Assembly (NCBI GenBank): GCA_004022145.1
Contig: RCNU01000001.1
Strand: one strand, 5' to 3'
Origin: Paecilomyces variotii
Lineage: Eukaryota
DNA: 64,000 bases
Shown here: positions 1 through 64,000 of the stretch, piece after piece
How positions within the stretch are numbered: position 1 is the first letter of the stretch
How the letters are laid out: the number at the start of each line of letters is the position of its first letter
Position numbers and translations under genes: made by a program
The notes under the pieces: model-generated
Seen by the model: only the letters and a program-made list of their open reading frames with translations
Told to the model about the DNA's origin: nothing
Databases searched by the model: none

Positions 1-1545
1 CTCACGTGTTTTGGCGACAGCAGAGGAATTCCTTCAATACCATAGGAAGGTTGAAGATGAACTACGCAGCTTGGGCGGTGAGCAGGATCAAGTGGCTGGT
101 TTTACATCTAGATTACAGGGCCTTGTGGAAAGAATTCGACGGTATGAAAAATGCTCGATTTGACGTGACGTATTGTTATGCCGCAGTTTTCTCGACATGG
201 ATGTCCAGATGCTCGATGAGCCCAAAACGCGACCAAAAATCGCTGGTTTGTCCCGACCTATATGAGCGGATTTCCTGCTAGATGCATGTATGAGTGCCCG
301 CAGAGGGCGTTCTACGTTCAAATCAGACGTTCTGCGCTCACATCAGATCTTATTGGTCGTTATTGATGTTTATTGATTTCAGGGTCCGCCAGCTTGATTG
401 TCCGAGCTAGCGATTTTAGGAGGGGGATTGCAGCATGGCATCAGAAAAATCAGGAGATCAGCCCGGAAAGCCTCGAGCTGCTTCCTTGGAAGTGGATGCG
501 ATACCAAAATCCTGCAGCTCCCTTCATATTTCTGGCATAACAGCCAAATGAAAATCCTTCGAGACGAGCAACGGTCGACCATTTCTTCAGTGGAGACTGC
601 CTCCGTAGCGAGCGCATATACTTTAGCGCCATCTTCTCGTTCGGTCGACCGAACAGAGAGGTTCATTGCATCCTATCGTGACAGCTAGTGAAGGGGCTCC
701 ATCGGAGGACTGGAGGTTGCAAAGCTGCCGAGGTCCGATTCGCGATACCCATGTTTGTTCATGTGTCCGACTAAATTACAGGGGTTATATTCTGTTAAAT
801 AGGTATGATGATAATATCCATATGGAAATGCATAGATGATTACGACCCTAAGGACTGTGTTTGACTGTAGTGATCCTTAGCTCTGTAGGTAGTAGTATTA
901 ATTACCTTATCCGGACTGCTGGACAAGTGAGCACTGATGATATCGGAAGCATGTTCCGCCATCCGCAGAGTCCATTTGGCATCGGATCGTCTGCCAGGTG
1001 CTGGTCTACCGCCTACTATTTCCGGTAAGCGCAAGCACCGGCATCGCTACCTAACAACCACCTGCAGTAGCTACGAGTACTTACTGAGTAATTACGAGTC
1101 CCGCAAGGTCGGGGAACGATTGTCGACTCCAGACCATCATTCTTCATCAATTCCATCGTTTCTTCCAGGTCTCCCCGTCTCCGGAGGTGGCATTTAAAGC
1201 TACCATCCGTCCTTTTAGACTCTACTTAATTTCTCACCTGGCAGCCCACCTCTATTCCGGGGCGTGTGTACCTTGCCACTGAAAAATTCGATTAGCTGTG
1301 ACCTTGGAATCTGTCCACTCGCTGTTTCAGGACATTGACTTATATTGTCCTCGTGAGGACCAGCTTCTTCTTGTCCGAATTAATTAAATATACAGAACGC
1401 CAATCCCTGATCCCGGAGCGTTCTCAGTGCTGGCACGCTCCCGTGTACCGATATTGGATCTCCAACCTATCCTATCTGCCAAAGCTAGTGTCTTTGGCTC
1501 CTCCTAATACTCCTGTTTCAGCAACTCGAGATCTCGCCATTCAAG

Positions 1546-2292
1546 ATGCCTGCGCCTCCTAAGCAGCGCAAGATCGCCATCGTCGGCAGTCGTTCGGTAG
1601 GTATGTTGGTTTCGCTGATCCGGCCTGAGGGCTCCCTTTCCACCGGGAAGTAGTAGTTTCTGATCTTCCTACAGGAAAGTCTTCCCTCACAGTTCGTTTC
1701 GTCGATCACCACTTCGTAGAGAGCTACTATCCTACAATCGAGAACACGTTTAGCCGCATTATCAAGCACAAGGGACAAGACTATGCGACGGAGATTGTGG
1801 ATACTGCTGGACAGGTAACATCCTCATCGTCTAACAGCCATGTTCGACGCTAATTGTTCCGACAGGATGAATACAGCATTCTAAACTCGAAACATTTTAT
1901 TGGAATTCATGGATACATGATTGTATACTCAGTGGCATCTCGGCAGTCATTTGATATGGTCAGGGTTATTCGTGACAAGATACTGAACCATCTGGTGAGC
2001 ATCAATTCCAACTCTGATAAGATATAGTCACCAGGCTAATTGCATGTTCCAGGGTGCCGATTGGGTGCCTCTAGTAGTAGTTGGTAATAAGAGCGATCTG
2101 AAACCCGAGCAACGACAAGTGACAACGGAAGAGGGCCGGCGCCTGGAAGAAGAATTCAAATGTGCTTTCACTGAGGCAAGCGCCCGGCTCGATTACAATG
2201 TCGCGAAGGCTTTCGACTTAATGATCGGGGAGATTGAGAAAGCACAGAATCCGTCTCAGCCAGCCGGCAATAGCAAATGCATACTCATGTGA
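1546..2292 (+). CDS. rhb1: Rheb small GTPase (4 exons: 1546-1600, 1675-1814, 1866-1994, 2053-2292)
   Basis: Spliced product MPAPPKQRKIAIVGSRSVGKSS (Rheb-type G1 with Arg), YYPTIE effector loop, DTAGQ, GNKSD, C-terminal CaaX CILM. Confidence 0.96.
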
Positions 2293-2862
2293 TCGCAGTC
2301 TGCGGTAGCGAACAGCGATAGCTGTACGTCCAACGGGGGAAACGGTTTATTTCATTGGAGGCCATGTACTTGAACTTATGGTGTTATGGTGCCCTTCATA
2401 AGATCGGAAAAGAAAGGGTATTATTTATGCTTGAGGGTGTTGCGTTTCAGCAGTGTTAACCTCCCTTCTTCTTCTTTTTTCTTTTTTTCTTTTCTCTTTT
2501 TATGTGTCTTCTTTTTCTTTTCTTTTTTTCTCTACTTCTCTGTTACTGTGCATTTCCCTGTTTGGGGTGCTGTAATCGATCGATGCTCTAATGCTGTAGG
2601 GGGTGTCTTTTTTTCATTTCCGCCTGTTATGGGTTTTGCCGGGTTTCAAGTGTCTGAGGTCTTTTTTTGGATGAGTGACAGTCTGAGTAATGGGATGTGA
2701 GGTAGATTGTCTAGTGCTGAGATAACATAGATATGTGCTAGAGAGAAATATTATTATTACTATTATTACTATTGTTGGTGGAGGTGTTCAGATCCCGGGC
2801 GACAGGTACTGGTCATAGGTTGCGTGAGCAGTGGCGAGGCTACATAAAGTAGTATGAGAGTA

Positions 2863-2869
2863 TGAGTCA
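2863..2869. promoter_or_regulatory. Gcn4/CpcA-type element TGAGTCA upstream of seryl-tRNA synthetase
   Basis: Exact TGASTCA about 610 nt upstream of the SES1 ATG; aminoacyl-tRNA synthetases are typical cross-pathway-control targets. Function inferred. Confidence 0.45.
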
Positions 2870-3477
2870 CTACTACAAAGTAGTAACTAGCTTAGTTAAC
2901 TTAATTACAATTATTATTTTTATTACTACGGCTGACTAGTAATGCCTGGTTGAGAAGTGGGGACCTTGCCCGCCAGATGTATTTGCAAAACGTCCATATC
3001 TTATCGCTGTCTTAAAGAGAGCTACAATGATATCCACTGTAGGAATTGGTTTCTCTCCAAGCTCTGGTATATATATAATATAATGAAAAAACAATATATC
3101 ATGACAATATATCCTAACAAGTAGTCAACGCATTCAGTTCTCTTACTGGACTCGAATAGCAACATAAAGCGAGTTGGGAAAATCCTCCAGTTAACGAAGG
3201 AAACATTTCTAGTTCGTCCCGTGTCATGAGCTTAATTGGCCTTTAGCGGCATGCCCCTCCTGTCGCTTACTGCCACGCACTTTTGTTTAACTTCCAAGTT
3301 CCAGCAGTGAAAAAAACCCACTAGCCACTTGAGGTTTACCCCTCGCTAGCCAAAAACATTATTTGCGCCCTGATCGGATATCCCGTTGCCCACCCCTCGT
3401 TCGTTGAGGTCCTCAATAGACCAGATCAAACAGACACAAGAGTATCTACCAGCCGTGTGTGATACTCCATACCCAAG

Positions 3478-5325
<1,848 letters not shown>

Positions 5326-5910
5326 GGGATGGATGGAACATAAATATCTTCCGGCGTTTTGATGCGAACGTATGATGATTGTAAATGTTGGCGAATGAAA
5401 TCCGTCGGGTTGCAAAAGCAGATATCTATCTACTACATATTCTATAGCTGCGAATGGATGGTAACCACAGCCCGTTGTGGAACGTTAAGTCTATAGTGAT
5501 TGGATCAGATCAAGGTGGCTGTAGATAGAGCAGGTCTGTTTAAAATAATTAGCACATGTATGTACTACATAGGAACTGGGATGTAAATTAAATCTGATGT
5601 CAGATATTGATATTGAACAAATAGAGCCATGACTGATGCTATCCACACGAATAATACAATACTAATATTCTCCGCCACAAGACGCTTGCGGACACGGAAC
5701 GGAGTGCGTGCGGATAACCAAAGTCTCCACCGGTAATAAATCAATCTCATACACGGACAAGACCAAGACCCCCCACCGCGCCGGTTTTCGGTGGACGGTC
5801 TCTGGTTTTGACGCAGTCAGTCATGGGCCTTATATATTTTTTGTGACCTGCTTCTTCTCCTTTTTCTTCCTGGAAGAACTAGACTGCTTTTATTTAAAAT
5901 CTCCAGCATC

Positions 5911-7692
5911 ATGTCGGCCGCGAAAGATATCAGCGTCAGCGCGAGCGAACTAGCTCGTCCGGTCATGTCGAGTCTAGGCCTCTCGATTTCTCCCATTGCT
6001 GGCTTTCAGCCACAGCCTGCGGCGAAGCAGCTCAAGCCTTTTGCGACAGAGGACATCAAGATTCTCCTTCTCGAAAACGTCAATCAGACCGGACGGGATA
6101 TCCTCTCCAAGCAGGGCTACCAAGTCGAGTTTCTGAAGTCATCGCTGCCAGAAGACCAGTTGATTGAGAAGATCAGGTATAGTTCGCCCTAGTGACAATC
6201 ACGATCTTGTCATAATATATAATTTGATCCGCGAAAGAACGACAGACTTGCTGACAGCTTGCCTCCTCGTTCTCCAGAGATGTGCATGTGATCGGTATCC
6301 GGTCCAAGACCAAGCTCACTGCCCGAGTGCTCAAGGAAGCGAAAAATCTTATAGTCGTGGGATGTTTCTGTATCGGAACCAACCAGGTCGATCTACAATA
6401 TGCTGCGCAACATGGAATCGCTGTCTTCAATTCGCCCTTCAGTAACTCTCGTTCGGTGGCCGAGCTCGTCATTTCAGAGATCATCGCCTTGGCTAGGCAG
6501 TTGACTGATCGCTCGAATGAAATGCACCAGGGCACATGGAACAAGGTCAGCAACAAGTGCTGGGAGATTCGTGGAAAGACTCTAGGTAAGGAAATATTCC
6601 CTCTCTCTCCCTTTCTCTCATTCTTTGTGAAGAAATAGAAAAATACTCTTTGCTTTTGCATTCTGACCATATTCATTACCACAGGTATAATTGGATACGG
6701 TCACATCGGTTCCCAACTGTCGGTTCTCGCGGAGGCTATGGGAATGTCCGTGATCTACTACGACGTCGTCAACCTGATGGCAATGGGAACGGCACGACAA
6801 GTTCCTACCCTCGAGGATCTTCTCCGTGCCTCCGACTTCGTCACCTTGCATGTTCCCGAGCTGCCAGAGACGAAGAACATGATCGGATCGCAGCAGTTCG
6901 AACAGATGAAGGAAGGGAGCTACTTGATCAACGCCAGCCGAGGCAGCGTTGTCGACATCCCTGCACTGGTCCTCGCCATGCGCTCTGGAAAGCTCGCTGG
7001 TGCCGCGATCGACGTCTACCCCAACGAGCCAGCAGGCAATGGAGACTACTTCAACAACGACCTTGGCTCCTGGGTCAATGACCTCCGCGGTCTCAAGAAC
7101 ATCATCCTCACCCCTCACATTGGAGGAAGTACCGAAGAAGCTCAGAGGGCGATCGGAGTCGAGGTCGCCGAAGCTCTCGTGAGATACGTCAATGAGGGAA
7201 CGACCCTAGGCGCCGTCAACCTTCCAGAAGTCAACCTCCGCTCGTTGACAATGGACGAACCCGACCACGCCCGAGTAATCTACATTCATCACAATATCCC
7301 TGGTGTGCTCCGCACAGGTATGACATATTTTCCTTACCCCTAAATCTCTGTCGACTTCCGCTGATATTTCTTTTTTCCCAGTGAACGAAATCCTCGGAGA
7401 CCACAACGTCGACAAGCAGATGACCGACAGCAGAGGCGATGTATGTAGCAGACACACCCATACATACCTTTTCAGGAGAGAGTACATATGCTAATATAAT
7501 ATGAAAAAAACCAGGTCGCTTATCTGATGGCTGATGTCAGCAATGTCAACACCGCTACAATCAAAGATCTCTACGAGAGACTCGAAAGCCTTTCATGTAT
7601 GAAACCCACTTTGCCTATGTGTCAAAAAAACATCCTATTACAGGTGCTAACGGTTGAATTTAGCTCGGATCATGACGCGAATCCTTTACTAA
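5911..7692 (+). CDS. SER3: D-3-phosphoglycerate dehydrogenase (multi-exon, C-terminal ACT domain)
   Basis: KILLLENVN, GIRSKTKLT, GCFCIGTNQVDL, GIIGYGHIG, INASRG, LTPHIGGSTEEAQ, HHNIPGVL; spliced C-terminus SRIMTRILY*. Confidence 0.96.
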
Positions 7693-8155
7693 GCCATATC
7701 TTTCTATCCCATGCGGACACGACCACTAGGTATGACTGACTCGCATCTCTGATGAAGTTGCCTGTTAGCCTTGGAACCAATTGGATATGCCACTGCCGCA
7801 TTTCTTCATGTTATTCTTGGGCTAGACAGGTGGGAATGAAAAAAAAAAAAAAGAAGAGGAACGAGGGTTAAGAAAAATAGCTTTTTTTTTTTTGTTTACA
7901 TGGTTACATAGCTTTATAGGGCCCCCCTCAACGGAAGCCCTTTTTTGGCACAGCAGTAGTCACTGTGCTGGTACTATATAGTACAGACCCTTATGTTATA
8001 GACGTCTCAGTTGAGCAGCTTATTCATGGTTCTATCTCTATCTCCATTACTTTTTATTTTTCTTTAGGATGAAGAATCGGTATGGAGGAATATAGTCTTG
8101 AACAAGGATAAGTTAGATACGTCTCCGACCAACACCGATCTTGGGCAGACAGACG

Positions 8156-10185
8156 TCAACGACGATACACATTGTAACTTTGATCCGCTTCTCGCCCTCG
8201 ATCCCTGGAGGTCGGACTTCGACTACGCCTTCGCGCAGAGTAGTCGCGGTCACCATCTCTCCTGTCACGCCACTCGGCCTCTGATCTCAGACTATCGACG
8301 TCCCGGGACCGGGATCGATCGCGCGTACCATCATACCTCGGAACATAAGAGTCTACCCGGCTGTCGGGACGTCCGCTAGCATGACCTTGCGGCAGCGGCC
8401 GATCCCGTCTTCCACTCCATCCCTGGTGAGCTGAAGCTGATACCGGCGGCTTAGGAGGTAGCCTGTCCCTATGCCAAGCAGGAAGGTGTTGATGGCCATC
8501 GTCAAACCCTTGCTTTGCTTGGCCCTCAGAAGGGCGCGCGTCACCAGGACGTCGCTGAGGAGCATTGGCATAACTCGGTCGCGCTGCTCCAGGTATCCGA
8601 CCGCCTCTATTTTCATTAGGGGGTCGCCCCGCGGATTTCATGGCCCATTCAGGATTCGAGCCAATTCCAGCTGACCCTCCTGCAGGCGCTGGTGGCGGGC
8701 CCGCGCGTTGTCCGCGGAACTTTCTGCGGTCGAGCTCGTGGGAATCTTCGAATTGAGGCAGTTCGCCTGGCTTGGCTGGGAGTGGTGGTGTTTCGAAGTA
8801 AGGATGCTTGAGGGCGTCTATAGCGTTTATCCTCTTGCGCCAATCGAGCTTCAGGAGTTCTGTAAGCAGAGAGATAGCCACGGGCCCTTGGCTGAGAGTA
8901 ACGATTAGATCCAGTAATACAGAAAGCCAACGGAAGGGAGTGACAGTAAGACACCTACTCCTTGAAAACCTGAGCGAGATTGCCAGGCTTGGACCCAAAG
9001 TTCTTTACCCCTTCGCATCCTGGCAACGAACTCCAGCCAGGCATGTTCTCTTCGGTAGGTGTCCCCACCAGGTTGAAAATTAAGTGTGCTTGATTAAGAT
9101 CGCTGTTGCCAGCAAGTATGGGTTTTCTTTTGAACATCTCGCCGAAGACACACCTAGGAACGTGTGAGGATCAATTCAAGAAGAAGGGATATGGGAATAC
9201 TCATACCCGACGCCCCACATGTCAATAGCGGTGGTATATCGACGAAGTTGGAGGAGAAGCTCGGGAGGTCTATACCATCGCGTGACCACAAGCGTCGTGT
9301 AATCCCTTTTGGCCTCACCTCCGCCTTTTCCGGGCTGCGGTGGTGGCTCATCATAAGGTCGAGCAAGCCCAAAATCTGCTATCTGAAGGATGCCTTTATT
9401 GCTAATGAGGAGATTCGCCGCTTGGGTCACATTAGTCAAATAGCTCTAACGATCTCAGCGGACTTCTAACCTTTCATATCTCGGTGTAAGATGCGACTCT
9501 GTAATGCCGTCAGTCGTGTTCCTGGTTTTGAAAGTCTCATATATTACCTCATGCAGATATCGAAGCCCTTCTAGGAGCTGTAGCATGTAGCATTTTATTT
9601 GAGGTTCACTGAAATGAACCTTAGGGTTCTCTAGCAAGCCTGACAGATCATGCTCCATATAAGGCGTAACCATATACATGCTCGGCTTTTTCCGACCCTC
9701 GCCTAACGCAGTGTTAACACCAGAGTCATTTTTTTCCTGATGACGATCACTCACCCTTGGGCCTTTCGACAACCATCTCTTGCAGCTGAAGTATGTTTGG
9801 ATGCGAGAGCATTTTGAGCAGCTTTATTTCACGGAGGGCAGTAATAGGAAACTAGAAAAAGAAAGCGGAATGAGTCAACGGACGTTTCTTTTCGACATTC
9901 CTGAGGAGGATCTTACCCCATCCTTTTCATTATGCATCAATATTTTCTTCAAGGCGAAGATCGCGCCCTTCCGTTTGGACCTGGCTTTGTAAACTTCACT
10001 ATAGCGACACATCAGTTTCAAGCATGTAGACCGCATAAATGACTGACTTACCCAAAAGTACCTTCACCCAGTTTCCCCAAGAACTCAAATTCGCGTATAC
10101 TTGAACAACCGTGGAACCGAGGGCGACCGTCGCTTCCCTTCTCCAGTGGGACTCTGGCAGAAGGCGACCCTGCTGATAGAGCCAT
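8156..10185 (-). CDS. BUR1: Cyclin-dependent kinase Bur1/Sgv1 (CDK9 family), multi-exon
   Basis: [44 protein letters not shown]; long low-complexity Arg/Ser/Asp-rich tail. Confidence 0.95.
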
Positions 10186-11592
10186 CGTAGCTATCTGGTG
10201 TTGAATGGATTTTGCTGTCCGTAACCCATATATAAAAGGGGCGCGAGTCTGTGGCTGGCAGCGCTATTGAAGCGAGACCAAGAGAATGCGAAAGACCGGT
10301 GGAGTGGCAGGGCGACAGAATGTAGCTTTATGGCAGCGAGAAGATAATCTGGGTGTCTGCGACATCAAAACGGCAATATCAGTATAGTTCTCGAGGAATC
10401 GATGAGCCGGACATACAGAGAGAAATCGATGTATTCCAGTATCCCAGAGTATTCACAATCCGACGACCTTGTCGTCTCGCGCCCGCGCTCAGCTTTTCTT
10501 ATGTGCCGTGTGAAATACAGATGATGAACACCAAGACAAGCACCGTCAAGCACTCCTAGGATCCCGAATAGTTATCCAAGAATGATACCGCCCGCATGTT
10601 AGTGGCCGCCGTCTGGTTGCTCGTCGCTCGCGGATTGTGTCGATAGGTTTGGTCGGCTACTGCATTTGTATCGGATTTGGTTATCTTTCACTAGGCCCGC
10701 AGTATTGTGATCGATAGGGCGGTTTGGAGACGTTGCGACGGTTGATCTTGGGATCTCGATTGCGCCCTTCCATTCTAGATAGGCCCAGAGCTTGATTCCG
10801 AGCAGATCGCTTACTAAGCGCGCAGGTTGTTGCCGTCGCTTCGAGCTTCACGACCATCAATAAGACAGGAATCTAGAGAGGAGCATAGTATTGTGGTCCT
10901 CTCATGAGCATTCGAGAAATCATTTCTTGGATTATCATCTGTTTTATATACATCAAGCTTAGGATTAGCAAAGATGTTAAACCAGCGAGTTACTGTGTCT
11001 ATCCCCGTCGACAATATAACTCTCAACGAGACGTGGGCGCAACTAATTTTTAGTCAATTCCTTGTCTGAGAATATACTACTACATACATTTGCAAATATA
11101 ATACTGAATCTATTAGCATGGGCAGCTTGGCTTTTTCGCATCATAACCTCCTACGAAGGTCCGGCCTGTACGATAAAGATCCGCCACTAATGAAGTTAAC
11201 CAATAATGCGTTCTATAATTGCACTGACTGGCACCCGCAGATCTCAACATGAGCGCTTGGTACATAATACCCTTCTCTTCTTGTTTCGGTCTAAAGAAAC
11301 GCAATCAGTAGCTAAATTCCTACATTTAATTCAGTAATCCATTTCGAATAACCGTAGCAAGCCGACATTAGACTATCCGGTCATCCAGTAGATACATCCG
11401 GTCACGTGATTTGTATTCGCCGGATAGCGTCTAACCTCAAGTCCAGACAAAGTCCGGCACTGACTGATCCTCCGAACATCGCGATCTTGCGTTATCTCTC
11501 AGGTACAATTGATAGCCGACAGGTATGCCAAAGCACTGAGGATTGTTTACTGTCTGTTTGCGCTTGTGCTAACTTCCCCGCGATCCACAGTC

Positions 11593-11814
11593 ATGGCTGG
11601 CAAGCACCCGATCCACGTCCACCCCCCGCGACCTTTCTATCGCTTTGCCGCGACCGCGCTAGGAGCGAGCATGTGGTTCTTCGTACGTGTGAACAAGTTT
11701 CTGTGGAGTGATATGAACTGGGTCGCTAACGATATCTGGGGCTGATAGTTGTTCTACCGAGCTAAGCAGGACGGCCCTGCATTGATGGGTTGGAAGCACC
11801 CGTGGGATCACTGA
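11593..11814 (+). CDS. Small complex I accessory subunit NDUFB2-like (exons 11593-11682, 11749-11814; 51 aa)
   Basis: MAGKHPIHVHPPRPFYRFAATALGASMWFF|LFYRAKQDGPALMGWKHPWDH*; intron GTACGT...GCTAAC...TAG; probable 5'UTR intron about 11523-11590. Confidence 0.85.
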
Positions 11815-12225
11815 TGGGCTACGACTGCATTCGAGAGCGTCCCAGTGAAATTACATGCGAGCAGAAGAAGTGCAGGAGAATCTTTTCATGGCCGTCCTGT
11901 ATATTTATTACTACAATCGATTTGTCTCCGGCTTATGAGGCCCTATTCCCCGAAGATCGAGGCACATAGATATTGTCAAACACCACATAAAACATGAAAG
12001 CGCAATATCTATTCTTCTGATGACGACAATATCTTACATATAGCACAAATGATTTCTGATATGTGAGCTCATACTATTTTGCACACCGCTGGGGCAGCCT
12101 CCCTATGGAGAATGACCACACCACCACTGAGGCCGCTTCCCGTGACCATCACCTTTTCAACTTCTGCTGTTTTCTGTGACATCCTGCAATCCGATAATGT
12201 AGATGCCCACTCAATCCCCAGCGCC

Positions 12226-15200
12226 TCAGGTTTGCATTTGCTCCAACACTACCTTGTATTGGCGTCGGGGCTTCCGGTAGTTTGGACGCAGGCGAAGATA
12301 TATACGCCACAGACCCTGTGCAAGAGCAGGGAAAATCCGTTTCTCTGCTATCCAGGAGAGGAGAAATTGGCCTATGGCAAGTGCCAGGATACATCCTTTA
12401 AACTTCAATGACATAAAGGTCAGCTGCATTATGTCTGTCAGCCACTCCGCGTGACCAAACAACATGTACGCTGATACGAGAGCATCTATAGTGACCGTCA
12501 AGAGGAAGGGAACTAATCTGTGTTAGTGAATGCCCTATATAATCCAGAGGAAGTACAAACCGTTTGAGATGATTGGCTGTCTGAAAGGCGGGCCAACGCT
12601 GAGGACCACGCTCGTAAGGATGTATTGAAAGCATGACAAAAGGAAGAGTGCCGTGTCTTCCGAGTTCTCGATACTAGGACTGTCTTGGCCAGGCTTCGGG
12701 GGTATAAACCTGCGGGCTTTGATGAGCCAATGGAAGAGTGATTCCAAGGAGTAGAGATATACCATGGCTGCGATTGAACGGCTTTGAATATTGCGAATTG
12801 AGCCAAAACACAAATCACGATTTGGCCGAGAAGAGGTGTGAGAACCTTTCGAGAGACTAGGTCGGCTGTCGGACGTTTACGAGATAATGTCGGGTAAGGC
12901 CCCGTCCAACCCACTTTCAAAAGACATCAATATTCACAAACGCGAAACTGATAGGGAAATAAATGGTGTGAACCACTTACTGAAAACTGCAATTGGTAAA
13001 ATGAGGACGAGATCAATGAAAAGAAACTAGAGTCACCAAGTAAGCAAGCGGCTACTTTTCTTCGGAAACAGTACGGACGTACCTGGAAATCTCCGAGATT
13101 GGAAGCCGACGTATATAGAAAGCTGACCGAGGTGAATTGGATAGCTGAATAAAGACTCATGTACTTAAAGCAACTGAAACTCGTCACCAGAGCGGCGCGA
13201 CCCTCCCTTGAGATAGTCAACACACATGCCCAGCTGGACGCAGGGGGACACTTACTTTATGACCTTGGGGACACAGGATATATCAAACACCCGGCTTGTG
13301 AATGGCGCAGCAACAGATGCCTCAGCATCAGAAAGTGAAATTCCGACATCTGCTGCCTTTAGTGCACCGCAATCATTGGCCCCGTCACCACAGAACCCGC
13401 AAGTATAGTCAAGAGACTGAAGTTTTTCGACAAGTTCGTGCTTTTCATCCGGAGACATCCGAGCAAAAACTTGTCCGCGCACCAAAACCTGGACGATCTT
13501 AGCATCGCAGGAAACTTGTTCAGATTTTGCAAGGGATGACATACTCTTTTCAAAAGTTCTTCGCTCCCGAAGTCAACTAGCCATCTGAATACATCACCAC
13601 TAACCGCGACGCAATACTTGTCCGTGCTACGATCAACATAGGGTACTGATGAGTCGATGGGTGTCGCAGGCTGCAACAGGTCAGAGGACGCCAGAAACTG
13701 CGGGCTAGGAATCGTACCATAAGAGTGTGCCCATCAAGCGTAAACGAGGGGTCGTCTATGCTTTCCCAGCCGAGAGAAGCTTGGGCATCAAGGCCGTCAC
13801 CTGTAACTGTGTCAGCTATAATTGTACAGTAACAGGTATGGGATCTAACCTTCAATGAAGCGAGGAATATAACATCGCGTGTCTGGATCTATCAGACGAC
13901 ATTCGCGAGCAACACTGACCGCAGTGAGAATATTATCTCCTGTGCACATTACGTTGCGGATGTTTGCCTGTTTGAGCTCAGAGATGACAGCGGCCGTGTT
14001 TGATTTCAGTTTGTTCTCGAAAACAATGAACCCAAGAAACTCTAGGCCAGACTCGGCATCGGAACGGGACATCTTCTGCACTTTCATCCAGCTTAGCTTG
14101 CGTTCATATTTTGCGGCGCAAGCGATCACGCGGTAACCCCTGTGGGTGTAGCCGCTCAAAACCTCATCGAAGTCACAGGGGACTGTGTCAGGAGTTAGCG
14201 ACATTTGGAATACCACAATAGTTGTTTGCACTAACTTGTTTCCGGTATGCATATATCTCTCATACACTCCGGGGCTCCCTTTACAAAGACGCTTACACCA
14301 GAGTCCCCGAACTGCCTCACAATGACGCTTGTTCGGCGAAGATGGGAGACGAATTCGAACGAGCGTAGGACGCCAAGCTCCAATGGTGTCTACCCGACCA
14401 GCTCGTTAGCATGATTCATGATCAAACCCTTGTAACGGCGTAGCGTAAGTAGCAACAAAAAGGGTTCCAACCTCATTTGGTTCAACACCGTCGTATCCAG
14501 CAGGTGGCTTAGCAATAGATGGAGTTATAGTCTCATCATATCCGCCATCCTCCTGGCTACGGCGAGCGTTTCCGCCTTCTTCATATGACCAGCCAGTAAA
14601 TTCAAACATTTTGACATCAAGAGGATCTCCCAGAAGCTCGTCATCCACAACTCTGAGTGAATGACAAGTTGCCATCGTGTATATAATCTGTTTCCGTTTA
14701 TGGTAGTCAACTTCCGTGTCACGCTGGTTTCGAGACGATGGGTATATCTGGGAGGGACTGCACAAAATCTCGGTGAAGCTAAAAACGGGTCAGGCTAAGT
14801 CAACCAAGAGACTGTCATGGAAGAGAGCAAACCTGGACTTTGACGTAACTGCACGGACGCCTAAGACGTCTAGTCCATCTTCTGTCAATGTTCCTGTTTT
14901 GTCAAAACAGACGACATCAAGCTTTCCTCCCACGTTTACTCTGCGAGGAGTGAGAATCAGTTCGGCACGTGTATCCAAGGAAACGGTACTGACCTTTGAG
15001 GGCTTATACAGAATATCGACTGTTTTTTAAGGCGTGAAAGTGCAAAATTTGTCCCGATGGTCAATGTCGCAGGCAGAGCAGGTGGTACGACTATAGTAAT
15101 CAAGTCGAGGGCCCTAATGATGATCACACGCCATGAGAGCTGCCATACATTAGCAGGGACATAAGCTGCTGGCCTATACCACTTACACCTAGTCGAATGA

Positions 15201-17289
15201 AATTGACAAAGGATGCGATGAATCCTAGTACAGCGATGAGGCCCATGACAGCAATATAGCGGAAGGAGTCCCTGTAAAATTTGAAACCTGAAGGCTTGGG
15301 GAAGAGCATAGAGCGAACTAGAGCTCCTTTCGTAGTGGAGAAACCCGTCCTTATAACAATAGCCAGTGCAACTGCGTCGTCATCACTGCCCTGCGGTCTG
15401 CGGGCTCGGACAATTCTGGTGCCGCAAAAAAGAAAATGTTTAGCCACAACTGGATGGATGGAAGTGGCGTTCAAATCAAAATACTCCAGAGCATCATCGG
15501 TGACCGGACTCTTTGAAACAGGAACAGATTCGCCTAGACTTCGGTTTAGTCACAGAAGTGTCAATGGCAGCAGAGTCCGCACCTGTAAGCATGCTTTCAT
15601 TTATTATACAATCCCCAGATAGCAATAGGCAGTCACATGGGACCTCGGTGAGCGAAGGATCTGAAACTTCGAAGACATCTCCCGGAACTAGATCTCCAGA
15701 TGACACCGATCTCCCTAAGTCACAACAAATCGGTCAGAACAGGCCAAGAATGACAAGCACTGCTAGCTTCGGTGGAGTCTTACAGAAGCCATTTCGCAGC
15801 ACACGGACGTCGCACTCGAAGTGAGAGATCTCTCTCAGACGGTTCATGGTCTCCAAGGGAGTCAGCGAGGAATTCTTAGTTGATAATAGTTATCGATAGA
15901 TTCTCACCGATCGTGTCTCCAATATAGTCGCACCGATACTGAAGATTGAGACAATGAAAATACAGGCTGCGTAGTAGTAGTATTCATCCAAAGACCAGAG
16001 AATGAGACTAGCAATTTGAAAAACATAAAATGGATGGAAAGCCTGTGGGGTTAGAGCCGTCTGAACGATGTGCTACGGGGAGAGCCCACTTACTTCGTCG
16101 ACAAGGAGTTGAGCAACCGATTTCTCCTCGATGCCAATCAAGTTCTGGCCGAAAACTTGTTCCCTGCTATCCCGCTCATCGGCATCCAAGCCGTTTCGCA
16201 TAACCTTTACGTTTGTCCATAAAGGATCTTTCCATGACGTGACAAGGACAAATTTGTCCTCTAATGGATGGTAAAAGAATTGGAGATATCTGTAATCCAG
16301 AGACCGCAAGACCGACATGATCGGATCATTGTCTTCCTCTAGTTCAGAAGTTGTGTGTAAAAGCTGCTGGGCTCCAAATACCGTGGACAGAGGCCGTCCA
16401 TATTGTGTCTTACGAACAGGAAGGACTGCAAGTCGGTTCCATTGATCCTAATACGAATTAGCAAGCAGTTATTTGGCAAGGGGGAGGGCGTGTTCTTCCA
16501 ACCTCAATCGCCACCCATTGACATTCGCGTAGCTGGCTTGGTTTTCCTACCAACCGTAATCGTAACTTCGGCGCCCATCGGAAGACAAGATATGCGATGC
16601 CGAAGGTCAATATACACAGGATCAGATAGGCAGCATAGCCACTCATGCGGGTTGAAAAACCAGCAATCACAATTGTCAAGTCTTCGGTGACAAGGTAGAC
16701 TTTTTGGCTAATCCTGCCACCCACTTTTTGTCCGCTGACATGGGACTTCACAGAGTCACGCCTGGAAAGCAACGGCTCCTCGATAGAATCTCTGGAGCGC
16801 AATGACCTCCTCGACTTGCTACTCGGTACGGGAAAATCCAATTGATGTTCAGTACCCTCCGCGAACTCGGGACTAATTCCGACTTCGTCTTCCACGGCTT
16901 CCTCATCTTCTGCATGTTCAAAGGAATCGTCGTCTTCTCGCAGATAGCTAAAACTCACTACGGAACCATGTCGCATTCCTCGATGAGCAAATGAAGCAAC
17001 GCTGGAAGGAATACTCTCGGACATGGGGCCAGAAAAGACCTAAGGTTCTCAGTCCGGTTTCTTCAATCAAGGCTAGAGCCAGGCCTCATGAGGCTTACCT
17101 CTTCCTGTGCCATTTCTACATCTGACACCACACTCATGCTAAAGTAAAAAGCAGTTAGTTGACCGGGACTAGAATCGGGGCTATGTACTGGTACAACCTG
17201 CTCCTCATAGACTCCCTGCGATGTCTAGGACCAGAACCATTCGGCCTTACAGGCCGACGGTCCGCAGCCGGCGATTCAGAACCGTCCAT
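12226..17289 (-). CDS. YPK9: P5B-type ATPase (Ypk9/ATP13A2-like), many exons
   Basis: PPALP TM4 motif (P5B), DKTGTLT phosphorylation site, [35 protein letters not shown]. Confidence 0.94.
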
Positions 17290-18767
17290 TGTGTCGTATG
17301 TAGATCGGAATGAAGCGTCTTTAGTTATCTGGTAAACGAATCCACCTTATTTCGGGGTCATGGAGGGTCATTGAACCTCGGTTATGGCGGAAGGTGAGTC
17401 ATGTTTGAAAAAGATTCAAGTAGGATGCGATGAACTTATGAAGAGAGATCAATGAGGGTTTTCCGGGCGTGGACTGGGGCACGGAAGCTAAGTAGAAGGA
17501 ATGTGAGCAAGATGCGCTAACATCCAGGCACATGAACTCACCATCGAATCCAGTTTGAATCTTGAAACGACGTTATCATGTGTGGAGAAGATCTTGACGG
17601 AAGGATGCAGAGCTGGGAACTTATCGACACGTGATCAGTGGATGTTGTGAATTCCTCTCGAGAATCCTTTGCGATAACATGTGGTACAACAGTCCGTAGA
17701 CAATCATCTAGTTATTTTTCTTTTCTTTTCAAGATCCCTGTGTCAATTACATCATCGACAGAGGCAATAAGATACCGAGATCTAGTCATTATAGAAAAGA
17801 TCGATTTTTCTGACGGGTAAAAATAGCCGCTATTGAGATAAGACAGTGATATCTCTTTCATCTTTATTTCTTAGAATATATCGATATATTGGACGTACTA
17901 CGCTTCGTTCTAGTGTCCGTGACATGTACATATTTGCTGGATCCGAATTAACAAGCTAAATTACAGCCCGTTGTTACTCACAAGGATTTCATCCATCACC
18001 AAGTCTTGTGCGCATAAGTGCGTAACTAGTTCGACCAGCCCTGAGAGGAGTGTGGTCATATAGTACATAACCATATACAAGTAGAATAATACTCTTACCT
18101 TTTTCCTATCTATCTATTTTAGGACGCGTTATTACTAGCTTACTACAGAAAGACGGGATCTTCCATGTATTATATTAGAGTTTGACATGAGAGATGGCGC
18201 GATTAAATCTATTCCTTCGCCCCGGGCCTTGTGTAAAGACAAAAACAAATAGTTACTAGCGTCTTGAGACGAGACTTGGCTATGTATGTACCTAGACTGC
18301 GTAAATTCTGCCAAGGAGAGTCGTGTTACTTTCAGATTCTCCGATCATCTTTTTTTTGTCGCCCCAGCCTTATGATGTGTCGAGTTATATATATCCCTTG
18401 TCGCGTGGCTCTGGGTGACAGATTTGGTCCCTGGCTGACTCATGTAACTGATGGCGCAAGAGACAGTGATTTATCGCCCGCGAGAAAGAAATCTCAAGCT
18501 CACACACAGTCTATTATTCAAGACCATGTGGCAGTGTAGTGTGTAGTCGTAGCAGTATTATTGATTAGCGTTGGGAATTTGGAGTTCTCAACAGCCAACA
18601 CGGCGACACGCCCGTCCCGCCAAGCCCCTCGCGCTAAGGATCCCACCAAGCCACCTCAAGTATTCCAGACCTCGAAAAACCAAGCGTATCAAAATCTTCC
18701 TCATCCCTCTCTTTTCCCTCCTACAACCACTTCACAACCTCTGTCTATCCCGATCAGCACCGTTGCC

Positions 18768-20295
18768 ATGTCGGAACCTATCAGAAACAAGAAAGCCAAC
18801 TTCCCGGTTGCTCCGTAAGTACTCACTTGTCGCGCTACCCCTCTCTCGTTTGATCGAGTTACCTCATCCGTCTTGTCTGTCGCCTGGCGAAGGATGCCTG
18901 ACCGCTGATTCGTGCCATTATCATAGAACCCCTCAAAATACACCTGCCAACAATGCTCCTATCTCGTCTCATGCCCAGCAGCCTGGAGTTTCAAGTATCT
19001 CAGAAGGTAAAAAATCCCTCCCCTTAGCGGTCGTGACATTTGCCACCCTACCCTTGCTGACATCGATATATCAGAAAATCTCGATCATGCGGCCGCTGCC
19101 TCGATATTCGCACAGAACCCCGGACTTGTCTCCATGATCCAAGGTAGACTTGGTACCCTCGTGGGCCGTTCTTCAGGCTACATCGAGTCTCTCCCAACGC
19201 CTGTGCGCCGTCGGGTCGCAGGCCTCAAGGGTATCCAGAAGGAGCACGCCAAGCTTGAGGCGCAGTTCCAGGAGGAGGTCCTACAGCTCGAAAAGAAATA
19301 TTTCACAAAGTTCACGCCTCTCTACCAGAGACGTGCTACTATCGTTAATGGAGCCGCGGAGCCTACTGAAGAGGAAATCGCTGCTGGCAAGGTTGACGAG
19401 GAGGAGGAAGAAGAAGAAACCAAGGCCGAGGAACCTAAGAAGGAGGAGACTGCCGCAACTTCAGTCGCCGGAATTCCCGAATTCTGGCTGTCTGCGATGA
19501 AGAACCAGATTTCGCTTGCTGAAATGATCACCGATCGTGACGAGGAAGCACTTAAACATCTTGTCGATATCCGCATGGAATACCTGGACCGCCCTGGGTT
19601 CCGCCTCATCTTCGAGTTCTCTGAGAACGAGTTCTTCACAAACAAGACTATCACGAAGACCTATTACTATCAAGAGGAGAGTGGTTACGGTGGTGACTTC
19701 ATCTACGACCACGCCGAGGGAGACAAGATTGACTGGAAGGCGGACAAGGATCTCACTGTTCGCATCGAGAGTAAGAAGCAGAGAAATAAGAGTAAGTCGA
19801 CAGCACATCAGTCAAATGCTTTCGAGGTCCTAATAACAATTCCACAGGCACGAAACAGACTCGTGTTGTGAAGATCACTGTGCCCACCGAGTCTTTCTTC
19901 AACTTCTTCTCTCCCCCGAAGCCCCCGACCGATGATGATGACACTGTCGCCACCGACATCGAAGAACGATTGGAACTGGATTACCAGCTCGGTGAAGATA
20001 TCAAGGAGAAGCTCATCCCGCGGGCCATCGACTGGTTCACGGGTGAGGCTCTGCAGTTCGAGGAGCTCGGCGATGAGCTCGACCAGGACGAATTCGACGG
20101 TGACGAGGACGACGAAGATGATGAAGACGAGGACGATGAGGATGATCGGAGGTCAGACGGTGATATAGAAGATGAGTCTGAGGAAGAAGTAAGTCTGCCC
20201 TTATCTATTGTGCTCCATTGATTGCGGTGATTAATACGTGGTAGGATGGAACCTCTAAGCCCAAGAAGGAGGCGGCGGAATGCAAACAAAGCTGA
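18768..20295 (+). CDS. NAP1: Nucleosome assembly protein Nap1 (multi-exon)
   Basis: [41 protein letters not shown], acidic tail, ends AECKQS*. Confidence 0.96.
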
Positions 20296-21648
20296 AGACT
20301 TTTTACCAACCGACTGTCGAGGTTCTGATGGCTCGTCTCCTATGATTAAGGCGCAGTCCTCGTGCATTTTTGCAGGTTTCGCTTTGTTTACTTATTAAGA
20401 CTGCTATTCGTCCCTTTGCTTCTTCTTATGTCATTGAATGCCAAGCATAATACTGTAATACGAGTCCCTTTTCCCGTCTCCACGCTGTCGGACAAATATG
20501 CGGTGATTCTCTCGAACCGATGTCGATCTCACGAAAATGATTGCTAGTACACTCAGTCGCGCCTCCGTTTGCTCCCACTTTTCCTGTTTTAAAAGTAGGG
20601 CGAGCTGGGGAGTCCGCTTCTATCTTGGGGCGGCGTCGGTCGGTGTACCTCCCTGTCTACCTATAGTGATCATTAACGGTGGAAAGAAGGCGACATGCAA
20701 TCAAACGGCTGATGTTCTTGTTCTGTGCTCCTTTTTTCATTGACATCCTGGACCTAGAATCACGCGCACGAGTTGAAAAAAAGTCGTAATGTTGTTAGAT
20801 ATGCCGAGACGATCTCGAGAATACGAGAATCAACTCTGTCTCGTCCACAGTTCACTAGATACTGCCATCGGGATCCTCCCATGTCTATAAAAAAATGAAA
20901 GGCGTGTGTAGCTAATGCAGATTTACTCCGCTCTTGTGGAAGCATCTACAATTTCTGTTGCACTGCAAGACACGTTGAATCAAGTGTTTGTATACGTGGC
21001 ACAAATAGAGTATAGTCCAGCTACCTCCAGTAAAACTCCTTTTTTTTTTCTCAGTGTCCACGGCTACTCTTGACCGGTCGAGTTACTGTCATGTATTTCA
21101 TGTGGGGGACGGGACTTAGATCAACCAGCTCGAGCACAGGCCAGGTACCCTGAACAGAGTGTGTGGCATGCAGCAGCCCGAGACAGTGGAAAAATAATAT
21201 GTCGGGGGTGTTAAAAGTAGGATTCTAGAATCATCTTGCTAATATTATATCAGAAGCAATATCAGTGATTCCCTTGTTGTTGAATACAGTAAAGACAGGG
21301 GGTCCCAGTTCATTCCGGCGGTCTGGTAGTCGGCCTTTGCATCTTAAGTGTCTTCCTGGGGCGCCTCCCGGAGCTGTTCAGGGGTCGCGGCCCGCTAATG
21401 GCCAGCTTTTAAGGTCCGTCCAGCGTTTCACCCGACCTCCAGAATTAAGACCAGCCTACTTCCCAAACTTTTGGACGGTGACCAGAAGGAAGGGTACCGT
21501 TTCTCCATCCGCATTCACCACCTGCATCCAGATTTCCTCCTCGGACTCCCTAAATGCTAGGTAGAGCAGCCAGGTGTACGATACTGGCGGCCTCGAATAC
21601 CTGCAAGCCTGACGGCGTCCTCGAGTCGAGAGAGTCGGCAACGTAACG

Positions 21649-24600
21649 ATGGCGACCAGCTACGATGTCGGAACAAGGGCGTGGCAGCCCGACCCTACGG
21701 AAGGATGGGTTGCTTCCGAGGTCAAGGAGAAGTTGGTGGAGGGGGATAAGGTGAAGCTCGTCTTTGAGTTGGCAAACGGAGAGGTAAGTTGATGCCACGA
21801 GTCTCATCTCGTCTACGGTTCTATCCCTGCTGTACCAGGATATCAAGCTGACGGAGCTACCTTTTTTCATAGTCAAAAACGATCGAGACGACGCAAGAAG
21901 AGTTACAGGTCGACAATAACCCCAAGCTACCACCGCTGATGAATCCGACGATACTCGAAGCAAGCGAGGATCTTACAAATCTGTCACACTTGAACGAACC
22001 TGCTGGTATGTAGGATGCTTGGGATCAAACCGGAGGTGCATGCGTTGACAATCCTCAAGTTCTGCAGGCTATAAAACTCCGTTACGTTCAAAAAGAGATA
22101 TATACATACAGTGGTATAGTTTTGATTGCCACGAATCCTTTTGCGCGGGTCGACTCCCTGTACGTTCCGCAGATGGTTCAGGTGTATGCTGGAAAACATC
22201 GTGCCTCGCAGGCACCGCATCTGTTTGCTATTGCCGAAGAAGCCTTTGCGTAAGTGCCTCCCGCAAATTCTTGCCATTGATGCCACTGACACTGTTAAGG
22301 GACATGCTGCGAGATGCCAAGAACCAAACCATCGTAGTATCTGGTGAATCCGGTGCTGGAAAGACCGTTAGTGCCAAATATATTATGCGATACTTCGCAA
22401 CGCGCGAATCCGCGGATCAGCCGGGCAAGTATACGCAAGGCAGGGCCGACGCCATTAGTGAGACGGAGGAACAAATTCTAGCGACGAATCCGGTAATGGA
22501 AGCTTTTGGAAACGCGAAGACGACACGAAATGACAACTCGTCACGATTCGGAAAATACATTGAGATTATGTTTGACTCCAAGACGAACATTATCGGTGCG
22601 AAGATCAGGACTTACCTCCTGGAACGGTCGAGACTGGTATTCCAGCCTCTCAAAGAGCGCAATTACCATATTTTCTATCAGCTTGTTGCTGGTGCAACCG
22701 ACTCTGAACGACAGGAACTCGGTCTCGCCTCCGTAGAAGAGTTCGATTACTTGAATCAAGGCGGCACCCCAACTATCGATGGCGTTGATGATAAAGCCGA
22801 GTTTGATGCCACTCGGAAGTCTCTCGGCACTATAGGTGTAGCAGAGCCAACTCAAGCTGACATATTCCGGGTTCTTGCTGCATTGCTGCACTTGGGAAAT
22901 GTCAAGATCACGGCTACCCGAACGGATTCACAATTATCAGCAACAGAACCATCGCTCGTGCGAGCCTGTGAGATGCTCGGAATCAATGCCAACGAGTTTG
23001 CAAAGTGGATAGTCAAGAAGCAACTGATCACAAGGGGAGAGAAAATCACCTCGAACCTTACTCAACAGCAGGCGATTGTCGTACGAGACTCCGTTGCCAA
23101 GTTCATCTACTCCAGCTTGTTTGACTGGCTTGTTGATACAATCAATAGGGGCCTTGCTAGGGAAGAAGTTCTGAGCAGGGTACAGTCGTTTATTGGTGTT
23201 CTCGATATTTACGGATTCGAACATTTCGCGAAGAACTCATTCGAACAGTTTTGCATCAACTATGCCAATGAGAAACTACAGCAGGAGTTCAACCAGCATG
23301 TGTTTAAGCTCGAGCAAGAGGAATATGTCCGAGAAGAGATCGATTGGACCTTTATTGATTTCTCTGATAACCAGCCTTGTATCGATCTGATCGAAGGGAA
23401 ACTTGGTATCTTAGCTCTATTGGATGAGGAATCCCGACTGCCTATGGGCTCTGATGACCAGTTTGTCACCAAGCTCCATCATAACTTTGCTGCGGATAAG
23501 CAAAAGTTCTACAAAAAACCCCGATTCGGAAAGTCCGCATTTACCGTTTGCCACTATGCGGTGGATGTGACTTACGAATCTGATGGGTTTATTGAAAAGA
23601 ACAGAGACACCGTGCCTGATGAGCACATGGAGATCTTGCGGAATTCATCTAACAACTTTGTGAAAGAAATTCTGGATGCTGCCACTGCTGTTCGTGAGAA
23701 GGACTCCGCCTCTATTTCGTCCAAGCCTGTCGCAGCTCCAGGGCGCCGGATCGGTGTGGCCGTGAACCGCAAGCCCACCTTGGGAGGTATATTCAAGTCC
23801 TCTCTCATCGAGCTCATGAACACCATCAACTCGACAGATGTCCACTACATCCGTTGTATCAAGCCTAATGAAGCCAAGGAGGCCTGGAAGTTTGAAGGAC
23901 CCATGGTTCTCAGTCAGTTGCGAGCCTGCGGTGTCTTGGAGACAGTCAGGATCAGTACCGCTGGATATCCAACTCGGTGGACGTACGAGGAGTTTGCTCT
24001 CCGCTACTACATGCTTTGTCACTCGTCGCAGTGGACGTCTGAAATCAAGAAAATGTGCCATGCCATCCTGCAAAAGGCCCTTGGGGATCCCAGCCAGCAG
24101 AAACAGGATAAATACCAACTTGGTCTGACGAAGATCTTCTTTCGTGCAGGTATGTTGGCTTTTCTGGAAAATCTGCGAACTTCTCGCCTGAACGGTGCTG
24201 CAATCATGATCCAGAAAAATCTGAAGGCCAAATACTACCGACGGAGATATCTCGAAGCGCGGAACTCTGTCCTTTATACCCAGGCTTTGATCAGAGGTTT
24301 CCTGTCCAGGCAACATGCTCAGGAAGCAAGGAAAATCAAGGCCGCAACTACCATCCAACGGGTCTGGAGAGGTCACAAGCAGAGGACGAAGTACAATGAG
24401 ATCCGCAAGAATGTGATCCTGTTTGAATCGCTGGCAAAGGGCTACCTCTGTCGCCGGAATATCATGGACAGCATACTTGGAAATGCTGCCGTAACGATTC
24501 AGCGCGCCTTCCGCAGGTGGCGTTCGATGCGCAACTGGCGGCAATACCGCCACAAGGTTGTCATTGTCCAAAATCTGTGGAGAGGTAAACAGGCCAGGAA

Positions 24601-26726
24601 GCAGTACAAGAAGTTCCGTGAAGAAGCAAGAGACCTCAAGCAGATCTCATATAAGCTTGAGAACAAGGTTGTGGAGTTGACACAGAACCTTGGAACATTG
24701 AAACGCGAAAACAAGACCCTGGTTTCCCAGCTCGAGAATTACGAGAGTCAGCTGAAGTCATGGCGAAGCCGACACAATGCTCTCGAAAATCGTTCTAAGG
24801 AACTCCAGGCTGAAGCCAATCAAGCTGGTATTAACGCGGCACGTCTCACAGCCATGGAAGACGACATGAACAAGCTTCAGCAAAACCACACGGATGCTCT
24901 TGGAACTATCAAGCGACTTCAGGAAGAAGAGAGAATTTCAAGGGAATCGATTCGCGAGGCCAATGCTGAACTAGAGAGGCTAAAACAGCTGAACACTGAG
25001 AACGAAAATGAAAAGGCCTCTCTCCGTCAGCAAATTTCAGAGCTCCAAGAACAGCTAGAGATTGCTAAGAAGTCTGTTGTGACAAACGGGGTGAACGGAG
25101 ACGCACACAACGGAAATGGTATGCAACCTCCGGCAAGCGGACTAATCAATTTGGTGTCTTCCAAGAAACCGAAGCCCAAGCGACGCAGTGCTGGGGAGAA
25201 GATCGATATTGAGCGGTTTAGCGGGGCTTACAACCCTAGGCCGGTGTCCATGGCTGTTCCAGGCGCCATTAGCGCCCGCCAGCCTCTCTCTCCTGGCCTA
25301 GATTCCGTTGAGGTTGAGCTAGAGAATCTCTTGTCAGAGGAAGATGAGCTCAATGAAGAGGTTGCAATGGGTCTGATCAAGAACCTAAAGATTCCGGCCC
25401 CTGGAACCAATCCTCCGCCGACCGAGAAGGAAGTCTTGTTCCCGGCGTACCTTATCAACCTCGTCACATCCGAGATGTGGAACAACGGCTTTGTCAAGGA
25501 ATCCGAGCGATTCCTTGCGAACGTGATGCAGTCTATCCAGCAAGAGGTTATGCAGCACGAAGGGGACGATGCCATCAACCCAGGCGCTTTCTGGCTTTCA
25601 AACGTTCACGAGATGCTCTCCTTTGTATTCTTGGCTGAAGACTGGTACGAAGCTCAGAAGACTGACAACTATGAGTATGACCGTCTGCTGGAGATTGTCA
25701 AACATGACTTGGAAAGTCTTGAATTTAACATTTATCATACCTGGATGAAAGTTTTGAAGAAGAAGCTGTATAAGATGATTGTCCCTGCCATCATCGAGTC
25801 ACAGTCTCTTCCGGGCTTCGTTACGAGTGAAACAAACCGTTTCCTCGGCAAGCTTCTGCCTTCCAACAACACGCCTGCATACAGCATGGATAACCTCCTC
25901 AGTCTGCTGAACGGTGTTTTCAAGGCTATGAAGGCGTACTATCTGGAAGACACTATCATCACCCAGACAGTGACGGAGCTTCTTCGTCTGGTTGGTGTAA
26001 CAGCTTTCAATGACCTCCTGATGCGGAGAAACTTCCTGTCATGGAAGCGTGGTCTCCAGATCAACTACAACATCACTCGAATCGAGGAGTGGTGCAAGAG
26101 CCACGACATGCCTGAAGGAACTTTACAGCTAGAGCACTTGATGGTCAGTATTGCGATATTACGGCTCCCTGTAACATTCAAGATCTCATTTCTAACGATA
26201 AACAGCAAGCGACGAAACTCCTCCAGCTCAAGAAGGCAACATTGAACGACATCGAAATTATCCAGGACATCTGTTGGATGTAAGTTCTCTCCATGGTGCT
26301 CCACGATAGCTTTCGTTTGATACCTGAGGTTGACACGTATTATACAGGCTTTCTCCCAACCAGATTCAGAAGCTCCTTAACCAGTACCTTGTAGCAGACT
26401 ACGAACAGCCCATCAATGGCGAGATCATGAAGGCAGTAGCGTCACGTGTGACTGAAAAGAGTGACGTACTCCTTCTGACAGCCGTTGATATGGAGGACAG
26501 TGGTCCCTACGAGATTGCTGAACCACGTGTCATTACTGCGCTGGAGACATACACACCATCTTGTAAGTCAGCCTACGGGAATTTCAATAGCCTTTCTGTC
26601 TACTAACGGGTCGCAGGGCTCCAAACACCTCGGCTGAAGCGCCTTGCGGAAATCGTGTCCGCCCAGGCAATGGCCCAGCAAGAGAAGCTCGACATGGCAG
26701 AGAACGGTGGATACACTTCCGATTAA
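21649..26726 (+). CDS. MYO2: Class V myosin heavy chain (MyoE/Myo2-like)
   Basis: GESGAGKT P-loop, NDNSSRFGK, DIYGFE, QLRACGV, tandem IQ motifs, coiled coil, DIL/globular tail (FWLSN, GLQINYN). Confidence 0.97.
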
Positions 26727-27312
26727 AATACTTTGGTGAAGCTTGGACTTCGTTACATATCCGTCAGGTACGAATGAATTTAGATGATCAATGCTGGTGA
26801 TTTTTTGTAGCCTTAGCATCTGAAGAAGTTATTCATTTCACACAATATTGGGTATGACTAATGTAATGATATATACGATCACATACTTCAGAGAAGGGAT
26901 CTCCTGCTCTATCTTTTTGATGATGCTGAATGATACGTAATGTAGTCGAAGTAGATATTCATTATTTTAAGCATTAGTATCCTTACGTACTGTATATATA
27001 CCCCAATTATTCGCGTGCTGGCCGCCATGAGAAACAGATAATTGCGCATAAGATCCGAGGGTAATTCTGAAGAAGTACGATAGATAGTCCATGTCTCATA
27101 CTATATATCAAGCCTGCCCTCCCAAATTTTCAAATAAGTCATGCCCGTCCAATTCGTTTTTGCGGAAAGTGGAGATAAATCAATTCGGAACTTTTCTTCA
27201 TCCGTACTCCGCCTCCTTGCTATCACCCACGCCTTCGAAGAAGTTACCTAGTTAAATCAGAAGAACCCCGTGATTTTACCCCGCGCATATAGACCAAACG
27301 ATTATATTCATA

Positions 27313-28325
27313 ATGGCTTCTTCCATTAGAACGCTGAACTTCATTACCGGAAACAAAAATAAACTGGCAGAAGTGAAAGCTATTCTTGGCGACACTGTGG
27401 AACTTCAGAACAAGGCTATCGATCTCCCTGAGATTCAGGGAACTTCGGAACAAATTGCAAAGGAGAAATGTCGTCGTGCTGCTGAAATAGTAAGTTAGTT
27501 GGTTAGTTTTTGGGGTGGTTTTTTTGGATATGGGGTTTACTACTTTATTGTCTTAGTCGGGGATGGGTTCGCTTTTTTTTTTTACTTCTCTTTTTAATTC
27601 TATATAAAAATGCTTACATGGATTCGAATACGTCAAAGATAGGTGGACCTGTCCTGACAGAGGATACTGCTCTTGAATTTCATGCTCTCAAAGGCCTCCC
27701 GGGCCCTTACATGTATGTATATTACCCGTCATTATGATTTGAAGAAAACAAAAAAAAAAACAATAAAAATAAAAAAAAGTGCGCTAACTTTTGAGAAGCA
27801 AATGGTTTCTGGAATCACTTGGCCATGAAGGGTTGAACAAGATGCTTGACCCCTACGACGACAGGACTGGTGAAGCTGTGTGCACATTCGCCTTTTCCAG
27901 TGGACCTGGTGCAGAGCCCATCCTCTTCCAGGGACGGACACAGGTCTGAAGAGCCACGAACTCCATTGGTATAATGAGTGCAGCCATAGCTGATATGTTC
28001 CGATCATTAGGGTCAAATCGTACGCCCCCGCGGCCCAGCCAACTTCGGTACGTATTTGGATCCATGCGAAAAGCAAGAAAAGCAGCAGCAAGAATGTCCC
28101 TTCGGACTGACTGACATCTACTCTTCAGGCTGGGATCCTATCTTCGAATACGAGGGTAAAACGTATGCGGAGATGGAGAAACAGGAGAAGGTAAGCCATG
28201 CCAACACATCATTTTGCGAAGCCGTCCCCGCGATCGCTGACCCATTTGTCCCGCAGAATCAGGTTTCTCATCGCTATAAGGCGTTGTTGAAACTGAAGGA
28301 ATGGCTCGCAGAGACCAAGGCCTGA
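27313..28325 (+). CDS. HAM1: Inosine triphosphate pyrophosphatase (multi-exon)
   Basis: [37 protein letters not shown], terminal SHR motif. Confidence 0.95.
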
Positions 28326-28412
28326 GCGCGAGATTGTGATAGATGTCGTTTAGATCCGGAAAGGAAACCCAGCGGCTGTCCGTTATGAGAAAAGAAAATA
28401 GAAGACCCCCAT

Positions 28413-29142
28413 TCAATCCGCATTCTCTGCCCGCGACGCCTTCCAAGCTTCTAGCCATGCAACTATCCTTGCGCAATTACTGTCAACGTCGTCGTCCTTC
28501 TCGCTTGTCAGTTCGACGACAATCTCCTCATCGTAAGCTTCTCTGGCTTCCTCCAGGAGTAGTCCGAATATTTCAGCGTCCAGGTTCTCTTGTAGCTTGT
28601 CGTCTCCGTATCCTCTGTGGCACCACACACACCATGGTTAGAACGATATCAATTGAAAGCTAAGTAGGAACCGTGATTACCTTGCAGAGAGACGATCGTG
28701 GAAAATAGAAGTAGAAGGACACCGCAAAACGACCACAAGGTCAATCCACGACTTGGGGAAGAGATCGCACGCATGCCAATCTATTAGATATCCACCCTGG
28801 AGCACCTCATCCTCGATCGCATCGAGAAGCTACAGCGCCATAAAAGTCAGTCAAATCCTCCAGCCGCAAGCACGGTACATATTATCCAAGTCCTTCCATG
28901 AGGGACTTGGCGGGGTAGCGCAGCCGCCCTCGACAGAGACGCCTATGTATATTGCATACCTTATCCTCATCCACAATCCAACTTTTGCGCTCTTCATCAT
29001 ATCCATCGTAGCATTCTCTGTCCTTGGCGACCTGGTTAATCGACAGATGCCGCAATCCGGTTTCTTGAGCGAGCTGTTCGCAATGCACGGTCTTTCCAAC
29101 GCCCGGCGTGCCGGTGATGATCACATTCGGGGATTTTCTCAT
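28413..29142 (-). CDS. FAP7: Adenylate kinase 6 / Fap7 (40S maturation ATPase)
   Basis: MRKSPNVIITGTPGVGKT Walker A, IVDEDKL, LIDWHACD, ENLDAEIFG. Confidence 0.95.
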
Positions 29143-29571
29143 GATTTCTGGATATATTATGAATTTCTGGGAAAGACGACTTCGAGCGGGAAAAGGGCCT
29201 GGTAATATCGACAGGGTTGTCGTGAGATTAGCTGGATCGTGCACGTTTGGAGATCTTGAAAATTTCCGGCGCATTAATCGGCGGCGCGGGTTAGTCTCAA
29301 AAACTCCGCGGGAGTATAGATTTGCATGGTGGGGTCGCTGCGCGGGCCGAATGCTGGAGGAACGTTTAATACAGGCAACACCCCTCAAAAGTTTCAAGTT
29401 TGTACTGTATATTCGAATGCTCGTAACCTCATACATGCTGGTCATTATCGCTCTAACCTAATGAATGCCATATCGAGATTTACACGATTAGATAATACTG
29501 GTCAGATTACTTAACTAGTTATCGCCTGTATGCCCCAAAGTGTCTGTCTAATAAACTCCAAAACCAATATT

Positions 29572-31241
29572 TTATTTATTCACCGACTCATCTATTGGCG
29601 ATAATCTATGCAAAACAGTTAGTGTTGATTCAACCTGAAAAAAAAAATAACGAAATAAAGAAAGAAAGGTGACATACTTGAGGGTCTCAAACGCTTTGAA
29701 CTTCCGTAAATAAGATGTACCTCTCCGATAAGCTCTCATCAACCGTGCAGGGTTCGCTGAGGGCCTGATTGAGGTGCCGATGAGCCTCTGAATCGCAGGA
29801 GACGTCCTAAACATAGGATCGAACACCAGCAAATTTGCGGTGCCATCCTCCCGGACCTCAAAACCAATGATGGTCAAAGAATGCCCTTTTGAAGTATTAA
29901 TGCCATTGGTCTATCCAAAGAGAAAGGTTCTTACCAGGATGCTGGAGATAGATCGGTGGTAGATCGGTCTTGAGGACTTTGTCGTTTCCTTCCAGCGAGA
30001 CACCCTGTCGAAAATATTCTGCCACATTGATGAGAAGAGCATCGTAGGCTCGTAATTGCTTCGTTTCATGAAAAGCGTTGGCTTCGCATCTATACACACT
30101 TTTGTTAAGTCTGCCGACAACAATAAATATTCTGCACTTACTTGATCCCGAGACTCTGGAATAGAGCTTGTGCCTGCATAGCGTTAGAAAGATGGGGTTT
30201 GAGGATTGAGTGGTTATCGACATGATTCACCTCTGGGGTACCTATATACTTCCTCGTCCCTCTGATACCGCCTGTCTCGACCCTCCCGCTGCTGTTGAAC
30301 CCCATATCCCATGCCTGTTCAATCAGGTCCTGGAGCCTGAGAATCGTCGGTAGCCTTCCCGGGAAGTGTTCGTGGCCTGGTCTTTTGGCGTCTTGGACAT
30401 GCGAAATAAGCATTTGGATATTCCTGTAACCGCAAAACCCGCCCTCCATCCGCATCTTGAAGACGTGCCGCACTTTTTCGCTGCAGAAGAAAGCGCGCTG
30501 GACAGACTTGTCTTGTTGACAGAGCTGTATAAGGACAGGAACAACACCTGGGGTCTCGTTCTCGATGGCCTCATGCCGTTCAAGCATGCCATTCGAGCCT
30601 ATACGGTTTATCCGAATGATATTTGCCCCATTCTCCAGCATCTTACGAAGCCACGAGGGCATCTGCTTCTCGTGAGCATGGGGGCCCAGTTCTGCACGCT
30701 ACAAGCCTAATCAGCAATGTGTACATGCGTGGTATCGGGGCAATAGCAGTACCCCTAATCTTTTTGCATTTCCACCGTGGACCGTCGAGAGTGATGTATT
30801 TTCGTGATATCCCTGCTTTCCGCTGGGCCCCTGACGATGGCGGTCTTTGGAGAGCCCTTTGTGTAGACGCAAAGAAGACCCCCCATCGGAATGCTCAATA
30901 GCTCTATCGAAATCGTCTTGATATTCCGCGGGCGTCTCTTCCAATTGCCTCACCTCTGCTTCCTCGTCTTCGAAAGCTATATCTTCAGCAACATGAAGAT
31001 TTAGGTGACTTGGGAGATCTGCAGCCAAAACAACTTCGCCGCAACCACGAGGACAGTCGATATACTCCCCTGCGCCAGCTTCGCCGTCCAAGGCCTCTGA
31101 GCTACCTTCCTGGTCAGCTATGAAGGGAGAATGGCCGTTCTCCGGATGACAGAGTTCGACATGCTGGGCCAAGAAGTAGGCATCGGAATCAGTGAAGCTG
31201 CAAAAAGGGCAGGGTAGAGTCTCCGCTTGTCCATGGTCCAT
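29572..31241 (-). CDS. Peptidase C78 (ZUP1/ZUFSP/Mug105-like deubiquitinase) with N-terminal Zn fingers
   Basis: CPFC-x12-HVELCH and CPRGCG-x10-HLNLH fingers; catalytic GGFCGYRNIQM (Cys), YLQHPGHSLTIIG (His), LLVFDP (Asp); TRKYIGTPE. Confidence 0.85.
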
Positions 31242-31728
31242 GGCGTTTTTTCTTTTTCTTTTTTTGCTAAACGAAGCTTTTCCAAGATCGAACGCAGTGC
31301 AGGCAAATCAGTACCGACGCGGAAAGGAAATCAATACGTAGCAGCGGTTTGCTGGTCTATTTACTGGGGGCGTAGAGTATTAGCTGCTTCGAATGTCGTT
31401 AGGACCGCTGAATCATATATATCTATGTCGAATTAGAGGAACGCTTCACCGCACTCAGAAAAATTAACATTCGGGCTTCACAACAACTTTGCCACCCAGC
31501 ATATTCTGGCAGGTGCAAGCAATCCTCACCATCTTAATATTTGATAAAAGGGGACTCCGACCATGAGAACAAACACACGATGTATTAGCCAGTAATATTG
31601 ATATCCGGGGTAGAGTCCTCTGTACGTAACTAGGAGCAATAACGGGGATAACGGGGGGTTCTGGCCTGCGACGCAGAGAGCGGGGATGTGGCGGATGCGA
31701 TATTAACCAAACCACATGAGGTAATTAA

Positions 31729-31789
31729 TAACTAGTAACCAACTAGTTAACTAATAAATAACTAATAATAACTAATAATTATTAACTAG
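31729..31789. repeat. Imperfect TAACTA(A/G)-unit AT-rich tandem array
   Basis: TAACTA/AACTAG units at about 31729, 31741, 31748, 31759, 31769, 31783. Confidence 0.7.
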
Positions 31790-31800
31790 GAGGAGATTTC

Positions 31801-32186
31801 TGACTCCGATTGACTCCACCTCGTACAGGGGTCTTTATTGTATGGAATTTTCTAAGTACATACTTTGGGGAATCATAGGCGTGACAGTGACAGTACGTAT
31901 ATGCCTATTTGCAGTTGTGCTACAGCTTTCTGGTTTAAATAAAAAGAAATATCTATAACTAAGAGTTGTGCTGCCTGGAAGGAACCAAGATTGATATGAA
32001 TAATAATAATAATAATAATAACAAGTATTATACCATAGATAGTTAACTACTACTACTAACTATGGTACTGTAGTTAATACGGAACCCACGGGAACCGGAC
32101 TGGCCTGGGTTTGGCCACTGGCCGCAGCTCCGAGATCGTTCTCCCGCGGCCAAGAGAAAAAAAAGGTTATTGCAGCTGCGAGTCAT
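31801..32186. promoter_or_regulatory. Cluster of Gcn4/CpcA-type TGACTC sites upstream of aspartokinase
   Basis: TGACTC at 31801-31806 and 31811-31816; GAGTCAT at 32180-32186; HOM3 orthologues are classic general-control targets. Confidence 0.55.
32001..32021. repeat. (TAA)7 microsatellite
   Basis: Direct reading of the sequence. Confidence 0.9.
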
Positions 32187-32330
32187 CCACGCCTCCGTTG
32201 TCGCAAATTCCTGAACCCGCAAGAATTCACCAACCCCTCTTCCCTCCTCGTGCCGTCAAAGACCTCCAAACAGCGTCAAGTTGAAGATCTCCCAATCTCC
32301 AATCTCCAGACTGCGCTGCTTGGCCTCAGC

Positions 32331-34160
32331 ATGAGCGTGCTCCCAAATTCGGACGGTGTCACGCCTCCGACCAATGGCAAGCCGGAAAGCCATTGGGTCG
32401 TTCAGAAGTTCGGCGGGACCAGTGTGGGCAAGTTCGCTTTCAACATCGTCGACCAAGTGATACGGTATGTATTGATCGCATCCTTCCCATTTCCTGTCGA
32501 TCGTGGCTTTGAGAGACTGATTTCTTCGCTGCTCCAATTCAGTCCCAGTCTTCGTGAGCACAAAGTAGCCATCGTCTGCTCAGCCAGAAGCAGTTCGTCC
32601 AAGGCCGAAGGCACGACCAATCGGTGAGTCATCCTGGCGCTGAAGCCTATGCACTCGTTTGCGGGCAGTCCTCTCATCTCTCTTATACTCCTTTGGGCTC
32701 TTATACTCTGATATCTAACCTTCCTGACTGAATAGTCTCCTTCGTGCGGCTCGAGAGGCGGAACGTGCCCAATCGCGTGACTATGTTTCTTTAGTGGAAG
32801 CGGTTCGATTAGAACATGTCCAGGTGGCCGAGGCACAGATACAGTCCGTCGAACTGCGGGATCGTCTGATCGCAGAGATCGGGGAAGAGTGCACTCATGT
32901 GCTAAAGGTACTAGAGGCTGCTCAGACGCTCGGAGAGATTAGCGCTCGATGTGTCGACAAGGTGATGAGTACCGGAGAGAAGCTCAGTTGCCGCTACATG
33001 GCCGCGCTTCTTCAGGACAGAGGAGTAGACGCTCAATATGTCGACTTGGCTGAGATCATTGACTTCGTTGTCGGTAGCAATGGCCTCGACCAAGAATTCT
33101 ATGACCATCTTGCCGCTCTCCTAGGCAAGAAGGTGGGAGCTTATGATGGGAAAGTGCCCGTCGTGACAGGATACTTTGGTTCCGTGCCTGGAGGTTTGCT
33201 GGACAAAATCGGCCGTGGATACACTGATCTCTGTGCTGCTCTTGTCGCGGTAGGAATCAACGCGAGGGAGCTACAAGTATGGAAAGAAGTGGACGGTATC
33301 TTCACTGCGGATCCGCGAAAGGTCCCGACAGCACGTCTCCTACCAACCATCACCCCGTCAGAGGCCGCCGAGTTGACCTTTTATGGATCAGAAGTGATCC
33401 ATCCATTCACTATGGAACAAGTCATACGGGCAAAGATTCCTATACGGATCAAGAACGTGATGAACCCCAAGGGCAGTGGCACAGTGATATACCCTGATTC
33501 GCATGCCGAACTTGAGCGGACCACACCAGGACACGATCCAAGACTTTTTCGCACAAGAAGCCCCAGCAATCTATCGCAGCTCCAAGGCCCCAAAAGGCCC
33601 ACGGCCGTCACAATCAAACACAAGATCCTCGTCATCAATGTGCACTCCAACAAACGTTCGCTTTCCCATGGCTTTTTCGCCGGCATATTCTCTGTCCTCG
33701 ACCGGTGGCGCCTATCCATCGACCTTATATCCACCAGCGAGGTCCATGTTTCCATGGCTCTTCATTCGGAGATGCCATTGTTGAACGGCGTTGGCCGCGA
33801 CGAGTACCAGGTCATCGACGAGGATCTGCGTGGAGCCCTTGAAGACCTGAGGAAATACGGCACCGTGGATATCATTCCTGGAATGGCGATCTTGAGCCTT
33901 GTGGGAAAACAGATGAAGAATATGGTGGGCGTAGCAGGACGGATGTTCTCCACTCTTGGGGAAAACAACGTTAACATCGAAATGATCTCGCAAGGTAAGA
34001 ATCATCTCGTGCCCATTGAACTATTAGCTGAAAGCGGTGACTTACAATTGGCTTCACAGGCGCTAGCGAGATCAACATATCATGTGTCATCGAGGAGAGA
34101 GATGCCGATCGGGCGATCAACATCCTTCATACGAGCATGTTCACCTTCCTAGACGACTAA
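32331..34160 (+). CDS. HOM3: Aspartokinase (4 exons)
   Basis: VVQKFGGTSVG, VCSARS, STGEKLS, GRGYTDL, WKEVDGIFTADPR, ELTFYGSEVIHP, two ACT domains, MISQGASEINISCVI. Confidence 0.97.
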
Positions 34161-35394
34161 TCGTGTCTGTCCCATCACAACTCATTGCTAGGTTTGGAGT
34201 TTTCAGCATCAAGACCTCTCCTGGAAATGCTGTATTCTTCTTCTGATGGAGCATTCGCATCTGACGGCGGTTTTCACGACGAAAAGTCCTTTTCGCAAGT
34301 TGAGGGTTCATATAGACCATTTATGGGTAATTGCTGCCAGCTGTGGCATCTTTCTTAGATTTCTTTTGCATGCGTCTTGCCAAAAAATTTCCCCTTATGT
34401 ACTCGGTTGGATAGCCACGTTTGTTTTGTCTGGTCACGTGGAGTTGGCGTTATATATTCAAACCCTTTTCTTTTCTTTTTCTTTTCTTTGTGCATATCAG
34501 CATAGATAGATATCGCTTGCCCGTGTACTTAGCGGAGGCATGACTGGCGTTCTTTTTGGGTCTTCATCATCTCCCCCACATCGTTTGTGCTATCTTGCCG
34601 TCTCTCTACTCCCACTTCACGGCTCGGCTAGAGAGTCCCGGGAAAAACAGGGCAAAACAGAGATTCTGCCCCATGTACATATCTTATTATACATATAGAA
34701 ATGGCTAGAAAGAATATATTCCCTGGAAAAAAGAAAAATTAAAAAATTTCAACGGTCCGTCACTTTGACCCCGTCCTGCCAAGAGGGACAACGTACGGCA
34801 GAGTCAATATCCGCAAGGGTTTCCTAGATGCGCAGGAACAGTAAGGGACTCACTCAATAATTTTCCAACTCAGATCGAACCGGATTGCGGCCATCGTGGG
34901 GCGCGTGGCGCTGCCGTGAGAGCTGAGCCACCTGGGAGGAAAGACGGGCTCGACTCCAGACTAGGGCTGAAGCCTGAGAGTGTTATCTGACTGTCTAGTT
35001 ATTTCTTGAGGCGGTGTCGGATCAGTCAGGATTGGCAGCATGTCCAATTCATTATTTCGAGCCAGTCGTCTGTCGATTGACTCGATTCTCTCCGTGTCTC
35101 AGAACTGACAGGATGCTATACCATGTAATCGATTAATACTCTAGCTCTTTGAGACTGCGTCTGAGCACAGGATCTGCCCGAAGCAGGACGGCGCCTGCAA
35201 GCGTCAAGGGATTGATTGCCTTGCTAGCGGGACGATTGGACGGCAGAAGGGATAGAGTTATGGAGCCGGCTTGTTCTTGAGTCGATGCTATTTCTTAGTG
35301 TCGTCCTCTAGGGGGAAGACGAGGCCGAGCATTTTGAAACCTGTAGATACCGTGACCGTACCGAAACGGCATGTTTGGGTGCAGCAACGCGGTC

Positions 35395-35432
35395 CAGCAC
35401 GCGTCGGGGACAATACGGTACAGCACGCGTCG
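35395..35432. promoter_or_regulatory. Tandem MCB-like elements (CAGCACGCGTCG x2) upstream of forkhead gene
   Basis: Exact 12-nt direct repeat at 35395-35406 and 35421-35432, each containing ACGCGT. Confidence 0.5.
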
Positions 35433-36199
35433 TGCTCGCAGCGCCTCTGGCATCATCGTCTTGACATGCTGTCCCGCCCCATTCCTTGAACGATCTTCTC
35501 GCCCATCACACGCACCACTCGATCAGGCTCTTCGTACGGAGTAGTCGGACGCTGTCAGACACGCCTCTCCTCCCTCAATCGACTCTCTTTACTCCCCTCT
35601 CTCGCCCTTCCGCGTCGCCGTCTCTCCCGATTCTTCCATCCCACCACCGCGTTCTCCGCCCTGCCCTCGACGCTGCTCATCATCGCCCGTCTCAAGCAAC
35701 GCTCGATTGCCAGATCTTCTCGCGATCGATTCTTCGAACTATCCACCATCTCAGCGTCATACCGTTGGGTCCTAGTCCCGTCTTGCTGCGCCCTAAAGCC
35801 TAGATTCCGTCGTTCTTATCATCAGGCCTCAGCTCCGCTTAACCGCACTGCACCGCACCGCACCACGACTCAACTGAACCTGTCCTAGCTCACGCCCAGC
35901 GTTCGTTTCACCGACTGATGCTCTTCCATTCTTAGTTCTTGGGTGGTCAATGGAGCCTCATTTGGGCGCACTGTGAGCCTAATCAAATCTCTTCGCGACT
36001 GCTGGTTCCAATACCATCTGCCTGATCTGCTCCCGGCCTCCACCGTTGCTGCTCGTTAACAACAGAGCAGAGCTGGTCTCTCGCTTGGAGTTCTTGGGCC
36101 CTGCAACCCAAAGATACTGTGTACGGTCACCGCTTTTAAGTCTAGGGTCCTCTGATCCAATAATCGAATTGGGAAAATCGCCCTAAAACCGTCGTCGCG

Positions 36200-38350
36200 A
36201 TGGCTTCGACGCGTCCTCCGTCGATGGCGTCCGATTTTCCAGATGTTTCAATCGCCTACGAGCATAAGAATAATAGTGTCTCGAAACCACCACCACGTCT
36301 CCAGCCATCACCCATGCCACTGCAGCCGGTCGAAAAGAACTGTATTCCGGATCCACCGTCCAGTGGTTCGCACCAGGTGTCGCCTGTCAAGTCCCACCGT
36401 CGCCTGGACTCATCCCACTCCGCGAAGGGGAAATTGGGCTTCGTTCCCATTACAGCGCCTGCTCCTCCAATGTTCACGACAGACTCGCCTGCCAAAAGGC
36501 ACCCGTTCTCTGCCTATGGCCCTACATCGATGCCACAGCCGCCTCTCTTCACGACGTTCTCCAGTGTGGACACCGAACAGCCTCAGAACGGTGGTCGACC
36601 TGGATCCAGACCAAGCAATGACAACTTTGCCGACTTCCCAGAACCATCGTATGGATTGAGGCCTCCCCTCAAGCGAACGCTCATGGAGGCAGCCCCGTTG
36701 AAGGATAGACCCGCAAAGAAACAGAGACGCGAGGAGTCTCTCCCCTTCCAGCTACCCGAACCGCATGAGATGCCGCCGATTGAAGATGACGGCACCAAGC
36801 CTCCTTACAGCTACGCGACTCTGATTGGAATGTCTATTCTCCGGGCACCGAATCGACGACTGACCCTGGCCCAGATCTACAAATGGATCTCTGAGACCTT
36901 CTCGTTCTACCGTACCAGCGATTCTGGCTGGCAGAACAGCATTCGACACAACCTCAGTTTGAACAAGGCGTTTATCAAACAAGAGAGACCGAAAGATGAT
37001 CCGGGCAAAGGGAACTACTGGGCCATTGAGCCCGGTTTGGAGGCCCAATTCCTGAAAGACAAGCCTCTCCGCCGTGCTACCTTATCCAGCATTCCACTTC
37101 CTCCAGCAGGTCCTCAGAGGGATTCTGTCCCTTCTCCTCAAACTCAAAATACGACTACCTGGAGAGTGCCTCCGCCATCTTCTGCCAGCGCTCCTCAGAA
37201 AACTTGCAAAGCCGTGGATTTGTCTTCAGATGCCACCTTGCCCGCCTCTGACCCGGCTCTTCAGGAGGACAGTGGAGATGAAAACCCTCATGTATTCGTT
37301 CCGCCATCTCATCCGCCTCGTTCCTCTCCGCTACAGGCGATTCACTCATCCCCCCCGATTGCCCCTCCCCGCTTCGTGCGTCAAGGCACTCCTCCAACGC
37401 CTTCGCGCCCAGTGTCGTCCTCGACAAATGCACCGCGGCACCGGAAGCGAAAGTCGGTTACTGCCAATGATAGCGGTTATTTCTCCTCTTTGGAATCGTC
37501 CGCTTTAAGGCCGAACAAGTCAGGTCATATTTTGACCTCAGATCTCGATATTGAACCTCCCCGTATCAAGCGCGGTCGTGCAGAGGAGGAAATTGCGCGC
37601 ATCCGCAGCTCGTCCCACGACATTAGCCCAGGCCGTCCTGGCATATCAAAGGACACAAGCTTGCTGGCTGGTTCCTCTCCACTTCGTGGCGAGTATATCA
37701 GCATGCTACCGCCTCCGCTCACTCCGGCAATCAAGTTCAAGAAACCCGCCAAGCCGCCGCCATCGCTGTCTCCGAACACAAACTTGAGAAACCATCGCAG
37801 GAAGATCCAACAGATGGTCAATTCGCCAATCAAACACCTAGGCTTGACTGAGGAGGACATTCCTTGGAGTCCGGCCTTTGACATCCACGATGACACGCTA
37901 ACCCCTGCCGACAACTTCCATGTCCATTTTGATATCTTCGCGGACCCTCTTGCAGACAGAATAGCCACCCCGATTTCTGGATCACCTCTCAAAGCTTCAG
38001 TGAAAGCATCGCGCACCGATGGTGCTGGTTCGGCCGAGAATGCCCTGACGGATATTACCAACGTGGGCGGTACTAGTCGGTTGAATACTACCCCCTTGAC
38101 ATCCTTGAACAAAGCCAAAGGCCTTGCCTACCTTGAGTCGCCTTCGAAAATGCCTGATACTAGCCGTTTTATTGATGCCACTCACGACGATTTCTTCTCC
38201 TTTAGCCTCTTTGATGAGAACCATGCGGAAGTTGACGGGGTGGATCTCCTTCAAGGCTTCCAGAAAATCGGCGGCTCCTCCCTAGAGGACTCGAAAGGTC
38301 GTACAATGAGACCGAATATGGGTCATCGAAACCACACCTCACTTTTTTGA
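36200..38350 (+). CDS. Forkhead transcription factor, Sep1/Hcm1 type (single exon, 716 aa)
   Basis: KPPYSYATLIGMSIL...LTLAQIYKWI...WQNSIRHNLSLNKAFIK...GKGNYW; many S/T-P sites. Confidence 0.93.
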   Translation: MASTRPPSMASDFPDVSIAYEHKNNSVSKPPPRLQPSPMPLQPVEKNCIPDPPSSGSHQVSPVKSHRRLDSSHSAKGKLGFVPITAPAPPMFTTDSPAKRHPFSAYGPTSMPQPPLFTTFSSVDTEQPQNGGRPGSRPSNDNFADFPEPSYGLRPPLKRTLMEAAPLKDRPAKKQRREESLPFQLPEPHEMPPIEDDGTKPPYSYATLIGMSILRAPNRRLTLAQIYKWISETFSFYRTSDSGWQNSIRHNLSLNKAFIKQERPKDDPGKGNYWAIEPGLEAQFLKDKPLRRATLSSIPLPPAGPQRDSVPSPQTQNTTTWRVPPPSSASAPQKTCKAVDLSSDATLPASDPALQEDSGDENPHVFVPPSHPPRSSPLQAIHSSPPIAPPRFVRQGTPPTPSRPVSSSTNAPRHRKRKSVTANDSGYFSSLESSALRPNKSGHILTSDLDIEPPRIKRGRAEEEIARIRSSSHDISPGRPGISKDTSLLAGSSPLRGEYISMLPPPLTPAIKFKKPAKPPPSLSPNTNLRNHRRKIQQMVNSPIKHLGLTEEDIPWSPAFDIHDDTLTPADNFHVHFDIFADPLADRIATPISGSPLKASVKASRTDGAGSAENALTDITNVGGTSRLNTTPLTSLNKAKGLAYLESPSKMPDTSRFIDATHDDFFSFSLFDENHAEVDGVDLLQGFQKIGGSSLEDSKGRTMRPNMGHRNHTSLF

Positions 38351-39228
38351 TCTTGATTGATTTACTTTTACACATTTTGACGTTCGTTTTTACTTTGCAG
38401 CGAAGCGGAAATTGGTTCTACTTGCCAGGCGTTGGTTACATTTTGGGTTCGTGCTTGCTCTTGGGACGAACTCGGCGAGATATGTGACACCGGGCGAAGC
38501 GAATCTTGATTTCTAGGTACTTGTTTTGAGTTACTGAGGAGTTTCTGGTCACTGAGCTATTGCTATTTTGCTTTTTGATCGTTATCGACAATAGTTTGGA
38601 GTTAGGCTGGGACCAGGGTAGGAGTCACTTGGGCTGTCACATTTGCCGGGTCTGGTTATGGCCACTCTGTGATGACTTTGATGAAACCTGTTGACGTACA
38701 TGAACAATGCTATGCCTTGATGATTTCAGCTTAACCACTTGGTTCTAAATTGTTACCTTTCCTTGATCTTCTGTTCATTTCGAGTTTGATAACCAGTGGA
38801 ATGACTAGTTAATGGTAATTGAGATTTGATTTAACTAGCCACAGCCCTCTTTGCAGTAAGCAGGGTACTTATTACGATTCTTCGATGGTAAAGAGAAACA
38901 CCTGAATTAAAAAGGGTATCATTTCACACTTTTAGGATAATGAATAGATCCGCGGACGAGTACACACATCACACAGGACAGAACGAGGAGAGAGCACAGC
39001 TGCCACGACTTGCCTGCTCACATAAAGCAGTAAAACCAACCGGTACCCAAAACGCCTTGGCTGAAGGACCATGTAGAACATAACAAAACCACCACATGTT
39101 CCCCAGCATATGCATGGCAGCCATGTGATGCGTAGAAATCTCCCAAAGACATGTTATCCATTTGGAACGAAGATGCATCGATATGATTATTGCTGCCCGT
39201 TTCATAGCTAGTTACCCTTGGGTAGTGA

Positions 39229-39954
39229 CTAATCACTGCTCGAACAGCCCCGACAACCACAGCTTACGCACTGGACAGTCTGGTTCTCTTTGAGCTGGGC
39301 TTTCGGTACTCGGCAAATACACGTCGCGTTGAAGTTTGTTTCTTTCGTTTGGATACATCGTAGACAGCAGAGCTTTTCACACACCGTAAGTGAGTTATGT
39401 GTTCATCATCTCAGAACGGAAAAACGGGCAAAGAAGAGCGCAAAGAAGGAAAGAAAAAGAAATTATATTTACCTTCTCATAACCCTGCTTCTTCCACTTG
39501 GCGATCAAGTTCGCATCAGCGTAGTTGTTCTTCAATAGCCAGTCATATAATTGTTTCGAGATGGCTTGCTTTTCGTAATAAAGATCGTAAATGTATCTAG
39601 AGCCTATGTCATTACCCACTCCTAGTTAGCTATCAGATCCAGTAAAACAACAAAGTAACCTAACAGACGCTACACCCAGGAGGCCGTTCGGAACGAAAAA
39701 GACTGCTTCTTTCTTTCCGAGGAATACAGCCTCGTCCCGCGGTGCGTCCCTCAGTCAGTAAGGAAGAAAAGAAGAAACTCACGTTGATGGCTAATCTGGA
39801 AAATCGGCCAAAGGACCTCATGCTTCTTCTTGCCTTCATGGGGCGCGTTTTCCGCGTCTTTCATCTTGTTGCTGAATTCCAGCAGGGTATCTTCGATATC
39901 GTCAAAGCCCTCTGGCGGGGGTTTGCGATTGCGGGAGGTGCGTATCGGCGGCAT
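39229..39954 (-). CDS. BUD31: Splicing factor Bud31/Cwf14 (G10 protein), 3 exons
   Basis: [63 protein letters not shown]. Confidence 0.96.
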
Positions 39955-40348
39955 ATTGGCAAGAGAGATTTCTCTCTTCTCTCTTCTATTTTTTTTCAGA
40001 AGCAAGGAAAAGCGACGAGAAGAAGAAGAGTTTCTCTTGAAAGTAAATCAGTATGCGTCCTCACAAGCGCGCAATGAACTGGATCATCGTCTTTCCTTCC
40101 CGAAAGCAACTGTGGCGTAGTTTACTTACTCACCAGAGGCTGAGCGAGCGCCAAGGTTCGATTCTGCCGCATCATACCGCCTTCGATTCTTACGCCGAAG
40201 CTTTGCTTCTCTTCAATCGAGGTGCCGCGGAAGTGCCCTTTGCAATTCAATTACCATTCGAGTCCAAACAGAAAATATCACGAGACTTCGTCAATTAACT
40301 GAAGCAAGAGAAGTTCCGCTTTTTTTTTCATATCTACAACAAGCAATC

Positions 40349-40817
40349 ATGGACAGCCAAGCTCAAATCGACATTTCGAAGCTCAGCGCTTCCGACCGCA
40401 AGGAACTGAACCAGTTCCTGACGAACGAGGCTCAGAAGTCCAATATTCAGCAGAGTAAGTTTTGTTTGTCTCATTCATAAAAAAAGAGAATAATCCGGAT
40501 GTTGTGTCCGTTGAATATATAACTTCCCATTGTTTCCCGGTCAATCGAACAGAACCATCTGTGTCCCTCTTTCCTACTCATAACACCCTTATTATCAACT
40601 TGATCAAAAGAACATTTAATAAGTTCATACTAACACTTCATTTCCAATAGCCGTCCACCACCTCGCCGATGTTTGCTGGAAGAAATGCATGACCGGCAAG
40701 ATTTCCTCTGGCCGATTGGACCGAACCGAAGAGGCATGCGCTAATAACTGCGTTGAGAGATGGATGGATGCCAACCTGGCTGTTTTGAAGCACTTGGAGT
40801 CGCTACGAGGACAGTAA
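40349..40817 (+). CDS. TIM8: Mitochondrial small Tim chaperone Tim8 (intron about 40455-40650)
   Basis: ELNQFLTNEAQKSNIQQTVHHLADVCWKKC...EEACANNCVERWMD twin CX3C. Confidence 0.93.
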
Positions 40818-41501
40818 ATGCATACATATAATCATATGTCATTGTCTGTTACCATGGAGGAGGAGGAGGGAGGGAATAAGAAAAGAATGTGGTCTTCTTT
40901 TTGATTGATTGAAGGAAGAAGACTGGGATTCTTTTCTCTTTTTCTTTCTTTTTGTTGAATACTGTATATTACTATCCGATGCGTACCATGAAACGTTAAT
41001 AGGGCATGCGTGGACAAAACGGGTGATTGGCAAATCTTAATGACCACTTTACTTTGAATATATGTCTAGTAATTGAAGTCTAACAGGGTTGAGATGTGTA
41101 CTTGGCTGCTGTTGTACTATGGACGTTCTATATTACCTATTGGACTGTAGGCCGCTACTTGGAGAAAGCTGCTGCTTAGCTAGGTCTTCCGCGGACTACG
41201 TTACTTATGGTAAAGGAAATGCACTCTCCAGAGTCCGGTCTGAGACTACACTTTGCAAGAATCATAGCAGCGTTTTAAGTTGACTATACAGAGACACTGT
41301 GCTGGCATCGTCTGTTTTTCGTATTTTCATTTTTCCCTACCACACAAGGAAGTAGGAGGCACATGTTCGCCTTTGAGCATCCCGTTCCGAACATTTTTAA
41401 AATAATCATTCAGCCCGTGGTTCAGCTGTTGCAACTAACTGCGTGACTGATCTCTTGTAAAATATAGCGCGAAAACCCCACCGGAACCCAAGGAAAACAC
41501 T

Positions 41502-42349
41502 TTAGACGATGGCCAGCTTGGTAGCGGCAATGTCCAGAGCATCGACATCAGGAGTCAGGCGAGCGAAGGCCTTCTTGGAGCCATCGGGTCTGCATGAAAA
41601 AAGTCAGATAACCATACCACCAGTAATTCGCGACCGCTTTAATTCATGGGCGAGGATTTTTTTTCCATACCTGACCAGAGTGTTGATCTTGACAGTGTCG
41701 ACATCGTACAGCTTCTTCAGAGCCTGCTTGATCTGTCGCTTGTTCGCCTTGACATCCACAATGAAGACCAGGGTGTTGTTCTCCTCAATCTTCTTCATCG
41801 CACTCTCGGTGTTCAGGGGGTGGATGATGACCTTGTGCTCGTCGAGGCGGGGAGCATGAGGGATGGACTTGCGAGGGTACTTCGGCGTCCGAGAGAGCTG
41901 GAGGGTCTTCGGGCGGTGGAAGGTGGTCGAGGTACGGATCTTGCGGGCCTTCTTCGCCTGTTCATCCACATCTTAGTATTTCGAATCTCGTCAATGGAGC
42001 AGGTAAATGGAATGTAAACGTACACCGGCGCCCTTCAGCACAGCCTTGGCGGCAGCACCGGCCTTGTCGCTGGGCTTCGTCGTCCCTGTTTGAAGAAGAA
42101 GCAAAAGTCAGCGGCTTGTCGTGAAAAAAGATCTCAGGAAATAGCGAGAATGCAATTCCTGCGTATCGTTCTCTTCTCGAATTGTTTTCAATATCGAATC
42201 GGCCTCAAGATCTTCTCCATGTCACACTTTGTATGACGAAATTCCGATGGCGCCCGATATACCACAGTCTTCGAAGAAAACGATATTCAGAGAAACCTGA
42301 ATGCGAGATGATCTGGATATCCATCTTTACCTTTCTTAACTGGAGCCAT
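41502..42349 (-). CDS. RPL25: 60S ribosomal protein uL23 (L25), 4 exons
   Basis: [64 protein letters not shown]. Confidence 0.97.
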
Positions 42350-42758
42350 GGCTGTCTGTCGGCGTGCTCGTCGTTGTTGTCGCGATAGTCGAGAGTCGAA
42401 TTCTTTGGAGAGTATTCGCTTAGCGAAAACCCTAGGACTGCTGTGGGTCACCTGACCTGCCGCGGCGGTGTTGGGCTTTGCCGAGTGCCCTAGAGACTAA
42501 CAGGACTTTAGCGTATCCGGTAACTAACTCTTCCAGATCAACTCCCTTCCACGCACGGACTCTTAATCAGCAAAAGTCGCGATAGTCGCATCAGACAACA
42601 GACAACAGGCCTTTGTCTGTGACTTTGGAGCGCTACGAGGACTCTTTCATCTGTCTAGTTAGAAGGATCATGGCAAAGATGTCTTCTAGCAACTGCTAAT
42701 CAATTGCCATTATATATCATTATTCATTTCAGAGTCTTCTCTCGAAGTCCATCTCATA

Positions 42759-43649
42759 ATGACAGCCAAGAAGACACCCAAGAAACTTTCGCAGCTTTCA
42801 CGCGGCCGTCCACCAACGCTGCGTGCGGGTCGTCCAGCCTTATCTGCAAAGGCGACCAGAAATTTGATCCGTTCTCACCATCGGCTCTTGAAAGCACGTG
42901 CGCAGGCTCTAGAAGCAGGTGATGACGATCTAGTCCGCAAGCTTGATAGTCAGATTCAGGCGAATGGTGGGTTAGAGAGTTATCAGCTCGCCAGCAAGAT
43001 TGGACAATCGCTGGAGCGAGGTGGTGATACCAGCAAGCTCTTGATTGAATGGATCAACTCGACGTTGAGGGAGCTCAAAGGGACTCCATTCAAACTGCGC
43101 GTGCTTGAGGTCGGAGCACTTAGTACAAAAAATGCGTGTTCTTTGAACCCATTTCTCGACGTCACTAGGATCGATCTACATTCTCAGGAACCCGGTATTC
43201 AGCAGCAGGATTTTATGGAGAGGCCCCTCCCTGCTTCGCATGAAGATCAGTTCCATCTAATCAGTCTGTCGCTGGTACTGAATTACGTGCCGGACGCCAT
43301 CGGGCGAGGCGAGATGCTCAAGCGCTGTGTGAATTTCCTCACAGACGTGTTTCCTTCTGGGTGCCCAATGACGGGTTTCAAGCCCTTGCTGTTCCTTGTG
43401 CTACCAGCTGCGTGTGTTACCAATTCAAGATATCTCACAGAAGAGAAATTGCGACGAATAATGTCCAGTATAGGCTTCTCTCTGGCCAGAAGCAAAACGA
43501 CCTCCAAACTGATATATCAGCTCTGGGAATATAGCGCAACTCCAGATAAAATGCTCTTCAAGAAGGAAGTGATCAATCCTGGCAGGACCAGAAACAATTT
43601 CGCCATCGTTCTCCGCGACAGCCTCTCAGCATCTGTGTCAGAGACATAG
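42759..43649 (+). CDS. BMT2: 25S rRNA adenine-N1 methyltransferase Bmt2
   Basis: GGLESYQLAS, VLEVGALS, IDLHSQ..IQQQDF, SLSLVLNYVP..RGEML, RNNFAI. Confidence 0.9.
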   Translation: MTAKKTPKKLSQLSRGRPPTLRAGRPALSAKATRNLIRSHHRLLKARAQALEAGDDDLVRKLDSQIQANGGLESYQLASKIGQSLERGGDTSKLLIEWINSTLRELKGTPFKLRVLEVGALSTKNACSLNPFLDVTRIDLHSQEPGIQQQDFMERPLPASHEDQFHLISLSLVLNYVPDAIGRGEMLKRCVNFLTDVFPSGCPMTGFKPLLFLVLPAACVTNSRYLTEEKLRRIMSSIGFSLARSKTTSKLIYQLWEYSATPDKMLFKKEVINPGRTRNNFAIVLRDSLSASVSET

Positions 43650-43700
43650 TCACCAAGGGCAAATCCAACGAAGATAGACTTTGGCTTGAAATGGGCTCTC

Positions 43701-45927
43701 CTAATTTGCCGACATAGCCTCTCTGGGCAAGAATGCCCAAACTGTCCCGACCACGGCCATTGCCGACGATGCCACCAGCAGAACCCAGTCCAGCACTCTT
43801 TCTCCGCGAGGAATATCATTTCCAAAAATCTTCAGGTAGAAAGCAAGAGGCAAAATGATGCATATCGTGAAGCAGAGGGAAGATCCCATCAACGCCATAA
43901 TGCGATCGAACGCTGGAAAGACGATAGCAATGAATACAATCAGCGCGATAAGAAAGATGCGAATCGCTATTCTGACTGTCTGGTGGATCCTCTCTTTGGA
44001 AGGTGAATGGAGGGACGCGGATTCACTTTGTGAATCAACGCCGCAGATGACTTCGCAGATGGCGATTAGCGGCCGACAGCTACATGATAGTCAGCCATCT
44101 GAGAATGTTACATGTTCTCTCTGATGGAATGTCACTTACTTGAGTGGCGTCTTCGTGATGGGGATAATCGCAATGAATATCACAACGCAGATCGAGAGTC
44201 CGCGTGGGTAACCTTCAGTTAGCAGAACATTGGATGTGATTTCATCCCGCACGCCAGGTCCAAACATTAGCCAGCCAATAATAGCCATGGTGCAATCGAG
44301 GCCGTACTGACAGGGGGACACGTTAGCATAAGGTGCCCCAACAGATATCCCTGGAGTCTCTTACCGTGAAGAAGTATGTGGCTCGCAGACTCTTCCCGTA
44401 TTTATGAGGATGTCTCATGTCTCGATAAATGTTAGGAAACACGCCATGTCCACCCCAAGGAGCTAAATAAGACGATTAGAGGATGATTGTCGACTCTTTA
44501 CGAAGAACCACTCACACATTATGAGGCCGAAACTGAGAGGGAGCGTCGCCCAGCTGTCTGGGAAAAGACTGGTTCTGGCTGGCTCGAGCAGCGAGCCGGG
44601 GGCTCTCGGTTTCAGAAACCCGTCGATGATCACTATGAGTACAACTAAGGCCTCTTAGTAACTCATGTTATTTTCATTCGGATGGAGAAAGATCGCCTTA
44701 CTCGATGTGCAAGAAATGATACCTAAAACACTGGTGACGCTCAAAAGTCGTAGAGGAACGAAATTTAGAGGAATGAGAATGAGCCCGCATATGATCTTCC
44801 ACTGGAGAAGACCCAATCCTGGTATCAACGCGTCGAGACTATCGGCGAAAAGCACAACAAGTGCGACACAAGCTCCTATAAGCTCGAGGGAAAACAGGAT
44901 ACTCGTTACCACACGTGCTGGCTGGCCAAAGCTGATATATGCCAGGTCGGCGTATGTGACAAGACTTCGATCAACGTCGAGGCACTTAGCAAGAACCTTA
45001 GCTGTGTAGGCTGTGGCCATAGCCGCAAAGAGAAGAAATGGCAGACCAATGAGCCAACCAGCATATTTGATACCCAACGGCAGACTCAGAAGACCGACCC
45101 CGATTAGAACGTTTACCGAGTTGAAGATGGTTTGTGGCACGGTCGATTGCCCAACAACGACGTTCTCCTTGGTCCCATCTTCATGCTCGATTTGCTTGAC
45201 GAGCAACGGTTCTCTATCCGCATCCCGCCCCGCAACAATAGGCGGGTGTTCTTGAATGGCTTTCACCGGTTGTCTGCTAGATATGCGGCTGATACGAGAT
45301 GCGACCGAGCCGTATGATGCCCCGTATGCTCCTTCAGGAGGGGAGGCCACGTGTATATCCGGCAGTCCTGTGTTTGGAAGTGGTTTCTTGGACGGTCCAA
45401 GACCGCTGTCGCTGCCATAATCGGCAATGGCTGTTCTAGGCCAGACGTCTCTTGCTTCCGAGTTATCACCGAGAAGTGGCTGGTCCTCTCTTCGTCCAAA
45501 GGCTGTGGGCGTTTCTTCTCCATCAGAATATTCCGATTCACTCGTAAAGTACGAGGATCCCCATAGGTTAACCTCTGGGAAACCTGCCGCTCTCTGCCAT
45601 GAGCGTGCGAAATTGTCGATGCTGTTTACCCCGCCGGCATTTCGGAGGCGTATAGACATAGAAGAGGACCTTAAGGTGCGGAGGTAGACATTAGTAATTG
45701 AGAAAGCATATACAAACGGCCGCAACGGTGTTTTGAAATTACCTTTGTCTCGAGAGAGTCGGATTCTCTGCGTCATAATCATTATCGTCGTTACCGTAAG
45801 TCGTTTGTTTGTGCGAATGTGATGATGGAGAGGACGCGAGCCGCGAGATGCCCGATCCTTGACTGGTAGAATGACCGCTTCCTCCATCGCCTACAGGGCT
45901 GAATGGCCGTGTATTGGAGGGATTCAT
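43701..45927 (-). CDS. AVT1: Vacuolar amino acid transporter, Avt1-like (AAAP family), multi-exon
   Basis: STVPQTIFNSVNVLIGVGLLSLP, YADLAYISFG, GGHGVFPNIYRDM, multiple hydrophobic TM segments. Confidence 0.88.
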
Positions 45928-47491
45928 TATACCCTCCTACAGGAGAGAGCTGCGTCGCGAGGAAGGAGATAAAAGATGCAGTAATTGGATAGCAGCAATC
46001 GGTTGAAACCTATAGTAAGTAGCCAATGGGACAGAAGCTCCGACGTCGACAAATGCGCAAATAAAAGAATTTTTTGCTTCCCTAGGGAGCTAGATACGTC
46101 GTCTCAGAGTTGTCTGCAAGGTGGACACGTGAAATCGGATGTTCAGATAGATCGACATAGAAGCTTCGAGCTTGGAGAGAGACAATGACGTTTTATTTGT
46201 GACGGCTAGCGGATAGCTCTGTTGGTGCCAGCTTCAATAGCCCCATGAAAATATGCCAGGCAAAAAATCAGAAGAAGAACGAGAGAAAGCAATTGAGAGA
46301 GATGAAAATCACTCCAGATCGCAGGGCGTTATCATCAACAGCTCCGACGCCCTTACGGAAGTTTTGTGGGGTTTGCTGATAAGCTTGCCGTGGTTCCCAA
46401 GACCCGCTAAGTAGCAAGAGGGGAACAAACCGTGTGTACGGAGTAGTAATAACTATTTAACTATTTTTGCGGTACAAAGACAGGCGACCGCAAAATAATT
46501 ATTTTATCGCGCCAATTGCAAAGCCTTCAATAGGGAATGATACTGTAATACTTGGCATGAGGGGAGGTTGTTCTGTTCAGATGAAGTAGGTATTGGCGAG
46601 CAAACGTTGAGGGGGGACTGCTGTTATCGGAGGATTCTCATTCTTGAGGACCTCATCCATCACGCTTTGACTAATGAGAATCAGTATTGTAAGTTTGGAA
46701 AGATCTCAAGAAACTAGAGCGCCAAGTGTTCTTAGCATGTGCGCATGAGGTGGAACCTATCTTCCATGATGTCCATCTGATCTATACCATATCGAACTGC
46801 TAGTGCTCGTTGTGGGAGAGATAAGTACGCGGTTCTTGTTTATGACAGCACATATTTCCTGGGTAATACGTGATATAAACAGCCCGGGGGGATGATCGGA
46901 GGTTTGAGGAGGCTAGCAGTGAATAATAGTCCGAGCGCGATGTAGCGAGATGACCCCGTAATAATCGCTGCCGGCACTTGTGAATCCCACATCTACGGAG
47001 TAGTGTTATGGGACCTTCGCACAGAAATAATACTCGCGTGTAGACAGACCATTATCGATGAGAAGAGCTGCCAAGAGCAGTGATATAGCACACACACGAC
47101 TTGAAATAGATACTAGACTAATACTAGATATTATAATAATAAATCCAGGGGTATTTCACGAACACAAAGAAGTAGGGTTCCAACCGCCACCCTCCAGTGT
47201 GACGAGGCAACGTGGTGGTGGATTATGTCAGCTCCGCGGCGCGTTGACCTATAATCCTGCCTCCCCCACAGTACCTGAACGAAATTTACTCGAACAACCC
47301 CGCTGGACTGGACTGCCCGACCGGCTTGAAGGTACGTCTTAACACTCAGTTCCCGTTGTTTTCTGGTGATGGAAGAAGTAGACTTGAATCGTTCTATTGT
47401 TCTCTTACAAAACTGACCTCTTGCGCGGAATAGCTCCGACGGACGGACAATCCTTTCTTACCATCCCGGTCGCACACCAGCGTCGCCCAAG

Positions 47492-48974
47492 ATGAGCGCG
47501 CCTCAGGCGAACGAGGCGGAGAAGAACATCGAGATATGGAAGGTTAAGAAACTCATCAAGCGCCTTGAGGCGGCGCGTGGAAATGGCACGTCGATGATTT
47601 CGCTGATCATCCGTAAGTATATCCAGGGTTTCCAGACATCTTAACTTCGCCGCTGACTATAGCCCCTCCCCAGCCCCGAAGGACCAGGTGTCCCGAGCCG
47701 CGAAGATGTTGGCAGAAGAATTCGTATGTCTACTCTCACCGTTGAACCATACCCTTATACACCGGCTAACTGTTTCAAGGGAACTGCTTCCAACATCAAA
47801 TCGCGTGTGAACCGTCTCTCTGTCCTTTCCGCCATTACCTCCACCCAGCAGCGTCTCAAGCTCTACACCAGGGTCCCCCCGAACGGCCTCGTCATCTACT
47901 GTGGTGAAATTATCACTGCGGAAGGAAAGGAAAGGAAGATTAACATCGACTTCGAGCCTTTCAAGCCTATCAACACCTCCCTGTATCTTTGTGACAACAA
48001 GTTCCATACAGAGGCACTGAGCGAGCTGTTGGAATCGGACCAGAAGTTTGGTTTCATCATTATGGACGGAAACGGTGCTCTCTTTGGTACATTGAGTGGA
48101 AACACTAGAGAGATCGTCCACAAATTCTCCGTTGACCTGCCCAAGAAGCACGGACGTGGTGGTCAGTCTGCTCTGCGTTTCGCCCGTCTGCGAGAGGAGA
48201 AGCGTCACAACTATGTCCGCAAGGTTGCTGAACTTGCAGTTCAGAACTTCATCACCAATGACAAGGTCAATGTGGCGGGTCTGATTCTGGCCGGTTCTGC
48301 TGATTTCAAGAACGATCTGAACCAGTCTGACATGTTCGACAACCGCCTGCAATCAAAGGTCATCAAGGTCGTGGATGTTTCCTACGGTGGTGAGAACGGA
48401 TTCAACCAGGCTATTGAACTCGCTTCTGAGACTCTGGGCAACGTGAAGTTCATCCAGGAGAAGAAGCTGATCGGCAAGTATTTCGAAGAGATCAGTCAGG
48501 ACACTGGAAGAGTCTGCTACGGTATTGAGGATACTCTGAAGGCATTGGAGTTGGGTGCTGCGGAGATATTGATCGTGTACGAGAACCTTGATATCACTCG
48601 CTGGGTCCTGAAAAACTCCAACGGTGAGGAGATAATTCTCCACACTACCAAGGCGCAGGAGTCGAACCGAGAGCTTTTCATGGACAAGGAGACTGGCCAG
48701 GAGATGGAGATTGTCGAGCAGACATCCCTGTTGGAATGGCTGGCGGAGAAGTACAAGGATTTCGGCGCCACGCTAGAGTTCGTGTCCGACAAATCCAGCG
48801 AAGGAAACCAGTTCGTCAAAGGCTTCGGTGGTATCGGCGCGATCCTCCGTTACAAGGTCAACTTCGAACAACTTGCTGATTTCGATGATGAGGATGAATT
48901 CTATGATGGTACGTAACCTCATAGCGCGTTCTAGATTTTCACGACTATATGCTGACCATGTATGCCTAGATTGA
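47492..48974 (+). CDS. SUP45: Eukaryotic release factor 1 (exons 47492-47612, 47674-47723, 47780-48908, 48970-48974)
   Basis: [40 protein letters not shown]; spliced end EFYDD-TGA. Probable 5'UTR intron 47332-47433. Confidence 0.97.
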
Positions 48975-49143
48975 CGGTTTGGCAACCTCGCAGAGAGCGA
49001 GGAGGGAGGCCCAGAGATCCAGTCGACGGATACTCTGACGGATCGTCCGCTGGCACGCAAAGACGGCATCCATGTGATGCCTGAAGCTGCTGCCACGCGT
49101 ACCATGACGCCACCTAATCCGAGCTCTATCAAACTGCTCAAAG

Positions 49144-49194
49144 GTATGATCCGTTGTTCTAGCCGCAAGGCTAAGTTTGTCCATGTTGATGCAG
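49144..49194 (+). other. Putative 3'UTR intron of eRF1 (51 nt)
   Basis: AAG|GTATGA donor, GCTAAG branch-like site (imperfect), TGCAG acceptor, 169 nt downstream of the stop. Confidence 0.65.
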
Positions 49195-49698
49195 TGGAAA
49201 CTAACCAAGACCAGGACCATCCAAGCTCCGCGCTATGGAGACTTGTACTTACTAAGAGAACCCGCGGTCCATACTGAGCACAATAGAAATTTGAGGGGGA
49301 TTGTGAATTCGTTAAGAGTATCTGGTTTCTGTCCCAACAAGCTAGGCTGAGAAGGACCAGCGCCACAGTCTATCTTGGCTTGGTAGTTCCACAAATATTC
49401 CCCTGTATCCAAGAGACTGCAGAATTCAGCTATTTCGTTGACCTTCCGTCTTTTTATGCAGCGTATTTGCCGCTGCATTTCACAAATATGCAAACAGTCG
49501 GTCATTTCCCAAGTGTTGCACCTGCCTTCTTCTACCAGAGATCATCTGGCACTGTTGTGAACAGCCATTCAATGGAACGCTCATTACCAAGCACCCTGCT
49601 GCATCCAAGAGAATGGTCCATATATGATTGTATTGCTCGAGGCTTTTGGAAACAAAGAGATCCTTGCTTCCCACGTAGTCCCAGGTCTTTGCGCGTGT

Positions 49699-50708
49699 TC
49701 AGGAAATCTGCTCATCCCAAGTCCCCAGATTTCGGCAGCTCTCCGTGACCTTTCCTAGATCCTCCAGCAATTGACCAACAGTCTCGTCATTTGGAGAACT
49801 AGTAGTCTCACTGCATTCTACGAAGAAAACGTAGTGCCATGGCTTGCTCCGGCTTGGTCGGGTGTTAATGCTCGTAAGATTTTGACCATGTGTCTTGAAA
49901 ACAAGCAGAGCATCTGCAAGCGCCCCAGGAGAGGAATGATTGACCGTGAATGAGACAAGCGTTTTTCTTTTCGCAGGGGATTGTTCATTTTTCTCCGCGG
50001 ACCCAGCATTAGCCAGACTCGGGGGGTATGAGCTTGCAGTCTGTTCTGATCGAATATTCCTCACTATTAGAAACCTTGTCGTATTGTCATCTTTATCCTC
50101 AATGTTTGCCTCCAGAATATCGGCCCCGTGGTACTCCGCAGCAAAGCTGCTTGCAATCGCCGCACTTTGACCGGTCTCATCCCGTGCAGCAATCTCGGCG
50201 GCTTTTGACGTCGAAGACACATCTTGCTTCTCCACCCCCTTGAAGTGCTCGGAGAGAAACTTCTCACACTGGCCCCAGGCCTGGGGGTGCGTATATAGTT
50301 TATTTATGAAATCATAACTGCCAGATGCGGAGGGTGCGGTGCCTTTTCGAGCCAGAAGACAGTGATGCACGGTAAGATAGTACTCGCCGCAGATCTCAAT
50401 ATCACTATATACCCGGTCGCGGTCAGCTAAGAGGTCCAGGGTCTGGACAACTGAGCCATTCGTCGAATTCTCAAAGGGGATCGCGGCGTAATCAGCGTCG
50501 TTCTGTTGGACCGCGGAGAAGATATCGGCAAATGTTGGGCAGGGGGTCAATTCAGCTGAGCGACCAAAACATTCAAGTGCGGCCTGTAATGAGACGAGGA
50601 GTTAGCACTACGGGTTATATATTGTCTTTGTTGAGCAGGGCATAAATTTCTTACCTGATGAGAGAAGGATGCCGCGGGGCCCAGGAACGCAACCCGGAGT
50701 CGCTGCAT
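49699..50708 (-). CDS. PHA2: Prephenate dehydratase (2 exons)
   Basis: RVAFLGPAASFSHQAA, PFENSTNGSV, THPQAWGQC, SSTSKAA, NTTRFL, PGALADAL..F, NLTSINTRP. Confidence 0.95.
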
Positions 50709-51007
50709 GGCTCCTAGGAAATGCTGACGGTTGTGTGATATGGGTATTATGAAAGTGAGAAGGAGTAATGATTATAAACATCCATCCCCGAAGCAAAATA
50801 ACCCGAGACTCTGCAAGTATTATTGCTGTCGCTAGGACACGCCCTTCCAACTGATCCCCGCGACATCGGAGAACTTCGCATTGTCCGGCAGAACAAACAA
50901 GGCAAACCGTGGATATCTCCGCAGTTTATTCCGCGACATCTACTCTATATCTTAAAAGCCGAAAACTCCCAATCATTGGTACTCATGGCGCTTGGGAGTC
51001 TATCAAT

Positions 51008-52179
51008 ATGAGTTTCGCAGCAAGAGGCAATGGTCCGTTGCGTCGCTGGGTATCTTTAAGTGGAAGGGCACCCCGATCTGTTCGCCCTTCCTCTTCCCTA
51101 TCAGAGCGCTTTCACCAAGAGTTAACGACGCGCCGGTTGCCTCTTATTTATGACTATTTATCCCCTCAACCTTCTCATCTTCTGAACTTATCTCTTGTCG
51201 GATATGTTCCTGAACTGGCTCCCGAGACGTCCCTTGGTGATGCTGGCGGGATTCTCCCACTGATCAGCTCCCCCTCCCGTATGGCTGTCGGTCATCACTT
51301 GGTGTATTTTCCGCCCCAGGTGACATTGTCGCAGCTCCTACCGGACGGAACAGATGTTTTACATACACCCGGAGAGCCATTTAATAGGCGGATGTGGGCC
51401 GGAGGTCGAGTAAGGTTCCCTCAACAAGGAGGTCCACTACTCGACGGCAGACGCGCAGTCTGTATTGAAGGTATTCGAGATGTCAAGGTTAAAGGACTGG
51501 ACGGGCAAGAGAAGATCTTTGTCGGTATCGAGAGACGGGTCGCCACAGTAGGAGAACAAGAGACCGAAGAGAAAATCAGAAGCCGGGTCTGGCAAGCCAG
51601 CGAAGAGGACTTCGGAGACGCAGAGATCATTGAGAGACGAGACCTAGTCTTTTTGCGAGAGAAAACACCGGAACAATTACAGAACGATAAGGCTTCTTTC
51701 TCCAAGGGTGGTAGGATCGTAAAGCGTGCGCAGAGCCAATTCACATTTGTTGTTTGTTCAAATTGATGATAACTGACATTTCTTTCTTCAAAAAAGCGCC
51801 TTCAGATCCTGAACTCAGCTTTAAGCTCAGACCAAACAAGGCGTTGCTGTTTCGCTACTCAGCTCTTACATTCAATGCTCATTCTATTCATCTCGACAAG
51901 TCCTACGCTCAGGATGTTGAGGGATATCGCAATCTACTCGTCCACGGACCATTGTCACTAACTTTACTTCTCACTGTTCTTCGATGCCATTTATACAAGC
52001 TGGGGCGTGTGATCAGGGATATTGAATATAGAAACCTTGCCCCTCTCTATGTATGTGAGGAGATGACTATTTGTGCGAAGCCTAAGCGTGGCCTCGACAC
52101 GAACCAGTGGGAGGTATGGATTGCAGGTGAGGATGGGGGACTCACCGTCAGAGGAACCGTCCGCACAAGTGAACTATAG
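51008..52179 (+). CDS. HTD2: Mitochondrial hot-dog fold dehydratase, Htd2-like (2 exons)
   Basis: Arg/Ser-rich presequence-like N-terminus; LLPDGTD, RRMWAGG, LLFRYSALTFNAHSIHLD..YA, LVHGPL. Confidence 0.8.
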
Positions 52180-52745
52180 AAGCATACATTTAGAATTTCA
52201 CAAGTGCAGCCTGAGAATATTATCGCAGCTCGACTCTTCAAAATGCTACGATACTCCCATGGTGTTGTATACAGAAGCAATAAACACACCTTTCCATTCG
52301 AGTTCCCCTGACTCCAATAAATCAGAGTGATACTATATATTATGGATATTTATTTCTTTCCTCTTCGTACTTCCGCTAGTTACATATACCTGGAGTTTCA
52401 TTGCGAAACTCTTCTCCTTTATCTTTTTTCGCTTCTGTATTGATTACTTAATCGAGGCCCGCACCGAACTTGGTAGAAAGCTGGTGTTGCCTAAAATTGC
52501 ACCTGGAAACCTCCGGATAAACGACGCACCGGGTAATTTGTGGATTAGCGGCTCGCATCTTTTTAAGCTTCAAAAAGAACACAGTTCACTTCTTCCTCTT
52601 CTCTTCTCTTTACGCTCTGCTGCCATTCTCGACAGAGCATCCAACACGCCTCGTAACTGCAGGCGATAGAGGGTCTGTGACAGTGATATCACGGCAGTGT
52701 GTCGCAAGCCCAGAGGGTTAAGGTCGCCCTTTATTTATCCTAGAC

Positions 52746-54112
52746 ATGGACATATTCTGGGCGGCACCTCCTATCTCAAGGTAACATTTCCCTCAACTTT
52801 CCAGTGGATATCCGATCAATGGTCTAATTCTATGTTTTAAACAGGACCATTACAGCACTTACATTCGTGCAGTCTGCTCTGTTCTACGGAGGATTGCTCA
52901 GTGGATATCACTTAGTGTTTCTCCCATGGAATCTTCTCAAACTCCCTCCGCAAATATGGAGACTTGCCACTCCTTTTTTCCTCACAGGGCCGAACATCGG
53001 GTTTCTCTACGACCTCTATTTCAGTATGCGCTTATGATGTTCCAGGCGGAGCGCAACGCTAACCGATACCCAGTGTATACCTATAGCAGCGCTTTAGAGA
53101 ATGATTCTCCCCTCTTCAGCATGCCCGGGGACTACTTCATTTATGTTATTTTTGTAGGCACTGTCATAGTGGTAAGTCATGAGGCTGCTGGATCCAATCT
53201 ACCGCAACTTGAACATGGTCGCTCCATAGAACATGTCCTTGCGCATATCACCCTTGCCTTACTCTTTTATTTGTCACCTCGCATTATCTGCCCGCCCAGC
53301 CTGTTCCTAGCTGCAGCGGTTCCTGGAAACGAGGGAGATTACCCCTGCACCTTGTACAGTCCCTCATTCGCAAAAAAATCCTTAAGGGGCTGTATCGGGT
53401 GTGGGAATGGTGGGATGGCCTATGAGATAGCCGTCGTAAACTATCCGTTTTACGTGCGGTGGTTATGGTGCCCTACATTTATTTCACATACACCAAATCT
53501 ATATTCTTTTCCTAAATATCACTCGTCTTATGCATTCTTAAGTCCTGGGATTTTCCGCGTGGCCCAGCCACAGTATCAGCATTTACTGACATTCCGGAAG
53601 CTCACCGCAGGTTTTCTCTTGGGGGGCTTCGTCTTCACTGGTGGTGAGTGATGTGTTGCGGTAAAGCTGTGTAATGATAATATCCCAAGCTGACCCATGT
53701 AGCACTGATCCTTGCGTTTGCCTATACCTATGCCCAGGAGAACCGGGGTAAGAAGGTGAGGTTCTTTATAATCAATATTCCTGTGGTGTTCCTGCCATGG
53801 GCTATACTCGCCCTCACTCTCGTAACGAAAGGAGGGCATGCAACAGCAGTGGACGGTACCGGTATTCTCGCGGCTCATCTCTATCAATTCCTGGTCCGCA
53901 TCTATCCGGAGTTTGGGGGTGGCAGAAAATTTATCACCACACCTGGTTTTGTCCAGAGATGGTTTGGCGGCAACCGACAGGCCTACCGTACCTATGGAAC
54001 GGCATATAGGCCCCCGCGGCAGCCCTCGCAGGCATCGTCTGGCGGATGGAGTTCGTCCTTCACAGACTCCTGGAGCGCTCGGGGTGCCGGTAGGAGACTG
54101 GGCGGTGATTAG
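52746..54112 (+). CDS. Derlin (Der1/Dfm1-like ERAD rhomboid pseudoprotease), 5 exons
   Basis: MDIFWAAPPISRT, PQIWRLAT (WR motif), YTYSSALE, FLPWAIL, GILAAHLYQFL, C-terminal SHP-like box (W..RGAGRRLGG). Confidence 0.88.
53241..53480 (+). ncRNA. Candidate structured ncRNA inside derlin intron 3
   Basis: Several nested complementary helices with G-U pairs, a GAAA tetraloop and a 3' ACA+3 nt; intron is 429 nt versus about 50-100 nt typical here. Family not identified. Confidence 0.45.
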
Positions 54113-54675
54113 GGTAGGTTTACCAAATACTCCGTCGGTAGGCGTGCATCCATTAGTCGAATATGAGAACCCTATGTACGAGAACAAGAAGCTTGCAATG
54201 TCGCATCAGTTATTCATAGTGAGCGATAATATAATATTAGATTTCTATCGACTATATCTGCAGCGTAGGCCGCCATTTTGCGTTAGATGCGACCACAGTA
54301 GCGTAGAGAATCGGCTGGCATTCTCACTTGTTTACAGCCCGCCCTCTTTTCTTGCTCCTGAGTCCTGACAAGCGATACAAAAAATTACTTTCTAACAGCG
54401 CAAGAAAACTTTAACCGGCGTGGACCATCCAGAATTCCAGACTGACATTGATTGAAGCGTCGGTGGCAGACTGGCCGCTTGAGACTCCGGCGCTAACCCG
54501 ATTTGTCGCTGGAGCTGTTGCCGCACTTCAAAATTTCCTTTACCAAGATCGACAAACTCTTTCCTCGCGACTCAAAGAGCAGCGGTACGCCTTTTCATCC
54601 AGAAGCACCCTCGCTCACCCTCTTCGACTTGCCTTTCAACGGCTCGATTGCAATTTCCTGCACAGGCCGTCCAAA

Positions 54676-56412
54676 ATGGCAGCCGCGGAAAATGGCGATT
54701 TCGCCATCAAGCCTGAGGCGGTGACACCCAACATTCCCACCTCAGAGTGGCCGCTTCTGCTGAAGAATTATGACAAGCGTGAGTATATCTATCATCATGT
54801 TCGGTGCATGGGGTTATCTCTGTGAATGGCAGAGGCTGACTGTTCGGTTTTGCTGCAGTGCTCGTTAGAACCGGTCACTTCACACCAATCCCTGCTGGAT
54901 GCACTCCTTACAAGCGTGACTTGAAGTCTTATATCAGTTCCGGTGTGATCAACCTTGACAAGCCGGCGAACCCCTCCAGTCATGAAGTCGTCGCATGGAT
55001 GAAGCGAATTCTGAGGTAAGATTATAACCAATCAAATGGGAGAGAGCGTTGGACCCTGTGCTAAATTTTCCTCTTCTTTTTTTTTACAGAGTCGAGAAGA
55101 CCGGTCACAGCGGCACTCTGGACCCGAAGGTTACTGGGTGCTTGATCGTCTGTATCGATCGTGCTACTCGTCTCGTGAAGTCGCAGCAGGGTGCTGGTAA
55201 GGAGTACGTTTGCGTTATTCGTCTCCATGACAAGCTTCCCGGCGGTGAGGCGCAATTCGCGCGTGCTCTGGAGACCTTGACTGGTGCTCTCTTCCAGAGA
55301 CCGCCGTTGATCTCCGCCGTCAAGCGTCAACTCCGTATCAGAACTATTCACGAGAGCAAGCTCTACGAGTTTGACAATGACCGACACCTGGGTGTCTTCT
55401 GGGTTAGCTGCGAGGCAGGCACCTATATCCGAACTCTCTGTGTTCACCTGGGTCTGCTCTTGGGTGTTGGTGCCCACATGCAGGAGCTTAGACGTGTGCG
55501 CAGTGGAGCTATGGACGAGCAGGATGGAATGGTTACTCTTCACGATGTTCTGGACGCCCAGTGGTTGATGGACAACCAGCGCGACGAGTCGTACTTGAGA
55601 AAGGTTATCCGCCCGTTGGAGACTCTGCTCACTACGTACAAGCGTATCGTTGTCAAGGACAGTGCCGTCAATGCTGTGTGCTACGGTGCCAAGCTTATGA
55701 TTCCCGGTCTCCTGCGATTTGGTGGGTTTCCTGCATCACAAGGCAGTGTACGAATTTAGCTGACTTTTTTCACAGAGGCTGGTATCGAAGTTGGCGAGGA
55801 GGTCGTTCTTATGACCACCAAGGGTGAGGCTATTGCCCTTGGTATTGCTCAGATGTCTACTGTCGAGCTTTCTACATGCGACCACGGTGTCGTGGCGAAG
55901 GTCAAGCGTTGCATTATGGAGCGTGACTTGTACCCCCGCAGATGGGGTATGGGTCCTGTTGCTCTGGAGAAGAAGAAGCTGAAGTCGGATGGAAAGTTGG
56001 ACGTATGTTAACCCTGGGTATCCAGCGCCGTTTCACCGTGAGTGTACTGACTTCGATGCAGAAATACGGCCGTCCCAACGAGGCCACCCCCGCCAAGTGG
56101 AACAATGAGTACAAGGACTACAACGCTCCCCTGGGAACCACCGAGCAGCCCGCTACCGAGACGACTTCCAAGGAAGATGTCCTATCTGCTCCCCCAGTGC
56201 CGCCAACCGGTGATACCAACGGTGTCCCATCATCCCCAGCTGGCAAGATGGATGTTGATGAGGACAATGACGAGAAGAAGAAGCGGAAGAGACATGAAGG
56301 CGAGACTCCAGAGGAGCGCGCTGAGCGTAAGCGCAAGAAGAAGGAGAAGAAGGAAAAGAAGGAGAGGAGAAAGTCGAAGCAGAAGGAGGACGACAGTGAG
56401 GACAGCGATTAA
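54676..56412 (+). CDS. CBF5: H/ACA pseudouridine synthase Cbf5/dyskerin (multi-exon)
   Basis: [48 protein letters not shown] domain, KKE-rich tail. Confidence 0.97.
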
Positions 56413-56996
56413 ATGCCCCTCAGAGAAGGCGCCCCTCTTGCTCTGTGATGCGCCATTGCTGGACGGGGCTCTTCTACTACCGTGCTCTTTCGGGCGTGTC
56501 GGTCATCTATTGGGACGTGTTCCTGTAACATATGCTGTTTCTTCTTGGGCGGAGTCTCGGAATCATTTTCTTACGTTTGCTCGATCTGGTCAAAAATCTG
56601 TTTCTTCTTTTTTCAGCAAGGACTCAATGGGAAAAAGTGTGTGCAAGAAAACAGTGAAGCTAATTCTGTTAATTGAAATTCCTTCCCAAATGAGCCCATA
56701 CTATTATCCTTTATCTACTTGTAATTCTTGTTGTAGGTTTTGTAGTTGGAGCGACGAGTGAATATGCTGGTGTCATGCTGTGTTGGCGGCGTGCGTGGCC
56801 AGTAGTAGTGATGTAGACTAGAGGACTTACCATACTTATCCCGGGATCTCCACATGCGACCACGCTTATCCCCGGAACTCCCCTCCTCCAACTGCTGCCC
56901 GCTAACAAACTGGCAGTGATCCTTTCAATCTAACATCGGACGACACAGGCATACCAGAATTTACTCCTCTGTGAAGGAGGATCACGTTCCTTCAAT

Positions 56997-58407
56997 ATGG
57001 CTGCAGAGGTCACATCTACAAAACTGAACGCAGAGAGCCATCTCCTTCTGGTACTTCGCCACCAGTTGCTTTCCCCGACTTATTGCATGATCGTCTTTCT
57101 CTAACCTCATACAGGACCAACCCCTACTTCGCCTTCCCCATGAGTTGGCACGCCGAAATTTCAAGTCTGCTCAGCGAGTAATCGAACGTGAGAAGGAATA
57201 TGTACTCCCAGCGCTCAAAGAGGCAGCAAATGCTTCTCTATCCGGAAGCCATGGCCCAGACCAGACCCTCGCCTCCCTCGACGCTATGATATCCCGCATG
57301 CAAGGTCTGAAACGGAAGATGGAGTCCCTACAGGAGGATGAGAAGAAGATCCATATGCAGTCGCGGAAGCGGATACAGCACCTGGAAGATCTTTACAAGA
57401 TCCCCAGTCTCGCTGACGTGAAATATGACGAGTGGTCGCGGGTGCGGCTGGACAGGCTGTTGGTGGATCATATGCTACGTTCGGGGTACACGGAGAGTGC
57501 GAAACAGTTAGCAAAGGAGAAGGGTATCGAAGAACTGGTCGATCTGGGCGTCTTCGTCCAATGTCAGCGCATTGCGGAGAGCTTGCGGAAGGGAGAGGTT
57601 AAGGAAGCGCTCCAGTGGTGTGCGGAGAACAAGGCAGCTTTGAAGAAGAATCAGGTACGTTATGATACGTGTAACCGAAGTGATACAGTCAAAACCGAAC
57701 GATAGAAACTGACTTGCCGTGTAGCATAATCTAGAGTTCGAGCTGAGACTGCAGCAATACATCGAGATCGTGAGGACAGGCCGAAAGGAGAGGTTCCTCG
57801 AAGCCATGCAGCATGCACGAAAGTATCTCGCCCCTCATATCGATACCCAATCCAAACAGATACATCAAGCAGCCGGTCTTCTCGCATTTTCTTCGGGTAC
57901 CAATGCAGAACCCTACAAGGTACGTTTTGTCTCTAGACAGAGGGTTTGCTTAGCATGATCCTAACCGTCTTCTAGTCGATGTACTCGCCAAATAGATGGA
58001 CATATCTCTCAGATCTGTTTATTCGCACCCACCATGAGCTGCTATCGCTACCATCCCGGCCACTTCTCCATATTGCCCTGTCGGCCGGTCTGTCAGCCCT
58101 GAAAACGCCTTCGTGTCACTCTGCATACACCTCTTCGAGTTCCAACGCCCGCTCTACCTCCACTTGTGTATGTCCGATCTGTTCGACAGAGCTCAACGAG
58201 CTTGCACGTAACATGCCATATGCCCATCATACAAAGAGCTACGTCGAGAATGACCCCGTCGTCTTGCCTAACGGCCGGATCTACGGACGGGATCGGTTGA
58301 TGGAGATGAGTCGAAAAGTTAGCTCCGTTGAGGAAGGAAAGGTCAAAGATCCGGTAACTGGGGAAGTATTCGACGAGACAGATCTGAAGAAGGTGTACAT
58401 CACTTGA
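56997..58407 (+). CDS. FYV10: GID/CTLH E3 ligase subunit Fyv10/Gid9 (MAEA)
   Basis: LDQPLLRLPHEL, LisH (RLDRLLVDHMLRSGY), CTLH (EALQWC..NK), LEFELRLQQYIE, AGLSALKTPSC, CPICS, LPNGRIYG. Confidence 0.92.
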
Positions 58408-58511
58408 TGAAATAACGGTATCCAAAGGACATGGATAGGAAATAGTAATTAAATCATTTGAAGATTAGTACATACATTAAGGTACATCATTGATTTTAGT
58501 TAGTCTAGTCT

Positions 58512-59714
58512 CTAAGGACTCTCACTGTCAGAATCGTCTCTGGCCCTCTTCTTCCCACCTGTTTTCCCTTTCTGAACCGACGACTTAGCCGGCTTACTAT
58601 TCTCATTCCCTTTTATCTCGAACACGTACGTCCTTGCCTCTCTTTCCTCCCCTCTCCACCCTCCTCTTCCACCATCGCGGCCCTCGATATGTCCCAGCGT
58701 CCGCGCATGAGAGTAACCAGGATAGGCAGCCCATGGGAACTTGAAGCTCGTAACAACCCGTAGACCGGCATGTCGTGCCAAGTCCCTTATATTCCAAAGG
58801 GTATATGGCTCACCTTCGAACAGTGTGACCACTATCTGGCCCGGTGCTGTCATCTTCGTTTTCCAACGATCCAACTTCGCAGGGACTTTGGCTCTATCAG
58901 ACCCATCCATCTCATCGTTGTCATCATCATCACTATACTCCGACCCGAAATCCTCATCAGAATCCACATCCCCCTCAACATCCATCGGCGTAGAAAGCAA
59001 CGGCAAACAACTCTTGAAGAACGCCACAAGAAGCTCCTGATTCGCACGCACTTGCCGATTCACGTCCGTCGAAAGACCACCAACATGCGGGAAATTAAAG
59101 CATATAACATCCCACGGCCCACCAGTCGTCTGATGGGAATTGCTATCAACGCCGCGTTTAGCGTTCTCCCACGCTACGCGCTGCGGATAGCGTCGTGGAA
59201 AACCAGCGCGGACGAGTTTCCCACCACCGACTGCAGAGCCGAGTTTTCGAGCGTCAACTGAATATAGGACTTTTGGTCCTCGTTTGTCGTGGTGGGTTTG
59301 GGGGTTGTCATTGTTGTCCTTGGGGGGTTGTTTAGTCTCTTCTTCGTCTTCGTCATCATCTTCATTTTCATCGTTGCTCTTTCCAACGGTTTCCTCGAAG
59401 GGGGATTTCTCCCCCCCGGCAGAATCCTCTACTTTCTTCCCTGAAAAAGTAGAAAGGAAGTCCTTGATAGTTTCCTCGACATGGGGATATTTGGAAGATA
59501 GCGTCTCTTTGGAATCATAGCATGTGGCCAGGATGTCCCTACATCGATAATGTAGAGCTAGGGAACGCGCGAATGAGAAGTCTCCTATGTGCATTGTCAG
59601 TGATTTTTATTCTCTCTTTTTTTTTGATAATTCCATCAATGAGCAAAAAAATAATAATAAACAATTGATTTGTAAAAATATAATTAATAAAAAAAACATA
59701 GCAACATCATGCAA

Positions 59715-59748
<34 letters not shown>

Positions 59749-60046
59749 ACAAGTTCAACTCACCCTCCCCAACCAACAAAATCCTATCCTTCTTCCCAAA
59801 CGGCACCGTGACCTTAACATCCTGTTTCGCCTGCTGTGGTTTCACGGAATCATCATTCTTATTATGATTGTTATTATTCTTCCCCCGTCCAGCTATCGAC
59901 CCTGACGAGGTCGATAACTTGGAGAAAGTGTGCATTTTTCTATTACCGCCACCGCCGCTGCCATTTCCGCGAGGATGCTGAGATTTTCGAGCAGGTCCGT
60001 CTGCATGGTTGTAATTGGGGATGCGGGGTTTTTTGGATTTGCCCAT
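58512..60046 (-). CDS. BMT5: 25S rRNA uridine-N3 methyltransferase Bmt5-like (DUF2431), 2 exons
   Basis: RILLVGEGDFSFARSL, ATCYDS, VDARKL, FNFPHVGG, NQELL..FF, VTLFEGEPYTLWNIR, YPGYSHART. Confidence 0.85.
59718..59745. repeat. A28 homopolymer in the BMT5-like intron (poly-U on the sense strand)
   Basis: Direct reading of the sequence. Confidence 0.9.
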
Positions 60047-60882
60047 TTTTCTTTTGGTTGTTTTCTTTTCTTTTTTCTTTTTTCCCCTTATATATATATA
60101 TATTCTGTGACTGTATGTCAGACTGGCAGGGGTATATATTTCACTTGGGAGATGATGTCGCGGGCATCCATATATGATGGGGTTTCCTTTGTGGGTATAG
60201 TAAAAATTTTGGCGCGCGCGCCGATTTAGTCTGGACTCTTGCATGAAGTCGCGTAAATGAAAAGATGCAAGACTACCTACCTACCTTTAGGTCTGGTAAT
60301 TGTATGTACGTACACTCATATGGAGACTCTTTAAAGGAGATGTTTTCAAGATCGAAGAACTGTATTCTATTAGATAATTTTTCCCTTTTTTTTTAACATA
60401 TTCTAGGCGTCAGGCTGCAGACCACCAGAAGAGACACCTTGACATTAAAAAGAAGCAGGCATTCTATACGCCAGATAATTTGTATATACAAGCCCGGATA
60501 GTCCATCCTCACCGATCATGAAACAAACCTCGCCACGACCAAACCAGAAGAATCAAGAAAGATGCAGCGTCATTAATATAAAGTACTGCATAAGTCACAA
60601 TGCAAGAAAATGCAAATCTACACAGACATGCAACGAAACGGGCTGTGTAAATGGAAGGGATGATAGTACAGTTCATCGCGTAACATATCATCCGCAATAG
60701 CCCACTATTCGCTTTCTCAGCCACCAGGTGAGAGAGCCTGGATGAGTCGAATTGGAAGCGTATCGGCAACTCAGACCAGTTTCTCAACCTCACCACACGG
60801 TCGCAGGCGGCATCAAACAAAAGAAGAATTTTCTCGACCATGCAACGTCAAGCATCATCGGATGATGCAAACTACTGATGGT

Positions 60883-62243
60883 TTACGACCTCAGTCCGTC
60901 CCTGATGCTCTGGCTGCTAGCGCTAACCGGGCCCGGGTTGGCCGTGGGCAGGACACCGATCTTCGGCTTAGCGTTCTGCTTAACCTTGGCGATGGCATAC
61001 ACAATACCACTGACGAAACCAACAACGATGGCGGAAACACTGGGGAAGGTAACCGGAGCATCGAAGAAGATCAGACCGGACAGAGCAATGGGAAGCTTGT
61101 TCAACGCGCCAACCATGGAGTATGTCGTCGAGGAGGTGACACGCACACACCATGCGGAGGTGTAGGAGATGAAGACCGAAGAGAGACCGGAAAGAATCAT
61201 GGCCATGATAATGTTGTTGCGGCTTTCCACGGGGAAGTTGCGGTTAATGTTGGCCGAGGACCAATCCTCAGCCAAGAGCGTGAAAACGATGAGGACGGGA
61301 ATAGACAGCAGGTTGTTGTAGAACATGGCTGGGAGATAAGTAGTTAGAAACCGACCACATCCTGAAGACGCAAGACCCACTAGGAATACTTACTGTCAAA
61401 GTCCTTGAAGTTGGTCAGCTTGATACGCTTGCGCATGCCCAGCACATAGGACGAGGTGCACAAGCAGTTGATAAGCATCCAGATGTAACCAGCATTGAGA
61501 GTCGACACCTTGGAAGTAGCATCGGCACCGCTGCTCTCCACGGCATGCTTGATGTCTGCCCAGGCAGCAATGATCGAACTCAGCACCATGAGACCGAAGG
61601 AGAACAAGGTGAGACCCGTAACAGAGCCGCCGAACCAGAGAACCTCACCATATGCGATAAGGATGATGGTCAGGTTCTTGAAAATGGTGTACACGGGTAT
61701 CGAAAGGAACTGCAGAGCCTTGGAGCCAGTGTAGATCATGCCGATGAGAAGGAGGGTGATAGGGAACCCTGAGAGAAAATAGTATCAGCACCAGAACAAG
61801 GAACAAAGGGATTGACCCCTGAAATAAGCATATCAACATACACTTCTTGGCTTCATCTGAGCTGAAATTCCGGTAGGTGATCAGTCCAAATGACTTGCAG
61901 CTTTGAATCGCGACAATGCAGACGATAGACTATTAGAAGAAAGGGTTCAAATCAGCACAGGCGCTTGCAATACAGCTACGTATCAGGGTAAACTCACCTG
62001 GATACAGAGCAAGAAGAAGTTGAGGTTGAAATCCAAGCCCGACAGAACATATTTGTTCATCACCGTCATCAAGATCGATGAACCACAGTATGCGAGAACC
62101 GGGAGAATCGGATTGTTGGAGATAGAGCCCGATGGATGCGTGGATCTTGTCTGGTGCACAGGCGCAGCCTCAAAGGCCTTGCTGCCCTGGTCGAGCTTGT
62201 CCATCTCGATGGTGTAGTCGTCTCTCTTCTTATCTTCGGCCAT
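60883..62243 (-). CDS. VRG4: Golgi GDP-mannose transporter (4 exons)
   Basis: [51 protein letters not shown] (GALNK motif). Confidence 0.95.
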
Positions 62244-63073
62244 GTTGACAATGGTGCTGGTGTACGGAGAAGAGCGAGAGGGTTAACGGAAAACGAGACA
62301 AGAAACGTGGTCGGTCGCGGGACCGCAAGAAGAAGAACTAAGGAACGTGGGAAAGTTGGCCACGAGACGCCCTCCACAAGGTGAGAAAGAAGAAAGAATC
62401 TGGAAGGAAAAAGGGTGCTTCGAACGCGGAAAAGGGACGTTCTGGCAAAGGGATGGAGTTTTGCTGTCCAAAACGTCCGAGTCTCGCCTGGCGCTAATTA
62501 ATTTCCGGCCTGCGACCTCCGGGCGAGGCTCTGCATCTCTCTCTATCACTTATTATTATTGGGGGCGGTTGGGATATTCGACAGCACATACGCCCTCGAT
62601 TCTTAGCTTTGCTTGTTTGTTTTCTACTTCCTATTGCATCTGTTCTATTATCCTTCTTTCAATGATGTCCAGTAACTAAACCCACGGTGGCTGACCTCCG
62701 CGCCCACAGTCCCGCCACCTTCTGATCTAAAAACTGAGACATAAGATATTTTTAATGCAAGACGAGAACCTATGGATTATTATTCCCCCGTACGGTTTAG
62801 TCTTGCCGCCTTCGGCATCGTCGCTCTAGTACGCTGTATTATAATCACTACCGCCTGCTTCACCTTGAATATACTGGTATAGATAAGGCGTGAATTAGCG
62901 TGGTATCATGGAATTCCTCGTCGGCATTATGTATACTGAATTCACTAGGATTGATCAATGCTATCGATCCTCATATTATATTGAATTTAGGGCGGGGGTT
63001 TATCTATATTAGTTTAGGTGGATGTTGGGATTTATAGGGAATATTCTCTTACCCTATTATATATCACTTTCCT

Positions 63074-63490
63074 ATGAAAGAGACGCCAATTAAGTGCGCA
63101 GTTCTGCCGGATGAGCTATATAATTTGAGAGAGATAATTATTAAACGTATAGAGCTAGTGCCAAGGAACGAAGAAAAGATCTATATAGGGGGGAGGATCA
63201 CTAACGCAGTGGAGATCTATAAGAAGAGTATATTTATTCAAGAGGCTTGTCAAGGGATGGATCAGATTTTGTAGTTTTCTCTCTTCTATTTTCATCTCTC
63301 TTTTATTGTTATACTCTAGGGAGATATGATTGTTACGATCCGGACCCAGAGAATCTCATGGCTCTCTTTCGAGAATAAGCTCATCGCCGGGCTTAATATT
63401 GAGGACAGTCGAGAAACTGTGGAGGAGTTAGGTAGAGCCTTTCCTTGGCCTGGTGCCTGGCTTCCTGCCTACTATGCAACATTAGGCATA
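63074..63490 (+). pseudogene. Possible degraded (RIP-like) gene fragment
   Basis: TpA-rich stretch with short protein-like frames and a pyrimidine-rich CTCTAG acceptor-like site; no recognisable family. Confidence 0.2.
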
Positions 63491-63798
63491 TAACAACTGC
63501 TCCTTTTCTTTTTCTGGAACTCAACCTCAATCTCATCTTTCTCCATTTCACTCCAATCCATCATCTCTTGACTCCACGTTTTGTCTCGTCGAGCAACAGT
63601 GTCTATCGCAGATAAACTTCCTTCTGGGGTCTGATAATCTTGCCTTTCCTCGTGTCTAACATCACTTCTCACCCTTACTAGAGCCTCTTCTTTGCTTCTA
63701 TCGAGCTCACTTGTCCATTTCTGACGACCTCATTGTTCTCTTGTCTGACATAGATCTCCGTCTTTTTTAAGCCCGCTTCGCTCTCGAAAGACTTCACC

Positions 63799-64000
63799 AT
63801 GTCTCAGATTGCCCGTCGGGTGCTCAATAGAGCCAGAGCGATGCTGCATTCTCTGAAGGAGAGGCTTACGGAGGAGCCGAATGCACGTCAAGAAGTGGAC
63901 GAAATCTCGGAGGAAATGAACAAACTACTGACCTTGGCAGCTAGCAACTTAAGATTGCCAGACGTAACGGACATGTTTGGTCTGTCGCTAGACAAGCGGT
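63799..64000 (+). CDS. 5' part of a hypothetical protein running off the window
   Basis: CACC-ATG strong context; open to window end: MSQIARRVLNRARAMLHSLKERLTEEPNARQEVDEISEEMNKLLTLAASNLRLPDVTDMFGLSLDKR. Confidence 0.5.
   Translation, partial: MSQIARRVLNRARAMLHSLKERLTEEPNARQEVDEISEEMNKLLTLAASNLRLPDVTDMFGLSLDKR

Follow-up and report, generated by a model that had tools for sequence, protein, structure and literature searches.

A readthrough-prone stop codon, conserved hairpins and a spliced 3'UTR intron at the eRF1 gene of Paecilomyces variotii: a probable self-sensing readthrough/NMD circuit

Results

The window, i.e., the whole analyzed stretch of 64,000 nucleotides from contig RCNU01000001.1 of the Paecilomyces variotii assembly GCA_004022145.1, bears on its plus strand, to which all coordinates given here refer, the gene of the release factor eRF1 (coding region 47492..48974, 434 codons plus stop). 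All three domains were recognized on exon 3 by Pfam (eRF1_1, E = 4.5e-15; eRF1_2, 6.2e-49; eRF1_3, 1.4e-34; all above cut-offs), and fungal-type eRF1 loci obtained in a metagenome scan are 81–94% identical to it. The four exons (47492-47612, 47674-47723, 47780-48908 and 48970-48974) are separated by coding introns at 47613-47673, 47724-47779 and 48909-48969, the last of which had already been proposed from the sequence; all three are found as GT..AG joints in the spliced contigs of X1, X2 and X7. For this comparison, assembled contigs from four runs were used, the spliced ones originating from three studies with a guessed RNA status, while X6, the only run declared as RNA, is represented by a single unspliced 17-kb contig with 18 differences which is uninformative on splicing. 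Contigs of this kind provide no isoform ratios, and rare forms are dropped from them. A 5'UTR intron of 102 nt with GT..AG borders (47332..47433) is weakly suggested by short loose ends of 14–16 letters before 47432/47434 in X1 and X2 contigs, corresponding to 47319-47332. At the other end of the transcript, the part of the 3'UTR following the last stop codon considered below covers at least 49256..49593, the latter position being the end of the spliced X2 contig (no X2 cover from 49593 to 49856) and only a weak hint at the 3'UTR extent, because RNA ends are not visible in contigs.

Besides the three coding introns, the contigs from X1, X2 and X7 (three of the four runs, one contig each) lack a further intron located downstream of the stop at 49144..49214 (71 nt; GTATGA 5' site, CTAAC branch at 49201-49205 and CAG 3' site), as evidenced by a joint from 49141 to 49213 ("skips 71, GT..AG (cut +2)") with 173 letters on the shorter contig side. 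The first-pass annotation of this DNA had predicted here a frame-preserving intron of 51 nt (49144-49194). Its 5' splice site and the spacing of 169 nt to the stop, beyond the about 50 nt expected for a decay-triggering junction, are borne out by the contigs, whereas the 3' splice site is found 20 nt further downstream at 49214. With 71 not being a multiple of 3, the intron shifts the frame. The junction from 49143 to 49195 was absent from all RNA contigs compared (four runs, from which rare forms drop out), and the 51-nt splice form may exist as a minor isoform. Consequences for the reading frame beyond the stop are substantial: while the genomic frame is indeed open for 100 codons to the TGA at 49275-49277, as seen in the sequence and in the list of open reading frames, the spliced frame comprises 69 codons and not the approximately 84 amino acids initially assumed. 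This putative readthrough extension starts with 56 complete codons plus one base of a codon divided by the intron (48975..49143); its second part (49215..49255) supplies the other two bases and a further 12 codons before the TAA at 49253-49255. In the computed spliced frame, the second stop ends 41 nt past the junction, which is accordingly crossed by the read-on frame.

From the metagenome scan with eRF1 exon 3, 80 loci were kept, of which 45 share the architecture of the window, with 35 other eukaryote-type eRF1 loci available for comparison; none of the metagenome loci is classified taxonomically, introns of the relatives are predictions, and counts across loci do not represent independent events because the loci are related. 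Two checks suggested in the first-pass annotation, splicing in RNA and comparison of related loci, both had a positive outcome: besides the spliced 3'UTR intron of the window, conservation among the relatives extends to the stop context, the hairpins, the open frame and the predicted 3'UTR intron, located at the second stop or shortly past it. Judged by these comparative data, the observation is well beyond chance. The eRF1 stop codon of the window (TGA, 48972-48974) is preceded by GAT and followed by CGG, giving the TGA-CGG context at 48972..48977 exactly as previously read. TGA is the stop in 46/46 sequences (window and 45 metagenome loci), embedded in an invariant ATTGA (46/46), and C directly follows it in 42 of the 43 distinct sequences. 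In contrast, the other 35 eukaryote-type eRF1 loci terminate with TAA (19), TAG (8) or TGA (8). Fungi are not known to possess the selenocysteine machinery, and selenocysteine recoding of the UGA was set aside on this ground. The sequence of the window, UGACGG, is listed in PMC13517186 as type II viral readthrough hexanucleotide, and UGACAG, which is common among the related eRF1 loci other than the window, is stated in the same publication to have surpassed all other hexanucleotides in efficiency in one assay. Hence, going by its sequence, the stop context is predicted to be prone to readthrough, and it is kept in the relatives.

Both hairpins reported behind the stop were found at the positions given for them. 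Hairpin 1 (48986..49002) has a 6-bp stem (CCTCGC/GCGAGG) and a 5-nt loop and is situated 11 nt past the stop, while hairpin 2 (49012..49037) is formed by CAGAGATCC/GGAT-A-CTCTG with 9 bp and one bulge; calculated folding energies are -9.4 and -9.6 kcal/mol, respectively. The 79-nt region from 48972 to 49050 folds at -32.3 kcal/mol (z = -2.25), with 6 of 200 shuffles being equally stable, and the minimum-energy fold of the region contains hairpin 1. Hairpin 1 occupies one and the same set of alignment columns in 44/44 sequences, corresponding to a fixed spacing of 11 nt. An apparent spacer of 9 nt in 17 sequences (11 nt in 24) turned out to be an artefact of pattern counting, as only a single register is present in the alignment. 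Base pairs could be counted in 33 of the 46 sequences, because MAFFT had misplaced the 3' arm in nine sequences with 8-nt loops and misaligned L031 and L032, all of which were dropped together with the duplicates L003 and L015. In this set, four pairs are invariant and the innermost one is CG (22), UG (5) or UA (4) but never unpaired, and overall 88.5% of the cells are paired, compared to 36–50% with slid partners. The nine sequences with 8-nt loops were recovered by a covariance model of hairpin 1, which matches exclusively at the eRF1 stop of the window and 43 loci and gave no hit in the 35 other eRF1 loci (412,658 bases, both strands). L031 and L032 carry a different hairpin (GGCTC/GAGCC) at a greater distance from the stop. 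Covariation is limited to one pair of hairpin 1, with four pairs never varying, and part of the stem conservation could therefore reflect the encoded peptide or a sequence-specific binder. The loop sequence is not conserved, and where hairpin loops vary in length, they do so in steps of three nucleotides.

The position of hairpin 1 also bears on a bypass of the stop by alternative splicing, in which the AG at 48992-48993 within the hairpin 1 loop would join exon 3 directly to the extension. Such a splice event would keep the frame of the extension, and the stop indeed follows the last coding intron at a distance of only 2 nt. However, this intron is absent in 23/46 sequences which nevertheless retain the stop context, hairpin and extension, the loop harboring the AG is unconserved, and the regular 3' site at 48969 is used in all three spliced contigs (from which rare forms drop out), making the splicing route highly improbable.

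Conservation of hairpin 2 was assessed on 12 aligned relatives, all of which retain its base CAGA(N)/(N)TCTG, while the fifth pair is GC in four, UA in two, AU in one and CG in one of them and broken in the remaining four. In L031 and L032, which do not belong to these 12, the base CAGAG/CTCTG can be read as well, although folded pairing was obtained only for L032. In the closest relative, L002, two adjacent pairs of hairpin 2 are altered on both sides when the alignment is read by eye. The outer stem in the minimum-energy fold of the window (48973-48981 with 49040-49048) does not look conserved in L002 by eye. A long-range pairing between the 3' arm of hairpin 1 and a stretch past hairpin 2 is absent from the window; in the relatives, this alternative pairing of the arm is weak, as 65.7% of cells pair and a double change occurs only once. 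Together with UGACGG, hairpin 1 conforms to the layout of a type II signal, i.e., UGACGG or UGACUA followed by a structure about 8–13 nt past the stop, the 11-nt spacer being fixed in 44/44 sequences. By analogy to these signals, the hairpins would act as readthrough stimulators.

The read-on frame is free of stops over the first 48 codons in 43/43 distinct sequences, whereas the other two forward frames contain 91 and 92 stops and are open in just 3 and 4 of the 43. Median dN/dS of the extension is 0.51, with values below 1 in 17 of 18 pairs, compared to 0.73 and 0.94 when the frame is shifted, and differences by codon position (426, 394 and 569) reveal an excess at the third position. Conservation begins at the first codon past the stop, and the first in-frame ATG of the window is codon 35. 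Judged from these substitution patterns, the extension evolves as coding sequence. Its amino-acid conservation exceeds what an autoregulatory circuit alone requires.

These features allow for evaluating another explanation, according to which the 3'UTR intron and a long 3'UTR merely damp eRF1 expression via nonsense-mediated decay (NMD), with the hairpins serving stability, localisation or protein binding and the frame being a by-product. In line with it, the 3'UTR intron is real, the 3'UTR might extend over about 550 nt (a weak hint from the X2 contig) and conservation of the stems is seen in their sequence rather than in covarying pairs. Mere damping, however, accounts neither for a frame open in all 43 sequences and a third-position excess accompanied by synonymous turnover inside a conserved peptide, nor for hairpin loops varying in multiples of three and a UGA-C which is near-universal in this group, unlike in the 35 other eRF1 loci, and we regard it as very improbable.

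The conserved peptide is located near the end of the extension. A motif [LVQ]R[NSHA][VMTSI], defined post hoc, occurs in the last 18 residues of 23/42 distinct sequences, while the corresponding number for control ORF pieces is 5 out of 297. Sixteen distinct sequences share the residues P, S, P, L and R but encode each of them by three to five different codons, including AGC and TCG for serine and CGN and AGG for arginine. In the window as well as in L001, L002, L006, L008 and L043, with intron lengths differing modulo 3, the tail motif appears only in the spliced frame, and the window peptide past the junction matches the motif conserved in the relatives. Other parts of the tail are poorly conserved and its length ranges from 48 to about 140 residues across the sequences.

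For the relatives, the position of the junction was predicted from the top-scoring intron candidate with at least 7 nt between the branch A and the 3' AG, a procedure which recovers the RNA-supported intron of the window. Of the 34 sequences with a candidate, 22 have their second stop in a predicted range from 35 nt upstream to 58 nt downstream of the junction, the remaining 12 showing other geometries and 8 of 42 sequences having no candidate. In many other loci, the second stop is found 9–35 nt before the predicted junction. According to the plant eRF1 study PMC5397192, exon-junction complexes more than 20–25 nt past a stop escape removal. In L002, the 5' site and the downstream exon are conserved, whereas the intron itself has diverged, including indels. 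L037 is devoid of exactly the 58-nt intron that is predicted in its relative L040.

Selection on the tail raises the possibility that readthrough chiefly serves to make a C-terminally extended eRF1 isoform with a functional tail (targeting, turnover, binding or control of the second stop), NMD being secondary. The dN/dS of 0.51, the enrichment of the terminal motif over the control pieces with synonymous codon turnover at P, S, P, L and R, and the restriction of the motif to the spliced frame in the six sequences named above all speak for amino-acid selection on such a tail. Against a main function as isoform, nothing points to a particular role of the tail, the Pfam search of the window's extension gave no match, and most of the 48 to about 140 residues are poorly conserved. 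Moreover, an NMD circuit explains why the second stop lies so constantly at the junction, which an isoform function does not. Overall, the isoform as chief product appears unlikely. A functional extended isoform is compatible with the circuit.

Discussion

Considering how the gene is built, with a 3'UTR intron that is spliced and with conserved stop, hairpins, frame and second-stop position, eRF1 of this filamentous fungus is probably subject to a circuit of readthrough and NMD in which the release factor senses its own level, supporting, with corrected coordinates of intron and extension, the interpretation initially put forward for this locus. In this circuit, the coding region would end at the weak stop UGA-C, followed 11 nt on by hairpin 1 and then by hairpin 2, and splicing of the intron 169 nt past the stop would deposit an exon-junction complex on the 3'UTR. 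When eRF1 is abundant, termination at the UGA would leave the complex in place and the mRNA would be degraded by NMD. When eRF1 is scarce, a near-cognate tRNA would decode the UGA and 69 further codons would be translated over the junction, so that the ribosome would clear the complex before terminating at the UAA (49253-49255) and the mRNA would be spared. The stabilized mRNA would then yield more eRF1 via normal termination. Readthrough, NMD sensitivity and the dependence on the eRF1 level are deduced here from the architecture and from published cases. Junction-dependent NMD is likewise presumed to operate in this fungus; for certain filamentous fungi, triggering of NMD by 3'UTR introns is mentioned in PMC5397192.

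The two precedents cited in the first-pass annotation do exist. For plants, a circuit is described in which stop readthrough shields the eRF1-1 mRNA from NMD elicited by its own 3'UTR, resulting in negative feedback (Nyiko et al., NAR 2017, PMC5397192), and for Neurospora crassa, autoregulation of eRF1 by readthrough and 3'UTR-intron NMD is stated in the title of Kurilla, Szoke, Auber, Kaldi and Silhavy (FEBS Lett 2020, via PMC10578600 and PMC9809470). Going by this title, the N. crassa case has the gene, the leaky stop, the 3'UTR intron and the NMD logic in common with the window, which differs in organism and in that its extension is interrupted by the intron and continues in frame over the junction. 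As a guess, N. crassa relatives might be included in one group of the metagenome loci, characterized by extension ends such as RPSPLRSVMTAS. Compared to plant eRF1-1, the window belongs to a different kingdom and possesses two conserved hairpins past the stop, while the words "stem-loop" and "hairpin" were not found in the text of PMC5397192. A literature text search, with Kurilla 2020 and Zhang & Sachs 2015 outside its scope, retrieved no description of a conserved stem-loop or extension downstream of the eRF1 stop in fungi; a passage on Pezizomycotina in PMC5009743 deals with a different gene. Conserved hairpin and extension peptide may thus be undescribed, whereas the circuit itself is of an already published kind, of which the window represents a further example, supported by RNA and belonging neither to Neurospora nor to plants.

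The eRF1 level sets the readthrough frequency at every stop codon in the cell, and how it is gauged is a basic question. The comparison with the 45 loci shows that UGA-C, the hairpin at fixed spacing, the selected open frame and the second stop at the last junction are kept as a unit widely among fungal-type eRF1 genes, which lends independent backing to the published model. Sensing of its own level by a release factor at a stop in its own mRNA has a bacterial parallel, since RF2 (prfB) is autoregulated by +1 frameshifting at an in-frame UGA. There, however, the frameshift is required to make the factor, whereas the proposed readthrough in the window protects the mRNA.

In PMC13517186, the type II readthrough signals of VEEV and of Colorado tick fever virus (CTFV) are described as UGA-CGG or UGA-CUA requiring a downstream extended stem-loop. 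The window has the hexanucleotide UGACGG and is identical to the VEEV site, in the form given in that publication, over the first nine letters, and its structure starts at +15, compared to +9 to +16 for viral type II signals. In contrast to the extended viral structures of 78–177 nt, the stems of the cellular gene are short (6 and 9 bp). We tentatively consider, at clearly lower probability than the circuit as such, that the eRF1 stop of filamentous fungi is a cellular counterpart of the viral type II signals, consisting of UGA-CGG or UGA-CAG, a hairpin at the fixed 11-nt spacing and a second hairpin downstream of it, and, separately, that the tail is more than a spacer. The latter may then contain a selected peptide, (P)S(P/K)LR(S/N/A)(V/M)..., within the last 18 residues, with the second stop either coinciding with the last exon junction or preceding it by no more than 35 nt. 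Under the same tentative assumption, the tail peptide could act in the exit tunnel on termination at the second stop, representing a second eRF1-dependent step, or could set the fate of the extended eRF1, with a PTS1-like tripeptide instead in some lineages. If hairpin and peptide are indeed undescribed, they would be the new parts, the former corresponding in a cellular gene to the stimulators of viral readthrough and the latter pointing to a read-on tail with its own function.

Cryptic peroxisomal targeting by readthrough in fungi is referred to in PMC5397192 (Freitag 2012; Stiebler 2014), and these cases resemble, by analogy, the architecture of the window in that readthrough of UGA-C would add a short tail. 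For the window, peroxisomal targeting was rejected, as its extension ends with ...TCTY and not with [SAC][KRH][LM], an SKL being present only internally. Among the 42 related extensions, PTS1-like ends (ARL, AHL or SRL) are found in seven.

Structure of the eRF1 Gene and Its Spliced 3′UTR

On the plus strand of the window, eRF1 is encoded from the ATG at 47492 in exons 47492-47612, 47674-47723, 47780-48908 and 48970-48974 (434 codons), with Pfam eRF1 domains 1-3 being matched by exon 3. Reading of the sequence bears out several positions proposed in the first-pass annotation, namely the last coding intron (48909-48969), the stop TGA (48972-48974) directly followed by CGG, hairpin 1 (CCTCGC/GCGAGG, 48986-49002) and hairpin 2 (49012-49037) 3′ of this stop and, as also evident from the ORF list, a genomic frame open for 100 codons up to a TGA at 49275-49277.

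One search located the stretch in 19 public sequencing runs, four of which, from four studies, were compared with the window. The RNA evidence consists of contigs throughout, from which neither isoform ratios nor strands nor RNA ends can be read. One contig each from runs X1, X2 and X7 (all labelled “RNA? (a guess)”, X7 under another organism’s label) lacks all three coding introns. In the same contigs, a fourth stretch is missing at a joint 49141 -> 49213 (“skips 71, GT..AG (cut +2)”), corresponding to a frame-shifting 3′UTR intron of 71 nt at 49144-49214 on the plus strand. Hence, the 5′ splice site is the one predicted earlier, 169 nt past the stop, whereas the 3′ splice site is not the AG at 49193-49194, which would have given a 51-nt frame-preserving intron (49144-49194), but the AG at 49213-49214, past a CTAAC at 49201-49205. 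Run X6, a metatranscriptomic library and the sole run declared RNA, holds the region 47250-50250 only as an unspliced contig of 16,998 nt with 18 differences, which is uninformative on splicing and probably represents DNA of another strain. The X2 contig extends to 49593 and cover is lacking past that point, giving a weak hint of a spliced 3′UTR of about 550 nt. In addition, the gene seems to possess a 102-nt 5′UTR intron (candidate at 47332-47433, plus strand, GT..AG, CTGAC at 47412-47416), as suggested by short loose ends of 14-16 letters in the X1 and X2 contigs only. The convergent neighbor at 49702-50601 on the minus strand is a gene for a prephenate dehydratase (Pfam PDT at E = 4.6e-56, with a weak match to the ACT domain). 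As the X1 and X7 contigs continue from the eRF1 3′UTR directly into this gene, the 3′ ends of both transcripts may overlap.

In the spliced mRNA, the computed frame past the eRF1 stop runs through 56 codons (48975-49142), a split codon (49143 + 49215-49216) and 12 further codons to a second stop TAA at 49253-49255, resulting in an extension of 69 codons instead of the about 84 residues assumed previously. This TAA ends 41 nt past the junction, so that the frame of a ribosome reading on does cross the junction, as the first-pass model requires.

Conservation of Stop Context and Hairpins

Scanning metagenome contigs with eRF1 exon 3 gave 599 pattern matches, 570 of them encoding relatives, and the best 80 of these 570 were used. 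The stop and hairpin pattern of the window is shared by 43 of these 80 loci. It is absent from 35 other loci, mostly short contigs of other eukaryotes at 70-81% identity, terminating with TAA (19), TAG (8) or TGA (8). In a group of 46 mutually related sequences (the window and 45 loci), called fungal-type because of likeness to the window’s gene only, the alignment of relatives proposed as a check in the first-pass annotation reveals conserved stop context, hairpins and open frame, the latter counted in 43 distinct sequences. All 46 end with GAT TGA, TGA is followed by C in 42 of the 43 distinct sequences, and the most frequent subsequent hexamers are CGGTTT and CAGTTT (seven each). Bypassing the stop by splicing to an alternative 3′ splice site at 48993 would be possible on paper in the window, but 23 of the 46 sequences have no intron at that place; such a bypass cannot be general and is scarcely credible as an explanation.

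Predicted folding energies are -9.4 and -9.6 kcal/mol for hairpins 1 and 2, respectively, and -32.3 kcal/mol for the 79-nt region 3′ of the stop (z = -2.25; 6 of 200 shuffles fold equally well). The CTCG core of hairpin 1 occupies identical columns of a gapless alignment in 44 of 44 sequences, hence the spacer is fixed at 11 nt. Pairs were counted in 33 sequences with 5-nt loops (31 distinct), omitting nine with 8-nt loops, L031 and L032, and two duplicates. Four pairs are invariant and the innermost is CG (22), UG (5) or UA (4) and never unpaired; accordingly, covariation in hairpin 1 is thin. Cells are paired at 88.5%, compared to 36-50% when partners are slid. Within the stem, Leu is encoded only by CTC and Glu only by GAG, whereas the loop is free to vary, its length differing by three. 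With these 33 sequences as input, a covariance model gave 44 matches at the eRF1 stop (E 7e-9 to 0.037), including the nine long-loop sequences outside its build set, and none in the 35 other loci (412,658 bases searched, both strands); seven further matches are four reverse-strand copies of the same palindrome and three with E values of 0.6-0.95. At its base, hairpin 2 retains CAGA/TCTG in all 12 relatives aligned, four of which show the fifth pair altered on both sides.

The intron-poor loci L031 and L032 retain TGA-C, the CAGAG/CTCTG base of hairpin 2 and the open frame, with hairpin 1 being replaced by a different 5-bp hairpin (GGCTC/GAGCC) farther from the stop. In L004, L005, L007, L009, L011, L018, L021, L025, L038, L040, L043 and L044, the 3′ arm of hairpin 1 (GAGGA) can also pair with a conserved (T)C(T/C)TC past hairpin 2, thereby enclosing the latter (about 25-80 nt past the stop). 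Its five core pairs are intact in 9-12 of the 12 sequences aligned, with one double change only. This pairing is the minimum-energy form in about 12 of 43 loci, is absent from the window, and may represent an alternative fold or an extended forked structure. Besides, TGACGG recurs out of frame at 49036-49041, starting at the penultimate base of hairpin 2 and reaching four bases past it, and CTGACGG is conserved at this position in many relatives.

Coding Signature of the Extension

Over the first 48 codons past the stop, frame 0 is stop-free in all 43 distinct sequences; frames +1 and +2 contain 91 and 92 stops, with just three and four sequences, respectively, staying open. For 19 pairs using each locus once (18 usable in frame 0), the median dN/dS is 0.51 in frame 0, with 17 of 18 pairs below 1, versus 0.73 and 0.94 in the shifted frames, and differences at codon positions 1, 2 and 3 amount to 426, 394 and 569. 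This coding signature contradicts a damping of expression by NMD without any readthrough, which is very improbable. Conservation sets in with the first codon past the stop, and codon 35 is the earliest in-frame ATG of the window, which, judged from sequence, fits readthrough rather than reinitiation.

A terminal motif, [LVQ]R[NSHA][VMTSI], defined post hoc after seeing the data, is present in the terminal 18 residues of 23 out of 42 distinct sequences versus 5 of 297 control ORF pieces. Among 16 distinct sequences selected by the presence of PSP(L/Q)R, each of its residues is maintained by three to five alternative codons, Ser for instance by AGC/AGT/TCG and Arg by CGN/AGG. The matching peptide of the window, GPSKLRAM..., is found only in the RNA-supported spliced frame, and L002 has kept the 5′ site and the exon past the junction, while its intron has diverged with indels. 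A functional extended eRF1 isoform would account for amino-acid selection on the tail and is compatible with autoregulation, but that it is the primary role of readthrough appears rather unlikely.

A simple splice-site scan of 42 distinct sequences, recovering the window’s real intron, predicted candidate 3′UTR introns in 34 and none in eight. For 22 of these 34 sequences, the end of the second stop lies in an interval reaching from 35 nt before the predicted junction to 58 nt past it. Three layouts are found repeatedly: the frame continues over the junction and into the conserved peptide (window, L001, L002, L006, L008 and L043, the relatives’ introns being predicted), the extension ends with RPSPLRSVMTAS or similar 9-27 nt before the predicted junction, or an extension of 48-50 residues ends with ARL, AHL or SRL 29-35 nt before it. 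In the 2-kb contig L037, precisely the 58 nt predicted as an intron in its genomic relative L040 are missing, and the two tails have like ends, which gives RNA-like support to one of the predicted introns. The ARL, AHL and SRL ends, present in seven of 42 distinct relatives (L005, L044, L011, L012, L027, L029 and L030), look like peroxisomal PTS1 signals. However, these tails invariably finish with the codons TTG TAA, placed 29-35 nt ahead of the predicted 5′ splice site, and TTGTAAG could alternatively be conserved as a nucleotide element. In the window’s tail, SKL is internal and not terminal.

Proposed Autoregulation

By its title, Kurilla et al. 2020 reportedly deals with readthrough/NMD autoregulation of eRF1 in Neurospora crassa, and similar circuits are said to have been proposed there for many fungi. 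In a full-text literature search, no description of the fixed-spacing hairpin, the second hairpin or the selected terminal peptide was found, which may be in that study. For plants, a readthrough/NMD circuit of eRF1 has been published (PMC5397192). According to excerpts of this paper, exon-junction complexes are located 20-24 nt upstream of a junction, their removal by ribosomes is confined to the coding region and the initial 20-25 nt of the 3′UTR, and 3′UTR introns trigger NMD in certain filamentous fungi. Excerpts of a 2026 review (PMC13517186) list UGACGG as a type II readthrough signal, which in VEEV and Colorado tick fever virus requires a downstream stem-loop, and rank UGACAG first in efficiency among the hexanucleotides of one assay; decoding of UGA yields mostly Arg, Cys or Trp, and the mRNA entry channel is filled by 11-12 nt past the A-site codon.

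Structure and conservation of the layout are observed directly, and we infer readthrough, a stimulating role of the hairpin, junction-dependent NMD in this fungus and feedback. In the most likely mode of action, termination at UGA would leave an exon-junction complex about 145 nt downstream and eRF1 mRNA would be degraded. Scarce eRF1 would favor readthrough, with hairpin 1 presumably at the channel entrance while UGA occupies the A site. Readthrough would take the ribosome over the junction and spare the mRNA. Six of the 35 eRF1 loci from other eukaryotes (L059, L066, L069, L071, L077 and L078) show TGA-C followed by 17-48 open codons and might represent plant-type circuits; one of them reads TGA CAA TTT, resembling the TMV-type context as printed in the review (PMC13517186).

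Follow-up and report, generated by a model that had tools for sequence, protein, structure and literature searches.

Intron 3 of the derlin gene of Paecilomyces variotii on balance appears to encode an H/ACA-class snoRNA with an extra central hairpin, located at about 53270–53480 on the + strand and ~210 nt in length. This reading draws on a spliced intron whose nucleotides are conserved across fungal classes, on the positions and conservation of an H-type box and an ACA box, and on a middle hairpin that covaries and whose pairing indicates the strand. Coordinates are those of the window, the entire 64-kb stretch of DNA that was analyzed.

The host gene and its third intron

The host gene is Der1-like (Pfam DER1 match, E 2.2e-13), and its exon model yields a 254-amino acid protein identical to P0002. 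The parts of the gene that concern us are as follows.

53074..53171, + strand: derlin exon 3 (exon model; joints 53023/53074 and 53171/53601 in RNA contigs)
53172..53600, + strand: derlin intron 3 (429 nt, a multiple of three; GTAAGT donor; stop-free in the exon frame)
53584..53590, + strand: branch-point motif TACTGAC, the sole CTRAC-type motif of intron 3
53601..53643, + strand: derlin exon 4 (exon model and RNA contigs)

Intron 3 is 429 nt in length, as compared with 64, 50, and 59 nt for the remaining three derlin introns. The first-pass annotation had placed it at 53172–53600 and called it far longer than its neighbors, and both statements agree with the GT..AG junction and the lengths; every sequence motif listed there was also found at its exact place. 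The splice signals of the intron are consensus. One X13 contig joins 53171 to 53601 with GT..AG ends, skipping 429 nt. Unspliced intron 3 also occurs in RNA contigs from two studies, each with a neighboring intron spliced: an X5 contig keeps the whole of intron 3 with intron 4 spliced out, and an X14 contig has intron 2 spliced and then continues 87 nt into intron 3. The RNA data consist of contigs only, and the intron stretches left uncovered in X14 and X13 carry no weight. X1, a 17-kb colinear contig, is DNA-like in appearance. A nested intron was ruled out, as there is just one donor-like and one branch-like motif in intron 3.

The next gene 3' of derlin is CBF5, as had been proposed earlier and as its TruB_N, TruB_C_2, and PUA domains confirm. 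Database names hint that CBF5 is perhaps a conserved neighbor of derlin in other fungi.

Conservation of the intron element

A part of the intron is conserved in other fungi.

53270..53480 (ends approximate), + strand: conserved RNA element, the predicted snoRNA body (conservation profile; blocks in three frames)

Conservation was assessed from protein translations that were back-translated to degenerate DNA, with only code-fixed positions scored, rather than from real DNA alignments. A total of 169 ORFs and gene models that continue from derlin exon 3 into the intron were fetched, and ~98 of them contain blocks of the element; this conserved part coincides with 53241–53480, the segment boxed in the first-pass annotation as one whose conservation should be checked. 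The conservation profile climbs from ~53262–53286 and collapses past 53477, with identity of 12.0 of 16.7 at 53472–77 and of 2.2 of 12.3 at 53484–89. Its maxima are both strands of the hairpin-1 internal loop (see below) and the adjoining stem. Identity at 53316–27 is 83.7 and 82.5 of 95, as compared with 80.5 of 152 for the last codons of exon 3. The most conserved part of intron 3 is 53320–27, followed by variable positions at 53328–29.

Across species, the blocks turn up in each of the three reading frames, and thus the conservation is of nucleotides and not of protein. Block B is in frame 0, 1, or 2 in 89, 5, and 4 sequences, respectively. Block A is located ~20 nt upstream of block B; in the 89 ORFs reading block B as xVPG, it falls in frame 0 in 45, frame 2 in 27, and frame 1 in 6, and is unrecognized in 11. 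The frame also switches along the intron inside single gene models (e.g., P0066, P0024, P0046, and P0141).

Carriers of the element span the Eurotiomycetes, Dothideomycetes, Lecanoromycetes, and Leotiomycetes, as judged by database names and by the nearest named derlins; they are named as, or are nearest to, derlins of Aspergillus, Penicillium, Fonsecaea, Scytalidium, Teratosphaeria/Vermiconidia, Zopfia/Melanomma, and Acarospora. Five of six gene models with a read-through insertion at the derlin exon 3/4 junction carry the element, and most ORF hits begin in exon 3. Both the length of the derlin intron and the read-through by gene callers can be explained by the intron hosting a conserved element. 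The read-through model of Rasamsonia emersonii (P0004) has a 49-codon intron at the same site that lacks the blocks, and so the element can be lost.

Searches of contig collections added no carriers. An exon-5 protein query of metagenome contigs returned a single spurious, non-derlin locus (L001). With a two-block DNA pattern, the matches listed among genome contigs were swamped by a Streptomyces gene, and viral contigs yielded one contig, called unrelated.

Predicted architecture of the RNA

The element reads as three consecutive hairpins, with an H-type box after the first and an ACA box after the third.

53277..53334, + strand: hairpin 1 (stems 53277–81/53330–34, 53292–95/53316–19, and 53297–53300/53310–13; internal loop of 10+10 nt; centroid and MFE folds)
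53282..53291, + strand: candidate guide strand, 5' side of the hairpin-1 internal loop (conserved block A, 53283–53301)
53320..53329, + strand: candidate guide strand, 3' side of the hairpin-1 internal loop (conservation profile)
53336..53341, + strand: H-type box AGAUUA (ANANNA), 16 nt past the base of the hairpin-1 upper stem
53344..53405, + strand: hairpin 2 (base 53344–52/53397–405, middle stem 53354–64/53385–95, loop 53365–84)
53397..53418, + strand: block D, the 3' arm of the hairpin-2 base and a G-rich linker (translates as GxGMVG, CGNGG/CRHGG, or VWxWWD, depending on the ORF)
53418..53471, + strand: hairpin 3 (lower stem 53418–25/53463–71, a small internal loop, upper stem 53430–40/53449–60; single-sequence fold)
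53475..53477, + strand: ACA box, 14 nt past the base of the hairpin-3 upper stem

Set against the two-hairpin plan of H/ACA RNAs, the predicted hairpins at 53277–334 and 53418–471 occupy canonical positions and the one at 53344–405 is extra. Liu 2009 (PMC2780460), in the part available, gives a rule by which 14 to 16 nt separate a target uridine from its H or ACA box. The spacings here, 16 nt from the hairpin-1 upper stem to the H box and 14 nt from the hairpin-3 upper stem to the ACA box, fit this rule.

In relatives, the positions of the hairpin-1 stems are complementary in 27 of 28, 21 of 23, and 21 of 25 cases, and positions of its loop pair in 1 of 26, 1 of 24, and 3 of 28. The stems are invariant and hence silent for or against the fold. 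The conservation maxima lie on the loop strands, which is the profile expected for a guide RNA. The ANANNA at 53336–41 is compatible with the sequences of 80 of 89 relatives and incompatible with those of 9, in which the last A is lost. The ATAGAA at 53226, which had been put forward as the H box, sits instead in an unconserved part of the intron. Intron 3 has 11 occurrences of ANANNA and eight of ACA, so that by themselves the boxes are weak evidence.

The region of hairpin 3 is conserved, with GAGA.AGC at 53424–31 and GGNGGN at 53458–63, and its internal loop is just ~4+2 nt in the fold. No covariation was detected for hairpin 3 (17 of 27 vs. 0.62 expected, from 10 relatives; only 10 and 4 relatives were available for this hairpin), and an alternative closing stem (53347–51/53471–67) was likewise without covariation signal. 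The ACA at 53475–77, already flagged in the first-pass annotation, is compatible with all 13 of the 13 relatives that cover it, and conservation stops directly after it. H/ACA RNAs carry their ACA box 3 nt from the 3' end.

Hairpin 2 is the part of the element that stands out by folding. Its folding energy on the + strand is –30.2 kcal/mol (z –5.8; 0 of 200 shuffles as good), as compared with –19.6 on the – strand. Among the 31,970 62-nt windows scanned across the whole stretch, two fold as low, and about ten other places come within 2–3 kcal/mol. An 11-bp helix noted earlier (53354–64/53385–95) is real and extends to this 21-bp hairpin. Column-wise counts of pairs on window coordinates were mostly ambiguous and were replaced by an anchor-based test, in which the arms of a stem are compared within and across species. 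By this test, the middle stem of hairpin 2 is complementary in 66 of 105 cases within species (0.63) vs. 0.49 ± 0.04 across species, and none of 1000 permutations attained the within-species value. Of four slid controls, three were below significance, and a slide of +2 was significant (0.52 vs. 0.43, 0.006). The share of Watson-Crick pairs is 59%, as compared with 36% across species. Covariation had been suggested as a check of the RNA as a whole; as judged from back-translated proteins, it is present in the hairpin-2 middle stem and gives no signal in hairpin 3.

G-U pairs outnumber A-C mismatches in the stems of hairpin 2 (31 G-U and 0 A-C in the base stem; 10 and 4 in the middle stem), which assigns the RNA to the + strand and bears out an earlier remark that G-U pairs favor the sense strand. 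The 5' part of the hairpin-2 loop (53365–84) is conserved, and the hairpin has no pocket in P. variotii. By direct reading, parts of block B are complementary to parts of block D, and their pairing competes with the hairpin-2 base. No compensation in block B was seen in relatives in which block D changes.

The architecture drawn in the first-pass annotation, a single multi-branched hairpin of 240 nt, was not sustained. Its segment (53241–53480) has an MFE of –77.7 kcal/mol on the + strand (z –1.75; 12 of 200 shuffles as good) and a z of –0.23 on the – strand, and the fold of the whole intron has a z of –0.04. Sliding 80-nt windows were notable only at 53332–53411 (z –2.85), and thus the hairpin at 53344–53405 alone is special by energy. 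As for the individual helices, 53312–20/53341–49 is contradicted by relatives (pair 53314–53347 broken in 57 of 79 determined cases), 53302–09/53402–09 finds no support in them (42 breaks, 13 compensated, and 40 unchanged), the outer helix 53241–52/53458–71 is absent in that register from the MFE fold, and the "GNRA hairpin" lacks a proper closing stem by direct reading of the sequence. What stands from the earlier proposal is its core, an intron-encoded noncoding RNA that is possibly of the H/ACA type.

Two other structural candidates were rejected. A "zipper" fold drawing the splice sites together is not indicated by how far the 5' splice site lies from the branch point (28 vs. 19.6 ± 11.6 in shuffles). 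An Ire1-type cleavage loop was considered at CUGCAGC (53311–17), as judged by the Ire1 consensus; the motif is in a stem, which has a variable bulge in relatives.

Comparison with known RNAs

No Rfam 15 family has a gathering-score match anywhere in the window, and at E up to 10 there is no relevant match on 50000–57000 or on 53235–53490 (256 nt). The first-pass annotation had recognized no family and called for this check. A box C/D snoRNA was rejected, as the intron has no TGATG and its only CTGA is that of the branch-point motif. Fungal rRNA or snRNA was not found in the 64-kb window by Rfam scan. A search for rRNA in viral contigs with two primer-type motifs gave 0 and 11 loci, and an Rfam scan of five of those 11 loci found no rRNA.

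An RNA in a derlin intron is not mentioned in the main texts searched, nor is it listed in the available parts of two screens for structured RNAs of fungi (Li and Breaker 2017; Gao 2021). A full-text literature search for the 12-nt core returned unrelated papers only.

The closest likenesses are to H/ACA RNAs of filamentous fungi. Nc ACA1 and Nc ACA9 of Neurospora crassa are intron-encoded H/ACA snoRNAs, according to Table 2 of Liu 2009 (PMC2780460), where Nc ACA9 is given as an orphan of 201 nt. Like these, the derlin-intron element is intron-encoded and ~200 nt in length, with an ANANNA after a hairpin, an ACA predicted to be terminal, and loops 14–16 nt upstream; unlike them, it has a central hairpin as a third one, whose loop is conserved. 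The comparison with Nc ACA9 is by published description only, and the two may be identical. The main text of Canzler et al. 2018 also speaks of two orphan, unnamed H/ACA RNAs of N. crassa that are confined to Neurospora.

The "H/ACA snoRNA intronic" (#04) of Gao, Jones and Rivas 2021 is described in the available part of that paper (PMC8216456) as Pezizomycotina-wide, with one protein-coding gene always hosting it in an intron. It is similar to the present element in being an H/ACA candidate from comparative analysis with a Pezizomycotina-wide range and a fixed host intron, and its first hairpin is described there as holding a conserved guide. The present element differs in being in the derlin gene, at ~210 nt and with three hairpins, and the main text of that paper (PMC8216456) contains none of the names derlin, DER1, and DFM1. 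Cloning in Aspergillus fumigatus yielded C/D snoRNAs only, as far as the available part of Jochl 2008 reports.

H/ACA RNAs of the snR30/U17 type have an additional internal hairpin between the box-bearing hairpins, and the predicted fold of the derlin element shares this feature. The conserved loop motifs of snR30 are absent from hairpin 3, and the hairpin-1 loop, which is similar to one of them, varies among relatives. The snR30/U17 models of Rfam do not match the element. Moreover, snR30 is already assigned to another Neurospora RNA, Nc_HACA_12, in the part of Canzler 2018 available.

Alternative explanations

A protein-coding insertion, in which the intron is exitron-like and gives a derlin isoform with 143 additional residues, is highly improbable. 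The intron does share with exitrons a length of 3n (429 nt), the lack of an in-frame stop (just 45 dinucleotide shuffles out of 20,000 lack a stop there), and retention in part of the transcripts. Exitrons are described as frame-keeping retained introns of 3n length with weak splice sites (Marquez et al. 2015, as cited in the available part of a review, PMC5602073), whereas intron 3 has strong splice signals, shows no conservation at the protein level, and is read in a frame that varies. The occurrence of the conserved blocks in different frames by species largely refutes this explanation. Most ORFs of relatives terminate inside the intron, the translated insert belongs to no Pfam family, and it would split a stretch to which all but a few of the other 71 derlin models align gap-free. 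Its Atlas recognition score is 1114, a scale on which 91 of 100 proteins of known families reach 2300; its GC3 is 0.458, as compared with 0.45–0.63 for ten training ORFs and 0.56 for the derlin CDS, and its codon score is –0.05. Equally remote is an ordinary long intron, or an introner-like element in decay, with chance helices, despite the whole-intron fold being no better than shuffles and despite the description of introner-like elements (PMC3609843, in the part available) as exceeding regular introns in length and having predicted structure. Conservation across fungal classes that exceeds that of the flanking exon end already refutes it. In addition, hairpin 2 covaries, a second copy is absent from the 64-kb window, whereas introner-like elements are marked by many near-identical copies in a genome and by recent gain, and the sole near-identical match at the protein level is the same locus. 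The intron position is common to several classes, which argues against a recent gain of an introner.

A cis-acting conserved structure that governs splicing or retention of derlin, by protein binding or a fold switch and with no release of a trans-acting RNA, is unlikely but carries more in its favor. It is what remains of the splicing element that the first-pass annotation offered as an alternative. The element is always in the same intron of the same gene (five of six read-through models), the intron is retained in RNA contigs of two studies with a neighboring intron spliced, blocks B and D could compete with the hairpin-2 base, and fungi are known to have structured introns with cis-regulatory roles (Gao 2021, PMC8216456, in the part available). 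However, a cis-acting role leaves the sharp ACA end, the ANANNA hinge, and the 16- and 14-nt spacings unexplained; the splice signals are already consensus, the 5' splice site is no closer to the branch point than in shuffles (28 vs. 19.6 ± 11.6), and block B is not seen to compensate for changes in block D. Distinctly unlikely is a stable, trans-acting intronic RNA of some other, undescribed class, in which the ANANNA and ACA are incidental. The three-hairpin layout would suit such an RNA, as would the conserved hairpin-2 apical loop and the conserved, G-rich block D, neither of which is needed in the H/ACA plan, and there is neither an Rfam family match nor a target found. Against this, both boxes are conserved and are spaced from their stems as in H/ACA RNAs, and positive evidence for any alternative class is nil.

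Model and implications

For the H/ACA snoRNA that we favor, the derlin pre-mRNA would be spliced and the lariat debranched, and the intron would then be trimmed to the portion that the H/ACA proteins Cbf5, Nhp2, Nop10, and Gar1 would protect by binding to its hairpins and to both boxes. A target RNA would pair with the two strands of the hairpin-1 loop on either side of a uridine, which Cbf5 would convert to pseudouridine, and the smaller loop of hairpin 3 might guide likewise. Beyond splicing, the steps of this model are predictions: liberation of a stable RNA, its binding by proteins, its role as a guide, and its target.

A more speculative extension, which we consider quite improbable, is that the RNA is dual-purpose. 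Assembly of Cbf5 on the nascent, 3n and stop-free intron would decide between splicing and retention, with hairpin 2 and the G-rich block as mediators, and would tie an ERAD gene to the H/ACA machinery.

For genome annotation, the read-through of intron 3 by gene callers in several species has placed false insertions in derlin proteins (P0008, P0024, P0046, P0050, and P0066). If the H/ACA assignment is confirmed, a widely conserved small RNA would join the incomplete H/ACA repertoire of filamentous fungi, a group that includes food-fermentation, industrial, and pathogenic species. This RNA, for which Rfam 15 has no model, would exemplify H/ACA-like RNAs whose third hairpin is conserved, and would imply a conserved target site to be sought in rRNA or snRNA.

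Derlin intron 3 and its splicing

The host gene on the + strand is a derlin gene, its last exon matching Pfam DER1 (E 2.2e-13). The product of the exon model is identical in sequence to database protein P0002, which its sources name derlin or hypothetical protein, from Paecilomyces variotii or Byssochlamys spectabilis. As the first-pass annotation had noticed, intron 3 is unusually long (429 nt; the remaining introns measure 64, 50, and 59 nt), and the next gene downstream is CBF5 (TruB_N, TruB_C_2, and PUA in 55028–55756, +).

Derlin gene features
52746–52780, 52845–53023, 53074–53171, 53601–53643, 53703–54112, +, derlin exons, product 254 residues
53172–53600, +, intron 3, 429 nt, GTAAGT donor, single branch motif TACTGAC at 53584

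Splicing was checked on 52900–53900 with four public runs, all aligned as contigs, from which levels and RNA ends are not readable. In an X13 contig, position 53171 is joined to 53601, skipping 429 nt with GT..AG ends, and introns 2 and 4 are also spliced. An X5 contig (1144 nt) runs unbroken from exon 3 through all of intron 3 and exon 4, with intron 4 spliced out. An X14 contig, in which intron 2 is spliced, continues into the first 87 nt of intron 3, and the 17-kb contig from X1 is colinear and DNA-like in appearance. The X13 joint together with X5 and X14 shows that intron 3 is real and that unspliced RNA is present in two studies.

Strain differences in intron 3 occur in X1 and X5 at 53249 (C>T, also in X14) and 53417 (G>C). 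Neither creates a stop and both lie outside the scored stems; in the exon 3 reading frame continued into the intron (frame 0), the second replaces M with I, as in P0001. The archaeal C/D-box model sR9 weakly matches intron 4 (53644–53695), at E 0.39 and 22.8 bits where the gathering score is 36. The match is probably fortuitous, because the intron's branch-point motif serves as the "D box" and the "C box" overlaps the donor.

Relatives carrying the element

Gene callers frequently fail to interrupt open introns, and the 189-aa read-through translation of exon 3, intron 3, and exon 4 was therefore used as a probe. A word-indexed search recovered the same locus only (P0001, 99% identity), and in an exhaustive HMMER search 99 cluster representatives matched within the E limit of 1e-3, 29 of them at 1e-10 or better. 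Most HMMER matches span exon 3 and the first 80–110 intron codons, and some the intron part alone. Six of 72 derlin gene models have an insertion exactly at the intron-3 exon junction, and five of the six (Aspergillus felis, Fonsecaea pedrosoi, Penicillium nalgiovense, Penicillium pancosmium, and P0066) contain the same sequence blocks.

Carriers identified by database name belong to Aspergillus, Penicillium, Fonsecaea, and Scytalidium; the exon parts of others are nearest to Teratosphaeria/Vermiconidia (70–72%), Zopfia/Melanomma (53–67%), Acarospora (86%), and Thermoascus (86%). By the class placement of these genera, the carriers appear to span Eurotiomycetes, Leotiomycetes, Dothideomycetes, and Lecanoromycetes. 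The read-through model of Rasamsonia emersonii (P0004) has a 49-codon intron at the same junction without any conserved block, and the element appears to have been lost or moved in that lineage.

Conservation of nucleotides and the open frame

In a tblastn comparison of all 171 fetched proteins with 53001–53720, 169 gave matches besides the window's own P0001 and P0002. The conserved blocks are as follows.

Conservation along intron 3
5' splice site to ~53260, low conservation
53283–53301, block A, conserved
53311–53351, block B, conserved
53352–53357, conservation dip
53364–53373, 5' part of the hairpin-2 loop, conserved
53397–53418, block D, conserved
53424–53431 and 53458–53463, short conserved runs

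Identity at 53316–53327 (83.7 and 82.5 of 95) exceeds that of the last exon-3 codons (80.5 of 152). The signal is still 12.0 of 16.7 at 53472–53477 and then collapses, to 2.2 of 12.3 at 53484–53489, so that the conserved stretch coincides with the box (53241–53480) first proposed to hold a structured RNA.

The reading frame of the blocks differs between species and switches within single sequences. P0066 uses frame 0 for exon 3, frame 1 for 53263–53373, and frame 2 for 53375–53452; P0141 uses frame 0 and then frame 2 (8e-15), P0024 frame 1 (3e-10), and P0046 all three. Block B is in frames 0, 1, and 2 in 89, 5, and 4 sequences. In the 89 ORFs with block B as xVPG, block A, ~20 nt upstream, is in frame 0 in 45, in frame 2 in 27, in frame 1 in 6, and unrecognized in 11; these proportions are biased to frame 0 because the probe is frame 0. 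Judged by these frames, conservation is in nucleotides, not protein.

A protein-coding insertion could be read from the length of intron 3, a multiple of three without a stop in the exon frame, which just 45 of 20,000 dinucleotide shuffles reproduce. However, a coding region would not tolerate such frame shifts, and this explanation was rejected as highly improbable; the open frame in P. variotii is probably incidental. The ORFs of most relatives stop within the intron, and the insertion point lies inside a stretch aligned gap-free in nearly all other derlin models. A Pfam search of the intron translation found no family, and Atlas recognition gives the translation a score of 1114, compared with a level of 2300 attained by 91 in 100 proteins from known families. 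The intron has a codon score of −0.05 and a GC3 of 0.458.

Structural model and covariation

Parts of the element
53277–53281/53330–53334, hairpin 1 lower stem, with a symmetric 10+10 nt internal loop (centroid and MFE folds)
53292–53295/53316–53319 with 53297–53300/53310–53313, hairpin 1 upper stem
53336–53341, +, H-type box AGAUUA (ANANNA), 16 nt after the hairpin-1 upper stem
53344–53405, hairpin 2
53418–53471, hairpin 3, upper stem ending at 53460
53475–53477, ACA box, 14 nt after the hairpin-3 upper stem

The conservation maxima are both strands of the hairpin-1 internal loop and the adjoining stem. In relatives, the stem is complementary in 27/28, 21/23, and 21/25 cases proceeding inward from the lower stem, and the loop positions pair in just 1/26, 1/24, and 3/28. 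Of 89 relatives, 80 are compatible with the ANANNA and nine are not, and the ACA, already flagged by the first-pass annotation, is compatible in 13 of 13. In H/ACA snoRNAs, according to the available text of Liu 2009 (PMC2780460), 14 to 16 nt separate the H or ACA box from the target uridine upstream of it.

Covariation was assessed from protein translations, not DNA alignments: ORFs anchored on the conserved hairpin-2 ends were back-translated to degenerate DNA and paired inward from both anchors, with scoring restricted to positions that the genetic code fixes. Within species, the middle stem of hairpin 2 is complementary at 66 of the 105 determined pairs (0.63, versus 0.49 ± 0.04 across species), a value reached by none of 1000 permutations (45 relatives); stricter anchors gave 38/56 versus 0.55, at 0.029. 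With the 3' arm shifted by −2, −1, or +1 the signal disappeared, and a shift of +2 left a weaker one (0.52 versus 0.43, 0.006), which may reflect bulges or be a warning. The Watson-Crick share is 59% within species versus 36% across species. G-U pairs outnumber A-C pairs 31 to 0 in the base stem and 10 to 4 in the middle stem, an excess that fits a + strand RNA, as had been claimed from the G-U pairs of P. variotii. Base positions k=7–8 pair in P. variotii only (1/4 and 2/12 in relatives at a looser anchor setting), so in relatives these positions form a small internal loop. Hairpin 3 gave no covariation signal among its few relatives (10 and 4).

Folding energy

Each motif listed by the first-pass annotation is present where it was placed, and its 11-bp helix is strong, extending to the 21-bp hairpin 53344–53405 (−30.2 kcal/mol, z −5.8; −19.6 kcal/mol on the other strand). 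Relatives speak against one further proposed helix and lend no support to another: in 53312–53320/53341–53349, 57 of the 79 cases determined for the pair 53314–53347 are breaks, and 53302–53309/53402–53409 has 42 breaks versus 13 compensated changes. Nor is 53241–53480 special by overall energy (−77.7 kcal/mol, z −1.75, 12 of 200 shuffles equally good; opposite strand z −0.23). The whole intron has z −0.04, and among sliding 80-nt windows 53332–53411 alone is notable (z −2.85). The finding would have been weak if judged by thermodynamics alone.

Only 2 of 31,970 62-nt windows across the whole window fold as low as hairpin 2, with about ten other places close. Similarly strong windows (−29.5 to −31.8 kcal/mol) lie at 53963–54028 (−), antisense to derlin exon 5, and at 25239, 42421, and 8685.

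Identity of the element

Very probably, intron 3 contains a conserved structured RNA or RNA element of some kind. We slightly favor, from comparative sequence evidence, an H/ACA-class snoRNA of ~210 nt hosted in the derlin intron, because of nucleotide-level conservation in one intron across fungal classes, a guide-like internal loop at the conservation peak, an ANANNA hinge and terminal conserved ACA at canonical spacings, a covarying hairpin, and sense-strand placement. The first-pass observation is thereby confirmed in part, and the earlier suggestion of an H/ACA-type RNA gains partial support. The main doubts are the presence of a third hairpin, the weak pocket of hairpin 3, the nine H-box deviants, and the indirect comparative data.

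A cis-acting splicing element, also an intronic RNA structure, is unlikely; the fold does not shorten the path from 5' splice site to branch point (28, versus 19.6 ± 11.6 in shuffles). An RNA of another class, in whose favor it counts that the Rfam 15 search proposed by the first-pass annotation gave no match in intron 3, is somewhat less probable still. Chance or an introner relic, which the unexceptional overall fold energy might suggest, is very improbable given the covariation and conservation.

Neighborhood and published RNAs

A BMT5-like rRNA uridine-N3 methyltransferase ORF (58515–59606, −) lies, like CBF5, within 6 kb of the element, placing two ribosome-modification genes near the candidate snoRNA. 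Derlins P0004 (R. emersonii), P0020 (Aspergillus homomorphus), and P0072 (Colletotrichum) are named 'Cbf5' by their sources, which hints that derlin-CBF5 adjacency is widespread. Derlin models P0011, P0012, P0029, and P0062 (441–699 aa) have long N-terminal extensions that look like annotation fusions with the upstream gene.

In the available text of the respective papers, cloning in A. fumigatus yielded no H/ACA snoRNA (Jochl 2008, PMC2377427), and 20 are described in N. crassa, of which two lie in introns, among them the orphan Nc ACA9 (201 nt, host not named; Liu 2009, PMC2780460). The accessible portions of Li and Breaker 2017 (PMC5640933) do not mention Der1 or derlin, nor do those of Gao 2021 (PMC8216456) mention derlin, DER1, or DFM1; the intronic H/ACA snoRNA described there is hosted by a 'vacuolar sorting protein' gene, unlike the derlin host here. 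Literature searches for a snoRNA in a Der1 intron of Aspergillus and for the 12-nt core returned, respectively, one unrelated abstract book and unrelated papers. No published description of a derlin-intron RNA was found, including in main-text passages of Canzler 2018 (PMC5824354), whose supplements may contain one. The element is most likely a new, or at least uncatalogued, H/ACA snoRNA with an unusual third hairpin.

Intron 3 is exactly 143 codons long, and RNA contigs of two studies keep it beside spliced neighbors. In the available text of PMC4991832, selection is reported to favor early stop codons in fungal introns. A transcript retaining intron 3 would meet no premature stop, and its derlin product would be 143 residues longer.
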